Assembly (NCBI GenBank): GCA_963804995.1
Contig: CAWDSK010000006.1
Span: 256,001-320,000, forward strand
DNA length: 64,000 nt
Source: an uncultured Acidobacteriota bacterium
GTDB lineage: Bacteria > Acidobacteriota > Terriglobia > UBA7540
Direction: 5' to 3'
Each line of letters begins with the position of its first letter. The first letter of the stretch is position 1. Positions 1-64,000 of the stretch are shown here, piece after piece. The notes beneath the pieces were generated by a model that saw nothing but the letters and a program-made list of their open reading frames with translations, was not told where the DNA came from and made no database searches. A program made the position numbers and the translations under genes.

Positions 1-420
1 GTCGCCACGTGGACGGAATTGGCATCGTTCTTCTTCCTCCTCCGCGCCTTCTTTCCGGCGGAGTATACGACCGCAGTCGCAACGTATCCTTACATCGTCC
101 TGGCCGGAGACTTACCCCTCTCCTTCAGCGGAGTCGGGGTGCGCGAGGGCGCCGCCGCTCTGCTGCTGTCGCCTTATGCTGTGCCCTCCGGCGCCGCGGT
201 GGACGCCTCCTTGCTTTGGTTTGTCTTCGCCATCCTGCTGCCGGCTGCACTCGGCAGCATCTGGTTGCTCGTCGAAAAATCCCAGTCCCGGCTCCGCAAA
301 GCTGACTCCCCGCCCGCTCACGCCGCCCCCGCACCGAAACACGAGTCCCTCCCCCACCACCCTGCTCTGGCCGCTAAAAGTGCCCAAGCGTCAACCCCCT
401 CACAGGGACCCTTAGCGTAG
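1..420 (+). CDS. Lysylphosphatidylglycerol synthase TM / flippase-like membrane protein, C-terminal part (5' truncated by window)
   Basis: Hydrophobic helices with LPLSFSGVGVREGAA motif typical of this family; stop at 418-420. Confidence 0.7.
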   Translation, partial: VATWTELASFFFLLRAFFPAEYTTAVATYPYIVLAGDLPLSFSGVGVREGAAALLLSPYAVPSGAAVDASLLWFVFAILLPAALGSIWLLVEKSQSRLRKADSPPAHAAPAPKHESLPHHPALAAKSAQASTPSQGPLA

Positions 421-552
421 ATTTTAACTGTCCCACTGGGCCACATCCTGTCGGCCCTGACACTCCTGAGGGCGCGCTGCCACGCTTTCAGACAATTGGA
501 CGGCCCTCATTTGCAATTTGGGCTACCGGTAGCCCATCTGCATATATCTTTC

Positions 553-580
553 TTGACAATGGCCGGATCCCTGCTAGCCT
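553..580 (+). promoter_or_regulatory. Putative sigma70 promoter
   Basis: TTGACA(553-558)-16 nt-TAGCCT with TG extension; ATG at 586 suggests a leaderless mRNA. Confidence 0.4.
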
Positions 581-585
581 ATTAA

Positions 586-1059
586 ATGGAGAATTGTGTC
601 GTGGTGAAGATGAGCACCCTGGGGGCACCCGAGACGCGCTGCGGAAATCGCACCTGTCAATCCCGACGCGGGGCTAATGCAAATGATGGAAGATTCCAGC
701 CTGCGCCAATTGTGGCGGCTCACGAAAAGGCTGACCAAAGTCAGAAACGGGACCCTCTGACTCGTAGAGATGTTAAAAATGAAGGAACCTCCGGGGATGT
801 GTATGAAAACAAAGGAGAGTGTGACAATTTGTCAGGCTATTGTTCGAGCTTTTTGCAGAAAATTCCGAAATTTTGTGACAATGGACGGCATTCGATCAGA
901 GTTTTTCGCAGAGAATACACGAATTGCGCCATAAATCGGGGCGAAGTTGCACCGACCTTCAGATCCCACCGCGAAGGGTTGGCAGATGCTGAACTAAATC
1001 GCCTCTTGGTGAAGGATAGTGTCTTGGAAGAAACATCGCTTACTCTTGACCTTCCATGA
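586..1059 (+). CDS. Hypothetical protein
   Basis: 157 aa ORF behind a promoter-like motif; contains KNEGTSGDVYENKG; no domain recognised. Confidence 0.35.
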   Translation: MENCVVVKMSTLGAPETRCGNRTCQSRRGANANDGRFQPAPIVAAHEKADQSQKRDPLTRRDVKNEGTSGDVYENKGECDNLSGYCSSFLQKIPKFCDNGRHSIRVFRREYTNCAINRGEVAPTFRSHREGLADAELNRLLVKDSVLEETSLTLDLP

Positions 1060-1139
1060 GAAAATCTCCATCTGAAGAATGGGTCTCTGAAAAACAAGAC
1101 TCTACCCGCTGTTGTCACGCGCCTTAGGGGCTGGACACC

Positions 1140-4082
1140 TTGAAGTTGTATTTCTTTCCATTGGCCATGCTCATGGCCGCTTCTCCCCTGCTGGGGCAGA
1201 CAGCGGCGCTGCATGGCGTAGTTACTGACCAAAGTGGGGCAGTCGTTCCCGGCGCAACGATTACTCTTTCAGGACCCGCGGGCGCAGCGCGAACCACCAA
1301 ATCCACAAGAGACGGAACCTACTCGTTTTCGGGACTCGATGCGGGGGACTATACCGTCCAAGCGTCCGCACCCAGCCTGGCGCTTCCGGAACCGGCAAAG
1401 ATTTCGCTGAAATCCGGGGTACAGACGCTGAACCTGCAAATGAATGTCGTGCTGGCTTCTCAGCAGGTGGAGGTAAAAAGCACGGAAGGGCCCGCGGTCA
1501 GCACGAGTGCGGCAAGCAACGCCAGCGCCCTGGTGCTTCGGGGCAATGACCTGGAGTCGCTCGCCGACGATCCGGAAGACCTGCAGGCGGATCTTCAAGC
1601 GCTCGCCGGACCTTCGGCAGGCCCCAATGGCGGCGCCATTTACATCGATGGCTTCAGCGGCGGTGAACTGCCTTCCAAGGACGCGATTCGCGAGATTCGG
1701 ATTAATCAAAACCCCTTTTCGCCTGATTATGACAAGCTCGGCTACGGCCGGATTGAAATCTTCACCAAGCCGGGGGCAGACCGGTTCCACGGCACGGGCT
1801 ATTACAATTTCGGCGACAGTTTCTGGAACTCGCGCAACCCCTACGCTGCCGAGAAGGCACCCTTCCTGCTGAAAGAATATGGAGCCAGCCTGTCCGGACC
1901 CTTGAACCAGAGGACCTCATTTTTCCTGACCGCCGATCGCGCGGCCATTGATAACGGCGCGATCATTAACGGGGCAACGCTCGATCCCGTGACGCTCGAC
2001 ATCATTGATCCCTACACACAGGTGTTCCGGATTCCGCAACGCCGCCTCACGCTGAGCCCCCGCATCGACAGCCAATTGAGTGATAAGGACACGCTCTCCG
2101 TGCGCTACCGCTTTGCCACGGCCGATATCGAGCACGCCGGCGTGGGTGGATTTAATCTGGTCTCCACGGGTCTCCACAACCACAGTGACAGTCACACCGT
2201 GCAGATCGCCAATACGGTCGTGTTCAGCGCGAATGCCATCAACGAAACCCGCTTTCAGGTCTACCACGTCAATCTGTCGGGCGCGGCCGACCAGGCGCCT
2301 CCCACCATCGAGGTGCTGGGCGCCTTTACCGGCGGCAGAGCGCAGGCCGGGAATTCGCTCAACCTTGAAAACGACTACGAACTGCAGAACTACACTTCCC
2401 TTCTCCGCCGCTCCCACAGCATGCGATGGGGCGTCCGTTTACGGGCGGGATTCCTCAACAACACTTCGCCGGCAAACTTCGGAGGCACCTTTATCTTCTC
2501 CGGCGGCCTGGCGCCCGAATTGGATGCCAGCAATCAGCCTGTGCTTGGGCCCGGGGGGCAACCTGTAACCACGAACATCACTTCCATTGAAGCCTATCGC
2601 CGTACTCTGCTCTTCGGGCAGATGGGTCTTAAGCCCGCGCAAATCCGGGCACTGGGAGGGGGCGCTTTGCAATTCGCCATCGCCGCCGGAATGCCGTCAC
2701 TCTCCGTGCATCAATGGGACGTCGGAGCCTTTGCCGGAGACGATTGGCGCGCCCGGCGTAATCTGACTCTCAGTTACGGCTTGCGCTACGAAGCCCAAAC
2801 CAACCTCGGTGACTGGCGGGACCTCGCCCCACGCATTGGTGTGGCCTGGGCCCCGGGAAAGCAAAAGTCCGCCCCCAAAAACGTAATCCGCGGCGGGTTC
2901 GGAATCTTTTGCGACCGCTTCGATGTAACCAATACGCTTGCCGCTGAGCGTTACAACGGCGTCGTGCAACAGCAGTACGTCATCACCAACCCGGACTTCT
3001 ACCCCATGATTCCTCCCCTGGCCTCGTTGAACGCCTATGCAGGCCAACAGGTCATCGAACGGGTCAGCCCTGCCTTGCGGGCGCCTTATCTCATCCAATC
3101 CGCCGTGGCCTTCGAGAGACAATTGCCGGCCCACACGACGGTGGCGGTTACGTTCGCGGATAGCCACGGGCTGCACCAATTGCGATCCCAGGACATCAAC
3201 GCCCCGTTGCCGGGCACCTACGACCCGCAGGTCCCCGGGAGCGGTGTGTTTCCTCTGGGAAATCCGAATCTCGTGTTTCAGATGGAATCAGCAGGCCTTT
3301 ATAATCAGACGCAGTTGATTACCAACTTCAACTCCCAAGCCAGCAAAAATCTCTCCCTGTTCGGCTCCTATCTTTACAACCATGCCAACAGCAATACGGA
3401 CGGGCTCAGCACTTTCCCGGCGAATCCTTACAGCATGGCGGGGGAATATGGGCCCGCCGCGACGGATATTCGTCATCAGGCAACTTTCGGCGGGTCCATC
3501 AGCACGCGCTGGGGCTTTCGCTTGAATCCGCTGCTGATCGCCAACACCGGGGCGCCCTTTGGAATCACTGTGGGCCAGGATTTGTATGGCGACACACTCT
3601 TTAATGGCAGGCCCGGTCTGGCCGTGGATCCAAGTAAGCCCGGGCTGATTCAAACAAACTATGGCCTCCTCGATCCTAACCCGACAGCCGGTGAAAGAAT
3701 CCTGCCCCGCAACTATGGCCGCGGACCGGGCATCATTCTTTTCAATCTACGCGTTTCAAAGGTGTTCGCGTTCGGCCCTGCCCGCGAAGGAGGCGGGGGA
3801 ACTTCGGGAGGCTATGGGCGGCGGGGCGCGAGTGGTCCCTTCGACCTGGGAGGGCCGCGCGGCGATTCATCCTCCTCAGGCCACCGTTACAACCTGAGCA
3901 TCTCGATGGCGATCCGCAATGTGCTGAATCGAAATAATCCCGGGCCCATCATTGGCGATATCGAGTCGCCTCGATTCGGGCAGGCTAATCAACCCTATGG
4001 CGTCGGCACCCTGGGCGGCACCGGATTTTCCGAGTCGGCAGATAACCGGAGGCTGGAGCTGCAAACCCGGTTTACGTTTTAG
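1140..4082 (+). CDS. TonB-dependent receptor-like (Oar-type) protein with N-terminal carboxypeptidase regulatory-like domain
   Basis: Signal peptide, GVVTDQSGAVVPGATIT, DDWRARRNLTLSYGLRYE, C-terminal RRLELQTRFTF barrel signature. Confidence 0.9.
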   Translation: MKLYFFPLAMLMAASPLLGQTAALHGVVTDQSGAVVPGATITLSGPAGAARTTKSTRDGTYSFSGLDAGDYTVQASAPSLALPEPAKISLKSGVQTLNLQMNVVLASQQVEVKSTEGPAVSTSAASNASALVLRGNDLESLADDPEDLQADLQALAGPSAGPNGGAIYIDGFSGGELPSKDAIREIRINQNPFSPDYDKLGYGRIEIFTKPGADRFHGTGYYNFGDSFWNSRNPYAAEKAPFLLKEYGASLSGPLNQRTSFFLTADRAAIDNGAIINGATLDPVTLDIIDPYTQVFRIPQRRLTLSPRIDSQLSDKDTLSVRYRFATADIEHAGVGGFNLVSTGLHNHSDSHTVQIANTVVFSANAINETRFQVYHVNLSGAADQAPPTIEVLGAFTGGRAQAGNSLNLENDYELQNYTSLLRRSHSMRWGVRLRAGFLNNTSPANFGGTFIFSGGLAPELDASNQPVLGPGGQPVTTNITSIEAYRRTLLFGQMGLKPAQIRALGGGALQFAIAAGMPSLSVHQWDVGAFAGDDWRARRNLTLSYGLRYEAQTNLGDWRDLAPRIGVAWAPGKQKSAPKNVIRGGFGIFCDRFDVTNTLAAERYNGVVQQQYVITNPDFYPMIPPLASLNAYAGQQVIERVSPALRAPYLIQSAVAFERQLPAHTTVAVTFADSHGLHQLRSQDINAPLPGTYDPQVPGSGVFPLGNPNLVFQMESAGLYNQTQLITNFNSQASKNLSLFGSYLYNHANSNTDGLSTFPANPYSMAGEYGPAATDIRHQATFGGSISTRWGFRLNPLLIANTGAPFGITVGQDLYGDTLFNGRPGLAVDPSKPGLIQTNYGLLDPNPTAGERILPRNYGRGPGIILFNLRVSKVFAFGPAREGGGGTSGGYGRRGASGPFDLGGPRGDSSSSGHRYNLSISMAIRNVLNRNNPGPIIGDIESPRFGQANQPYGVGTLGGTGFSESADNRRLELQTRFTF

Positions 4083-4161
4083 CGCTGTGGGCATAGGCAA
4101 AGCTTCGGAGGACCTAGCGGGGATTCTTGAAACCCATGGCGAGAAATTTGGGCAGGTCGCT

Positions 4162-4500
4162 TTAGAAACCGCGCAGTTCCTCTTCATTGAGGCCGAAGTA
4201 GTGCCCCACTTCATGCAGCAGGGTCTCGCGGATCATCCGGCGCACGGCGGCATCGCCTCTCGAAATGGCCTCGATGTTTCGCTGGTACAGAAAAATATGG
4301 TCGGGCGGGCTGGAATAGAAGACGCTCTTCTGGGTGCGTGGAATGCCGTGAAAGAGCCCCAACAACAATCCCTGGTTCTCTATGCCGGCCGGCGGGAGGT
4401 CTTCCACAATGATGGCTACGTTGGTGAGCCGCTCACGAAAAGGCGCAGGCAGGTCGTCCAGAGCTTGCGCCACAAGAGCCTCAAACTTATCTCGCTCCAT
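4162..4500 (-). CDS. Zincin-like metallopeptidase (Zincin_1/DUF1025)
   Basis: MERDKFEALVAQALDDLP...LLGLFHG...TLLHEVGHYFGL (HExxH); start set at ATG 4500, not the 4785 extension. Confidence 0.88.
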   Translation of the reverse strand: MERDKFEALVAQALDDLPAPFRERLTNVAIIVEDLPPAGIENQGLLLGLFHGIPRTQKSVFYSSPPDHIFLYQRNIEAISRGDAAVRRMIRETLLHEVGHYFGLNEEELRGF

Positions 4501-4540
4501 CGTGTTATGGATTGTAACCTCAAAGTGACTTGGCCCCAAC

Positions 4541-4790
4541 TGCGGAGTGACCGTGACGCACCGGTGGAGCCACCGAGGAGTGACCATGGAGAGAGTGTGT
4601 GGAGTGGCCGTGTGCAGCAACCATGGAGTAACGATGTGGAGTGGCGGTGGAGCGACTGTGCAAAGCGGCCGTGGAGTAACCATGGAGTGAGCGTGCGGAG
4701 TGACTGGGTGCAGCCACCATGGAATAACCGTGTGGAGTGGCGGTGAGCGACTGCGCAAAGCGCCAGTGGGGCCACCGTGGATCAACCGGG
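4541..4790. repeat. Degenerate GGA-rich short tandem repeats (11-13 nt units) with ~96 bp higher-order duplication
   Basis: Repeated CCATGGAGTAA/GTGGAGTG; block starting ~4584 recurs at ~4680. Confidence 0.8.
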
Positions 4791-4834
4791 GAACGACCCA
4801 GGGCGGACCGGGTGAGTCAGGTTAAGGAAGAACC

Positions 4835-6005
4835 GCTCTCCCCTGGCCCGGGCGCCCACACTCCCCCGTATCGGTTATCGGCGGTGTTAGGTGAGAGGAT
4901 GAATCAGATGCCGACTTCCAAAATCACCAATCAGCCGATCGCCCGATGGACAGATGGCCCGATTCGAGAAGCAGTGACGAGTGACGTGAGACCCGCGACG
5001 GCGGGCCAAATGAGGAAGGATTAGGATTGAGTTACGAACCCACAACCCGAGCTCCGACCGTGACACTCCCGCACATCGGTTATCGGCGGTCTCAGATGAG
5101 AAGATGAATCAGATTCCGAATAGGGAAACCGGGTCAAGCGGAAGTTTATGCGTAAACAGTGGACCCTTGGAAGAAAGGGTGAAAGCTCCTGCGACGATCC
5201 ACCATCTGGGAGACGTAGACTCAACAACGATAGACTCTCCCCTGGCCCGGGCGCCCACACTTCCCCGTATCGGTTATCGGCGGCGTCAGGTGAGAAGATG
5301 AACCAAATGCCAAATGCGAAGAATCGGGCCAAGCGGAATTTTGTGTGTAGACAGTGGACCACTGGAAGAGGTTGTGAAAGCTCCTACGATGCTCAGTCGT
5401 TTGGCAGACGTAAACTCAACAGCGACACGCTCTCCCCCGACCCGGTCGCCCACACTTCCCCGTATCGGTTATCGGCGGTGTTAGGTGAAAGGATGAATCA
5501 GATACCGCATGCGAAAAACCGGCCCAAGCCGAATCCTGTGTGTAAACAGCGGAGCACTGGAAGAGAGGTTGAAAGCGCCTGCGATGCTGCATCGTCTGGG
5601 AAACGTAAGCTCTCCAGCTACACGCTCACCCCCAGCCCGGCCGCCCACACTTCCCCGTATCGGTTATCGGCAGTGTCAGGTGAGGGGATGAATCAGATAC
5701 CGACTTTGGAAATTACAAATCGCAATTCGCGAATCCGCCAATCACCCGATCATCCGATCACCCGATTCCCAGCCCCCACCGTGACACACTCCCCCTTATC
5801 GGTTATCGGCATTGTCAGGTGAGGGGATGAATCAGATTCCGACTTTGAAAATCACAAATTACAAATCGCAATTCAAATCCGCCAATCACCCGATGACTCC
5901 GTGCCACGAGGCTGTCGCGATGACAACTAACCCGACCGACCTGGCCCGGGCCGTGACACACTTCCCCGTATCGGTTATCGGTGGGTTGGCACCCGAACAT
6001 GAGCC
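4835..6005. repeat. Array of 7 copies of a ~55 bp conserved core; three central units are ~195 bp tandem repeats
   Basis: Core CACACTTCCCCGTATCGGTTATCGGC-N16-ATGAATCAGA; (T/C)ATCGGTTATCGG at 4869, 5074, 5268, 5463, 5658, 5797, 5969. Confidence 0.92.
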
Positions 6006-6108
6006 CACAAATCGGTCGGCGATCTTGGCAATCACCGGATCGCAAGATCACTGAATGGCTCAATCATCCGATGCCCCGATCACCGAATGCCGCAATGCGG
6101 TCGCGCGC

Positions 6109-7137
6109 TCAGTTTTCTCCCAGCGGGTTGGGAAACGGGAGCAGGGATTCGACCGGGACGAAGGCGGGGCGGGTTTGGGGCGAGCGCCAGTTATCGAGCA
6201 GAGCGATTTGCTGCACGCAGGAGACAGTGCAATGCGGCGCGCAAGACTTCTGGGTATGGTACTCGTGGGCAAGGTGGTCCCGCGTGTATTTCTCGAGCGG
6301 AATCGCCGGGAAGCCCCGCTGCTGGGAGCAATAGTGCACCAAGCCGTCTTCGCAGATGTAAAGGTAGCGGCTGCCGGCGCGGCATCGCCAATCGTTGGTG
6401 ATACCTTCAGAGATGTTCTTTTGAAACTCGTTGAAGCGCGCGTAGGAGCGCTTGCCCATCTGCATGATTTGTCGGAAGAGATCCTGCTGATGCGCGCCGA
6501 GCGGTTGGAGCTGGCCGTCATGATCGTGCAGGATGCCCACTGTGCTTGTGAAGCCAAGTTCGAGGGCCCGGCGCGCCACAGTGAGCGCGTCGTCCGGGTT
6601 CCGCACGGGGCTACCAAGTACGGAGTTGATGTTCACCTGGAAGATCGCATAGCGCGCCAGCATTTGCAGCTTGCGGTCGAGCACCTTCAGGCTTTTCTTC
6701 GAGACCTCGTCAGGCTGCACGTTGTCGATGGAAATCTGCAGGTGGTCGAGCCCGGAGCGGTTCAAGCGCTCGATGCGTTGCGGAGTCAGCAGATACCCAT
6801 TGGTGATCAGGCCGGCCAGGATTCCGTGGCGGCGAATGCGCCGGATGATTTCTTCGAGCTCGGGATGCAGCAGCGGCTCGCCTCCGCTGATGGTGATGAT
6901 GGTGGTGGCAAGCCTGGCCAGGCGATCGACGCGGCCGAACATCACTTCGAGCGGCACCGGCTTTGAGGAGGTGTCGAACTCATTGCAATAGGCACAGGAA
7001 AGATTGCAGCGGCGAATGGGAATCAGATGCGCCAGAACCGGATGGCGCTTTGATACAAGTCCCTTCGCAATCATGCGCCATTCGCGCACGCGGGTGTTCC
7101 AGAAACGGAGTTGTCGCCGCAAGGCAAGTCGGTTCAT
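6109..7137 (-). CDS. Radical SAM protein
   Basis: CNLSCAYC (CxxxCxxC), [15 protein letters not shown]-terminal Cys cluster (CRAG...CSQ...CAPHCTVSC). Confidence 0.92.
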
Positions 7138-7632
7138 GGAGTGATCTTCGTGCTCAGAAGTTAGGAGTCAGGAGATAGGAGTCAGAATTCATTTTAGAGG
7201 ATGAATCCGGCATTTCCCTTTGTCCTCTTTCCTGATTCTCCGACTTCGGAAATTGGGCTCGGAGGGTTCTTGCTGTTCCCTCTCCCCAAGTCTTCGGTCG
7301 GCTGACTCTCACTTCCAAACTCTGGTCCTTCCGTTTACAAGCCTGTCGTAGCTTGCTGAACCCAATATTTGGGGGCAGCTCTAAGCTGACAGAAGCAAGG
7401 GGGTTAAGATTAAACGAGGGCAACGAAACTGACAATGCGCAAGGCTTAAACGGTATAAAATCATGCTTGAACTGCGTATTCTGGCAGCTCAGTGCTGAAT
7501 GACCACGCCCTGCACGGTCATCGATCGAATGGTCTAATCAAGAATCTGCGGAAAGCGCTGCCCCGCAAAGAAGCTGGCGGTTGCATCAGCTCGCGTGCTT
7601 TCATTTCGCATACCTTTTCGAAAAATCACCCA

Positions 7633-7661
7633 TTGTTATTGTCACCACATTCCGTTATAAT
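7633..7661 (+). promoter_or_regulatory. sigma70 promoter of tRNA-Met
   Basis: TTGTTA-17 nt-TATAAT ending 5 nt before the tRNA. Confidence 0.7.
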
Positions 7662-7666
7662 GATTT

Positions 7667-7743
<77 letters not shown>

Positions 7744-8812
7744 AAGCTCGATGAAGCGCAGCACCCCCTAACATCTCATCATTGTTTCACTTCCGCGGTT
7801 GTTCGCTTCGCCATCCAAATCAGTTTGCAAATGCCGCGTTTTTGTTCGGATGCTCCAAAATTAAGAACAAATTTCGAAAGAGCACTCTCCGTTACGCTTT
7901 TGGCACCGTATTTCACCAGCGTTTTCAACGGGTCACACTTGGCCGAAGTTGGTCGTTGGGTGCACAGCCCAAAGGTTCCCACGCCGGCCAAATCAACTAT
8001 CCGCAACACGTTCAGAGAGTTGAAGGCGAACGATGTCGGTGGGCAAATTTAGTTCGTTGGGTCCAGTGCCCAACGACCGCGGGGAACTATTGGTTCAGCA
8101 GGATATTGACTTAGGGACGAATGTGGCGAGTCCCGTGCTAAACGTGGCTCAAGAGGCATTTGAAGCTAATGCTCACAACGAACGGACGCCCTCCCGGCGC
8201 GGTCTGCTGTCCAAGTGCGACACGGCACCATTCGATGTGGAGATTGATCTAAAGCGCCGAAATAAATTCAAAACTTCCCGACCAGTTTTCAATCAAGGAT
8301 GTCCTCCCATGCGAGGATCGCAGGAAGCCATCGTTAAGGAGTTAGGCTGTATATTGGCGCTGCCTAGATGATCCCCCTATTTGCTGATCGCTTTGGGTGC
8401 GACTGACTTCCCCCTCAGTAGCACCCTTTCAAAACCCCTATAAATCGTGATCTCCGCCACACACGTGTGCGGATTGTGTGCCTACTCTCGGACTGGAGGT
8501 GTCTTCTGGTCCGAGAAGTTGGGCAACTTATGGGCTCGAACCAGCGGCCTGGGTGCATTCACTGATGATGGGGCGGTAGGTGTCCGATCCATTTTCAAAC
8601 CGGAGGTGACGGCCTCCCCGGGAGGGGCTTCCCAACGCCGAAACCAGTTGGGCGACACGCGCCAGGAACAGCGCGCCCATCACGCGTGGTTCCCCCACTT
8701 GTCGCGCCGTGACGCTCCTTCGAGCCGGTCCAATCTAACGTCTGCTGGTTTGCGAGATCGATAACTTTGGTGTATTTTATTAAAGGTAATCTCAAGAAAG
8801 AAGAAGGAGCAT

Positions 8813-9073
8813 ATGACGATCACTTTGCCGCTGGAGCCGCAGAAAGAGGCCAAGCTTATTGCCGTCGCGGAGGCAAAGGGCATGACGGCTGATGAGTTGG
8901 TGAGCCAAACGATCGACAGAATCATAGCCGAGGCACCCGAGGCGAGTGCCCACAAGGAACCGACGATTTCCCTGCGTGGCCTGCTTGCCAGGTACGGCGC
9001 CGCGCCGTCGGCCGAGGAGATAGATCAAAACCGCGCAGACATGTTTCGAAACTTCCCGCGGTCCGATTTCTAA
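8813..9073 (+). CDS. Putative antitoxin
   Basis: 86 aa, AAGGAG RBS, TAATG overlap with downstream PIN gene. Confidence 0.75.
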   Translation: MTITLPLEPQKEAKLIAVAEAKGMTADELVSQTIDRIIAEAPEASAHKEPTISLRGLLARYGAAPSAEEIDQNRADMFRNFPRSDF

Positions 9074-9474
9074 TGATCGTCGCCATAGCAGACACTCACA
9101 CGACAATCTGGTACCTTTACTCCGATTCGCGCCTGGGGAAAGGCGCGTCCGATTTTATAGACAGTGCCATTGCCAAGGGTGATCATATCGGTGTCTCCGC
9201 CATTAGCATTGCCGAAATGATCTACCTAGTGGAGAAGGGGCGAATTCCAGCCAGCGCACTGAGGGACCTTCATGACGCAACCGCCAATCCAAAGGCTGTT
9301 CTACGATACGTTCCGCTCAACGAGCACGTCGCCATGAAAATGACGGAAATTCCTCGCCAGAACCTCCCGGACCTTCCGGACCGGGCAATCGCCGCAACAG
9401 CACTGGTCTACAGCATACCTGTATTGAGCCGGGACAAACGAATTCGCTCATCAGATATCAAAACCATCTGGTAG
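9073..9474 (+). CDS. vapC: PIN-domain (VapC family) toxin
   Basis: IADTHT...SAISIAE...DLPDRAIAATA...LSRD acidic PIN residues. Confidence 0.9.
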   Translation: MIVAIADTHTTIWYLYSDSRLGKGASDFIDSAIAKGDHIGVSAISIAEMIYLVEKGRIPASALRDLHDATANPKAVLRYVPLNEHVAMKMTEIPRQNLPDLPDRAIAATALVYSIPVLSRDKRIRSSDIKTIW

Positions 9475-9893
9475 TCAGAGGTAACCTCCCACGCGAATGT
9501 TTCTTCAAAACCCATATCAGTCCTGATCTCGGCCACTCGTGTCTGTGCACCGGATCGCGTGCCTCCTTCCGGGATGAAGGTTTGATGGGACCGGTTGGGA
9601 CGTTCGAGCTTACCAGCTTGGGCCCGGTCATGGATGTGATTCGGGCTGTGTGTGTTCATACCCTCCTGCCAGCCCTGTACAAACTCGCCACCCCCTTGTT
9701 GAAGCAGCGTCATCACATCGACATTGTCGAAGAAGCCGACGCGTGTGTTCAGTACAACGTGTAATCCGTTACAAGACGAGTGGTGGGTCCCGGTGAGTGC
9801 ATCACTTGCCGCCACTTCAAAACCTCATCAACTGATGATCAGCACTGCGCACGCGTGCGCCCAGTGTGGTCGCCTCCGGGCAGGAGGTGTGTT

Positions 9894-11018
9894 ATGGCCC
9901 GGAAGGCAGGTCAACTTATTTCTCGCGGACCCCACACGTGGCTGGTCCGTCTTTCTCTCGGCCGCGAGCCGGAAACCGGAACGCGGAAGTATCACAACAA
10001 GACAATTCGCGGCTCATTCCGCGAAGCTCAGACCTATCTGAATTCAAAATTGCAAGAACGTGATATTGGTCGTCTGCCGCGCGCGGCTGCGATCAGTCTC
10101 AATCAATACTTGGATCAATGGCTCTCCATGGCGGCGAAGCCGAGGCTGCGGCCGAAGAGCTACGCCGATTACGAAGCCCTTCTGCGGCTTCACATCCGTC
10201 CAGCATTTGGCGCCAGACCTCTTGGCGCTATCACTCAGTTCGACATTCAGAAGGTATACGCCCAGATGTTAGAGCGCGGGTTATCGCCGCGAACTATTGA
10301 GTACACCAACGCGGTTCTGCAGTCTGCCTTCCGCCAGGCAGTGCGCTGGAAAATGCTTTTCGAAGATCCATGCGTGGGCGTAGATCTTCCCCGCATGAAG
10401 CCGCGGGAGATGGAGGCTCTCAGCGTTGAGGAATGCCGGCGGTTTCTCGCCGTTGCAAGAGATTCGCACTGGTTCGGGTTATTGGCCCTGGCCCTGACCA
10501 CCGGAATGAGACCCAGCGAGTACTTGGCACTTAAGTGGGTCGATATCGACTGGCATCGAGGCACGGCGAGCGTTTGTCGGACAATTCAGCGCTCAGGGTC
10601 TGGCTGGACTTTCGAAGATACGAAACGCAAACGGAGCCGCCGTCTCGTAAAGCTGCAGGGCTTTGTGCTGGAAGCTTTGGAGAGCGTGCGAAATTCGTAT
10701 CTGCCAACGTCGGAAAATGAACCCAAAGTGGAGCGCGACTTGATCTTCCGGTCGGGCACCGGAGCTCCCTTAAGACAACGTACGGTAAAACGTGAATTCC
10801 GAAGGTTGCTGGAAGCCTCTGGCATTCGACCTATTCGGCTCTATGACCTTCGACACACCGCCGCAACCCTAGCAATCGCGGCGGGTGTATCTGTCAAGGT
10901 TATTTCCGACCAGCTCGGGCATGCAAGCATTTCGTTTACGCTGGAGCGCTATTCCCATCTACTTCCCAGCATCCAGGATGAAGCCGCCGCCCGAGTAGAG
11001 CGGCTGCTGATGGAGTAA
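9894..11018 (+). CDS. Tyrosine recombinase / site-specific integrase
   Basis: GGAGG RBS before ATG 9894; TTGMRPSE, YDLRHT, LGHASISFTLERYSH catalytic motifs. Confidence 0.95.
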   Translation: MARKAGQLISRGPHTWLVRLSLGREPETGTRKYHNKTIRGSFREAQTYLNSKLQERDIGRLPRAAAISLNQYLDQWLSMAAKPRLRPKSYADYEALLRLHIRPAFGARPLGAITQFDIQKVYAQMLERGLSPRTIEYTNAVLQSAFRQAVRWKMLFEDPCVGVDLPRMKPREMEALSVEECRRFLAVARDSHWFGLLALALTTGMRPSEYLALKWVDIDWHRGTASVCRTIQRSGSGWTFEDTKRKRSRRLVKLQGFVLEALESVRNSYLPTSENEPKVERDLIFRSGTGAPLRQRTVKREFRRLLEASGIRPIRLYDLRHTAATLAIAAGVSVKVISDQLGHASISFTLERYSHLLPSIQDEAAARVERLLME

Positions 11019-11504
11019 ATCTTCGTGTCGCCCTGAGGATTCACATTGGTAAGTAGGGCGAACCGACCCTGCCATACCTCTCAACGGGAGTCGTGTGCTT
11101 CAATCGACGCTCGTGGGGAGCGGGCGGACCCGGCCAAAAGCGCCAAAGAAACTGAGTCACCGGCGGAGAAGCGGAGGATACCCCGTTCAAAATTGCGTAT
11201 TCCTCAACGCGTCGTGATGGGATATTTCGGGAAGTTGCTACTGAGACCACGATCAGTTCCACCCCTTCAAAACCCTCATAAATCCCGATCTCCGCCGCCC
11301 CTGTGTGCGGGTTGTGTGCCGCGTTAAACGTCCCAGGCGCGGATGGAAAGCACGAACAGCACGGCCGCGCCTTCCGGAAAAGAGCACGTAACTCGAAACC
11401 GGCGCAGAGAAGCTGTGTCAGGTGCTGCGATCGGATTTGGAGTATTCCAATGTGACGCATACAGATTTTGCCCAACGCAAGGGCTGTCGTGGAACTTATA
11501 AGTA

Positions 11505-11581
11505 GAGACTGGGGACTAGAGATACCTGCCTCCAATCTCCTGCCGGTGTGTCTGGTTTTGATTTACCCACCAGTACCGCAT
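11505..11581 (-). pseudogene. N-terminal remnant of an HNH/restriction endonuclease-like gene
   Basis: MRYWWVNQNQTHRQEIGGRYL*SPQ resembles the MRYWWVNQNQT...GGYLWSPK start recalled for this family, with W->stop. Confidence 0.6.
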
Positions 11582-11659
11582 GTTCGAGCCGCCGGATAGC
11601 CTGGTGCAACTCACGTTGCCCTGCGGGAGTTCTCGTGAGTACGCAGAGAGGATGGTCGC

Positions 11660-12237
11660 ATGAGCGATTTCGAACACCGCCTCAAGCACGAGCTCGAGCC
11701 TGTATTGGAGCTCTCGGACCCGCGCACCCGCATCAGTGCCTATCACGACATGCCGTATGCGTTATTCCGCTACGACCCGGCGGAGGAATATGATCTGCGT
11801 CAGCAGGTCACTCTTCTCGAAACCCGACTCACGCAAAAGGGCAAGCGCGTCTGGCGCATTTCGCTCGCGGAATGTCTCGAACGAAGCAATGCGTTCCCAA
11901 CGACCGCTTGCAGAGTGGTTTACCGCAGAGCGCGAACAGGGCGTTGAGACAATTGTTGATACGGTTCACGCGGTGTTATCCGAGTATTCACCGCTCGTTG
12001 ATCTTGTAGCGAAGCGCATGCCAGAAGAACCAGACCCGATGCGTGATGTGGTATTCATCCTTCAGGACGGGTGCGTTGTTTCCGGTTTATCGGACGTTCT
12101 CACTCTTGGAGCAATTAAAAGGGCGTGTTTCCGTTCCGACCCGTCTGTTTTACCCCGGTACGCTCGATGGCGCCGCGGGACCTCGTTTCATGGATGTCCT
12201 GGATGCGGAGCACAACTACAGGCCGAAGATTTTTTGA
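11660..12237 (+). pseudogene. brxB: BREX BrxB (DUF1788), two +1 frameshifts (~11880, ~12060)
   Basis: RISAYHDMPYALFRYDPAEE...TGALFP...LFYPGTLDG...NYRPKIF pieces in successive frames, directly upstream of brxC. Confidence 0.8.
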
Positions 12238-12261
12238 GGAATCGATTTTTGAGAGATCATC

Positions 12262-13356
12262 ATGACTAACCAGCCGATCAAGACTCTCTTCGCCAGCAAT
12301 ATTCAGCGCCGGATCGAGGAGGTCATCAAAGTTGACCAAACCGATGACCAAATCCTCCGAGACGAAATAGATGAGTATGTGGCAACGGACGCGATTTGCT
12401 CTCACTATGTAGGCATTTTTGACACGTACCAGGCGACGCCGAACAAGCCTCACGAGGGTATTGGCGTCTGGGTATCGGGCTTCTTTGGTTCTGGCAAGTC
12501 GAGCTTTGCCAAGATGCTCGGATTCTCCATTGCGAACCGGCCTGTGGCGGGCGGTTATGCCGCCGAGCTATTTGCCCAGCGAACCGGCGATAGTTAACTC
12601 CAAGTATTGCTCAAGACCATCGTCGAAAAGATTCCAACTCACCCAGTAATATTTGACGTTTCGACCGATCGCGGGATCCGAAGCGGAAAGCAGACCCTCA
12701 CCGAAATCATGTACGGTCTATTTTTACAAAGCCTCGGCTATGCCAAGGACCTCAACCTATCCGAGCTTGAAATAGCACTCGAAGAGAAAGGAAGGTTGCA
12801 ACGTTTCGAGGAGGAGTATCAGCGAATCTTCAATAAGGACTGGCGATCAGAAAAGGGCAAGGTCGCATTCGCCTTGAGTGAGGCCAGCCGGGTCCTCCAC
12901 AGCCTCGATCCCCAGACATATCCGATGGCCGATTCATGGGTGAAAGCGGTCAAGAACAAGGCGGACATTACGCCGGGTAAATTGGCCGACCGGGCTACTG
13001 AACTGATGAAACGGCGGAAGCCAGGGCACAATCTGCTTTTCGTAGTGGATGAAGTTGGGCAGTTCGTTGCCCGTGACGTGCAGAAAATGCTCGATCTGCA
13101 AGCTGTCGTGCAAAATCTGGGTGTCAGAGGGCGCGGCAAGCATTGGCTTGTGGTTACATCGCAGGAGAAGTTGGGTGAGACCGTCAGCGGTCTCGATGAC
13201 AAGAAGATCGAGTTGGCCCGCCTCATGGACCCCTTCCCTTTGCAGGTGCACCTGGAGCCCTCCGATATATCTGTAGTTACAAGTCGTCGTGTGCTCTCGA
13301 AGAACGCGGCGGCACAAGCGACCCTTGGCAAGCTCTTCGATGAACATCGCGGAAGG
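12262..13356 (+). pseudogene. brxC: BREX P-loop ATPase BrxC, nonsense stop at 12595 and 3' truncation
   Basis: IEEVIKVDQ, VWVSGFFGSGKS Walker A, FVVDEVGQF Walker B, VVTSQE; ends where an IS fragment begins. Confidence 0.9.
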
Positions 13357-13417
13357 CGCACTGACGCTCCATGTACTTGGCAACGGTGGCTTGAGAAAGT
13401 TCAATTCCGAGCTTTAG

Positions 13418-14762
13418 CAGGCTGATGAAAAAAGCGCATTAGCGAACAAATTTCCAATCATAGCTGGCCTTCCGGGTGTGAAACTGGTGTGGGCAAGGAG
13501 GTGCGAGGCCGAGATTTTGGCCTTTCCGCGTCTTGCCACCGGCCCCTGGGGAGACGGGGGCACACTTCGGCCCGGGGTTCATGCCGTCGCTCCCAAGAGG
13601 TTTCGCATGCGCACGAGGTTGTAGGCTGCGGCGGCCCAGGTAAACATCCAGCCCACGCGGGGCAGTCCGCGATACCGTGTTTTGCGCAGCAGGGCCACGG
13701 TTTTGAACCACCCAAAGATTTCTTCCACCCGCTTACGTTTCGTCTGGCTCACGGCATAACCCGCATGCCGGGTTGTTCGTTGATCAATCGCACTACCGCC
13801 CCGACGTTCGGTGTTCTGGGCCACATGCGGAGTAACCTTCAGCTTACGCAGTGCAGCGACGTGTGCGGCAACGTCATAATTCTTGTCGCCGCCCAAAGTC
13901 AGGCGCCCGCGCTTCTGCCGGCGCTTCGCTTGCACCATCTCCTCCGCCGCCTCGCGCTCGGCGGTTCCCGTCGCCGGCGTCAACCGCGTCTCCACCACCA
14001 GACCGTGGCGGTTCTCCATCAGCACATGACCGAGGAAGCCCAATTTCGCCTCCTGCCCTTTACTCTTTTTGTACAACCGGGCGTCGGGATCGGTGCTGGA
14101 GGCGTGGGTGTCGTTGGTGCGCTTTTGGCCGCGAAAGTCGACGCTCGGATTCCCCGCGTCGGAGTCGGTGGGCGGCGGCGTACCGGTGCGGGGCTTGAAA
14201 CTCTTCTGCCCTGCCCAAGCTTCGATCAGCGTCCCGTCGACGGTGAAATGTTCGTCCGAGAGCAACCCCTTTTCCCGCGCCAACTCCCCGATTTTCTCGA
14301 AAAAGGCGCGCGCCACCTCCGCTTCCAGCAACCGCTCTCGGTTCTTCGAGAACACGCTAAAATCCCAGATCGGGTCGTCCATGTTCAGCCCCACAAACCA
14401 GCGGAACAGCAGGTTGTAATCCAACTGTTCCATCAACATCCGCTCGCTGCGGACCGAATAGAGGCACTGCAACAACAAAGCGCGCAGCAACTTCTCGGGA
14501 GCGCTCGAGGGCCGGCCCCGCTCGGCGTACATGGCCTCAAAGCGCGGCGAAAGGCGCTTCAACACCGTGTCCACCATCTGGCGGATGGGCCGCAAGGGGT
14601 GATCGGCCGGAACCCGCTGCTCCGGCGAGAGATAACTGAACATCGCACCTTGTTGAACATCGTCTCCACGCATGAGGTATCCTCCTGTGGAATCACTGAA
14701 ATAGATGATACCCCATTGCGTATTTCAAATCAAGGGCTAAGTAGGCTTTTTTCATCAGCCTG
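13418..14762 (-). mobile_element. Complete IS5-family element
   Basis: Perfect 18 bp IR CAGGCTGATGAAAAAAGC (13418-13435 / 14745-14762); TTAG duplication at 13414-13417 and 14763-14766. Confidence 0.95.
13579..14673 (-). CDS. IS5-family DDE transposase
   Basis: MFSYLSPEQRVPADHPLR, TVDGTLIEAWA, GGDKNYD, RKRVEEIFGW. Confidence 0.95.
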   Translation of the reverse strand: MRGDDVQQGAMFSYLSPEQRVPADHPLRPIRQMVDTVLKRLSPRFEAMYAERGRPSSAPEKLLRALLLQCLYSVRSERMLMEQLDYNLLFRWFVGLNMDDPIWDFSVFSKNRERLLEAEVARAFFEKIGELAREKGLLSDEHFTVDGTLIEAWAGQKSFKPRTGTPPPTDSDAGNPSVDFRGQKRTNDTHASSTDPDARLYKKSKGQEAKLGFLGHVLMENRHGLVVETRLTPATGTAEREAAEEMVQAKRRQKRGRLTLGGDKNYDVAAHVAALRKLKVTPHVAQNTERRGGSAIDQRTTRHAGYAVSQTKRKRVEEIFGWFKTVALLRKTRYRGLPRVGWMFTWAAAAYNLVRMRNLLGATA

Positions 14763-15294
14763 TTAGGAGCTCGCCGTGGATGCGTGGTGCTCCCCAGAGC
14801 GGATTCGCCAAGCTCATCTTCCGGATGAGGTCTCGAACTTCACGAGCCACTTCCGGCCTTCCCGGCCTGCCCTGCCTACTCTTCCAGGTCCAATACAGAC
14901 GGAATCCCCGGCGATGCCAGGCAATGACCGTTTCCGGCTTGACGATGATGAGCGCAGAACGCCAGCCGGACCACAGGTGCAGCAGCCATGCCCACAAGAG
15001 GCGGTCCCCTCCGTGAGTCGAACGCGCCCACGCTGCGACCTTCGAAGCACGTTTATCTGGTGACGGAGGGCAAGAATCTCTAACTGCAAGGCCGCCCGTG
15101 TTTGGAAGCAGGCGCGGATGGTACCCAGGAAGGAAAGGAATAGGGTAAACATGGGAGCGGGAAGCTTAGCAGCGGATGCGGACCAACATCAACGATTTCT
15201 ATCCGGACGGAGTCTTTGGTAGGCACAGGTGACACACCCCGCCCACCCGAAACCGAGGCATTACAAACCTCGCAAGAACATCGCAAAAAGCCTC

Positions 15295-15323
15295 TTGACA
15301 CGGAAATTAAGGCAGATTAAACT
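15295..15323 (+). promoter_or_regulatory. sigma70 promoter of TBDR copy 1
   Basis: TTGACA-17 nt-TAAACT; homologous promoter upstream of copy 2. Confidence 0.7.
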
Positions 15324-15485
15324 GACATGGCAGTTTGCGTTTCCTCCAATGGTTAATGAACTGCACTCGATATGCCAGCGTCGTCTCATTTCTTGTACGC
15401 GTAGTCTCAGTGCGGAGTAACGCGTATGACCCCATCAACCATCACAGTTCAACTGCCGCAGGAAAAGCAGAGAAAGAGGTGCGCA

Positions 15486-18400
15486 ATGAGAAGCACTCGA
15501 TCTCAGGTGTGGAGTGCGTTTACAGGCTTAGTTGTGCTGGTCGTGTTCTCGGGCTGCGGTATGGATCTGAAGGCCCAACTGGCCACCGCCACACTGAGTG
15601 GCGTGGTGAACGATACTTCGGGGGCTGGGATTCCGGGCGCGCAAGTGACGCTGCAAAGTACGCTCGAACAAGCCAGCCGTCAAACGGTTACTGACTCTAC
15701 TGGGGCGTATGTCATCCCCGCCATACTTCCGGGTGCCTACCAGTTGGTGGTCAAGGCGAGCAGTTTCGAGACGCAGACCCTTACCAACATCGTCTTAGTG
15801 GCTGGGCAGGGGAGCACGCTCAATGCGACTCTAACCGTAGGCAAAACGGTAACGGAAATGGAGGTCAAGGAGGCGCCGCCTCTCCTCCAGACTACTACCG
15901 CCACCGTGGGGTCGGAAGTCACGGGAAGCCAATTTGTTGAGTTGCCGACGCTAGGCCGGAGCTTTCAATCACTCCTGGCCATTCTTCCCGGAGTGGCATA
16001 CGTCGCCACCGATGCCTACAACTTCAGCATTGGTGGGGGCGGATACAACAGTGTGGGGGCATCGGTAAATCCCTCCGTATACGGCCAACGAAATCGGTCC
16101 AACAACTACACGATCGACGGCGTCCCCAATGACCAAATCAGTTATAACGGCATTCCTATGTATCCTCCGCCCGAGGCGATTGGGGAAATGAAGGTGGAAT
16201 CGGGTGCGGACTCCGGCGCCTATGGTTGGTCTTCGGGTGCAACCATTACGCTGGTAACCAAGGCGGGGACCAATCAGTATCACGGTGACGCCTGGGAATT
16301 TCTGCAGAATAACGCGTTGAATGCCAGGAGTTTCTTCCTGCCCAGTGTAGGAGCCTTTAAATGGAACCAATTTGGGGGAACTTTTGGGGGACCTCTGGTC
16401 ATTCCGCATCTGCTGTCCAAGGAAAGGGCATGGTACATCTACGGATGGTATGAAGGGGCACGCATCCACCGCGCCGACAACTTCACAGGTCTGGTGCCCA
16501 CGGCTGATGAATTAGAAGGGAACTTCTCTGGGGAGCCGCAACTCTATAATCCATACACGAGCGTGGCCAACCCTGACGGCAGCCTCGCCAGTCGGCAACC
16601 CTTTATGGGGAACCAGATCGGTGGCGAACTGAATTCCACCGCATTGCTTATTGCCAAGGCGCTTTACCCTGCCCCCAATCTTGCTCCAGGGGTCATTCCC
16701 GGGGTCAACTACCTGAATACGGGTGCTGACATAAGCACCTATGACCAGTGGAGCATCCGCGTTGACCACCAGTTTGGCCAGAAGGACAGCTTTTATGCCC
16801 GCTTTACCGATTCCCGAAACCCGCAGTCAAGCATTGGATTGCCCGCTCTCCCATCAGGCTCAACAGACAACTTCATGAATGTCGCCGTCAGCGACACCCA
16901 CACCATTGGCCCTACAGCTCTGGTTACGGTCCGATTCGGACTTCAGAGAACGAACCCAGAATACTTTACTGGGGGCCAGGATGTGCTCAAGGCAGCGGGC
17001 ATGACGAGTTCTTTTCCTCCCTACCACGGCACGTTCGATTTGTTGCCTCCCATTTCGATCGGTAACTATGCGGGCATCGGACAGGGTATGGGCAGCGATG
17101 GGCCTGAGTTCCTCTGGTCTTGGACGGTAGACGCACAAAAGACCAAAGGACGCCACACGATCTCGTTCGGTGGCCGCGTTATGCGCAACACGTTCTTCAC
17201 CGACTGTCAGACCGGCACTTTTGAAGAATTCACCGCGGACCAGACAGCTTTTGGTCCGGGAACTGGAGGTGCTCTGGCGAGCTTCTTACTGGGATTGCCC
17301 GAGGCGGCCGGGCGCCTCCCCGGAAAGACATTTGGGGACTATTCGGACATGGTGTATTCCTACTATGCGCACGATAGTTTTCACGTCACCCCGAAGTTGA
17401 CCTTGAACCTCGGGATGCGATGGGATTATGCCGCTCCCATGATCAACAGCTACGGGGCTTCCACTTTCATGTATGAGACAGGCCAGTATCTCGTGGACGT
17501 CAAGAATCCCATTACCGGTGCCCCTGCTAACATTCGGCGCGGGGGCGTGGCCCCGGATTATCGCAGCTACCAGCCCCGATTTGGGGTCGCCTATTCCATA
17601 ACTCCAAAAACCGTGGTCCGCAGTGCCTACGGCGTCTTCTCCGATGCCTTCGGGGCCACGGGACAAAACGAAGAAAGCAACCACGGTAACTGGCCCTTTG
17701 CCTACAGCCAAACCCTGGGAAGCCTCAACTTGACCACTCCGATGGCTTTTATTCAGGACCCGTTTCCCGGTCCTGCGGTCCCTACCCCCACTGCTTTGGG
17801 GTTGGCTCAGGGGATGAACTATGATACTTCGAGCTCGCGAACGGGCTATGTGGAAGAGTGGAACTTCTCCGTGCAACGCCAACTTACGTCTTCGCTGATG
17901 CTGGAGGCCTCTTACGTAGGATCCCACGGCCTCAAGCTACCTTCGCAAATCATCGACAACACGGCGTCAACCCCCGGCACGGACCCTTACCAGAATAGGC
18001 AGAAATGGCCCAATTTCCCGCCTTATGTCGAGAACAACTATCACGAGAACAGCTCCAGGTACAATGGTTTGAGTTTTAGACTTGACCAACGCGCCACCAA
18101 GAATCTGACCTTCCTGGTCGCCTTCACCTGGCAGAAGGCCCTGGACAACATGGACTCGATAGGCTCCGGTGTAAATGCGGCTCGCCCACATGACAACGCG
18201 AACCCGACGCGGTTTAACATTCGCCAGTTCTGGGGACCGGCGGGTTTCGACATAGAGAAAATATTTAACACGAGCTACATCTATGAAATTCCCTTCAAGA
18301 CCCAAAGCTCCTTGTTGAATGCGGCGGTCGCCCACTGGACGCTCTCCGGCAATATTGCGGCCGATGGCGGCTTGCCTTACTTTGTGTTTATCGATGGTGA

Positions 18401-18779
18401 CAATGAGAACATTGGGAGCGTGGGACGGCTGATGGAATTCCCCGATCTGGTCAGTAATCCCAACGCGATTTCGCAACGAACCCCCACGCAGTGGTTCAAT
18501 ACTGCGGCCTACCAAATGCCCGCGTATGGGTCCTCTGGCAATGCGGGTAGACACGCTCTCTTCTCCGACCCGCTCTTGAACTGGGATTCGGCGTTCGCGA
18601 AGCGGTGGCCTTTTGGAGAAAATAGATCGGTGGAGTTCAGGGGAGAGTTTTTCAACTTTCTTAACCAGCATACTTTCGCTCCTCCGGCTAGTCTAATTAA
18701 TGACTCTAATTTCGGAGTGGTGAATTCCACCCGTCAAAATGGACGGCAGATCCAATTCGCTATCAAGATTCATTATTGA
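15486..18779 (+). CDS. TonB-dependent receptor-like (Oar-type), island copy 1
   Basis: Signal peptide, carboxypeptidase-reg domain, NNYTIDG plug, RQIQFAIKIHY end; start at 15486 by RBS and paralog alignment. Confidence 0.93.
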   Translation: MRSTRSQVWSAFTGLVVLVVFSGCGMDLKAQLATATLSGVVNDTSGAGIPGAQVTLQSTLEQASRQTVTDSTGAYVIPAILPGAYQLVVKASSFETQTLTNIVLVAGQGSTLNATLTVGKTVTEMEVKEAPPLLQTTTATVGSEVTGSQFVELPTLGRSFQSLLAILPGVAYVATDAYNFSIGGGGYNSVGASVNPSVYGQRNRSNNYTIDGVPNDQISYNGIPMYPPPEAIGEMKVESGADSGAYGWSSGATITLVTKAGTNQYHGDAWEFLQNNALNARSFFLPSVGAFKWNQFGGTFGGPLVIPHLLSKERAWYIYGWYEGARIHRADNFTGLVPTADELEGNFSGEPQLYNPYTSVANPDGSLASRQPFMGNQIGGELNSTALLIAKALYPAPNLAPGVIPGVNYLNTGADISTYDQWSIRVDHQFGQKDSFYARFTDSRNPQSSIGLPALPSGSTDNFMNVAVSDTHTIGPTALVTVRFGLQRTNPEYFTGGQDVLKAAGMTSSFPPYHGTFDLLPPISIGNYAGIGQGMGSDGPEFLWSWTVDAQKTKGRHTISFGGRVMRNTFFTDCQTGTFEEFTADQTAFGPGTGGALASFLLGLPEAAGRLPGKTFGDYSDMVYSYYAHDSFHVTPKLTLNLGMRWDYAAPMINSYGASTFMYETGQYLVDVKNPITGAPANIRRGGVAPDYRSYQPRFGVAYSITPKTVVRSAYGVFSDAFGATGQNEESNHGNWPFAYSQTLGSLNLTTPMAFIQDPFPGPAVPTPTALGLAQGMNYDTSSSRTGYVEEWNFSVQRQLTSSLMLEASYVGSHGLKLPSQIIDNTASTPGTDPYQNRQKWPNFPPYVENNYHENSSRYNGLSFRLDQRATKNLTFLVAFTWQKALDNMDSIGSGVNAARPHDNANPTRFNIRQFWGPAGFDIEKIFNTSYIYEIPFKTQSSLLNAAVAHWTLSGNIAADGGLPYFVFIDGDNENIGSVGRLMEFPDLVSNPNAISQRTPTQWFNTAAYQMPAYGSSGNAGRHALFSDPLLNWDSAFAKRWPFGENRSVEFRGEFFNFLNQHTFAPPASLINDSNFGVVNSTRQNGRQIQFAIKIHY

Positions 18780-18839
18780 AGACCCGAGGAGGTTCGACAA
18801 AACTCCTTTTATCAACAAACTGTGCGGCCGGAGGAGCAG

Positions 18840-19020
18840 TCTGAAAGCCAACCAGAGGTAATTTCTTGAACGAGGTTTCGGGCAAGAGACCCAAGGAGGT
18901 TGGAAACTCTCGAACTATTCTGGATGACCATCACGTCGATGCTGTTTACACAGCCACTCCGCATCACTGGTATGGCGTGGTTACGATTTTAGGCTGTCAG
19001 GCAGGCCAAGGAAGATTCAT
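18840..19020 (+). pseudogene. Gfo/Idh/MocA oxidoreductase remnant
   Basis: RTILDDHHVDAVYTATPHHW...GCQAG motif; start region homologous to MKANRR at ~30885 on the minus strand. Confidence 0.6.
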
Positions 19021-19125
19021 TTCAGGCTGCTTCTCGATAGCTTGTGCTGAATGTGTGTAGTCAGGGAAAAGGGTTTTGCTGGACTCGGTTGAACCGACGA
19101 ACGGGAACGGAAAATTGCAACCACG

Positions 19126-20160
19126 ATGGGCAAACTAAAGGATGAGCTAACCCGCCGAACGTTTCTGACCAGCGTGGGTGGCGCTGCAGTTATGGCTGGT
19201 CTGCCAGGTTTTCGATCTACTTCGCTTGCCCAGGACGAGCCTCCGGATCGCATCCGGGTTTGCATCTTTTCCAAGCACTTGCAATTCCTGGAATGGGAGG
19301 AGATGGCCAAAACCGCCTCGGACCTGGGATTTGATGGGGTTGACCTGACGGTGCGAAAGGGTGGACATGTCGAGCCGGAGCGCGTGAAGGACGACTTACC
19401 CAAAGTTGTTGATATCGTGCGCAAGGCAGGTCTGGACGTACCGATGATCACGGCTGGGATCGCGGACGCGCATTCCCCTCATGCAGAAGATATTTTGCGA
19501 ACCGCCAACTCGCTGGGCATTCATCGTTATCGGTGGGGTTGGTTTTACTGGACGGATTCGCCGTCGTCTGAGGAGACCGAAGAAGGCCGAGGCTTGTTCC
19601 TCCCTGGGGGGAAGACGCTGGTGGAGCGGCTCGCCGAGCTTAAGGCGCGGGTCAAGACACTCGAGGCAATCAACCAGAAGTACGGCATGTGCGCGATGTA
19701 TCACAATCATCATGGTTCGGAAGTGGGCTGCTCCCTCTGGGACCTTTGGTGGATTATCAAGGACTCTGACCCGAAATGGATTAGCTCCAACCTCGACATC
19801 GCCCAAGCGGTCATCGAAGGAGGCTGGGGAGGGTGGATCAATTACGTGCGCCTGATGGGAGAATCGGGCTATATCCAGGGAACGTCGATCAAGGATTTTA
19901 AATGGGGCAAGGACGCTAAGGGACGGTGGGAGCCGCAGTTTTGCCCCCTGGGCGAGGGGATGGTCCATTTCAACTCCTACTTTACGCTGCTGAAAGAAGC
20001 CAAATTCTCTGGACCCATCCAGCTACAATTCGAATACCCATTGGGCGGTGCGGACATGGGTGCCCGAACGTTGAAGATCGACAAGTCCCAGGTCTTGTCG
20101 GCCATGCGCAGAGACCTCAAAACCCTCCGGCGGATGCTGAGGGAAGCACAACTTACCTAA
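19126..20160 (+). CDS. Tat-exported sugar phosphate isomerase/epimerase (xylose isomerase-like TIM barrel)
   Basis: TRRTFL Tat motif; GFDGVDLTVR, YHNH, IKDF, CPLGEG. Confidence 0.88.
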   Translation: MGKLKDELTRRTFLTSVGGAAVMAGLPGFRSTSLAQDEPPDRIRVCIFSKHLQFLEWEEMAKTASDLGFDGVDLTVRKGGHVEPERVKDDLPKVVDIVRKAGLDVPMITAGIADAHSPHAEDILRTANSLGIHRYRWGWFYWTDSPSSEETEEGRGLFLPGGKTLVERLAELKARVKTLEAINQKYGMCAMYHNHHGSEVGCSLWDLWWIIKDSDPKWISSNLDIAQAVIEGGWGGWINYVRLMGESGYIQGTSIKDFKWGKDAKGRWEPQFCPLGEGMVHFNSYFTLLKEAKFSGPIQLQFEYPLGGADMGARTLKIDKSQVLSAMRRDLKTLRRMLREAQLT

Positions 20161-20252
20161 ATGCTCAACCAGAGCGTCGGAGTGGCGCACGTAGTTGAGT
20201 GCTGGCAACTGGATCAGGGATGCAACCTCTTGCCTTTGGGGTATAAGATAGG

Positions 20253-21812
20253 TTGGTCATGGGAGCGCGGAGGATCTTAGTGTCCGGTTTGATGGGATTA
20301 TGCCTGGCGGGTTCAGTGGCCGTCGGTGGCGGACAATCCACAAACGCGAGCCTGGAAGATGGGATTCGAGCTCTCAAAGCCGGCGAATTTGCCCAGGCCC
20401 GGCAAATACTCTCCGAAGTGGTGAAGCTTTCCCCCTCGGCCGAGAATATCAGCTATCTGGCGATGGCCGAGGCCGGCACGGGGGATCTGGCTCAGGCGAT
20501 TACCGACTTTCAGCAATCCATTCATCGGGGGAATGATTCAGCGGGCGTACATTACAACCTGGGAATTGCCTATCTGAAATCGGGTCAACCCGAAGACGGA
20601 ATTCGCGAGTTGCGCTTGGCATTGGCCAGGGATCCGAAGTACTCAGCGCCAAATTACCCCCTTGGTGTAGCTCTCCTCGATGTGCGGCGGCCCCGCGAAG
20701 CAGTTCCGTATCTTGAGCAGGCCCGGACGCAATCACCTCATAATAGGGAAATCTGGGCCAGCCTGATACGCGCCCAGTTCGAGCTTGGTAACAGCCCCGC
20801 CGCGCTGCAGGCTGTCGATCAAGCCGTGCAAGCTATTCCCGGCGATACCCGCTTGCTTGTGATCCTCGCCGGACTCTGCCTGCAACATGGCCAAGCCCAG
20901 AAGGCCCGTTCCTTGCTTGAAACCGCCAATAAGGCGAATCCGCGCGAACCGAGTATTGCCCTGGCGCTGGCACGCGTAAGCCTGCAGGTGGGAGATCCCA
21001 AGGAGACTCTCTTCGTACTAAGAGATTTGCCGCCGGAAGCTGGCAAGCCGGGCGAAACCATGTTCCTGCGCGGCGAGGCTCGAGCGCTGACCGAGAACCT
21101 GGTGGTTGCTGATTCAGACCTGTCCGCGGCCGTTGAGGCAGAGCCCCAGAATGTCGACTATTTGGTAGCCTATGCTTGGGTAAAGCAGCTTGAGCTGAAC
21201 TACCAGGATGCCTTGACGATCCTTGAGAAAGCCCGCGCGCTCAATGACCAGATCCCCGCTATTCACTACCGCGCCGCGGTAAATTACTATTCGCTGGGCA
21301 AGTTTACGGAAACGATCAACGCTTGTGAGGACACCATTCGACTCGCGCCCTCCTATGCCGAGGCCCACATGCTCTTGGGAGTGGTGGACCTCCAGAAAAA
21401 GGACTTTGGTACGGCGGAGGCGGCATTCCAGCATGCCGTCGCTCTAAAACCTGACGTGCCTGAATTTCATCTATTATTGGGAGTGGCCTTATACAAAAAC
21501 GACAAGTTTGAGGAAAGTCGGAAGGAGTTGACCCGGGCACTGGATCTTAATCCCCGCTTGGCCTACGCCTACTTCTACCGGGCGCAGGTGCTTTCACACG
21601 TTGGTGAGCGGCCAAAAGCCATCGCGGACCTGGAGACTGCGGTGGCACTCCAACCCCACTACCGGAAGGCCTACACGGAACTCGCGCGGCTCTATGCAGT
21701 TGATGGTCAACGCGAGAAGGCTGCGGCCGCGTTGGCAAAGGAAAAAGCGGAAGTACACCGAGACGAGGACGAGAACGCGCGCTTGCTTCAAGAAGTTGGG
21801 GCCTTGCCATAA
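20253..21812 (+). CDS. Secreted tetratricopeptide repeat protein
   Basis: Signal peptide and many TPR units (VHYNLGIAYL, AHMLLGVV, AYFYRAQ). Confidence 0.9.
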   Translation: MVMGARRILVSGLMGLCLAGSVAVGGGQSTNASLEDGIRALKAGEFAQARQILSEVVKLSPSAENISYLAMAEAGTGDLAQAITDFQQSIHRGNDSAGVHYNLGIAYLKSGQPEDGIRELRLALARDPKYSAPNYPLGVALLDVRRPREAVPYLEQARTQSPHNREIWASLIRAQFELGNSPAALQAVDQAVQAIPGDTRLLVILAGLCLQHGQAQKARSLLETANKANPREPSIALALARVSLQVGDPKETLFVLRDLPPEAGKPGETMFLRGEARALTENLVVADSDLSAAVEAEPQNVDYLVAYAWVKQLELNYQDALTILEKARALNDQIPAIHYRAAVNYYSLGKFTETINACEDTIRLAPSYAEAHMLLGVVDLQKKDFGTAEAAFQHAVALKPDVPEFHLLLGVALYKNDKFEESRKELTRALDLNPRLAYAYFYRAQVLSHVGERPKAIADLETAVALQPHYRKAYTELARLYAVDGQREKAAAALAKEKAEVHRDEDENARLLQEVGALP

Positions 21813-22017
21813 AAACTGCCGGAGGCAAGCGCCGAGACCACTGTGACGGCCAGCTAAGAGGTGACCTGTGGGCCGTCACCCCCCGACGAAGAAGTCGACT
21901 CGCTCCACTTCGAATCGCTCTGAGCACAGCGGAGAGGCTGGTGGCAAACTCCGCGAAGAATCTGGCTCCCCGCTAAGGATCGCGAAAGTTCGCAGGCACA
22001 CCGCGGCTTTCGAGAAC

Positions 22018-23220
22018 TCACGGATGGCCGTCTGTGACCGCCGCCCACATGCATCTGACCAAGCCTGCGCCGAAGGCCAGACGGTCCTCAGTGGTAGGGA
22101 CGCGCCCAAGCTTGGAGTCGAAATCTACGGTCTGCTCCGTCAACGTAGCAGGAATCTTGCGGTCATGAAACAACCCCTGGTCCACGGTCATCCGGCCCGG
22201 CATTCCGGGGGTGGTAGAGAAACCGGCGTCGCGCAGTGGTACGCCGGGATCGAACGATGTATTTGCGACCAGAAGGTCAAAGAAGCGTTTGATTAGCTGT
22301 TGAATCTGCGGACTGCCGGCAGAGAGAGGTCCCTCCAAGTACTCTCCATTGGTGTTGTGCATGGAAAGGAAGAGATCAATCCGCCGTCCTGCATCGACCC
22401 AATCCAGCATGGCTTTGTGTTGTGCTGCGATTTCGGGCATCAGCTTCGGATCCACGGTGTCCCAATTTCGGTTCAAGTCATAGCCATGGTCGTTGTATCG
22501 GACGCCGCCGCGGGCCACGCCGTCCGGATCGGCCATTGGAAAGATCTTGAAGACGGCCTCGTCGCGAATGCGTTCAGCTCTCGGATCGGAGGAAAGCAAG
22601 AAGCCAAGTGCGCCTTCAGCTACCCAGGAAGTGCTGGCTTCCCAGGCATGCTGCCGGGCCATCAGCCATAACACTTTCTTATTAGCATCCGAAACTGAGG
22701 GGTTGGTGACCGTGAGCAGCAACATGTCCCTTCCCTCAACCGTCTTGCCGACGACTTCTTTGTGGAGATAGGGGCTGCCGCCGGAAGCGGCCAGCAGGCG
22801 CGCCAGATCACCGGTGGTGTAAGGGGGCACGTGCGCAATCCACATGCGGTTTTTCAGAGGCGTGAAACGCAGGGAGAGACTAGTCGTCTGGTTGTTCCAT
22901 TGGACTTCCTGATCACTGAAAAACTGCCAGGTCTTGTTATCATAACTGAAGGCAGGTCGCGTAGTTTTTGTAACTGACAGGTCGACACTGCTGTAGTTGT
23001 ATTCGCCCACAAGGTCGACCAGGTCTAGGGTGATTTCCCGCCCCGCGGCGTCGTCTAGACGGAGATAGTACCAGCTGGCCTGGCGGTTTCTCCCTCTCTG
23101 ATCCACCTCACCATTTACCGCGCAGCGAAAGTGCGTGGGCGAGACCGGCTCGACCTTCCCCAGACTTCCAGCTTCGAAGTTCGTGTGGAGGCTAACGGCG
23201 AGTAGTAACAGTGGAATCAC
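22018..23220 (-). CDS. M14 zinc carboxypeptidase (CCP-like N-terminal domain)
   Basis: NFEAGSLG, GKTVEGR, ARQHAWE (HxxE), DLNRNW, SMH. Confidence 0.9.
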   Translation of the reverse strand: MIPLLLLAVSLHTNFEAGSLGKVEPVSPTHFRCAVNGEVDQRGRNRQASWYYLRLDDAAGREITLDLVDLVGEYNYSSVDLSVTKTTRPAFSYDNKTWQFFSDQEVQWNNQTTSLSLRFTPLKNRMWIAHVPPYTTGDLARLLAASGGSPYLHKEVVGKTVEGRDMLLLTVTNPSVSDANKKVLWLMARQHAWEASTSWVAEGALGFLLSSDPRAERIRDEAVFKIFPMADPDGVARGGVRYNDHGYDLNRNWDTVDPKLMPEIAAQHKAMLDWVDAGRRIDLFLSMHNTNGEYLEGPLSAGSPQIQQLIKRFFDLLVANTSFDPGVPLRDAGFSTTPGMPGRMTVDQGLFHDRKIPATLTEQTVDFDSKLGRVPTTEDRLAFGAGLVRCMWAAVTDGHP

Positions 23221-23431
23221 TCATGTCCTCCTGCGCCGCCACCGTCCTCGGCGCCACTCCCACGCCCCTCCTACAAGCTCAGGCGGTTATGGGACCGGCG
23301 AGAATCCGTTCTGGCAGCAATCGGCTTACTACCCGTTGCAAGCACATGCGAATCTTGCCTTGTGCCATGCGCCGACTTACTCCAAGTGGATAACGCGCTG
23401 ATGCCCGGTAGACTCGTTCCATCCGGGGTTT

Positions 23432-26400
23432 TCAGAAGTGAAGCTTTAGGGCGAATTGAATCGTCCGTCCTCCTTGCCGGGTGGAATTCACCAATCCAAA
23501 ATTAGAGTCAGGGAGGCGGCTATGCGGAGGAGCAAAGGTAGTTTGGTTCAAGAAGTTGAAGAACTCTCCCCTGAACTCCACGGATCTATTCTCTCCAAAG
23601 GGCCAATGCTTCATAAACGCAGAATCCCAGTTCAATAGCGGATCGGAGAAGAGAGCATGCTTACCCGCATGGCCTTTGGTCCCAAAGGGCGGCATTTGGT
23701 AGGCTGCGGTATTGAACCACTCCGTTAGGGTTCGGTTCGAAATCGCGTTGGGATCGCCGACCAAATCGGGGAATTGGTCCATGCGTCCGACACTTCCTAT
23801 ATTCTCGTTGTCACCATGGATATATGCGACATAGGGCGTGCCGCCATCGGCCGCGATATTGCCCGATAGCGACCAGTGGGCGAGCGCCGCATTCGCCCAT
23901 GGGCTCTGACTCCTGAAGGGAATCTCATAAATATAGCTGGCGTTAAATATCTTCTCGATGTCGAATCCCGCTGGCCCCCAAAACTCGTGATCGGCGATGG
24001 TATACCGCGTGGGGTTAGACCCAGAAGAACTGCTGATCAGGGCCGCGGTGGAGCTTATCCCGTCCGCGTCATCCAAGGCCTTTTGCCAAGTGAAGGCAAC
24101 CAGGAAAGTCAAATTCTTTGAAGTGCGCTTATCAAGTCTCAGACTCAAGCCGTTGTACCTTGAACTGTTTTCGTGATAATTGTTCTCGACGTAAGGTGGG
24201 AAATCGGGCCATCGCTGCCTATTCTGGTAAGGGTCCGTACCAGGGGTTACCGCCACGTTGTCGATGATTTGGGAGGGAAGCTTGACGCCGTGGGATCCTA
24301 CGTAGGAGACCTCCAGCATCATGGAGGGTGTGAGCTGCCGTTGCACGGAGAAGTTCCACTCTTCCACATAGCCTGTTCGCGAACTTGAAGTATCAAAATT
24401 CATGCCCTGCGACAACCCCAAAGCCGTGGCGGTAGCGACCGCAGGACCGGGAAACGGGTTCTGAATAAAAGCGGTGGGAGTCGTCAAGTTCAGGCTCCCC
24501 AGGGTTTCGCTGAACGAGAAGGGCCAGTTGCCGTGGTTGCTCTCTTCGCTTTGTGCTGTGGCACCGAACGCGTCAGTGAAAAGGCCGTAGGCCGCGCGGA
24601 CCACCGTCCTTGGAGTTATGGAATAGGCAATCCCCAATCGGGGCTGGTAGCCGCGATAATCTGGAGCGACTCCGCCCCGCCGAACGTTGGCAGGAGCCCC
24701 AGTGACGGGATTCTTGATGTCCCAGAGCATCTGGCCCGTCTCCCACTGAAAGGTTGAGCTCCCATAGCTGTTTACCAGCGGAGCAGCGTAATCCCACCGC
24801 AATCCGACGTTGAGAGTCAACTTGGGAGTGACTCGAACGCTATCATGCACGTAGTAGGAGTACGCCATGTCCGAATAGTCGCCGGCGGTAGTTCCTGCGA
24901 GGCGCCCGGCCGCATCAGGCAAACCCAGCAGAAAGCTCGCCAGAGCACCTCCAGTCCCCGCGCCAAAACCTGTCTGGTCCGCGGTGAATTCTTCAAAAGT
25001 CCCGGTCTGACAGTCGGTGAAGAACGTGTTGCGCGCCACACGCCCACCGAACGAGATCGTGTGGCGTCCTTTGGTTTTTTGTGCGTCGGCCGTCCACGAC
25101 CACAAGAACTCAGGCCCGTCGCTGCCCATACCCTGACCGATACCCGCATAGTCACCGATCGACAGGGGAGGCAATAGATCGAACTTCCCGCGGTATGGAG
25201 GAAAAGCATCCACCATGCCCGCCGCCTTGAGCACATCCGGTCCCGCACTACCGTATTCCGGGTTCGTCCTCTCCAATCCAAATCGGACCGTCACCAGACT
25301 TGTAGCACTAAGGGTGTGCGTGTCGCTGACGGCTATATTCGTAAAGTGATTGGTGGCACCTGAAGGAAGGGCAGGCAAGCCAATGCTGGACTGCGGGTTT
25401 CGTGCATCAGTAATGCGGGCGTAGAAGCTGTCCTTCTGGCCAAACTGGTGATCCACGCGGACACTCCACTGGTCATAGGTGCTGGTGTCTGCGCCCGTAT
25501 TTAGGTAATTAACTCCAGGAATGACCCCTGGCGCAAGATTCGGGAGGGGGTAAAGCGCCTTGGCAATAATCAGCGCTGAGGAATTCAGTCTACTGGAGAT
25601 ATTGTTCCCCACAAAAGGTTGCCGGCTAGCGAGGCTGCCGTCAGGGTTGGCCACGCTCGTGTAGGGATCATAAAGTTGCGGCTCCCCGGAGAAGTCGCCG
25701 TTTAACTCCGCCGCCGTGGGTACCAAACCCGTGAAGTTGTCGGCGTTGTGGATGCGAACCCCTTCGTACCACCCATAGACGTACCACGCTCTTCCCTTGG
25801 ACAGCAGATGCGGAATGACCAGAGGTCCGCCAAATGTGCCCCCAAATTGGTTCCACTTAAAGGCTCCGACACTGGGTAGGAAGAAGCTCCTGGCATTCAA
25901 CGCGTTATTTTGCAGGAATTCCCAAGCGTCCCCATGATATCGGTTGGTCCCCGCTTTGGTCACCAAGGTTATGGTCGCTCCGGCAGACCAACCGTAGGCG
26001 CCCGAATCCGCGCCCGATTCTACCTTCATTTCCCCAATCGCTTCCGGCGGAGGATAGGTTGGGATGCCGTTATAACTGACTTGGTTATTTGGGACACCGT
26101 CGATCGTGTAGTTGTTGTCCCGATTTCGCTGGCCGTATACGGAGGGGTTTTCTCCCGCCCCGGTACTGTTAAAACCCGACGAGCCCACACTGAAGTTGTA
26201 TCCACCCGTGCGGATGTATGCCACTCCGGGAAGAATGGCTAAGAGGGCTTGAAAGCTCCTGCCCAGTGTGGGCAACTCAACAAATTGCGTTCCCGTGACT
26301 TCAGACCCCACCGTGGCCGTGGTCGTCTGCAGGAGAGGCGGAGCCTCCTTGACCTCCATTTCCGTTACCGTTCTGCCTACGGATAAAGTCGCATTGAGAG

Positions 26401-26731
26401 TGCTCCCCTGCCCAGCCACCAAGACGATGTTGGTAAGGGTTTGTGTCTCGAAACCGGTCACCTTGACCAGCAACTGATAGGTGCCGGGAAGTATGGCGGG
26501 AATGACATACCCCCCAGTAGAGTCAGTAACCGTTTGGCGGCTGGCTCGTTCGAGGGTACTTTGCAGCGTCACCTGCGCACCCGGAATCCCAGCTCCCGAA
26601 GTATCGCTCACCACGCCACTCAGGGCGGCGGTGCCCAGTTGGGCCTTCATATTCACACTGCAGGCCAAGAACATGACCAGCAGCACTAAGCCTGTAAACG
26701 CGCTCCACACCTTAGAATGAATGCTTATCAT
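23432..26731 (-). CDS. TonB-dependent receptor-like (Oar-type), island copy 2
   Basis: Close paralog of 15486-18779 over its full length. Confidence 0.93.
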   Translation of the reverse strand: MISIHSKVWSAFTGLVLLVMFLACSVNMKAQLGTAALSGVVSDTSGAGIPGAQVTLQSTLERASRQTVTDSTGGYVIPAILPGTYQLLVKVTGFETQTLTNIVLVAGQGSTLNATLSVGRTVTEMEVKEAPPLLQTTTATVGSEVTGTQFVELPTLGRSFQALLAILPGVAYIRTGGYNFSVGSSGFNSTGAGENPSVYGQRNRDNNYTIDGVPNNQVSYNGIPTYPPPEAIGEMKVESGADSGAYGWSAGATITLVTKAGTNRYHGDAWEFLQNNALNARSFFLPSVGAFKWNQFGGTFGGPLVIPHLLSKGRAWYVYGWYEGVRIHNADNFTGLVPTAAELNGDFSGEPQLYDPYTSVANPDGSLASRQPFVGNNISSRLNSSALIIAKALYPLPNLAPGVIPGVNYLNTGADTSTYDQWSVRVDHQFGQKDSFYARITDARNPQSSIGLPALPSGATNHFTNIAVSDTHTLSATSLVTVRFGLERTNPEYGSAGPDVLKAAGMVDAFPPYRGKFDLLPPLSIGDYAGIGQGMGSDGPEFLWSWTADAQKTKGRHTISFGGRVARNTFFTDCQTGTFEEFTADQTGFGAGTGGALASFLLGLPDAAGRLAGTTAGDYSDMAYSYYVHDSVRVTPKLTLNVGLRWDYAAPLVNSYGSSTFQWETGQMLWDIKNPVTGAPANVRRGGVAPDYRGYQPRLGIAYSITPRTVVRAAYGLFTDAFGATAQSEESNHGNWPFSFSETLGSLNLTTPTAFIQNPFPGPAVATATALGLSQGMNFDTSSSRTGYVEEWNFSVQRQLTPSMMLEVSYVGSHGVKLPSQIIDNVAVTPGTDPYQNRQRWPDFPPYVENNYHENSSRYNGLSLRLDKRTSKNLTFLVAFTWQKALDDADGISSTAALISSSSGSNPTRYTIADHEFWGPAGFDIEKIFNASYIYEIPFRSQSPWANAALAHWSLSGNIAADGGTPYVAYIHGDNENIGSVGRMDQFPDLVGDPNAISNRTLTEWFNTAAYQMPPFGTKGHAGKHALFSDPLLNWDSAFMKHWPFGENRSVEFRGEFFNFLNQTTFAPPHSRLPDSNFGLVNSTRQGGRTIQFALKLHF

Positions 26732-26931
26732 TCCACACCTCTCCCTCCGCCCTTCTTTCGGCGGTTGAAATATGGCGGTCGAGCTGCAACGGCTGATGGG
26801 GTCATACGCACTACCCCGTACTTAGACTATGCGAGTTAAAGACGAGACATGATTGGCATGGTCAACCGTCTTTCGTTAACCACTGGAGGAAAACTTAAAT
26901 ACGCTGACTTTCTAATGCATTTATGGCGCGG

Positions 26932-26988
26932 ACTCTAGTCTCTTTCAATCTCCGTGTCAATAGATATTTGCGAAGGATATTTGCGAAG
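26932..26988 (-). promoter_or_regulatory. sigma70 promoter with upstream 13 bp direct repeat
   Basis: Minus strand TTGACA-17 nt-TAGAGT; GATATTTGCGAAG x2 at 26963-26988. Confidence 0.65.
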
Positions 26989-27511
26989 GTTGTAATCCAT
27001 CGGTTTCCACTGGGCCGGGCGTGCTACCACAAAAGCCGCCTTAAGCGGACCGACCACGTGCTGATTAGACTGGACATTTGACGCGCTGACAAAAGCTCAA
27101 GCACAAGCACGTTTGCTCAGGCAGCTAGACATCACCTTTCATGGCAGTAAACTCTTTTGGGAACGTGGCAGCAAGCGAAGCTGCAAGAGCATCGCCAATG
27201 CCCGACGAAGGGTCATTTTGATAACTGGAGGAACAATCATGAGATCGCTGACCTTCCTACTCATGAGTTTGATCTTGGCGTGTTCACCGGCCATTACGCT
27301 CGCGCATGGGCCTGTCTGCTAAAGATCCGCCGGGCTAATGCCTTGAGAAGTGGTGAAGGGTATGTTGCCGGCCGACCGGGAAGTTATAGTGCAAATTCCG
27401 GTTGACATGTTCCCGCAGGGGCGTACACTCCTCGCAAAATGTTGTGGCTATCAAGCCGGTAAGCCGTTCACCGCCCCGGCGGATGGATCTCTGACCGTAG
27501 GAGAAACGATT

Positions 27512-28510
27512 ATGAAATCGCGATTCTCATCACTTCTGGCAGTGACGGTAATCTTTTCATGCGTTGGAACGGCTGGGGCAGGACCAAATCCCGCTGTGCG
27601 CAACCATTTGGTTCGAGTAGTCACGGTCAGCCAGGAGGGACTGGATGTAGAAGGAAACAACCTGTTGGAGCCGACGCTTGAGCTCCTGAATCGTGCGGCT
27701 TCTTTCCACCCGGACATTGTCTGCCTCCCCGAACATTTCAGCGGACGCACACCGCAGACCGTCCCTGGGCCCGTCACAGACAGGCTGGCGGCCTGGGCAC
27801 GCGAGCACTCCTCCTATGTAGCCTTTGGATTGATCACCAAAAAAGACGGCAAAATTCACAACTCCGCAATCCTGATGGACCGCCAGGGGCAGATCGTCGG
27901 ACAGTACAACAAGCTCCATCCCACGGACCAGGAAATCAAACGCGGAATCCTGCCGGGTGAGGATACAGGTTTATCCGTGTTCAAAACGGACTTCGGCACC
28001 ATCGGACTCCAGATTTGCTTTGACGTGAACTGGCGCGACGAATGGCACAAGCTTAAAGAGCATGGTGCACAGCTCGTTATCTGGCCCTCGGCCTATCCGG
28101 CGGCAATGCAACTTCCGGCTTTGGCGCTGACCAACGAATATTTCATTATCTCTTCGACCGGCAGGGCGTCTGCGTCCATTTACGACATCACAGGGCGGGT
28201 CCTGGCCACCACAGGTGTCTATCAGGAATGGGCAGGAGCGGTGCTTCCCCTCGGCAAGCGCCTCTTTGAGACTGACTACAACGCTCCAAAGGCGCGGGAA
28301 ATCCAGCAGAAGTACGGGTTGAGAGTCGAGGTCACCTGGTACCATGACAGCGACTGGATAACGCTGGCATCGCTCGACCCAGAGGTGAGAGTGGAAGACC
28401 TTATCGGGGAGTACGGTTTAATCCCTCTGGATGCGTACATTGCAAGATCCACGAAGATAATCAACCAGACAAGAGCTGAGGCGGAGGGCAAAGTACAAGT
28501 GACCAAATAG
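27512..28510 (+). CDS. Secreted carbon-nitrogen hydrolase (nitrilase superfamily)
   Basis: AGGAG RBS, signal peptide; E-K-C triad in CLPE, YNKLHP, ICFD. Confidence 0.9.
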   Translation: MKSRFSSLLAVTVIFSCVGTAGAGPNPAVRNHLVRVVTVSQEGLDVEGNNLLEPTLELLNRAASFHPDIVCLPEHFSGRTPQTVPGPVTDRLAAWAREHSSYVAFGLITKKDGKIHNSAILMDRQGQIVGQYNKLHPTDQEIKRGILPGEDTGLSVFKTDFGTIGLQICFDVNWRDEWHKLKEHGAQLVIWPSAYPAAMQLPALALTNEYFIISSTGRASASIYDITGRVLATTGVYQEWAGAVLPLGKRLFETDYNAPKAREIQQKYGLRVEVTWYHDSDWITLASLDPEVRVEDLIGEYGLIPLDAYIARSTKIINQTRAEAEGKVQVTK

Positions 28511-28608
28511 TTTTACCAGAAGTGTGGCGGCACGTGATCGGCTTACCGGACTGGTAATTCACCCCTTGGCATTCGTTTCTTCAGCCTCTCAGCGTTAACT
28601 TCGATTTG

Positions 28609-30423
28609 TCAAGATCCCGCCCGGGGACCGTGAGGCGATCGATCTTCCCGGTTTTCCCTCCTTATTATTCCCGATCCCTCTTTGATTGTTAGGATCTGAT
28701 TGACCGCGACATTAGTGAACCGTTCCACCTTATCCGTCGTCGGCCACTTCACTTCGATTGCATCAATCTGCTTGGATTGTCCCACGCCAAAGTGAAGGCG
28801 CAAGTCGCTTTGCGACATCACACTACTTCCGCTGTGGACCTCATCGATTTGTGTATGCTTCCCAGTGACTACGCGCACCCGCGCTCCGATTGCCGTGCGG
28901 TTGCAATTGGTCCCGAGCAATTTGATCTTGATCCAGTTGTTCTTATTGCCACCGTCGTTACGGAGGAGCGACGGCACATCGTTCATGTTCAGCACTAGAA
29001 CATCCATGTCGCCATCATTGTCGTAATCACCGAAGGCACAACCGCGGCTGGAGTAACATTCGCTGATGCCTGGCCCCAGTTGTGCCGAAACGTCCTTGAA
29101 CTTGCCGTTTCCGAGGTTCTTGTAAACAACTCGCGGGGTCTTGAACTGCGGGCCCACACTATATTTTATGGTTTCCGGGTAGACGTGCCCCGTCACGTAA
29201 AGAATGTCGGTCCAACCATCGTTGTCATAGTCCATGAACCCCGCGCCCCAACAGACGTATTGAGAAACGCCAAGCCCAACGTGTGAAGCTACGTCCGAAA
29301 ACGTTCCGTTGCCGTTGTTGCGATACACGTTCGGTGTGTCATCTGAAAAGTTGGTTTTAAAAATGTTGAGCCAGCCGTTACAATCATAATCAGCGACAGC
29401 CAAACCCATGCCGGCCTGCTCCGCGCCATCTTCGTTGTATGCACACCCGGCCATCACCGCGATGTCCTCAAAAGTCCCGTCGTGTTTGTTGTGGAACAAG
29501 ATGCTGGGCCCGGAATCCACGGCCACGTAAATATCCGGCCAGCCGTCGTTATCGAAATCGTACGCGACAGCCATCAGTGAAGAGCGTGGCCCCGGTTCCA
29601 GGATGCCGGCTTTTTCCGAAACGTCGGTGAATGTTCCATTGCCATTGTTCCGGTAGAGGATATTCAGCCCGCTGGGAAGGCCCCGCGGACCGCACAATAC
29701 TGGGATGCCTTTCCACATGCAGTAAGTGGCTTGGCCGGGCACTGGCACTTTGCTGATGTCGAGCTCCAGGTAGTTGCACACAAACAGGTCCAGGAATCCG
29801 TCGCGATTGTAGTCGAACCACGTGCAACCCGAGCCCCAACGAACCCGATCCTCCCAAAGTCCTGCTTTCTTTGTAACGTCTGTGAAAGTGCCGTCGCCAT
29901 TGTTGTGCCAAAGGAGGTTATGCCCCCAATAGCAGCAAAACAGGTCATCCCAGCCGTCGTTGTCGTAATCGCCCACGCAAACGCCGGTGCCCCACCCGGT
30001 GCGCCCGAGGCCGGACTTCTCCGTCACATCGGTGAACGTGCCGTCACGATTGTTCTTGTACAAATGCTGGCGGGGTGTGTTGCCAGGCTCGTAGATCTCA
30101 TCGAACCGAACACCATTGGTCAGGTAAATATCCAGCCAACCGTCGTTGTCGTAGTCGAAGAAGGCAAGCCCGGTGCCTTTCGTTTCAATAATATACTTCT
30201 TGCTATCAACCCCTCCCCACACGTTGGGGACTTTCAGCCCCGCCTGTTCGGCCACATCTACAAATGTGACCGAGGAGGAATTCTCCGGATTTGGAATTGT
30301 AGCGCCCTGGAGCGCAGGGGCGCCTTTCCAACGATGAGACGGTGTGGTGAGGACCTCGAGGAGTTTCGACCCAAGCAAGACTGCTGAGGAACCCAGAAAA
30401 TAGCGGCGGGGACATTTGATCAT
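28609..30423 (-). CDS. CRTAC1-family protein (FG-GAP/VCBS repeats + ASPIC/UnbV)
   Basis: Repeated DYDNDGWxD; AIGARV...SQSDLRLHFGVG; RRYFL Tat-like motif. Confidence 0.93.
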   Translation of the reverse strand: MIKCPRRYFLGSSAVLLGSKLLEVLTTPSHRWKGAPALQGATIPNPENSSSVTFVDVAEQAGLKVPNVWGGVDSKKYIIETKGTGLAFFDYDNDGWLDIYLTNGVRFDEIYEPGNTPRQHLYKNNRDGTFTDVTEKSGLGRTGWGTGVCVGDYDNDGWDDLFCCYWGHNLLWHNNGDGTFTDVTKKAGLWEDRVRWGSGCTWFDYNRDGFLDLFVCNYLELDISKVPVPGQATYCMWKGIPVLCGPRGLPSGLNILYRNNGNGTFTDVSEKAGILEPGPRSSLMAVAYDFDNDGWPDIYVAVDSGPSILFHNKHDGTFEDIAVMAGCAYNEDGAEQAGMGLAVADYDCNGWLNIFKTNFSDDTPNVYRNNGNGTFSDVASHVGLGVSQYVCWGAGFMDYDNDGWTDILYVTGHVYPETIKYSVGPQFKTPRVVYKNLGNGKFKDVSAQLGPGISECYSSRGCAFGDYDNDGDMDVLVLNMNDVPSLLRNDGGNKNNWIKIKLLGTNCNRTAIGARVRVVTGKHTQIDEVHSGSSVMSQSDLRLHFGVGQSKQIDAIEVKWPTTDKVERFTNVAVNQILTIKEGSGIIRRENREDRSPHGPRAGS

Positions 30424-30571
30424 GCGTGACCTCTGTGCCGTAGTTTGTGGAAACTAACCTTTGCCTCCACTCGCCTGAATCCAGTAGCGGGGCGAGAAGC
30501 CATAATGCCATACTTTTGCAGTTGAAGGTGATCTCGCCGCGTAAGATAAAGATACAAGAGGGCAGCACACC

Positions 30572-30795
30572 TGTCCATGCCAAAAATCCCGTTCAGATTG
30601 AAATCATTGATCTTACCGGAAGGCATTGCTACTGTTCTGACCCTATGTTCACTTCCGTACTCTCCGCGTTGTTTAGCCCGGTTATCTCAGTGCGCCCCAA
30701 CGGCGCAGATCACCAGTGGCGGAAGGACCCTGTGCCTGCCAGAAACTCCGTCCGGATTGAAATCATTGATGCTGATTCGCTTCCGCTGCCGTTAT
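30572..30795 (+). mobile_element. Two solo left ends of the rve-IS family
   Basis: TGTCCATGCCAAAAATCC..GATTGAAATCATTGAT at 30572 and TGTGCCTGCCAGAAACTCC.. at 30731 match the ends at 42504 and 15227. Confidence 0.75.
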
Positions 30796-30946
30796 CCGCA
30801 CGCCACCCAGCCCGGACATGGCTAGGGTCGCGCCCATGGTTCCTTGAACATCACGCTCAAGGTATTGCCTGCGGTTGGCTTTCATAGTGGACCTCCTGCC
30901 GCACAGTTTGTGGACAAAAGGATCTTTGCTGAACCTCCTTGGGTGT

Positions 30947-31740
30947 TCAAAAGTGCATCTTGATACCGAATTGAATCTGCCGTCCATTTTGACGGGTTGT
31001 ATTCACCTCTCCGAAATTAGGGTCATTGATTAGGCTAAACGGAGCAGCGAAGGTACTTTGGTTCAAGATGTTGAAGAACTCTCCTCGGGACTCCACCGAT
31101 TTGTTCTCTCCGAAAGGCCAGCTCTTTGTGAAGGCAGAATTCCAATTCAGCAGGGGATCGGAGAAGAGAGCGTGCTTGCCCGCATCGCCGGCGGTCCCAT
31201 ACAGAGGCATTTGGTAGGCTGCAGTATTGAACCACTCCGTTGAGGTTCGCTTCGAGATCGCGTTGGGATCACCGACCCAATTGGGGAATTCATCCAGGCG
31301 TCCGACGCCACCGATGTTCTCATTGTCACCTTCGATAAACACGAAATAGGGTGCGCCGCTATCGGCCGCGACATACCCGGATAGTGACCAATTCGCGAGC
31401 GCCGCATTCGCCCATTTGCTTTGAGTCTTGAAGGAAATGCCATAGGTATAGCTCGCGGTGAAGATCTTCTCGATGTCGTACGCCGTGGGCCCCCAAAACT
31501 GGCCGAAGCTAAACCGCGTAGGGTTGGCGTTGTAATTCGGGAAAATCGCCGATGTGGCGTCGCCTATCGAGTCCATGTTATCCAGGGCCTTCTGCCATGC
31601 GAAGGCGACCAGGAAAGTCAAACTATGCGAGGTGCGTTTGTTGAGTTTCACACTCAGGCCATTGTACTTTGAGCTGTTTTCGTGATAGTGGTTCTCGACA
31701 TAAGGGGGGAAATTGGGCCATCGCTACCTATTCTGGTACG
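30947..31740 (-). pseudogene. C-terminal fragment of a third TBDR paralog
   Basis: FLVAFAWQKALDNMDSIG...RQIQFGIKMHF matches copies 1 and 2; 5' three-quarters missing. Confidence 0.88.
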
Positions 31741-32054
31741 GGGCCAAATGACCTCACAAGAAGCGTAGCAGCACCTGATCTGCTGGCCCGGTCTGGTAAT
31801 TCTTCCTTTTCTGGAAACCGAAATACCTTTCGAATTCCCAGGGTTTGAGCTTGAGTTCCATGGCGGTGTTTGGCTGAATTCCTTATCTCGCCTCCTTAGC
31901 CGGTGCCCTCGCCGGTGGAGCCACCTCGGGCTGGTTGGTGCGGCGCGGTGTCGGAACAACAAAAGCTCGTCGTAGAAGCTTTGTCGCAATTCCGGAAGAC
32001 CCATGCCCGCTAAGCGCCAGAAAGGCCAGCGAAGCAGATTCACATTGGTATCGA

Positions 32055-33029
32055 TCATAGCTGTACCCTTTCGCCTTGAGGATGGGTTGTAGCACGCGGC
32101 GTAGGTTCCCGCCCAGGATTAGGCGGCGCGTTCGAGTCGGATATATCGGCGCCCATCACCTTGCCGAGCTGCGAAGCAAAGCTGCGCCCACCTACGTCGC
32201 TGCCGTACATGACATGCTCAGGACCCAGTTCCCAAACCGCCATCTCCGTGTAGCCTGCCGTGGGATCGGACCCGCACAGGTCGGCGTAGACGTTTTTCAC
32301 GCCGCGGATGGCGCGAATTCCCAATTCCCATTTCCCGCCCGTGTGACCACACACGACGGTGACAGAAGGATGCCACCGCGCGAGCGCCGCGACTTCCATG
32401 GGAGTCGATTCCGCGGTGTCCTCCGGCCCCAGAGTATTGATCCAGGTGTGGTGCATGATGACGGCCTTCAGCTCGCCGGCGCGCTCGAAGATGGGATCGA
32501 GAAAATCGAGCGGGCGCGGCGCACCGTACGTCGGAGCACCCGGCTGTTCATTGGGATGCCGCAGCGTGTCATACTCAAACTTCAGTCCGACCATGGGGCC
32601 ATCGCGTACACAGCGGTTCACTTCATCGAGGCAGGCTTGTATATCGTGGAAAGGGTCGATGAAAGCGTAGCCCAAGGTACGGCCGTTCGAGTACTTGAGC
32701 GCTTCCATCACCTCGTCGTTTTGTTGACGCATTCCTTCTGCGCCGACGTGAAATTGCTCCTTCATCCCCAGGAAGACGCACATTCGCTCCACGCCCATGC
32801 GGTCGGCGAAACGCAGCATGTCCTCCATTCGTTCCCGTGGGGTTGAGCCCGAGAAGCCGATCAGATGGGTGCGCCCGTCCCAGACGTGCAGGGACTTGAG
32901 GGTGGCCAGATCATCGAGCTCTGGGGAACCCGCCAGAGACGGGAGCGCGTTGCCCGCAACGCCTGCGACCGCCAGTCCTGCGGCGGCGCGGCACATGAAA
33001 CCACGCCGCGACCACAGCCCACACTTCAT
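32055..33029 (-). CDS. Tat-exported amidohydrolase-family protein (C-terminal frameshift likely)
   Basis: SRRGFM Tat; VCGHTGG, YGSD; followed by the start of a second hydrolase remnant MIDTNVNLLRWPF at 32058. Confidence 0.8.
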   Translation of the reverse strand: MKCGLWSRRGFMCRAAAGLAVAGVAGNALPSLAGSPELDDLATLKSLHVWDGRTHLIGFSGSTPRERMEDMLRFADRMGVERMCVFLGMKEQFHVGAEGMRQQNDEVMEALKYSNGRTLGYAFIDPFHDIQACLDEVNRCVRDGPMVGLKFEYDTLRHPNEQPGAPTYGAPRPLDFLDPIFERAGELKAVIMHHTWINTLGPEDTAESTPMEVAALARWHPSVTVVCGHTGGKWELGIRAIRGVKNVYADLCGSDPTAGYTEMAVWELGPEHVMYGSDVGGRSFASQLGKVMGADISDSNAPPNPGREPTPRATTHPQGERVQL

Positions 33030-33064
33030 AGTGCGTTCTCCCGGCAGAGTCCAGGCAAGCTTCG

Positions 33065-34258
33065 TCAAACCCTGACGAAAATCCGCTTCTTGTACATGAC
33101 CGTCAGAATGCCCAGCCACAGCGCCATCCAGGCGAAGGCATAGAGTTCTGATCCATGCATAGGCCCGACCCACGAAGCAAGGTGGCCGTAGATGAGCGAT
33201 TTCAAGGTGACAATGGCGCCATTGGCCGTATGGAGTCTGACCAATTCGAGGTCGGTCAGCGAAGAGCTATCGCCCCCCAGCACCCAGAGAAAAAGTGAGT
33301 TGACCCCGACGATCACGAAGGGCTTCGTCCACCAGGTGATCTTCCGGACGTCGGCCAGATAATAGCAGCAGGCCAGGATGACGAGCGCCATTCCAGAGAT
33401 GAAAAGCACGAGGGAACTGGTCCAGAGGTTCTGGTTGATGGGAAGCCAGACGCTCCAAACCAAGCCCGCGAGAAGTCCCAGGTTTCCCGCCACCAGAAAG
33501 TGGCGGACCTTTTGGATCGCCGGGCGCGAGGAGCGGAGATACAGCCCCGTCAGTACACCGAGCAGCATTTGGGCAATGGCGGGCAGTGTGCCTAGCCAGC
33601 CCTTTGACTCCCACGTGCGGCTCGCCAGATGTCCGGGCATGACATGCATATCGATGTACTGCACCCAGTTTCCGTCTCTTACCAGCATTCCCGCGCCATG
33701 CCCGGGAACGGGAATGAACTTCAACAGAACAAAGTAAAGCACCAGAATCGTGGCAGAGGTGATGGCCAGTCCCTTGGGTTTGAGCTTCAGGTAGAGAAGA
33801 GAAGCGAAGAAATAGCAGAGAGCGATTCTTTGCAGCGCGCCGAAAATGCGAATGTTCGCGAGGTGATAGCGGTCATGCCCGCCCATGAAATTCGTATACC
33901 AGTTCATGAAGACACCGACGGCGAACAGGATCGTGGTGCGCTGCAGAATATGGGCGACGAGCTTTCCCTTCGATTCCCTCCGAGCCAGCCGCCCGGCAAA
34001 GGAATACGGCATGGCGACGCCAACGATGAAAATGAAAAACGGGAAGATCAGATCCGCGATCGTCCAGCCGTTCCACCGGACATGCGTAAGCGGCGCATAG
34101 GTAAAGCGCTCGTTGCCGGGCATGTTCACCACGGTCATGGCGATAAGGGTCATACCGCGAAAGATGTCCAGTGAGAGCAACCGCTCCTTGGGACGCACGA
34201 GTGGAGGTGGGGAACTTTCACTGTCGACCACTACTGCTGGCGTTGCTGGGCTGCTCAT
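33065..34258 (-). CDS. Heparan-alpha-glucosaminide N-acetyltransferase-like membrane protein (DUF5009-type)
   Basis: RLLSLDIFRG, VNMPG, WNGWTIADLIFPFFIFIVG, LQRIA, NLWTSS. Confidence 0.9.
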   Translation of the reverse strand: MSSPATPAVVVDSESSPPPLVRPKERLLSLDIFRGMTLIAMTVVNMPGNERFTYAPLTHVRWNGWTIADLIFPFFIFIVGVAMPYSFAGRLARRESKGKLVAHILQRTTILFAVGVFMNWYTNFMGGHDRYHLANIRIFGALQRIALCYFFASLLYLKLKPKGLAITSATILVLYFVLLKFIPVPGHGAGMLVRDGNWVQYIDMHVMPGHLASRTWESKGWLGTLPAIAQMLLGVLTGLYLRSSRPAIQKVRHFLVAGNLGLLAGLVWSVWLPINQNLWTSSLVLFISGMALVILACCYYLADVRKITWWTKPFVIVGVNSLFLWVLGGDSSSLTDLELVRLHTANGAIVTLKSLIYGHLASWVGPMHGSELYAFAWMALWLGILTVMYKKRIFVRV

Positions 34259-34409
34259 TTCTCTCTCCTGTTGAACAGATGAGCGTCATGATAGCTTTCT
34301 CCAGACCCTGACAAAAATGCTCTTCGGCATGACACCTGTGTTCTTTAATTCTATGGGAATTTGGGGTCTCCCTTGGCTCAGGTACCACCGTGTACCGCAT
34401 GGCGGCGGA

Positions 34410-34728
34410 GTGGAGGACTACCCTCGAGAACCTGACGGAGTTCGCAACCCGTCTTGCCACGCAGGAGGCTCGTCGGCAGTATCTTTTCCGCCTCCGCCGG
34501 CCTGGTCGGTTTCGGTGTTCGCGCGATCGGCGTGAGAAGTATTGGCTGCTGCGCGGCGTACTCCTGCAGTGTACGGGCTGCAGTCATCAGGCCTCGGACA
34601 CCATCAGGCAAAACACGCGTAGCTCCGTGCCGTTGTGGTTTCGGGCCATGTGGTGGGTGGCCGCCCAGCAAAACGGTGCCAGAGTCTTCGGTCTGCAGGT
34701 AGATTCTTGCCCAAGACCGACGCTTTAA
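34410..34728 (+). pseudogene. IS1595-family transposase N-terminal fragment
   Basis: DYPR...YLFRLR..FRC..QCTGCSHQAS..WFRAMWW..NG, degenerate Zn ribbon. Confidence 0.75.
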
Positions 34729-35289
34729 AATAGACAGATATAAATTGAGACAGCCAGCCTCTGACACCCTCGGGATTCTCGAAGGTCCCTCCGACGTTGG
34801 CCTGTCAACCGTTGTAGTTCCCGTGCTGCGCATCTAAGGTGTTCGCTCTAATCTAATATCAACTAACATGTCAGATGGCCCAAATACTGTCGATGTCGGA
34901 GAATGTCAAGCTATTTCTCGGGGGCGTTTTTTCGAGCAGATTCCTGGGGTATCACTGCAAAATATGAGTGCCCGCCTGTTTGCCTTCGAGGCCTATTACC
35001 ACTTCGCGGTCCGTGGACCGCGTGTGTTTGCCATTTCCGGATTTCGGCCCGCCGGTGGGGCCTTGCGCTGGTACAGAACATGCGTTGTCGGTCTGAGGCG
35101 AAGCCTCGCTTGTGTCATGCATCTAGCCCTTCCTTAAACCTGGGGATCTTGCTCATGCTCCCCTCAACAGGCGCACTCCAAACAAGTACTACGCGATTCT
35201 GATTGTGATTCTGGATGTGGTTTTGGTTGGGGGTGAGGCGGGCTTTCACATTATGGAGCCATCCTCAATGTAGGCATTGCTGGGTGAGC

Positions 35290-36190
35290 TCACGAAACTA
35301 GCGTTCGGCCAGATTCACCCAGGAACTCGAAGTGGGAGTGAAGTGCAGGTGAAAGCGCGGATGCCGCTGCAGCCACGTTTTCACGCGACGATGCTTGTGC
35401 GTGCCACATTCGTCCACGATCAAGTGCAGGTCCAAGGGCGGGGAAGCTTGGGTGATAATGTGCTTCAGAAGACGGATGCTTTCCCGATGCCGGTGCTGAG
35501 GCATGAAGTCGCCGGTGACCACCCCATCGAGCGTGCTGAGCACTGCGAACGGGATGGTCGTCCCATGGCGTTTGTAGTCGTGCGTCATCGTGCTACAACG
35601 TCCTTCCTTCATGGGCAGACCGGGCTGGGCGCGGTCGACGGTTTGGATTTGGATCTTCTCGCCGACGTACAAGACGAGTGCATTGTCAGGAGGTTTAGAT
35701 GGAAACCCACGATGTCGTGGAGTTTCTGCGCAAACTTAGGATCGCCCCACAGCTTGAAGGTTCGCACCCCATGGGGCTTAAGGTTGTGTTATTTCTAGAC
35801 GCAGCGAATGGTGGCTTCGCTAAGACCTTAGGCCCCAGCCATGCTGCGTGTGCTCAAATAGGTCGTGTGGGGCGGTCGGCTGTGTAGAATCGCCTCTAAG
35901 AAGGCGCGGACTTTGCTCTCCGCGATGCGTGGAATCCGACCGGGAAAAGGGGCGTCAGTCTCCAGCCCGGACGAGCACAGCGCCAAGAAGTGCTGCCACC
36001 AAAGCTGCACCCTCGGGCGGGATACTCCCAACTGTTGAGCAATCTCCCGCAAAGGATGCCGGTCGCAGCCATGAGGATGATCTGCGCACGCGGCACTACC
36101 CGCCGGGGCGGACTTCTGACCCGCGCCCAGACCTCCGGCGTGCTTCGCGCTTCTGGTGTCAAAAGGATCGAAGCTGCTCTTCTGATCATG
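35290..36190 (-). pseudogene. IS630-family transposase, decayed
   Basis: RAQIILMAA HTH; QPGLPMK..TMTHDYKRHGTT..HFTPTSSSWVNLAER split over frames. Confidence 0.85.
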
Positions 36191-36818
36191 CAGCCGAGCA
36201 TAACGGGGTCAGCCGAAAGGATTTGACGCATTTCTGAAGAATTACGCTAAAATGTTTGAGTGCGAGTCGTTCATAATAGTTCACCCGTCATTTACCTCAA
36301 GCTGTCGCGTGATGCTCTGTCGCCTACAGATATTTGTAATGCCCTCTGAGTACTACATTGGAAAGGGATGGTTATCGAACAATTCGGTTTGCATCGAGAA
36401 CATCGCGAGCAGAGCTAGGCGGCAACGCATGCGCCTCAAGGCCCTGCGCGCCACTCGGCTTAGTTCTCCGGAGTTCTGGGGATAGAAAGTCGGTGATTCA
36501 CGCTACTTGCAGTATCCCCGAAGGTACTCCAACGGGTTCGTCGCCCCCGCCTGGGCCGGCAGAACCTACTGTCTCCCTTTGTGCCCGGACACGAAATCTC
36601 GAAGCGACCGGTTCGGGCTAACTGCTGCTTCCAACGGTTCACTTATAGACGGCTCTCCCAAGCTGCCTTCAGCCGGCGTCGTTTTAGGGTTTCGAAATCA
36701 CGTTTGCACTAACGTTTCACTGTGGCTGGATTTTCCAGACTGGTAACCCAATCTGTACAGAAAGACGAAACTACATTATCTGATGCTTAATAGATATAAA
36801 GGGGTGAGTTGAGTCAAG

Positions 36819-37631
36819 ATGGACAAAAGCCACAACAGGAACCGCAGCCTTTCTGAACAGGCTTACCGCTTCATTCGGGACGGAATCCTACAAGGGCAGT
36901 TACCGATGGGCACTCCAATATCACGCCGGAAGTTGGCTCTCCAATTTGGGATGAGCCTCTTACCGGTCTCGGAGGCCATTCTGCGCCTCAAACATGAAGG
37001 GCTGGTGGAGAGTCGGCCCCGCGCGGGAACGAGGGTTCGCATTCCCACGCCACAAGAAATACGAGACCTCTATGTCATGCGGGAAGCCCTGGAAAGCCAA
37101 TCCGCGCGACTTTTTGCCGAGAAGGCTAGTCCCCGCGAACGGCGTGAGGTGCGCGAAATGGCGGAGAACTTGGACGCGAAGTTCGAGCAATGCAGGAACA
37201 AAGACGCTGATCCCAAAATCATTTATCACGCCTTCGATTATCATTTGTCATTACACGTGCGAATCGCCGAATGCACAGGGAGCATTGCTCTGCATAATGC
37301 GATCAAAACAAACAATCTCTTAATCTATAATTGGATTTTGGACATCGCAGCGCAAATGCCTATCCGTATGCCAGCGCACTATCATCGGAAAGTAATCGAT
37401 GTAATCGCGGGACCCGATCCCGAAGCGGCGGACGCTGCGATGCGCCAACACGTGCGCTCCGGCCTAAAAGAGACTCTGGCTGCGGCTATCTCCATCCTTG
37501 GGCCGGGCGTCGGTCGTTTCAAGCCATCGGGAGCGTCGCATTCGGTGTCGCAGTCAAATTCAGCAGCCCAAGGGACCTGGAGGTCTAGAGCTCAGCACGC
37601 CGTGCATCTGTCCTCAGACAACAACTGGTAG
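36819..37631 (+). CDS. GntR-family (FCD) transcriptional regulator
   Basis: LSEQAY..GMSLLPVSEAILRLKHEGLVESRPRAGTRV; stop codon lies in the intron 3' end. Confidence 0.9.
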   Translation: MDKSHNRNRSLSEQAYRFIRDGILQGQLPMGTPISRRKLALQFGMSLLPVSEAILRLKHEGLVESRPRAGTRVRIPTPQEIRDLYVMREALESQSARLFAEKASPRERREVREMAENLDAKFEQCRNKDADPKIIYHAFDYHLSLHVRIAECTGSIALHNAIKTNNLLIYNWILDIAAQMPIRMPAHYHRKVIDVIAGPDPEAADAAMRQHVRSGLKETLAAAISILGPGVGRFKPSGASHSVSQSNSAAQGTWRSRAQHAVHLSSDNNW

Positions 37632-39583
37632 GGTCGGGAACTGGCGCGGCGGCTCCGAGAAAGCTCCGAGCCCCGTTTCCAGCTCCCGCCACATCACACG
37701 TAGCGTGCGGATTTCCCGCACTACGCGTTCCTGCACACTTCACGGCAAGGGTTATGGGGCCTATCGGGTCGGGGCGGCTGCCCAGGAGGATGACTGATGG
37801 ACCACGCGGTACTCGTGGAAGAGCCCGAGCGTGCCATACAGCCACTCCTTACGCCACCGCTTCCATCCGAAGCCTGGGCGTTGTCTGGCCCTCGCCAAGT
37901 GGCACCGAATCTTCTTCTCTACCCAGTCGCGGATATACGAGAAGCACCGGCTGGAGTGCCCGACCGCAAAGTAGTTCACCCAGCCGCGCAGAATGGGATT
38001 GATCTGCTCGATCAACCCCCTCACAGGCTGAGAGCGATAGCTCCGGAAAACTAGCTTGAGCTTGCGTAGCAATGCCGTCCGCTTCTTGCCCCGCGGCGTA
38101 CGCAGCGGCATCCATCGGCCCCGCCGACTGCGGATGCGACGGAACTCAAACCCCAGAAATCCGAAACTCTCTCCTTGCTGAAGATCCACCCTCCGGCTTT
38201 TCTCCTCGTTCACCTCAACCTGCAGCTTGGCCAACTCCTCCCGTAGCCGCTTTTCCACTGCCTTGCGAAGCCAGGCCTGCCGGGGATGAGCGTTCACCAG
38301 AACCACCAGATCATCGGCGAATCTGGCATATTCGACGTTCATCCACCGCCCCTCGCGGGTGACTTCCTTCGCCTTTTCCAGCATCTTGTCCACCTCATTG
38401 AGGTACACGTTACTGAGCAAGGGCGAAATCACCCCGCCTTGCGGAACACCCTGCTTCCCCGACGCCTTCAGCAGCAGTTTGAGCAGCCCTAGGACCTCGG
38501 TGTCGTTCACTCGCCGTGCCACCTTCTCCAGTACGAGGGAATGTCGAACCGTATCGAAGTAGGAACGCAAGTCGAGATCAACGACAAAGGTCATGTGCCG
38601 CACGATTGCCTCCGAGACGCGTTGAATCGCAGCGTGGGCTGACTTCTTCGGCCGGTAGCCAAACAATCCCGGTTGGAAATCGGCCTCAAAGATCGGTTCC
38701 AGGATCAGCTTCAACGCTCCCTGGACCACTCGGTCGCGAATGCAAGGAATCGAAAGTTGGCGAACCTTTCCGCCCTCCTTCGGAATCCCTACCTTCCGCA
38801 GCCGTCGAGGTCGATATCTCCGCTGCACCAGCTCCTCGCGAAGCTGTTCGAGAAATCCCTGCAAGCCTTCAGCCTCGATTGCCTGGAACGTGACCCCATC
38901 TACTCCTGGGGCTCCCTTGTTCTCCTTAGCTAGCTGATACGCTTCCCAGAGAGTTTCTCGTTTGCAGACGTGGACATACAACCCCCAGAATCGCCAAGTC
39001 GGTTCAGCCTTCGCCTTGACGTAAAGTCTTCGCCGCAGGTCTTGCAGCTTAAAGGGCGCTTTTATCATTTCACCCCTGCCTCCCATGTTGGCCAAGACTT
39101 GCTGTGCAGCAAGGCCCCTTCGCTCCATGGGCGTTACCCCACTTCGTCGCTACTTCGAGCCTAACCGCCACCGTCTCGCCGTCAGCCGATTTCCCGTTGT
39201 CTCCGGTTATACGGCCTACCCTGCTCCACCGATCTCTCGATGGGACGAGGACGGTTTCTCCAGTTGCTTGACATGCCCTTGCCACCGTGCTGCCCCTACC
39301 ACCCCGCCGGAGTGACATGTCGTCTCGGTCAGCCCACGTCATGCCATGCTGCCTTCGCCCCGAAGGAGAGGGCTCGGCCTCCGGATCTATTTTTTTGTCG
39401 AGGCCACCTATGGGTTCACTTGCGTTACGGCCCGGTGACTCGCTCACCATCCCTTGGATGGCTTTGTCGGTCAGCTTCATCCGCTTCGTTTCCTCCACGG
39501 ATGCGACCCAAGCTACAAGGCTCCTGACTCTTGCCTTGGTGGGACTAACTCCCACTGAACATACCAGCCTTTGCTGGACACAC
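37628..39583 (-). mobile_element. Group II intron, copy A (1956 bp)
   Basis: 5' GTGTG, 3' CCCGACCCTAC; domain V CGC-GTAGTGCGGGAAATCCGCACGCTAC; encodes an RT. Confidence 0.95.
37761..39068 (-). CDS. ltrA: Group II intron reverse transcriptase/maturase, no endonuclease domain
   Basis: GAPGVDG, DRVVQ, FGYRP, GVPQGGVISPLLSN, RFADD, FLGF, RGWVNYF. Confidence 0.95.
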   Translation of the reverse strand: MIKAPFKLQDLRRRLYVKAKAEPTWRFWGLYVHVCKRETLWEAYQLAKENKGAPGVDGVTFQAIEAEGLQGFLEQLREELVQRRYRPRRLRKVGIPKEGGKVRQLSIPCIRDRVVQGALKLILEPIFEADFQPGLFGYRPKKSAHAAIQRVSEAIVRHMTFVVDLDLRSYFDTVRHSLVLEKVARRVNDTEVLGLLKLLLKASGKQGVPQGGVISPLLSNVYLNEVDKMLEKAKEVTREGRWMNVEYARFADDLVVLVNAHPRQAWLRKAVEKRLREELAKLQVEVNEEKSRRVDLQQGESFGFLGFEFRRIRSRRGRWMPLRTPRGKKRTALLRKLKLVFRSYRSQPVRGLIEQINPILRGWVNYFAVGHSSRCFSYIRDWVEKKIRCHLARARQRPGFGWKRWRKEWLYGTLGLFHEYRVVHQSSSWAAAPTR

Positions 39584-41539
39584 GTAGGGTCGGGAACTGG
39601 CGCGGCGGCTCCGAGAAAGCTCCGAGCCCCGTTTCCAGCTCCCGCCACATCACACGTAGCGTGCGGATTTCCCGCACTACGCGTTCCTGCACACTTCACG
39701 GCAAGGGTTATGGGGCCTATCGGGTCGGGGCGGCTGCCCAGGAGGATGACTGATGGACCACGCGGTACTCGTGGAAGAGCCCGAGCGTGCCATACAGCCA
39801 CTCCTTACGCCACCGCTTCCATCCGAAGCCTGGGCGTTGTCTGGCCCTCGCCAAGTGGCACCGAATCTTCTTCTCTACCCAGTCGCGGATATACGAGAAG
39901 CACCGGCTGGAGTGCCCGACCGCAAAGTAGTTCACCCAGCCGCGCAGAATGGGATTGATCTGCTCGATCAACCCCCTCACAGGCTGAGAGCGATAGCTCC
40001 GGAAAACTAGCTTGAGCTTGCGTAGCAATGCCGTCCGCTTCTTGCCCCGCGGCGTACGCAGCGGCATCCATCGGCCCCGCCGACTGCGGATGCGACGGAA
40101 CTCAAACCCCAGAAATCCGAAACTCTCTCCTTGCTGAAGATCCACCCTCCGGCTTTTCTCCTCGTTCACCTCAACCTGCAGCTTGGCCAACTCCTCCCGT
40201 AGCCGCTTTTCCACTGCCTTGCGAAGCCAGGCCTGCCGGGGATGAGCGTTCACCAGAACCACCAGATCATCGGCGAATCTGGCATATTCGACGTTCATCC
40301 ACCGCCCCTCGCGGGTGACTTCCTTCGCCTTTTCCAGCATCTTGTCCACCTCATTGAGGTACACGTTACTGAGCAAGGGCGAAATCACCCCGCCTTGCGG
40401 AACACCCTGCTTCCCCGACGCCTTCAGCAGCAGTTTGAGCAGCCCTAGGACCTCGGTGTCGTTCACTCGCCGTGCCACCTTCTCCAGTACGAGGGAATGT
40501 CGAACCGTATCGAAGTAGGAACGCAAGTCGAGATCAACGACAAAGGTCATGTGCCGCACGATTGCCTCCGAGACGCGTTGAATCGCAGCGTGGGCTGACT
40601 TCTTCGGCCGGTAGCCAAACGATCCCGGTTGGAAATCGGCCTCAAAGATCGGTTCCAGGATCAGCTTCAACGCTCCCTGGACCACTCGGTCGCGAATGCA
40701 AGGAATCGAAAGTTGGCGAACCTTTCCGCCCTCCTTCGGAATCCCTACCTTCCGCAGCCGTCGAGGTCGATATCTCCGCTGCACCAGCTCCTCGCGAAGC
40801 TGTTCGAGAAATCCCTGCAAGCCTTCAGCCTCGATTGCCTGGAACGTGACCCCATCTACTCCTGGGGCTCCCTTGTTCTCCTTAGCTAGCTGATACGCTT
40901 CCCAGAGAGTTTCTCGTTTGCAGACGTGGACATACAACCCCCAGAATCGCCAAGTCGGTTCAGCCTTCGCCTTGACGTAAAGTCTTCGCCGCAGGTCTTG
41001 CAGCTTAAAGGGCGCTTTTATCATTTCACCCCTGCCTCCCATGTTGGCCAAGACTTGCTGTGCAGCAAGGCCCCTTCGCTCCATGGGCGTTACCCCACTT
41101 CGTCGCTACTTCGAGCCTAACCGCCACCGTCTCGCCGTCAGCCGATTTCCCGTTGTCTCCGGTTATACGGCCTACCCTGCTCCACCGATCTCTCGATGGG
41201 ACGAGGACGGTTTCTCCAGTTGCTTGACATGCCCTTGCCACCGTGCTGCCCCTACCACCCCGCCGGAGTGACATGTCGTCTCGGTCAGCCCACGTCATGC
41301 CATGCTGCCTTCGCCCCGAAGGAGAGGGCTCGGCCTCCGGATCTATTTTTTTGTCGAGGCCACCTATGGGTTCACTTGCGTTACGGCCCGGTGACTCGCT
41401 CACCATCCCTTGGATGGCTTTGTCGGTCAGCTTCATCCGCTTCGTTTCCTCCACGGATGCGACCCAAGCTACAAGGCTCCTGACTCTTGCCTTGGTGGGA
41501 CTAACTCCCACTGAACATACCAGCCTTTGCTGGACACAC
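39584..41539 (-). mobile_element. Group II intron, copy B (1956 bp), head-to-tail with copy A
   Basis: Matches copy A at offset 1956; one difference seen (38665 A / 40621 G). Confidence 0.95.
39717..41024 (-). CDS. ltrA: Group II intron reverse transcriptase/maturase
   Basis: Same as copy A but QPGSFGYRP rather than QPGLFGYRP. Confidence 0.95.
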   Translation of the reverse strand: MIKAPFKLQDLRRRLYVKAKAEPTWRFWGLYVHVCKRETLWEAYQLAKENKGAPGVDGVTFQAIEAEGLQGFLEQLREELVQRRYRPRRLRKVGIPKEGGKVRQLSIPCIRDRVVQGALKLILEPIFEADFQPGSFGYRPKKSAHAAIQRVSEAIVRHMTFVVDLDLRSYFDTVRHSLVLEKVARRVNDTEVLGLLKLLLKASGKQGVPQGGVISPLLSNVYLNEVDKMLEKAKEVTREGRWMNVEYARFADDLVVLVNAHPRQAWLRKAVEKRLREELAKLQVEVNEEKSRRVDLQQGESFGFLGFEFRRIRSRRGRWMPLRTPRGKKRTALLRKLKLVFRSYRSQPVRGLIEQINPILRGWVNYFAVGHSSRCFSYIRDWVEKKIRCHLARARQRPGFGWKRWRKEWLYGTLGLFHEYRVVHQSSSWAAAPTR

Positions 41540-42147
41540 TCCTTCGCCAAAACTCCATCGGCTTGATCGCCCTTGATTCTTGAGCTGTTGTGGCTACCAA
41601 AAACCTCGTTCGCATTGAATCAATTGATGTTGGCCGGCCGCCGCTGGTATCGTTCCCAATCGGGCTCAGGTCGTAAGTCGGGCCGGTGCCGACCATTGCC
41701 ACACATAACTCAACTTTCCTCGAATGATCTGCGATTTGAGTATGCGACGAGATTTCAGGGCGCCAGTCACTTTTCCGGTAAGCGACAATACGCAGGTGCC
41801 TACACGCTGGATGTGGGGCCCGACGGGGACATGCCCTCCGAAGGCGAACGATTCATTCGGGGCAGCGGTCGGGCAAGTATTGCTCGCCACTCCAATGGCT
41901 CGGCGGTCCTACAGCAAGTGGAATACGCAGGGGAAGAAGTAGCTCTGAGTTCTCGGGCTATGGGAACTCGGCTCCTACCCCTCGGTTTAGGAAACCGGCG
42001 GTCGGCTTTCTATGGCTGACGGCAACTTGCTTGGAATCCTTATGTTCCAGCCACTTTTGACACGCATAAAATAACCGTTGTAGTCACTTTTGTAGCTGGT
42101 GACTTCCGCACGTTTCTACAACCCTGGGCACCCAAGCGTTTACTAGG

Positions 42148-42503
42148 CTAGAGCGGTTTCGATTTAAGTACTTACATGCCCGCAAGAGGCGAAGAAGTTT
42201 GTGCATTCGCTTGGGGAGACCGTATTGAGCAATTCCCCGATTTCCTTCCAGAGGGCATCGATATCTCGTTTGGCGGCTTTGCGGAGCAGCGCCTTGAGTT
42301 TGGAAAAGAACCTTTCGATCGGGTTCAGGTCCGGGGAGTAGGGAGGCAGATAGAGTAGGGTGGCTCCGGCCGCGGTGATCGCTTTCTCCACTCCCGCCAC
42401 CTTGTGACTGCTGAGGTTGTCCAGAATCACGGTGTCTCCCGGTTGGAGCGTTGGGCACAGGAATTGATGCACATAAGCCAGAAACATCTCGCCGTCCATC
42501 GGC
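42148..42503 (-). pseudogene. IS630-family transposase C-terminal fragment with right end
   Basis: VILDNLSSHK, YLPPYSPDLNPIE; end TAGAGCGGTTTCGATT. Confidence 0.88.
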
Positions 42504-43806
42504 TGTCCCTACCAATAATCTCGTTCATCTTGAAATCATTGATTTTCTCGGGAAACGTCGTTAGGCTCCCTCGTCCATGTTTATCCCACTCCTTTCCGCA
42601 TTGGTTAGCATCCGATCTTGGTTTCGAAATCGAGCAATGCTGCAAATGGAAAACCTTGCCCTGCGCCACCAACTGACAGTTCTTAAAAGGTCTCAGCGTG
42701 GCCGGCTTCGTCTGGACTCCGCCGACCGATGGCTTTGGATTTGGCTCTCTCGCTTCTGGTCGAACTGGCGCTCGGCGTTGCTCATCGTCAAGCCCGAAAC
42801 GGTAATCGCCTGGCATCGCCAGGGATTCCGCTGGTATTGGAGATGGAAGAGTCGGCACGGCGAGCCGGGAAGGCCTACCATCGAGTTGGAGGTTCGGGAG
42901 TTGATCCGAAAGATGAGTCTGGCGAACCCGCTCTGGGGAGCACCCCGTATTCATGGGGAATTGCTCAAGCTCGGAATCCAAGTGTCACAAGCCACAGTCG
43001 CGAAGTACATGGCTCGGCAACGAAGACCGCCATCCCAGACGTGGCGTACTTTCCTTGAGAACCACGTGCAGCAGTTGGTTGCGACGGACTTCTTCGTCGT
43101 GCCGACCGTCACTTTTCGACTCCTATACGTCTTTATCGTCTTGGCGCACGATAGGAGACGCCTACTCCATTTTAACGTCACCGCCCATCCCACTTCCGAA
43201 TGGACGGCGCAACAGCTGGTTGAGGCGTTCCCTTGGGACAGCGCGCCACGCTACCTGCTCCACGATCGCGACTCGATTTATGAAGGGTCATTCCGTTAAC
43301 GAGTTCGGAGGATGGCGATTCAGGAAGTTCTGACGGCCCCCAGATCGCCTTGGCAGAATCCATACGTTGAGCGCCTAGTGGGCTCGATCCGGCACGAGTG
43401 CCTGGACCATGTTGTTGTGTTCAACGAGTCTTCACTGCGTAGCCTTCTAAATTCTTACTTCGCGTATTACCTACGTTCGCGAACACATTTGGCGTTGGCG
43501 AAGGATGCCCCGGAAGCGAGGGTTATCCAAGGGCCGGAATTCGGTGCCGTGGCAGAGATCCCCGAAGTCGGAGGACTCCATCACCGTTATGAACGGAGAG
43601 CAGCTTGAAGCGTCATTCCCCCAAGAGACAGTCTTGAGTCTCCTTCCGGTGCCAGCAGACGTTGGCGTTGGATGACAGAACCACGGATCGATTCCAGGAC
43701 CCGTCTCCTTGAGAACGATGGTGAGGATATCATGCGGTGCTGCTGGGAGGGTCACGGAGCCATGACGGATTATCTTCCTACTGCGATCGAGTTTTTGGTA
43801 TGGACA
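42504..43806 (+). mobile_element. rve integrase-core IS (IS481/IS3-like DDE); transposase 42577-43608 with an internal TAA at 43297
   Basis: IR TGTCCCTACCAA / TTGGTATGGACA; ATDFF, HDRD, SPWQNPYVER, GGLHHRYERRAA; no TSD seen. Confidence 0.88.
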
Positions 43807-43808
43807 GG

Positions 43809-44461
43809 AGGCGGCGCGAGTGCAGGAGTGGCGAGCCCTGGACGCCATCTACTCGCTGGGAGAGTTCCACTTGCAGCTCTTCGGGTGGGATCAGGAAAGG
43901 CGCTTCGTGGTGGTGCGAGAGCAACTGCGGGAGACGAAGCGTTCGCCGGGCCGGAAATTATTGGAAGTTCCTGGTTACACCTTTCGAGTTTTCGTCACCA
44001 ACCTGCCCGATCCGCCAGAAGAAGTCTGGCGGGACTATAACCAGCGGGCCTGCGTGGAGCAACGCATCGAGGAGTTGAAGTCGGACTTGGGCGCAGACGA
44101 TTTCTGCCTGCGGGAATTCTTCGCCACCGAGGCGGTGTTCCTGAGCATTCTGATGCGGTTCAACCTGCTGGGGGAGTTCCAACGCGCCAGTGGGATGACC
44201 GGCTACCGACAGCCGGCCAGCTTGCGGGTGCAGGTGTTCCTGTGCGGAGCGATCCTGGGCCGTGCGGGCCACCGACCGGTGCTCCATCTGTCGGCCGCCT
44301 GGGGAGGCTTGGGAAAACGCAACTTCCTGTTCGACAACCTCTTGGCGTATGAAATCCCAACTTCGCGCAAGTTGGAATTGCAACCACACGGGGCGGGGTG
44401 AAGCACGGCCTCCAAACCCTAGCCCGGAGGCTAAGAACTTCGTTCAACTTACGAATTCGGG
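43809..44461 (+). pseudogene. IS1380-family transposase C-terminal fragment
   Basis: RRFVVVRE..FVTNL..YNQRACVEQRIEELK; end GAATTCGGG. Confidence 0.8.
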
Positions 44462-44832
44462 TTAAAGAAATAAAGATGCGACCGACAATTGCAGTCTGAG
44501 GCTCCGAACCCAAGGAGAGGAGCCCTCGCGTCCCTGATTTTCCGCACCACGCGGGCCCATTGGTGCTCACGTCGTCGTGCATCGTAGCTAAACCAAATAC
44601 CATGAAACCGGGTATGCGCTCGCAGGTAGTCGATATGCCAGTGGGGTCGAAGGGACGGCTTCTGGTGGTGGGCGATCCGAGCACGCAGACCCCCCGAACC
44701 CAAAGCGCTCCCCAGATAGATGTAATACCCAGGTTGCAGCCGCATTGTTCCAAGGCGCCCGATCTGAACGCGGATGTTGGTCGAACAAGACAGGATCAGC
44801 CCGTATGTCCCTGGCTTTGGCTTAAGAACCAT
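44449..44832 (-). CDS. GIY-YIG-like nuclease (DUF123), C-terminus clipped by IS1380
   Basis: PGTYGL..GYYIYLGSA..HWHIDYL..GFGASDCNCRSHL. Confidence 0.85.
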   Translation of the reverse strand: MVLKPKPGTYGLILSCSTNIRVQIGRLGTMRLQPGYYIYLGSALGSGGLRARIAHHQKPSLRPHWHIDYLRAHTRFHGIWFSYDARRREHQWARVVRKIRDARAPLLGFGASDCNCRSHLYFFNPNS

Positions 44833-44964
44833 TCCAGCTGCCAGTCTATTCGAGAGTGCGGAGCCCGCCAGGCGAACTCGCCGTACCGGTCCATCGAAGA
44901 GGATTGACCAAGCCAACGCATGCTACGCAGGACCCCTATGGCCTGGCCGTTTCTGCTTCGCAAT

Positions 44965-45867
44965 TCACTCCCCGGCAAGCTCCCTCCGCAGGTTTTCCCA
45001 CAACGCCTGCTCCCGGTGATAAGGATCATTGGCCAGCACCTGTTCTCTGGAGCTCAGGTCGGCGAGAAACCGGAAGCCGCTGGCGCAATCGGCGCAAATT
45101 CTCTCGCGGTCGATCCTCGCGTCACGGCGCACCAAGTCCCGTAAGTCGTCCCAGTCAAATTCCCTGCCCTCCTCAAATTTCCTCATGAGGCGCGCGGGAT
45201 CGAAGGTATCGCCCGCCTGCCAAAGCTTCAGCACCACAAGCCGGCGAATAAGCGGATAATCGATCGGCCGTGTCGCGTACATCCCGAGGTCGTAAATGTC
45301 GCGCGCCTTGTTGCGCTGATAACAGGCGCGGATTTTTTCAGCAAGAATTTCGGGCAGCGCCAGGCAGGTGATCTCGGCGGGGGCGAAAGGCAAGAGCCTG
45401 AAATAAGTCTGTTCGTATTGTGGCCGCCGCTCGGGCGGGAGCGTCGGCGTCTCGCGACGGCTGATCTGCAGTTTTATTTGGCTGTCGCCTGCCACGTTCC
45501 AATCATGCGAATAGGTCGGATTCACACCCCATGACAGACCGTCCTGGGTCTCGTAATAACTGTTATCAGGAATGTGGAACCTGATCCCGTGAAATTCCTG
45601 CTCGAAGGCCCCCATCATGGCGAGGATGACATCCTCGTGATCGTGCTCCTCAAGCGCGGTGAAATCCAGATCAGTGGAGAACCGTGCATGGCTTCCGATG
45701 AACATCTTCCGAAGACAGGTGCCACCCTTGAAGGCCAACCTGTCCAGAATGCGGTGCTCCGAGAGAAGCTGAAGCAAAAAGGTCAGGACGATTTCCTTTT
45801 CAGCGATCATCATGTCGCGAAGACCGGACTGGGTGGAGTAACGCCGCACCTCGGGTTGCGTAAGCAT
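44965..45867 (-). CDS. abiEii: AbiEii/AbiGii nucleotidyltransferase toxin (type IV TA)
   Basis: FKGGTCLRK..RFSTDLDF..AEKIRA..ARDIYDL. Confidence 0.92.
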   Translation of the reverse strand: MLTQPEVRRYSTQSGLRDMMIAEKEIVLTFLLQLLSEHRILDRLAFKGGTCLRKMFIGSHARFSTDLDFTALEEHDHEDVILAMMGAFEQEFHGIRFHIPDNSYYETQDGLSWGVNPTYSHDWNVAGDSQIKLQISRRETPTLPPERRPQYEQTYFRLLPFAPAEITCLALPEILAEKIRACYQRNKARDIYDLGMYATRPIDYPLIRRLVVLKLWQAGDTFDPARLMRKFEEGREFDWDDLRDLVRRDARIDRERICADCASGFRFLADLSSREQVLANDPYHREQALWENLRRELAGE

Positions 45868-45869
45868 GC

Positions 45870-46733
45870 TTACCCGTCCTTCTTGAGCGCTCTTCCCCGG
45901 CCTAGCCCGGCGCTTTCATGCAGTTCTTCTCCCGACACGTTCACGAACAGATGCCATGTCTTGTCATAGCCGATGGCGCCGGGAACTTTGTGTGCGGGAT
46001 TCGATCCCATCCATGTCCGGGGGCCGCGGGCGGCGAGGTCAAGCAGCCTTTCGCGGACGGCGGTGGGCATGTCCGCCTTGACGTGATCCATCACCCAGCC
46101 GAATCTACGGACCAGCGCAATCGAATCGATCCGTTGGAGATAGTCTGCCGCCTTTGGCCAATCAAAACGGCGACTGGCCGCCGCCAGAATGGAGGCGGCC
46201 TCTCCCACGCCACCGGCCAGCGTCGGGCGGTCGATGCAGTCGATGGCCGTCTTTTCTCGATCGGACATCATGACTTTGTAGCCGAGGACGTCGACAGGAG
46301 CGAATCCGAAAAATTTCGCAGGCTTGGGATTGACGATCCGCACCCGTCCCTCCCCGACCTGCCGACCCCGCAGGCGCGTCGGCGTGACGAGTACGATCAA
46401 CCGGCGATGCTGTGTCGTTAGCCCGTAGTGCTCGGCGGCGCTGCCGTATCCGATGTAGTAGGGATCGGCGATGCGGCTCGCTAGCGCGAGGAGATTGCTT
46501 TCGCCCAGGGCAGCGGGCCCCTGGTCGGGCGGGATGACGAGGTACTCTCCCCAGCTCGCCCGCTCGAGCCACCCTTTCCGGCGCAGCGATTCAATTACCT
46601 TGTCAGCCGCCTTGGCGCTACCACCCAGCAGTTGGACAATCTCCGGCCGGCCCACTTCGCGCCGTTCTTGTTCGGCGAGGGCAAGCACAACTCGGCTCTC
46701 CTGTGGCGATAAGGTGCGGACGGTGAAATCCAT
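45870..46733 (-). CDS. abiEi: AbiEi-family antitoxin / transcriptional regulator
   Basis: LRRKGWLER..YIGYGSAAEHYGLT..SDREKTAIDC; adjacent to AbiEii. Confidence 0.88.
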   Translation of the reverse strand: MDFTVRTLSPQESRVVLALAEQERREVGRPEIVQLLGGSAKAADKVIESLRRKGWLERASWGEYLVIPPDQGPAALGESNLLALASRIADPYYIGYGSAAEHYGLTTQHRRLIVLVTPTRLRGRQVGEGRVRIVNPKPAKFFGFAPVDVLGYKVMMSDREKTAIDCIDRPTLAGGVGEAASILAAASRRFDWPKAADYLQRIDSIALVRRFGWVMDHVKADMPTAVRERLLDLAARGPRTWMGSNPAHKVPGAIGYDKTWHLFVNVSGEELHESAGLGRGRALKKDG

Positions 46734-46749
46734 AATATTCTTACTCACA

Positions 46750-46772
46750 AAACCCCCTGTTTTAGGGGGTTT
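46750..46772. promoter_or_regulatory. Inverted repeat upstream of abiEi (putative operator)
   Basis: AAACCCCCT-N5-AGGGGGTTT. Confidence 0.55.
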
Positions 46773-46861
46773 CGATGAACAAAATATCATCTCAGGCCTT
46801 GCATGTCAATCATGTGCAGATATTTCCCCTCAAAGGGGGCTGGCCTTAACTGATTATAAGC

Positions 46862-47212
46862 TTATGCGAAGCGTCCGTCGCGCAGGACTCGCGCTTGAAC
46901 GGAAAGCCGCCGGCGCAGCATCTCCAGAGCTTGTCCCGCCTTCTTCTCTTGGAAGAAACTGAGGGCGGCGTTAAAGAAGAGCAATACGCCAATGATGATG
47001 GCCTCAGCACGTTTCTTCAGTATGATTTCGAGAAGAATAGTAACTTCGAGCATCCAGGGAACAGGAGCCCAAAATTTGCCGAAAAATCTTCGCCAAGGAT
47101 GCGACTTCGGCTCCTCGACCGCAGTCGGGCCGTATTCCAGAAGACGCTTCGTCGCCTCATCACTCGTCAATCCTGCGGATGTTTGAGCGCCGGCCGGGAA
47201 AACGTTTCGCAT
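46862..47212 (-). pseudogene. N-terminal fragment of a P-type (H+-efflux type) ATPase
   Basis: GLTSDEATKRLLEYGP..KFWAPVPWMLE..FFQE..ARVLRDG, then stops. Confidence 0.85.
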
Positions 47213-48397
47213 GGCCGTTATTATCTCATGGGAAGACCCGATGCTTGGGGACTGGCATCACAGACGGCATTGCCCACTCGGCAAACCATACAGCAGGATC
47301 GCAAGTACGAGTTCAACAGCTTATCGTACTGATCGACAACCTCGACCGCCCGGGGCCGGTCGCACACATGCCCGCAAATGGTTACTGGGACAGTCTGAAT
47401 TCAGATGGTTTAAGCCTGGCAGCAAACGTGACGCTCTGCGACAATAAGGTTGGAGGCGGTATGAATGGTCGTTAAATACCCTCAGAGCCATGAATATTTC
47501 GAACTCGCTGAGCCAGTGAAGCCGAGCACGGCGAAAAAAGTCAGAAAGAAGGTTGTTGTGCGCTTTGCGGTGAGGGAAACCACGTCGTATGGCCAACAGA
47601 CTTAAATCCGTTTTCACGAAAATGTCAGAAGGTTTGACCACTGGCTAGTTGGAGGTAGAAATAGACCAGCCCCTGTTTCCGCCGGGGCCTCTTAGAACTT
47701 TTGGGCGCAATCGATGGGTAAAGGAGAATTGCGTCCGATGCGAGCCAAAAACTCTGCAGCGACAGAAGTCAAGGCAGGATGCTCGCTTCGTTCCGACACC
47801 TCTGCAACTAGCAATGGCTTCCAACCATCAAAGTCCCTCAAGAACACCTTTCGCGCCGCCTGTGCTTGCCCTCACTGTAATCAGAGTGATCGCCGTAAGT
47901 TTTGCGATATCAAGAAGGTGGAACTTGGTAGAGCGCAGCCCAGAAGGGCTTGGCGTCGACCGATTGGCGAACTTGTGTTTCGCCAAAATCTCATCCGCGC
48001 AGGAACTGGCGCGAGTCGCTTTGTGCCTCGGATTGAAAAGAGAACCTGGACTCGGTTAAGAGTTGCTTTGAGGAGCGCGAAGGTTCTATTTAGACGAGGA
48101 CCTGGGCAGATGCGACGTTCTTATCTAAGGATGGGCGAAAAGTTGGCCCGGATCAGGCAGCCCGATCGTAACGATGATGCAGCCCGCCAAGTCGATCCTG
48201 AGATAGGATGCGCCCCGAGGCTTTGGAGCGAATTCTGTGGTCGGGGGTTCCCTTCCTCAACCCAAGGTGCGTGCGGTCTTCGTGGTAGTAGTGAACGTAT
48301 TCAGAGAGCATACGTTTCAAATGGCGTTCATTCACCGCAATGACGTGATCCAGTAGATCTTGTCGGCAGCTTTCAACCCAACGCTCCCCTACGCCAT

Positions 48398-48691
48398 TGG
48401 ATCAGGTCGTCAACTACACACCATAGAGACTATTCAAAACGACGTTTCCGAGTAACTCACCCTTACCATCCACTGTTCCAACGTGAATTCGAATGGGTGG
48501 ACTACCGCCAGAACTGGGGGGAGGACCGAGTGTATTTCTACGACGAAGGAGGCCAGTTGACCTCGCTACCGGCGCGGTGGACGAGTGTCGTGGGGGAGGA
48601 CCCATTCGTGGTCATAGGGGGAGGCCGCTCGTATTTTCGCGTTGAGGACCTGATTGAATTGGTGCGTTTGGTGGAGGGTTTACGGTCCTGA
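48398..48691 (+). CDS. DUF5372 (Y4bD/Y4pK-like) protein lacking its N-terminal start in the integrated state
   Basis: Frame open from the junction: WIRSSTT..FRVTHPYHPLFQREFEWVDYRQNWGEDRV..SLPARWT..DPF..FRVEDL; first possible start (GTG 48497) lies after the conserved VTHPxHP motif. Confidence 0.75.
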   Translation, partial: WIRSSTTHHRDYSKRRFRVTHPYHPLFQREFEWVDYRQNWGEDRVYFYDEGGQLTSLPARWTSVVGEDPFVVIGGGRSYFRVEDLIELVRLVEGLRS

Positions 48692-48841
48692 AGCCCCGGA
48701 AGGTCTGTAAAGGGAATTACGCCGTTTGTGTTAAAGGGATTATGTCGGAGCTTGAGCCGAAGTCCAGAGTTTTCGGTGGGTGTGTGAGTGCAATATCCGC
48801 TTATTGTGCAACACAAATTCGGGTCGGAGGATAGAAAAGGC

Positions 48842-48870
48842 TTGACAGGGAGCAAGAGAATGTATATAAT
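48842..48870 (+). promoter_or_regulatory. Consensus sigma70 promoter of the HTH-recombinase operon
   Basis: TTGACA-17 nt-TATAAT. Confidence 0.85.
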
Positions 48871-48911
48871 TAACATTACACTCGTTTGCCGGATTTGCTC
48901 CGGAGGAGCCC

Positions 48912-49379
48912 ATGTCCCCTTCCTCACGCCACGATGCCAAGCGCCATATCCTGCGCTCCCAAGGTACCTTGAATCCCCGCCCGCAGGAGGTGGCCCACGC
49001 CCTGTTCCAGGACAGCGACTTCTTCGATCCCCGGGACTTGCTGCAGGTCAAGTACGAGATGCTGCGCCAAGTGAGGGTCGAAAACCAAGCGGTGAGCCAA
49101 GCGGCGGAGGCTTTTGGTTTCTCCAGACCCTCCTTCTACCTCGCCCAGGCGGGCTTCGTAGCCAGGGGACTCGCAGGATTGATTCCCCAGAAACGGGGAC
49201 CTCGGCACGCCCACAAGCTCACGGCCGAGGTAATGGAGTTCGTCCGGCAGGCCCGAGCTGCCGAACCCTCCTTGCGGAGCGAGGAACTGGCGGCCCGGGT
49301 GAAGAAAGCCTTCCGTCTACGGGTCCATCCTCGCAGCTTGGAGCGCCGGCTTCGGCAGCAGCAAAAAAAACGACGTTGA
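48912..49379 (+). CDS. Helix-turn-helix protein
   Basis: GGAGGAG RBS; FFDPRDLLQVKYEMLR..AFGFSRPSFY..GLAGLIPQKRGP. Confidence 0.85.
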   Translation: MSPSSRHDAKRHILRSQGTLNPRPQEVAHALFQDSDFFDPRDLLQVKYEMLRQVRVENQAVSQAAEAFGFSRPSFYLAQAGFVARGLAGLIPQKRGPRHAHKLTAEVMEFVRQARAAEPSLRSEELAARVKKAFRLRVHPRSLERRLRQQQKKRR

Positions 49380-49681
49380 GCGACCCTCCCGTTGCTCCCC
49401 TGATGGCCCAGGAGGGGATCGTAAACCAATATGAGGAACTCCGGCGACAAGTGCGGGGTGAGTTAGGCGGCAGGCGCGGAGCCTTGGGCCTGGCGCTGTT
49501 TATTCGCCAGGGGATGAAAGGCTGGATGGAAGCCTGGTCCCACTGCCTGCCGGGTGGGATTCCGATGAAACCCCAGAATCCGTCCGGCCCTGAGGAGAGG
49601 GTTCCTCTCGATCTGCACACGGAAGTGGTTACGATTCTGGCGAGCATGGTACTTCACAGTCGGCCGGAGGTGAGAGGATGA
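49376..49681 (+). CDS. Small hypothetical protein coupled to HTH and recombinase
   Basis: TTGA overlap upstream and ATGA overlap downstream; YEELR..GLALFIRQGMKGWM. Confidence 0.7.
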   Translation: MSDPPVAPLMAQEGIVNQYEELRRQVRGELGGRRGALGLALFIRQGMKGWMEAWSHCLPGGIPMKPQNPSGPEERVPLDLHTEVVTILASMVLHSRPEVRG

Positions 49682-51771
49682 GAACCGAAATGCCGCAGAA
49701 GGTTCAAGCCCACCATTTGAAACGCGACGCCTACCTGTATATCCGGCAGTCCACGCTTCGGCAGGTCTTTGAGAATACCGAGAGCACCCAGCGCCAGTAC
49801 GCGTTACGCCAACAGGCCGTGGCCCTGGGCTGGCCTTTGGAACGGATCATCGTGATCGACAACGATCAAGGCCAGTCGGGAGCTTCGGCGGTAGACCGAG
49901 AGGGATTTCAAAGGTTGGTGAGTGAAGTGGGGATGGGGCGAGCAGGGATCGTTCTGGGTCTCGAGGTGTCGCGCCTGGCGCGCAACTCCACGGACTGGCA
50001 TCGACTGCTGGAGATCTGCGCGCTCACCGACACGCTCATTTTGGATGAAGATGGCATCTACGACCCGGCGCACTTTAATGACCGCCTGCTGTTGGGGCTG
50101 AAAGGCACGATGAGCGAGGCGGAACTGCACGTGCTGCGAGCCCGGTTGCGAGGCGGAATCCTCAGCAAAGCTCGGCGCGGTGAGTTGGAGATCCCACCTC
50201 CGGTCGGCTTGGTCTATAACGGCTCGGGGCAACTCGTTCTCGATCCGGACCAGCAGGTGCAACAGGGCCTTCGACTCTTGTTTGAAACCTTCCGTCGTAC
50301 GGGATCCGCCCTGGCCACGGTGAAGGCCTTTCGCCAGCAGGGGCTGCTGTTTCCCCGCCGCCTGCGGGCGGGGCCCCACCAAGGAGAGTTGGTATGGGTG
50401 GAACTTGTTCACAGCCATGTCCTGCGCGTTTTGCACAATCCTCGGTATGCCGGGGCCTACGTCTTTGGCCGGAGTCAGACGCGCAAGAAGCTGGAGGGTG
50501 GCGTGACGGTGAAGTGGTTGCCTCGCGAGGAGTGGGACACTTGCCTTCCTGGGGCCCATGCGGGTTACCTCTCCTGGGAAGAATATGAGAGCAATCAGCG
50601 GCGGTTACGGGAATCCGCGCAAGCTTGGGGTCCCGACCGTCGTCAAAGCCCTCCGCGGGAAGGTCCAGCGCTTCTGCAGGGATTAGTGATCTGTGGCCGC
50701 TGTGGGAATCGGATGACCGTGCGTTATCATGTTCACCGGTCACGCCTGGCCCCCCATTATGTGTGTCAGCGGTACGGTATCGAACACGCTCAAACCATCT
50801 GCCAGACGGTTCCTGGAGCGGGTATCGACCAGGCCATCGGGGAACTGCTGATCGAAGTGGTCACTCCGTTAGCCCTGGAGGTGGCGCTGAGCGTGCAGCA
50901 AGAACTTCAGTCTCGTTGGGAAGAAGCGGATCGGTTGCGCCAAACCCAAGTCGAGCGCGCCCGGTATGAGGCGGAGCTGGCCGAGCGGCGCTACTTGCGT
51001 TGCGATCCCGACAACCGGCTCGTGGCGGATTCGCTCGAGGCCGACTGGAACCACAAGCTGCGTGCTCTGGGAGAGGCTCAGCAAGAGTATCAACGTCAAC
51101 GTCAGGTCGACCGTGGGTTGTGTCGGGAAGAGGAACGCGCTCAGATTTTTGCCCTGGCCACAGACTTCCCTCGGCTGTGGCGCGATGCGAAAACGCCACA
51201 TCGAGAACGGAAGCGTATGGTCCGCCTTCTATTGGAAGACGTCACGTTGACCCGCAACCATGAGATCACGCTTCAGATCCGCTTCAAGGGGGGAGCTACA
51301 AAGACCCTGCATTTGCCCATCCCCCTCAATGCCTGGAAACAGCGCACCACCAAGCCGGAGGTGGTGGCGGAGATCGACCGGCTCCTGGATCAACGTACCG
51401 ATCGGCAGATCGCTAGCCTGCTGAATGAACGCGGCTGGCTCTCGGGCGAAGGCAGGCCCTTCAGCCCTCACATCGTTGCGCGCATACGGCGTAACTATGC
51501 CTTGAAGAGCGGTTACACTCGCCTACGCGGAGCCGGCCTGTTGACCCTGCAAGAGATGGCTAAGCTGCTCGGCATCTCCACCGGGTGGGTGAAAGTCTGG
51601 CGGGACCATGGTCTGTTAAGAGCTCAAGCCTACAACGAGAAAAACGAGTGTTTATATGAACACCCCGGCGATGATCCGCCGCGCAAGATGCAAGGGACGA
51701 AGCTCGCTGCCAGGCAGCGATTCTTCGAGGACCCCTCGAATCATACCAATGAGGTGCAGTATGAAGCATAA
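49678..51771 (+). CDS. Large serine recombinase (resolvase + recombinase + Zn ribbon)
   Basis: AYLYIRQST (catalytic Ser), EVSRLARN, LHNPRYAG, CGRCG; ends EVQYEA. Confidence 0.95.
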   Translation: MRTEMPQKVQAHHLKRDAYLYIRQSTLRQVFENTESTQRQYALRQQAVALGWPLERIIVIDNDQGQSGASAVDREGFQRLVSEVGMGRAGIVLGLEVSRLARNSTDWHRLLEICALTDTLILDEDGIYDPAHFNDRLLLGLKGTMSEAELHVLRARLRGGILSKARRGELEIPPPVGLVYNGSGQLVLDPDQQVQQGLRLLFETFRRTGSALATVKAFRQQGLLFPRRLRAGPHQGELVWVELVHSHVLRVLHNPRYAGAYVFGRSQTRKKLEGGVTVKWLPREEWDTCLPGAHAGYLSWEEYESNQRRLRESAQAWGPDRRQSPPREGPALLQGLVICGRCGNRMTVRYHVHRSRLAPHYVCQRYGIEHAQTICQTVPGAGIDQAIGELLIEVVTPLALEVALSVQQELQSRWEEADRLRQTQVERARYEAELAERRYLRCDPDNRLVADSLEADWNHKLRALGEAQQEYQRQRQVDRGLCREEERAQIFALATDFPRLWRDAKTPHRERKRMVRLLLEDVTLTRNHEITLQIRFKGGATKTLHLPIPLNAWKQRTTKPEVVAEIDRLLDQRTDRQIASLLNERGWLSGEGRPFSPHIVARIRRNYALKSGYTRLRGAGLLTLQEMAKLLGISTGWVKVWRDHGLLRAQAYNEKNECLYEHPGDDPPRKMQGTKLAARQRFFEDPSNHTNEVQYEA

Positions 51772-52826
51772 GCCTTCTGCCAGGGACTCTCGAAGGAGGT
51801 CCGCACCGGGCTCATCTTCAGGGATCGAACGGCCACGGGGACCTCCAACCCGTATTTCGCATCCCGGTCGAAGATGAGAAACCGAGGAGCCATCTCAAAC
51901 GGGAACGCTTCTCGCAGCTGTTGGACGACCCACAGGCTAGTCGGGTGCTTGGTGACGTTGAAGTGCAGGATACGTCGCCGGCCATGGCTGATGACGAAGA
52001 AGCCATAGAGCACGCCAAAGGTTAATGTTGGCACGGTGAAGAAATTCATGGCCGCAATCGCTTCCCTGTGGTTTCGGAGGAAGGCGAGCCAACGTTGGGC
52101 TGGCTCGGGATCTCTCGGCGCCCGTTTCATCCAACGCGAGATCGTTCTCTCGCAAAGATCAAAACCGAGCATAAGAAGCTCGCCGTGGATGCGCGGCGCT
52201 CCCCAGGTTGGATTCTCAACAACCATCCGGAAGATCAACTCTCGGACTCCCTTCGGTGTCGGCTTCCTCCCAACCCGCGTCCTGACTTTCGAGATCAGAT
52301 TCCAGTACAAGCGAAAACCAGCTCGGTGCCACCGAATTACGGTTTCAGGTGTGACGACGATCAGGGCTTGTTCCCATCCTGACCAGTATCGACGAACGGC
52401 AACCCAGAACAATTTGTCGAACGGGCTCAGGCACGGGCGTCGACGCCGCCGCTTCAATACGGCGAGTTGTTGGCGTAACGCAAGATTCTCAAGGAGGAGA
52501 CTTCGTCGCATGCGAAAGAAGCGAATCAGCGTTCCGACGCACAGGCCGATGAATTGAAGCATGGCCAGGAGTTATAGCAGAAAGCTGGTGGGACGGCGGC
52601 AGTTATGTCATTGATTTCAGAGTCGGCCAGGGTTTTGGCGAACGACAGGGGTTGGGTTCGAAACAAGCGTGATTACGCGGCTGTAAAAGCATCTCTCCGA
52701 GTTGTTCGCGGCCACCCTGAAGCAGTGTCGATCAGACGTTCCCTTGAGATAAGGGAGCGACGGCATGTCGTTCCTGCAAAGGCGTAGCAGGATAGGCAGA
52801 GGCAAGTTTTCGGCACTACATTCGCT

Positions 52827-53681
52827 TCAATTCGCCGCCTCAACCGGGCAGAACTCAACGAGAATGACTGTCATATTGTCAGGCCCGCCGTTCTCATTTC
52901 CCCGTGCAATCAAGTGGCTAGCTTTTTCGGCGAGAGGAATTTCCAGTTCCAGGATGTCCACTAATTCTTCCGGTGGAACTACCTTGTATAGTCCGTCGCT
53001 GCACAGCAAGAGCAGATCCTGAGGTTCTATATCGATGGCGGTCATGACGACGTTTATCTCAGGTTGTGCCCCCACCGCCTGGATCAGGTATTCCTTGATC
53101 TGTGCGTTCACCATAGAAGGGTCTTCACCCCGGTTGCGCAATTGATTGCCGTAGGTCTGATCCTGGGTCAGCAAGATGAGATTACCGTCGCGGAATAAGT
53201 AAGCGCGCGAATCTCCGACCTGGGCCACGTCGGCTCGCGGCCCACGCAAGAGCGCTGCGGTCAGCGTGGTGCCCATCGTCTGCTTCTCCGCGTTTTCTTG
53301 GGCGAAAGAGTAAACCGCTCGGTGGGTTGCCACGACCGCTTGTTGCAGGGCAGAGGGTGAATCCGGGGGACCGGTTCCGGAATCCTGCAACTGGGACACG
53401 ATTTCCTTGGCTAGGTTTTCTAGGCACAAGCGGCTAGCCACCTCGCCCGCATGGTGGCCGCCCATCCCATCGGCTACTGCGAGGAGCAAACCGGGCGCTT
53501 CAATGGATAAGGTGCTCCCCTCTCCACTTTGCGGAGCAGCGCTGCCGTCGAGGGGAAGTATGAGGTGGTTATCTTCGTTATGCCCCCGTTTTCGACCCAC
53601 ATCGGTGATGGGGGCGACGTGGGCCGAGAGGCCTCCGTCTTGAACTGAGAACGAAGATGGTTGGGGGGCGTTGAACGCCAC
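52827..53681 (-). CDS. PP2C-family Ser/Thr phosphatase
   Basis: TDVGRKRGHNED, VADGMGG, MGTT, VGDSRAY, LLCSDGL, GGPDN. Confidence 0.95.
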   Translation of the reverse strand: MAFNAPQPSSFSVQDGGLSAHVAPITDVGRKRGHNEDNHLILPLDGSAAPQSGEGSTLSIEAPGLLLAVADGMGGHHAGEVASRLCLENLAKEIVSQLQDSGTGPPDSPSALQQAVVATHRAVYSFAQENAEKQTMGTTLTAALLRGPRADVAQVGDSRAYLFRDGNLILLTQDQTYGNQLRNRGEDPSMVNAQIKEYLIQAVGAQPEINVVMTAIDIEPQDLLLLCSDGLYKVVPPEELVDILELEIPLAEKASHLIARGNENGGPDNMTVILVEFCPVEAAN

Positions 53682-53959
53682 GTGAAAGACCTCCTGCCTC
53701 CGCTTGCCATGTCAAACTGAATCCGGGGCGCACCTCAGCTTTTGTCAGTTTATCCCAAACATTGAGAATTGCAAGTCAGCGCAGGCTCCACGCTGCAGTT
53801 GGCCGCGGATTGTGGTAGACTCCTCTCAGTCCTAGTCAACACGGAAAACGTCGCAGTTTCGTCGGGGTTCTGGGTCACTCGGCTCGTCGGCATGTAGCGC
53901 GGATGAACGGCCGTTTCCCGTTTGACTTTGGACTCCAACTCTTGTTAGTTTGAAGCCTT

Positions 53960-55316
53960 ATGAGACAACTGCAGCCGGTTATCTGGGCAAAGGGGACCTT
54001 CCTCACCCCGCAGCATTTACAGCTTCAGGACCGGTTTATTGAAAGTGTGTTGGAGTTCAAATTAGACGCCCTGTGGTTCTGCCCGTGGGGTTTCGCGGAT
54101 ATGCAAATCGACCGGGAAGCTCTTTCCACCGGCACCTTGCTACTGTCCCGCGCCACCGGGTTGTTCCCGGATGGCTTGGCGTTTGAGATTCCCGACTCGG
54201 ATCCCGCCCCACCCGCACGATCCTTGGAGCAAGCCTTCGGACCTGACCAGAACAGTGTCGACGTTTACCTGGCAATTCCTCAATATCACGATCATGGCCT
54301 CAACGTCACGATGGGTCAGAGAAACGGGGATACGCGCTATCAAGCCGAGGTTGCCCTGCTACGCGATGAGAATTCCGGACTGGCGGAAAGGCCGGTGCAG
54401 GTTGCCAAGAAGAACTTTCGGTTGCTGGTGGAGGGAGAACCCCGCCAGGGGAGTACTTCCCTGCGCATCGGGCGTATCAGGAAGACCACGGCAGGAACTT
54501 ACCAGTTGGACCCGCAATTCGTTCCACCCGTAATCGATCTTTCGGTCAGCGAATACTTAATGGCGATTCTGCGCCGGCTGGTGGAGATTCTGGCCGCCAA
54601 GACCAATGCGCTTTCGGGTATGCGCCGGCAGAAGAATCAGAGCCTGGCGGATTTTACGGCTTCCGACATTGCGAACTTCTGGCTGCTTTACACCGCCAAT
54701 AGCTATTTCCCCATCCTGCGGCACCTGTTTGAATCAAAGAAGGGGCATCCGGAAAGACTCTATACGGCGATGCTCGCCCTGGCGGGGTCGCTCACCACAT
54801 TCTCAACGACCGTGCAGGCGCGCGACCTCCCACTCTATGACCATGATAATCTCGGCGCCTGCTTTACCGATCTCGACGAAAAACTGCGGGCACTTCTCGA
54901 GACCGTGGTTCCCAGCAATGTCGTTTCGCTGCCCGCTGAAACTCACTCAGCCTTCGATCTATGCAACGGCTCTTGCCAATGACAAGTATCTGTTTAACAC
55001 CCGGATGTATTTGGCCATCAGTGCCGATCTGGGCGAGGCGGACTTGCTCAAAAGAGTTCCTCAACTGGTCAAACTCTGCTCGGCCACACACATTGAAACA
55101 CTCATTCGTCAGGCTCTCCCTGGTCTGCCCATGGTGCACGTCCCTTCCCCGCCCGGCTCAATTCCCATCAAACTCAACTACCAGTATTTCAGCTTGAATC
55201 AATCCGGGGTCGCATGGGAGGCTGTCCAGCGAGCTCGAAATATTGCCGCCTACGTCCCCGGAGACATTCCCAACCCCCAACTGGAGCTGATTATCCTCCT
55301 CCCGCAAGCGGAATGA
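53960..55316 (+). CDS. tssK: T6SS baseplate subunit TssK, paralog 1 (+1 frameshift ~54933)
   Basis: VIWAKGTFLTPQHLQLQDR, FPDG, HPERLY, YDHDNL, QALPG; about 451 aa after correction. Confidence 0.9.
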
Positions 55317-55326
55317 TCTTGCTGCC

Positions 55327-57438
55327 TTAGTGCTTAAGAGCAAAGTATAAGATCAACCCCACAGCAACCAGGAACAGGCATACTAGAACTATGCCCATCA
55401 CCAGGAACATCCTCCTTCTCTTCTTCGAGCCATCGAGGACCTGGGGCTGCGGGGCCGGCGATAGGCCCACGCCATAAGCAGGAACAGGGGGCGGCTGATA
55501 CTGCGGAGCAGCATAAGTTGGAGGTGGTGGTGCCTGATACTGTGGAGGAGCATAAGTTGGAGGCGGCGGTGGTTGATATTGCGGCACCTGCGGCACCTGG
55601 GGATAAGCCATCTGCGGCGCCGCGGGTGGAGGTGGCGCTTGATACACCGGAGCCTGGGGCATCCCTGGGGGAGCAACCCCTGGAACCGCAGGGTAGCCAT
55701 AGCCCGGCAGGCGGAGGGGCCGCCGGTGGAACTGCTTGGGGTGGTGTCGGGGGCCTTCGAGGAGTCTCAAAGAGCCTCGTGTATTCGCCAGGCTGGCGCG
55801 CCTCAGGCGGAGGCGGCGCTGGCTGAACGATGGGTGGGGGCGCCGCGACGGGCTGTGGAACAGGTGTTACCGGCTGGGGCTGCCGCTGGAACAAGTTCGT
55901 GTATTCGCCTGGCTCGGCCTTGGCAGGCTTCGCTGCAGGCGGCGGACTTGACGGTTTGGGCGCTTCAAGCGCTGGGGATGCTGGTGTTGCCGTCGGCGAC
56001 TTATAGTTCTGCATCATCAGGGTTAGCGCGCCAGGCCCTTTCTTTGCGCCTGGCAGAGGTGCAGACGGTTGGGACGGGCCTCCAAGACCGGGCGGCCGCG
56101 TTCCCCCCCTCGGATCAGTGCCACTTTTGCTAAATAATTGTGTGAACTCACCGGGACCGCGCGATTCGCTTTGCGAAGCCGGGGAAGCTGGAGGTTCTTG
56201 GGCTGGCGAAGCAGGCGGCGCCAAGGGCTGGGTGACCGTCCGCGAAGGAGGAAGGGGCCGCGGGTGGCTGGGGTTTTGCCCATGGATGCTTGGAACAATT
56301 GGGTGAATTCCCCCGGCCCGGCTTTTTCTGACAGGGGCTGCGGCGAAGAAGCGCACGGCGCCCATGCGGGCGGTGATGATAAGGGAAGGGGTTGATCGGC
56401 TTTGCCCTTCCCCATCGCAGAGAACATTTGCGTGAACTGGCCGGGGCCCTCTGCCTCCGGGGTTGGTGGCGGAGGGGCTACACTCGGTGGCATGGCCGAC
56501 GCGGGTGGTGATGAGGGAAGGGGTTGATCGGCTTTGCCCTTCCCCATCGCAGAGAACATTTGCGTGAACTCGCCCGGGCCCGAAGTCTCCGCTGGTGCTT
56601 GCGGAGGTGGGACATCCATTGGCTCAGGGGGCGCCAGCGGCGCGCCCGCCCGTGGTGATTGCTTCCGGCTCTGATAAACCACCTCAAAACCACTCGGAAC
56701 CTGACCTCGGGGGCGCTTGTCAGGAGGCTTTACCGCAGGCTCGGGCTTTAACTCCGGTGTTGGCGGGGGCGCCGGAGGGGTAGCCTTCTGCCCGGCGAGG
56801 CCTGTCACCAAAAACTGCTTGGTAAATTCCCCAGGGCCTTCCTTTGCTGCCTCCTGTGGAAACGGAGCGCAGAAGTTGTGGGGGACGGACGGAAACACCG
56901 TCCTTAGGCACGGAGGGCACGGGGGCCTTCGCCTACCACCAGGAGCGCCGAACATGCGCGTGAATTCACCGGGTTCATGCTGGCTTTCCCGTGGCTCCGG
57001 CGGCATCTGCGACAGCGGCGTCCCCACCGATGAGGGCAGTCTCCCTTGCACATCACCAGGCCTTGACGGGGTAAGTCTCCGAGTTGCAGATCAGGGTCGC
57101 CGTGGGAAGGCACTGCGGATGTTTCGCTCTCTCCTTGTGAAGCCGCGATCGACTGAAGCCATTTACGAAGGTCCAAGCAATCCGGCACATCCGCCGTCAC
57201 GATGAATACGCGGTCTTCGCATGTCCCATTTCACGAAGAGTTCGGTTCCTGGGGCGCCCGCCCCGGGGAGATACTTGAAAACCAAGGACGCCAAATCAGG
57301 CTGATGCGGAGCAGTCCGTCCGGGCAAGAGCTGGTGCAGCAGGACTGGCTGGCCAGTCGTAGTGTCTTGCGCCCGGAAAGACATCGTTTCCCCGTCTTCC
57401 AACTTGGAAACGATGAGGTATTTTTCCAGGAAGCTCAT
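55327..57438 (-). CDS. Proline-rich membrane-anchored protein with kinase N-lobe-like start and PGEFTxxF repeats (several frameshifts)
   Basis: Pieces 57438, 57200, 57051, 56365 and 55770 join into one gene; C-terminal KKRRR plus TM helix. Confidence 0.7.
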
Positions 57439-57875
57439 GATCAGGGTCCCGTCTAAACTTCACTCTATATCATCATAAACGAGGTTCGCAAGCTCTTTGC
57501 CTTGGCGGGTAGCGGTCATCGTATTATCGCTTCTTCCCTTGATGGTGTGACCAAAACCCGACCAAAACCACAGCCGCCCAGGAGATTTCTTGTTCGTTGA
57601 AACACGGGTGATCGCGAAAGTCTGTTGCTTGGCGGCAAGATGTTGTAATATTGACGGCGAATCGTACACGAAATGAACTCCATGTATGGTAGGCTTTGGG
57701 TATGCCAGCGTGCCCGTCTGTTGCCATCTTCGGGGCCGGCCTTTAAGGGGTCCGAAGAGAGTGGCCCTGCGGGTCAGGGGGCGTGGGATCCTGGACGGAA
57801 GATCTGAAGATCGTCGGACAGGCGAAGGGAAAACCTACCCGATAGCGACTAACCGAAAACTACCGGGTTGACTCC

Positions 57876-59232
57876 ATGAAGCAACTTTCAAAAGTTGTGT
57901 GGTCGGAGGGTATGCACCTCGGGCCGCATCACTTTCAAGTGCAAAACCGCTTTTTCGAAGAGATCACGCACTTCGGGATCTCGAAATTGTGGTTCGAGCC
58001 TTATGGAATCGTAGGGCTGGAACTTGATGCCGAGGCCTTGCGTAACGGCACCGTGTCCGTAGTCCATGCGCGAGGGATCTTCCCGGACGGACTGCCCTTC
58101 AACATGCCGGAGAGCGATCCGCTGCCTGCCCCGCGCGGTATTGCGGATTTATTTCCGCCGACTCGGGAAAGCCTGACCGTGCTCCTGGCAATCCCCCCCC
58201 ACCGGCCGGGCGCGCCGAACTGTGCTCTGACCGATCAAGAAAACAACGGGCCCACGCGTTTCATCGCCGAATCCGTAATGATTCCTGATGAGAATACGGG
58301 CATCGGATGAAAAGCCCTTGAAAGTCGGGCGAAAGAATATACAAATCCTCCTCGACACGGAGGATGCCGGAGATATGCAGACTCTGCCCATCGCCCGCAT
58401 CCGCAGAGATGGATCGGGCAATTACATCTATGACGAAGGCTTTATTCCCCCCTGCACTCAGATCAGCGCCAGCCCCACCCTGATGTTGATGACCCGCCGG
58501 TTGATCGACATTCTTCAGGAGAAGAGTGCGACGATGTCTCTCGATAGCCGGGGGAAGGGGAAATTTCAATCCGGCTTTTCGGCGCAGGAGATTGGACAAT
58601 TCTGGTTTTTGCACGCCATCAACTCCAGCCTGGGGCCCCTCCGCCACCTGTTCTTCACCAAACGCGGGCATCCGGAAGAACTCTTCCTCGAACTCCTTCG
58701 TCTGGGGGGAGCACTTTGTACTTTCGCCCTGGATTCTCAGCCCCGGAATCTTCCCCTCTATAATCACATGGCACTCGATACGTGCTTCGCGGAGATTGAG
58801 AAGCACATCCACGATCATCTCGACCTTCTGGCGCCTTCGAATTGCCTTTCCATTCCGCTTAAACCCGTCGCCAACTACTTCTATGAAGGCGACATCACGG
58901 ATCAACGTTGTTTGGACCGCGCCCGCTGGATGATTTCCGTGCACGCGGCGTTGGGCGATGCCGAAGTCATTACCCGGACGCTTCAACTGGTCAAGGTTTG
59001 CTCCGCGCAATTCGTTCCCCAACTGGTGAAGAGGGCGCTGCCCGGCATGGAATTGACGCACGTTCCGGTTCCTCCCTCCGCCGTAGCCCGGCGGGTCGAA
59101 AGCCAATACTTTTCGATTGGCCGCGCCGGGCCGTGCTGGGATCACATCGTGCAAACTCGTCGCGTGGGAATCTACGTTCCGGGTGACATCCCCAACCCGG
59201 AAATTGAATTGCTCGTTATCCTGGAATCCTGA
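57876..59232 (+). CDS. tssK: T6SS baseplate subunit TssK, paralog 2 (+1 frameshift ~58305)
   Basis: VVWSEGMHLGPHHFQVQNR, FPDG, HPEELF, RALPG; about 451 aa after correction. Confidence 0.9.
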
Positions 59233-59242
59233 GAGGTCAGGC

Positions 59243-59968
59243 ATGGGTGGACAACAGGCTGGCGTTTTGCCGGTACAGGGCGCCGGACGCACGAATCTGG
59301 CATTGATTTACCAGGAAATCCTGACCGCCATTACGCGTTTTCGCTCCAACCGGCAGGCGGTCGCGGACGCCGGGTCATTTCGAAATCAGATCAAGGGGGC
59401 GATCGGTGCGGCGGAAGCGGAAGCGACACGAAACGGCTACGCCCCTGACGATGTGCGCCTGGCCACTTTCGCGGTCGTCGCTCTCCTGGATGAATCGATT
59501 CTCAACTCCAACAATCCTATGTTCGCAGATTGGCCGCGCATGCCCTTGCAGGAAGAATTGTTCGGCATGCACACCGCCGGAGAAATGTTCTTCGGCTGTA
59601 TCGACCGGCTGATGGCGAAAAGCGATTCCCCGCAAACGGCCGATGTGCTGGAGATCTATGCCCTCTGCCTGCTGCTCGGTTACCGGGGACGTTACAGTAT
59701 TAGCGGTCAAGAGGGCGTACGTGTCGTCGCGTCCACGGTGACGGAAAAGCTCCAACATCTTCGTGGCGGACCGCGCCCGCTGGCTCCGAACTGGGCGCCT
59801 CCCAAAGATGCGGTCCGTCAGCAAGCCTCCGATCCCTGGGTTCGAGCTCTCCTCTTGGGCACGATGGGAGCGTTGCTTTTTGCGATTCTGTTTTTTGTGG
59901 GGTTCAAATTCGTGCTCATTTCCGGGGCATCAGGATTACACTCGATTGCTCCGCTTACGCCCCATTAG
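59243..59968 (+). CDS. tssL: T6SS TssL/DotU family protein
   Basis: FAVVALLDE, W..PLQ.ELFG...AGE.FF, CLLLGYRGRY, C-terminal TM. Confidence 0.93.
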   Translation: MGGQQAGVLPVQGAGRTNLALIYQEILTAITRFRSNRQAVADAGSFRNQIKGAIGAAEAEATRNGYAPDDVRLATFAVVALLDESILNSNNPMFADWPRMPLQEELFGMHTAGEMFFGCIDRLMAKSDSPQTADVLEIYALCLLLGYRGRYSISGQEGVRVVASTVTEKLQHLRGGPRPLAPNWAPPKDAVRQQASDPWVRALLLGTMGALLFAILFFVGFKFVLISGASGLHSIAPLTPH

Positions 59969-59977
59969 GGAGTCCCC

Positions 59978-62900
59978 GTGAACACCAAATTGAAATATTG
60001 GATCGCTGCGGTTGCTCTTATCGTGTGGTTGGTCCTGGCTTGGTTTATAGGATCCTGGTTGCATTTGCAAGGGAGTAGCCTTTGGATACTCCGGATTGCC
60101 CTGGCCTTCATTGGCGTCGTAGCCTTCATCATCGTGATTTGGTGGTTCGTGGTCAGGGACAAGGAACGTGCGGAAATGACCCCCGCCGGAGCGGCAGGCG
60201 GTGATGAAATTGACATCCTGATTCGGGAAGCGGAGATGCGGCTCCAGGCATCGCAATTGGGCCGGAGTGCCAGGATCGGCAGCTTGCCTCTCTACCTGGT
60301 CCTGGGTGAGACCGGTTCCGCCAAAACCAGTGTCGTCCTGCATTCCGGGCTCGAACCTGAATTGCTGGCGGGTCAGACCGTTCAGGACAAAGTTCCGGTC
60401 CCCACGCGTACGGCGAACCTCTGGTACGCCCGGCAATTTATCTTTGCGGAAGCCGGTGGCCCGATGCTGCAAGACCGTCCAAGGTGGGCCAAATTTGTGA
60501 AGAAGTTGGCGCCCCGCCAGCTTCACTCGGTATTTGGAAAGGGCACGCCTTCCCCCCGCGCCGCACTGGTTTGCGTGGACTGCGAAAGCTTTATGAAGGC
60601 GGGCGCTCCCGAAGCCTTGGCCGCCAGCAGCGAGCGGATACGGACACGCCTTCGCGAAGTCTCGCAATTGCTGGGCATCAGCCTTCCGGTCTATATCCTT
60701 TTCACGCGGGCCGATCGCCTGCAATTCTTTCAGGATTACGTTCGCAATCTGACCCATGACGAGGCCTCGCTGGTTTTTGGCGCGACATTGCCCATGGTCA
60801 CCTATTCCACCGGCGTGTATGCCGAGCAGGAAACCGCCAGAATCTCCGGGGCGTTCGACAACCTTTTTCAATCTCTTGCGGATCGGCGCGTCAATTTGCT
60901 TGCGCAGGAGTTTGATGCCAGCCAAGCTGCCCACCATCTACGAGTTCCCCAGGGAGTTCAGAAAACTACGGACTTTCTTAGTCCAATTGGTGGTCGACCT
61001 GTGCCGGCCAAGCCAGTTGCGCACCGGCCCCTTCCTTCGCGGGTTCTACTTCTCCGGCGTAAGACCCGTTACGATCACGACGGCGGGACCCACGCTGGTC
61101 CAGGAGGAACCGATCGCCCAACCCTCCGGCGCAAGCGCCGCGGAGCACGCCACCGGATTCTTCGATGTCCGGCAGGCGAAGGCCACGGATGGCCCAGCAA
61201 GCCCAGGCTCCGGAAGTCGGCGAAACCCGCCGAGTCCCTCAGTGGGTTTTTCTACCCCATGTTTTTAGTGACGTGCTTCTCAAGGACACTTCCGCCCTGG
61301 CGGCGAGCGCCTCCAGCACCAAAACCAGTGTCTGGAGACGAATCCTGCTCGCTACGGCGATGGTGATTCTCCTGATTTTCATCATGGGCTTTATCGTCTC
61401 ATTCGTTCGCAATAAGAACCTGGAAAGCCAGGTGGTCACTGCCGCCCAAGGGATTTCGGATGTTCAGTTGACCGGTCAACAACTGCCCTCCCTGGACATG
61501 CTGAACAAGCTGGAAACACTCCGGCAGTCCGTCGAGACCTTGTCGGACTTCCAACAGAATGGCCCGCCCTTCAGTATGCGGTGGGGATTGTACGTTGGGA
61601 ATTCCCTTTATCCCGATGTGCGGAGGATCTACTTCCAGCATTTCAAGCAACTGCTGTTTGGAGAGGCGCAGGCGAGTCTGGTGCAGACTCTTTCCGCGCT
61701 TCCCGGCGCACCCGGACCCAACGATCAATATGGGCCCGCCTACGATACCTTGAAGGCTTACCTCATCACCACCTCCAATCACGACAAGAGCACCACCTTA
61801 TTCCTTTCACCCGTCCTGATGAAAGCCTGGGTTGCGGGCCGGGACATCGATCAAGACCGCGTGCAACTGGCGCAAAAGCAGTTCGACTTCTACAGCGAGC
61901 AGTTGAAAATTCAAAACCCCTACTCCTCGGAGTATGACACGCTGGTGGTCGCCCGAGCTCGCAATTACCTCTCCCAGTTCTCGGGCGTGGAGCGCGTCTA
62001 CCGGTTCGTGCTGGCCGAGGCTGATAAGGCCAATCCGTCGATCAACTTCAACAAGAAATTCCCGGGTTCCGCGGAGGTGGTGGTGGATCGAACCGAAGTG
62101 AGTGGCGCCTTTACAAAAAGCGGTTGGGCCTTCATGCAAAATGCCTTGCAGAATCTGCCCAAGTATTTCAGTGGAGAACAGTGGGTTCTGGGGCAGGAAA
62201 GTGCTTCCAACATCGACTTGGCAAAACTCGCGACGGATCTGCGCAGCCGATATCAACAAGACTTTATCGAGCAGTGGCGTTCCTTCCTGAGAAACGGGAA
62301 TGTGGTCCGTTACGGTGGCCTTGCGGACGCGGCGCAAAAGCTCTTAAAGCTCTCCGGCAATCAGTCCCCGCTCCTGGCTCTCTTCTGCGTCACGGCTCAG
62401 AACACGGCGGTCGACCAAGCCGATGTTGTCAAGGCGTTCCAGCCTGTCCAGGCTGTCGTTTCACCTAACTGCCAGGATCAATACATTGGGAGCTCCAACC
62501 AGCCTTACGTCGCCGGACTCAGTGGCCTCCAGGCCTGCCTGGACCGGGCCAACAATACCCCGGGCGACAAGGATGCCGCGAAGGCCCAGTGCCTCAACGA
62601 CGCCTCCAACGCCCAACAGGCCGCACGGCAGATCGCCCAAGGATTTAAAATTGATCAGGATGGCCACGTCGACCAGACGGTCCAGAATCTGCTTCTAGCC
62701 CCCATTACGGCGATTACGCCCGTCCTGAAACCTGGTCCGGTGAGTGGCGCGGGTTTGTGCGCACAGATGAGCCCGCTCGAATCCAAGTTTCCCTTCAGCT
62801 CCCAAGCTACCCTGGAAGCTACTCCGCAAGATCTGGCGGGGATTTTTGACCCCACCAACGGCGCGTTGGCCCAGTTCTACAACTCGGCCCTGAAGAGCCT

Positions 62901-63456
62901 TCTCCTCCCCCAGGGGACAGGTTACATTGCCAATCCTTCGGCAACGCAGGCGGTAAATCCCGCCTTCCTCAGCTTCTTTAATCGCGCCGCCGGTGTGCAA
63001 CGAGCACTTTACGCAGGCGCACCCGGACAACTGCAATTCAAGTACGCGCTTCGTCCGCATCCGACCGAGAGCGTCAGTAGCGTCTCCATGAATATTGACG
63101 GCCAAGCCTTGAACTTTGCCGGCGGCAATTCCTCGTTCCAGCAGTTTACGTGGCCAGGATCAGGCCAAGGCGTGACGCTCACGGTGAAGATTCAAGGTGG
63201 GTCCGAATTGGGATTCCCCAGCTACAGCGGAACATGGGGAGTCTTCCATTTCTTTGCAGATGCTGACAAGACTGTGCAAAATGGAAGTGTTTACAACGTG
63301 GAGTGGGTCCTGCGCGTCGCTGGGGGGCGTCCGGTAACCGCTCCAAATGGAAAGCCCGTAACCGTGCAGTTCGACCTGGATACCCTCGGAGCCCTTCCTA
63401 TTTTGCAGAAAGGCTTCTTCTCCTCGTTGCGGTGCGTATCGAATGTGGCGCGCTAA
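59978..63456 (+). CDS. tssM: T6SS membrane subunit TssM/IcmF (+1 frameshifts ~60922, ~61187)
   Basis: Two TMs, LPLYLVLGETGSAKT, LPVYILFTRAD, LRGFYFSG, third TM, RWGLY, FPF, FTWPG; about 1158 aa after correction. Confidence 0.92.
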
Positions 63457-63708
63457 GGGAAATTCCCTGGGGCGGCTGGGGAGTATGGGCAGCCGCCACG
63501 TGACCTTGACAAGGCTTTATAAACCCTTATAGGCTATTACAAAAGATTACAGTTGATTTCTCTTCCCTAAATGGATAATTCTATTTACGGTATACCGCTG
63601 GTAAGAAAGTTTAGCACAGCACCCTTTTCGTACTATTGAAACTCCGTGCAAGTCCTTTGGGCTCTGCTCATTGAAGTGTGGAGCGCAGGAATTACATGAG
63701 GAGGCGGG

Positions 63709-64000
63709 ATGACAGACAGCGAACTTGAGGAGCGTATGGACAGCGCTCTCCAGCAAATCAGGGAGGCGATCGAAGCGCGGGGGGCACTACTCGAACTCGA
63801 CAAGAAGCCCGATTTCCGCTGGGCCGGCATAGCTCGCACGCCGTCGGGCAAGTTGTTGATCCAGACTCAAAAGACGGGAAAGCAAGCTGGTCCGGACAGC
63901 AAGAAACCCGTCGCGGAAGCTGTGGCTGACCTGACCCTGGAGGGGCGGTTCCTTGCTCGTCTTCTCTTCTACCCGGCCAGTACCGAGGTAGAACTCCCGG
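63709..64000 (+). CDS. Hypothetical protein, 3' truncated by window
   Basis: GAGGAGG RBS; open frame MTDSELEERMDSALQQIRE... to the window end; TTGACA with a near-palindrome upstream at 63506-63535. Confidence 0.6.
   Translation, partial: MTDSELEERMDSALQQIREAIEARGALLELDKKPDFRWAGIARTPSGKLLIQTQKTGKQAGPDSKKPVAEAVADLTLEGRFLARLLFYPASTEVELP

Follow-up and report, generated by a model that had tools for sequence, protein, structure and literature searches.

Serine recombinases cross over at a 2-bp core. Circles of the IS3/IS911 family carry promoters at their junctions, and in lambda sib retroregulation and mycobacteriophage integration-dependent immunity the expression depends on whether the ends are joined or separated. 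For the transposons Tn4451/Tn4453 (Clostridium, TnpX), Lyras and Rood are said to have reported in 2000 that a promoter for the recombinase gene arises at the joint. To our knowledge, no recombinase cofactor has its start codon provided by the opposite end of its element.

Junction promoters were also described for IS110/IS1111 circles in the excerpts of PMC11187229. The "suicidal" tyrosine integrases of SSV type, which occur in archaeal viruses and plasmids, have their own gene split by integration (excerpts of PMC7253208). The recombination directionality factors of large serine integrases were presented as small proteins with no common fold (PMC12286644, PMC11795197, PMC11722253 and PMC5814800, each in excerpt).

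Here, an element with a large serine recombinase (LSR) was analyzed in a window of 64,000 nucleotides, which was the whole stretch of DNA studied. No description of this element family was found in the literature searched, and DUF5372, the accessory protein of the element, was not mentioned in any of the papers searched. The element would share with the IS circles, lambda sib and mycobacteriophage immunity a tie between expression and end joining, but those systems act via promoters, RNA stability or a changed C-terminus. The likeness to Tn4451/Tn4453 consisted of a small LSR transposon, a circle (putative here), a 2-bp core and an expression signal created by the joined ends and missing from the integrated form. 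Differently, the promoter of the present element was internal and the joint would complete the coding sequence of a second protein, and the cargo and the target (here transposase genes) also differed. The identity as a Tn4451-type transposon was rejected, since the recombinase had an internal promoter with a 12/12 match and the joint served another gene.

As in the SSV type (excerpts of PMC7253208), the recombination site of the element lay inside a gene of its own, which is whole only in the free form. The split gene of the SSV type is the tyrosine recombinase itself, left as two pseudogenes after integration (PMC7253208, in excerpt), whereas here the LSR gene was whole, with its stop 3 bases before the core, and it was the gene of the accessory protein that was split, parted from no more than its ribosome site, start and five codons. 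A suicidal integrase of SSV type was ruled out because the LSR ORF (49678-51771) was intact in the integrated state. Known directionality factors resemble DUF5372 in being small proteins with no common fold, but they are run by phage gene programmes, whatever the recombination state of the gene that encodes them; DUF5372 was predicted to sit where the coiled coil and the second DNA-binding (zinc) domain of the recombinase meet.

Boundaries, copies and target of the element

The LSR element occupied 48397-51776 (3378 bp) and was bounded by TT, inside a host insertion sequence (IS). The junctions and the interrupted gene were as follows.

48397..48398, no strand: TT crossover dinucleotide of the left junction (attL); TT stood beside all four genome copies
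51775..51776, no strand: TT crossover dinucleotide of the right junction (attR), from comparison of the copies and the empty site
48153..48396, minus strand: 3' fragment (C-terminal part) of the host IS transposase gene, from the ORF list, with a weak rve_2 match
51777..52562, minus strand: 5' fragment (N-terminal part) of the host IS transposase gene, from the ORF list, with weak HTH_32 and HTH_21 matches

Four copies of the element with 99-100% identity were found in its own genome, in four different flanks and with TT on both sides of each, while one empty site (G000:C6:364325-364547) was an uninterrupted copy of the host IS with a single TT across the site. A TT on either side of each of the four copies, together with the one TT in the empty site, agreed with a 2-bp core for the LSR. 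The first-pass annotation had placed the TT boundaries at these positions and had proposed that deletion of the element restores SPWQNGV in the host transposase; both were borne out, as the empty site was identical to the predicted excision product, and all of its other statements on the sequence of the element held as well. Peat-metagenome contigs from 2 of 4 runs contained this joint of the empty site too: 48396 was followed by 51775, with 3378 bases skipped and 2 shared letters. Another genome (G279) contained 11 copies. The element was thus insertion-sequence-like, being multi-copy, with precise ends and without cargo genes.

The two host fragments ran together in that intact IS copy (L005:1357-2385), which encoded a 343-aa rve_3 transposase of IS481/IS3-like type with the motif SPWQNGVGERW, so the 3' fragment in the window was cut off by insertion of the element. 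Across the element family, insertions lay just ahead of the codon for the catalytic Glu in DDE transposase genes. The present element inserts into DDE (rve) transposase genes in one orientation, and quite different target sequences were used by one element type.

Gene content and promoter

The element consisted of four genes on a single strand (DUF5372, HTH, ORF3 and LSR), all of which were conserved together with the LSR, and this order on one strand was found in 68/80 related loci.

48398..48691, plus strand: DUF5372 gene body, 97 codons and stop (PF17342); the Val of VTHPYHP is codon 19 (GTA)
48842..48870, plus strand: sigma-70-type promoter TTGACA-17-TATAAT, 12/12 consensus match
48912..49379, plus strand: HTH protein gene, 155 aa (HTH_32, HTH_29, HTH_28)
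49376..49681, plus strand: ORF3, about 100 aa, from the sequence, with TTG 49376 or ATG 49403 as start
49678..51771, plus strand: large serine recombinase gene, 697 aa (Resolvase, Recombinase and Zn_ribbon_recom domains)

The HTH protein, whose gene was kept in 73/80 loci, resembled the N-terminal region of IS630/IS481 transposases with scores below the curated cut-offs. ORF3 had no Pfam or NCBIfam match and was matched by tblastn in most relatives. Its candidate start TTG 49376 overlapped the HTH stop as TTGA, and the ATG of the LSR overlapped the ORF3 stop as ATGA. The LSR contained the catalytic domain PF00239 (E 1.7e-18, residues 18-169), followed toward the C-terminus by PF07508 (E 3.3e-14) and PF13408 (E 1.6e-9), and its Arg23, Gln24 and Ser25 were invariant in 25 aligned sequences.

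The promoter at 48842-48870 was the only strong one in the element. It was located downstream of DUF5372 and directed at HTH, ORF3, LSR and the right end; no plus-strand terminator was found within the element, and a promoter match of at least 10/12 was present at the same place in 49/68 distinct relatives.

The DUF5372 frame in the integrated form

The DUF5372 protein matched PF17342 over its full length (positions 1-78 of 78, E 1.4e-22, 79.9 bits against a cut-off of 25), and 200 homologues were retrieved. The first-pass annotation had described a start-less ORF at the left end, and the frame was indeed open from 48398: in the window sequence, no in-frame ATG, GTG or TTG was found between the upstream stop 48341 and GTG 48497, which falls inside the domain. 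The distance from the left end to the Val of the conserved motif was exactly 18 codons in 80/81 elements. No in-frame ATG, GTG or TTG was present in this interval in 64/81 elements, and ATG occurred there in only one.

A conserved internal start before VTHPxHP would have been at odds with the earlier proposal, but none was found in this clade, and the Val position was occupied by a non-start codon in 54/81 elements (GTA 44, GTG 27, GTC 7, GTT 2 and ATA 1 in total). Among 41 representatives the Val was invariant with its third base free to vary (entropy 1.67), and the codons for Arg-Arg-Phe-Arg just before it varied mostly at third positions, and translation must therefore start further upstream. 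By these codon patterns, the conserved Val is not a translation start. A test for freedom from stops was weak, as a stop was present in the DUF5372 frame in 1/41 and in the next frame in only 4/41.

DUF5372 might instead be translated from integrated copies, using a non-canonical, internal or flank start, so that the gene would not be split in function and the right-end ATG/GTG would be conserved merely as a recombinase binding site and as the last codons of the LSR. Some in-frame ATG, GTG or TTG was available in 32/64 distinct integrated copies, with a fortuitous start in the flank at 22/64 insertion sites, and about 10 of the 120 DUF5372 homologues listed began with Met at the Val position; some lineages may have a start of their own. 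However, the other 32/64 had no start anywhere in the open frame, flank counted, and the fortuitous starts were scattered in position with none conserved. The coding-like evolution of the residues before Val, the non-start codons at Val, and the location of DUF5372, antisense to the interrupted host gene and ahead of the sole promoter, also argued against translation from integrated copies, which we regard as improbable.

Reading frame and recombination-site arms across the joined ends

The start that the left end lacks was located at the right end.

51761..51776, plus strand: start of the junction-spanning DUF5372 gene (ATG, codons 2-5 and the first base of codon 6), from the sequence and relatives
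48399..48422, plus strand: left arm (P' half-site), which mirrors the right-arm GGTGCAGT, is kept in relatives and doubles as codons 1-9 of the DUF5372 frame
51751..51774, plus strand: right arm (P half-site), with GAGGTG (Shine-Dalgarno-like) and GGTGCAGT (51753-60), near-invariant in relatives

GAGGTG (51751-56) was followed by four bases and ATG 51761, which preceded the LSR stop (51769-71) so that start and stop regions overlapped, as had been noted before. Only if the ends are joined does this ATG share the frame of DUF5372, as the five right-end codons and T51776 then meet G48399/G48400 to give 102 codons; the 102-aa product proposed earlier was reproduced. The LSR/DUF5372 overlap at the joined ends resembled those of HTH/ORF3 and ORF3/LSR.

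The split-gene layout recurred in relatives from many phyla. Random junction frames in homologous elements would have spoken against the proposal; instead, within this clade, the frame was kept in 54/55 elements found through DUF5372 and having both ends (45 distinct combinations among the 54; where the right end read TTT, in 7 elements, the core was placed to fit the common spacing). The start was GTG in 38 and ATG in 15 of them at 5 codons, and GTG at 4 codons in one, L016, in which the usual start was gone and the new one lay one codon nearer the core with the frame kept; L015 was the exception out of frame. A search through the right end gave 26 metagenome elements, and 26/26 were in frame and free of stops. 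The frame was also kept in 3/3 further divergent subfamilies, with ends set by copy comparison, in which the distance from start to Val was still 23 codons and the peptide was different. Most in-frame cases were not independent because the spacing was rigid on both arms, and site geometry could have given the whole family this frame by coincidence, with a chance of one in three. Compared across relatives with both ends, the recurrence of the layout itself is beyond chance.

The imperfect inverted arms claimed in the first reading were found, with GGTGCAGT (51753-60) and the complement of 48413-48420 agreeing at 6/8 positions at equal distance from the core, and the motif pair was retained at both ends in relatives. 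Part of the Shine-Dalgarno-like conservation thus reflects recombinase binding and not translation, because GGTGCAGT is mirrored in the left arm, and this putative binding site in the right arm is what a gene not split in function would lead one to expect. The start triplet, by contrast, had no mirror in the left arm, and its first base was only A or G although the swap turns a Tyr of the LSR into Cys. In seven elements the LSR ended three codons early, yet the right-end start was retained. Both these features and the shifted start of L016 are difficult to reconcile with conservation for the LSR or its binding site.

The own assembly contained no joined form (circle or tandem), and the metagenome contigs contained no joined ends, compared with at least 120 right ends, which fits translation from integrated copies. 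No backward joint was found in the contigs of 4 peat-metagenome runs and no terminal overlap in 14 short contigs.

Predicted complex of DUF5372 and LSR

The DUF5372 product was a small SH3-like barrel with two C-terminal helices. Its predicted complex with the LSR scored 0.72, 0.72 and 0.71, and the best of 3 controls 0.01; the score mark was reached by 116/157 solved complexes and 2/215 mismatched pairs, which is a rough guide only, as our own alignments were used. The runs shared at least 85% of contacts, and the partner had a pLDDT of 72. The predicted interface on the LSR comprised 338-343, 394-413 and 480-541, so that the model puts DUF5372 at the base of the zinc ribbon and coiled coil, the point at which the coiled coil emerges from the zinc-ribbon domain; residues of about 395-500 in the LSR separate the zinc ribbon from the returning strands. 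Directionality factors bind the LSR coiled coil and/or DBD2, according to the excerpts of PMC12286644. The putative role of DUF5372 as a directionality factor gains support from this predicted complex at the factor-binding site.

It is highly unlikely that DUF5372, although made from the joined form, serves as an adaptor of target choice for the many transposase-gene sites or as a regulator of the element's promoter. The generic SH3/KOW-like fold could bind DNA or protein, and the diversity of targets of one element type would suit an adaptor, but the predicted interface is the hinge of the LSR and not a DNA-binding surface, and the HTH protein is already available as a regulator.

Discussion

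Our preferred reading, with a probability of roughly 0.6, is that DUF5372 is a state-reporting cofactor of the free form only, which sets the LSR for integration, and that integration severs its gene. The locus is an active and compact transposon with a serine recombinase, 3378 bp long and with a TT core, in which one internal promoter would serve a unit made up of HTH, ORF3 and LSR and continued by DUF5372 where the ends are joined. In integrated copies, DUF5372 starts with the first base of the element and lies upstream of the promoter, with neither ribosome site nor start codon. Once the LSR joined the ends, whether as an excised circle or as a tandem copy, the Shine-Dalgarno sequence, the start and five codons would come from the right end, and DUF5372 would become the final gene of the unit, with an overlap at the LSR stop like those between the other genes. 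The product would bind the LSR at the site used by directionality factors and ready it for integration into a transposase-gene target; integration would cut the gene, and the cofactor would vanish.

Against an integration-favouring role, the known factors at this LSR site favour excision (excerpts of PMC12286644, PMC11795197 and PMC11722253). DUF5372 might thus be a classical directionality factor, pro-excision and anti-integration, made after joining, which bars re-entry into the site just left and triggers excision of sister copies, with integration once its expression fades. Several copies per genome (4 here, 11 in G279) could respond in trans. We nevertheless consider this unlikely, as a non-replicating circle would be lost if a promoter that is strong and looks constitutive kept it supplied with an inhibitor of integration, and the first excision without the factor is left unexplained.

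A broader proposal can be made, which we put tentatively at slightly less than an even chance: these elements would form a widespread family of autonomous serine-recombinase transposons, whose direction-setting cofactor is translatable only from joined ends and senses the element's own state without an outside regulator, so that direction is switched as one of the element's genes is broken and mended. By targeting the DNA of a conserved motif next to the catalytic glutamate in many DDE transposase families, they would live in many phyla as parasites of insertion sequences. The layout of the element may itself answer how a minimal serine-recombinase system passes from excision to integration without a phage-like gene programme. 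A cofactor confined to the free form would offer a simple and testable model of direction control with four genes and one promoter. The family would also add a large natural set of LSR-cofactor pairs, which are sought for reversible genome engineering.

The consistent insertion by the catalytic Glu codon of transposase genes represents a mobile element disabling other mobile elements. Additionally, annotation pipelines gave DUF5372 proteins arbitrary and truncated starts, which a start codon at the other end of the element would explain.

Boundaries and gene content of the element

The TT-bounded element carrying the large serine recombinase (LSR) gene, at window 48397-51776, was mobile and measured 3378 bp with one copy of the TT core counted. 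The own genome (7.55 Mb in 9 contigs) contained four copies with 99-100% identity in four different flanks, and every copy was flanked by TT at both ends. An uninterrupted target in the same genome (C6:364325-364547) carried a single TT, across which the sequence ran straight, and encoded a 343-aa rve_3 transposase with SPWQNGVGERW (IS481/IS3-like, below curated cut-offs). The corresponding empty-site joint, running from 48396 to 51775 with 3378 bases skipped and two shared letters, was present in peat metagenome contigs from two of four runs. The copies, the empty site and the peat joint together therefore confirmed two claims of the first-pass annotation, that TT bounds the element at 48397 and 51776 and that its deletion restores the host transposase gene.

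Features of the element (window coordinates, strand, description)
48398-48691, +, DUF5372 body (PF17342, full profile, E 1.4e-22)
48842-48870, +, promoter TTGACA-17-TATAAT, perfect consensus match
48912-49379, +, HTH protein gene
about 49376-49681, +, ORF3, no known family
49678-51771, +, LSR gene, 697 aa, with Resolvase, Recombinase and zinc-ribbon domains

The HTH stop overlapped the TTG of ORF3 (TTGA) and the ORF3 stop overlapped the ATG of the LSR gene (ATGA); Arg23, Gln24 and Ser25 of the LSR were invariant in 25 relatives. The promoter was the only strong one in the element, lying 3' of DUF5372 and directed toward HTH, ORF3, LSR and the right end, and no terminator was found on the + strand within the element. 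A promoter scoring at least 10/12 occurred at the equivalent place in 49 of 68 distinct relatives.

The HTH protein resembled IS630 and IS481 transposases in their N-terminal DNA-binding region (NCBIfam profiles, E 7e-11 and 6e-10, below cut-offs), a curious likeness in an element whose targets are transposase genes. The LSR had a long C-terminal extension with weak matches (residues 621-660, window 51538-51657) to HTH_17/MerR-like domains (E 5e-4 and 1.5e-3, below cut-offs), which are found in excisionase-type proteins. Judged by sequence features, the host genes downstream may encode a phosphatase of the PP2C type (52827-53681) and a baseplate protein of type VI secretion (53960-54982).

A DUF5372 gene divided between the two ends

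Beginning at the second T of the left core, the DUF5372 frame was open, and no ATG, GTG or TTG was found in it from the left end until 48497, itself within the conserved domain. The left flank held an in-frame stop at 48341 and no in-frame start after it. At the right end, GAGGTG was followed after four bases by ATG at 51761, the first of five codons up to the core, overlapping the LSR stop (51769-51771). In the rebuilt sequence of the joined ends, this ATG was in frame with DUF5372 and gave 102 codons, just as the first-pass annotation had it. In the integrated form the frame of the right-end start continued into flanking DNA, giving a short junk ORF (51777-51877) that is included in the listed ORF 51656-51877. 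In copy D, one of the four in the genome (G000:C6:885630-885919, protein P0001), an ATG in the flank fortuitously lay in frame, two codons ahead of the left end, and for this reason a 99-aa protein is annotated by gene callers at this place.

The right-arm GGTGCAGT was mirrored in the left arm at equal distance from the core, which agrees with the imperfect inverted arms described earlier, and the start triplet had no mirror there. This makes the site an imperfect palindrome, so that recombinase binding accounts for part of the conservation seen in the Shine-Dalgarno-like sequence.

Conservation of the left end

One genome per species was searched with a 9-sequence alignment and the best 80 of 303 relative-encoding stretches were kept. 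These loci spanned Acidobacteriota, Burkholderiales, Actinomycetota, Planctomycetota, Myxococcota and others, and the gene order DUF5372, HTH, ORF3, LSR was kept in 68, the other 12 being cut by contig ends or rearranged. With the window included, exactly 18 codons separated the left end from the Val of the conserved VTHP motif in 80 of 81 elements. The Val codon was GTA in 44, GTG in 27, GTC in 7, GTT in 2 and ATA in 1, and the non-start codons among these ruled out Val itself as the start. A conserved internal start before VTHPxHP was checked for and not found: no in-frame start lay between left end and Val in 64 of the 81 elements, while the remaining 17 had scattered GTG or TTG codons, with ATG in one. 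Among 41 representatives with less than 90% identity, Val was invariant with its third base free, and the Arg-Arg-Phe-Arg before it changed mostly at third codon positions, so that translation must start upstream of Val. A stop fell within the 18-codon stretch in 3 of 81 elements; a test for a stop-free frame had low power because a second frame was also mostly open.

Start codons in the flank were discarded as a general explanation, since none lay in frame at 42 of 64 distinct integrated sites and those at the rest had scattered positions. At 32 of these 64 sites, no start was found anywhere in the open DUF5372 frame. About 10 homologues among the 120 listed started with Met at the Val position, which weakens the case for a split gene. 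Relatives occurred in 131 plasmid records, mostly from rhizobia; in the annotated plasmids of Paraburkholderia sabiae (L123:4558-4794) and Sinorhizobium meliloti GR4 (L124:4597-4806), DUF5372 was called from arbitrary internal starts as 79 and 70 aa.

Conservation of the right end

The right boundaries of relatives were set by a search for the right-arm motif. Of 68 loci having at least 3 kb downstream, 55 had this motif and the core at a distance of about 3.3-3.5 kb from the left end; the other 13 were truncated or interrupted. At the rebuilt junctions, the right-end start was in frame in 54 of the 55, with L015 the sole exception; five codons from the core it was GTG in 38 and ATG in 15, and in one element a GTG lay at four codons. 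The consistent frame of the right-end start, which the first-pass annotation proposed to check, was thus borne out and the frames were not random; 45 distinct arm/peptide combinations were represented, and the many in-frame cases are not independent because the arm spacing is rigid. In locus L016 the usual start was lost and replaced by a GTG one codon nearer the core. In seven elements a C-to-T change ended the LSR three codons early and the start was kept; for seven elements with TTT at the end, the core was placed at the usual spacing. Three divergent subfamilies were likewise in frame, their ends having been fixed by comparing copies within two other genomes (G279 and G353); all three had 23 codons from start to Val, with differing peptides. 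A further 26 metagenome elements were found via the right-end pattern, so that only their left-end geometry counts as a test; in all 26 the junction was open and in frame and TT lay exactly 54 bases ahead of Val or Ile, with GTG at the Val/Ile codon in only 3.

In loci L018 and L033 the LSR gene was broken by about 1.5-2.7 kb of other DNA, and a second LSR-like match within the interrupting DNA of L033 suggests nested insertion.

We conclude that, with the ends joined as in an excised circle or a tandem copy, and only then, DUF5372 would stand last in the single transcription unit of the element.

Search for the joined form

No match to the 40-nt or 22-nt junction sequences was found in the own assembly. 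The degenerate junction pattern gave none in metagenome contigs, where the right-end pattern alone gave at least 120 matches. Contigs of the four peat runs contained empty-site joints and no backward joint, and no terminal overlap was found in 14 contigs of about 2.9-6.3 kb. The joined form was thus seen nowhere, which weakens the case for a split gene; these blank searches do not show that circles are absent.

Predicted protein complex and possible role of DUF5372

The AlphaFold2 model of DUF5372 (pLDDT 79.1, pTM 0.56) contained four strands and two C-terminal helices, with residues 1-9, encoded by the left arm, below pLDDT 50. Fold searches returned generic SH3/KOW/Tudor-like matches only (best Foldseek E 9.1e-3, best VIA Z 5.3), from which no function follows. 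The predicted complex of DUF5372 with the LSR scored 0.72, 0.72 and 0.71, and the best control 0.01; of 157 solved complexes 116 had attained the mark used, and of 215 mismatched pairs 2 had, counts only roughly valid here because own alignments were used. At least 85% of contacts agreed between runs, and the partner pLDDT was 72. The predicted interface comprised the HPYHP motif and C-terminal helices of DUF5372, and LSR residues 338-343 (zinc ribbon), 394-413 and 480-541, the latter two covering both ends of the presumed coiled coil as well as the strands behind. Predicted contacts fell in LSR 399-407 and 514-541 and in DUF5372 78-88. The junction-encoded tail lay outside this interface, so the split probably governs expression rather than fold.

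In the joined form, translation of DUF5372 would be coupled to the LSR stop, and its product is proposed to be a cofactor that binds the LSR and signals the free state. A role in licensing integration is favoured, because a circle unable to replicate would disappear if it produced an inhibitor of integration from a strong promoter, and because integration, by severing the gene, would also remove the cofactor, as in systems of the SSV type. The rival reading, a classical excision-favouring factor, fits the predicted binding site better but this logic less well than integration licensing. Known directionality factors bind to the coiled coil, to the second DNA-binding domain or to both, and immobilise the hinge that connects the two (PMC12286644).

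A literature search found no paper on DUF5372 and no description of the split-gene layout; nothing relevant was found for y4bD/y4pK/y4bA/y4pH. Among the closest concepts are the suicidal integrases of the SSV type, in which integration severs a gene of the element (PMC7253208), the reported junction promoter of Tn4451, and serine integrase directionality factors.

Target sites

Of 46 distinct reconstructed target sites, nearly all gave, when translated on the opposite strand, the DDE motif that surrounds the catalytic Glu, for example SPWQNGVAERW, SPQAKGRVER, RPRTNGKAERF, GDCYDNAMCESFF and GNEKGRVER. The crossover fell within the Asn/Lys codon located four residues ahead of that Glu, at the first and second bases. 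Insertion in this family (window 48373-48396 and 51777-51800; loci L010-L086) thus used one homologous place across a wide variety of DDE (rve-type) transposase genes, with the element always antisense to the transposase, and identical elements in G279 used quite different target sequences.
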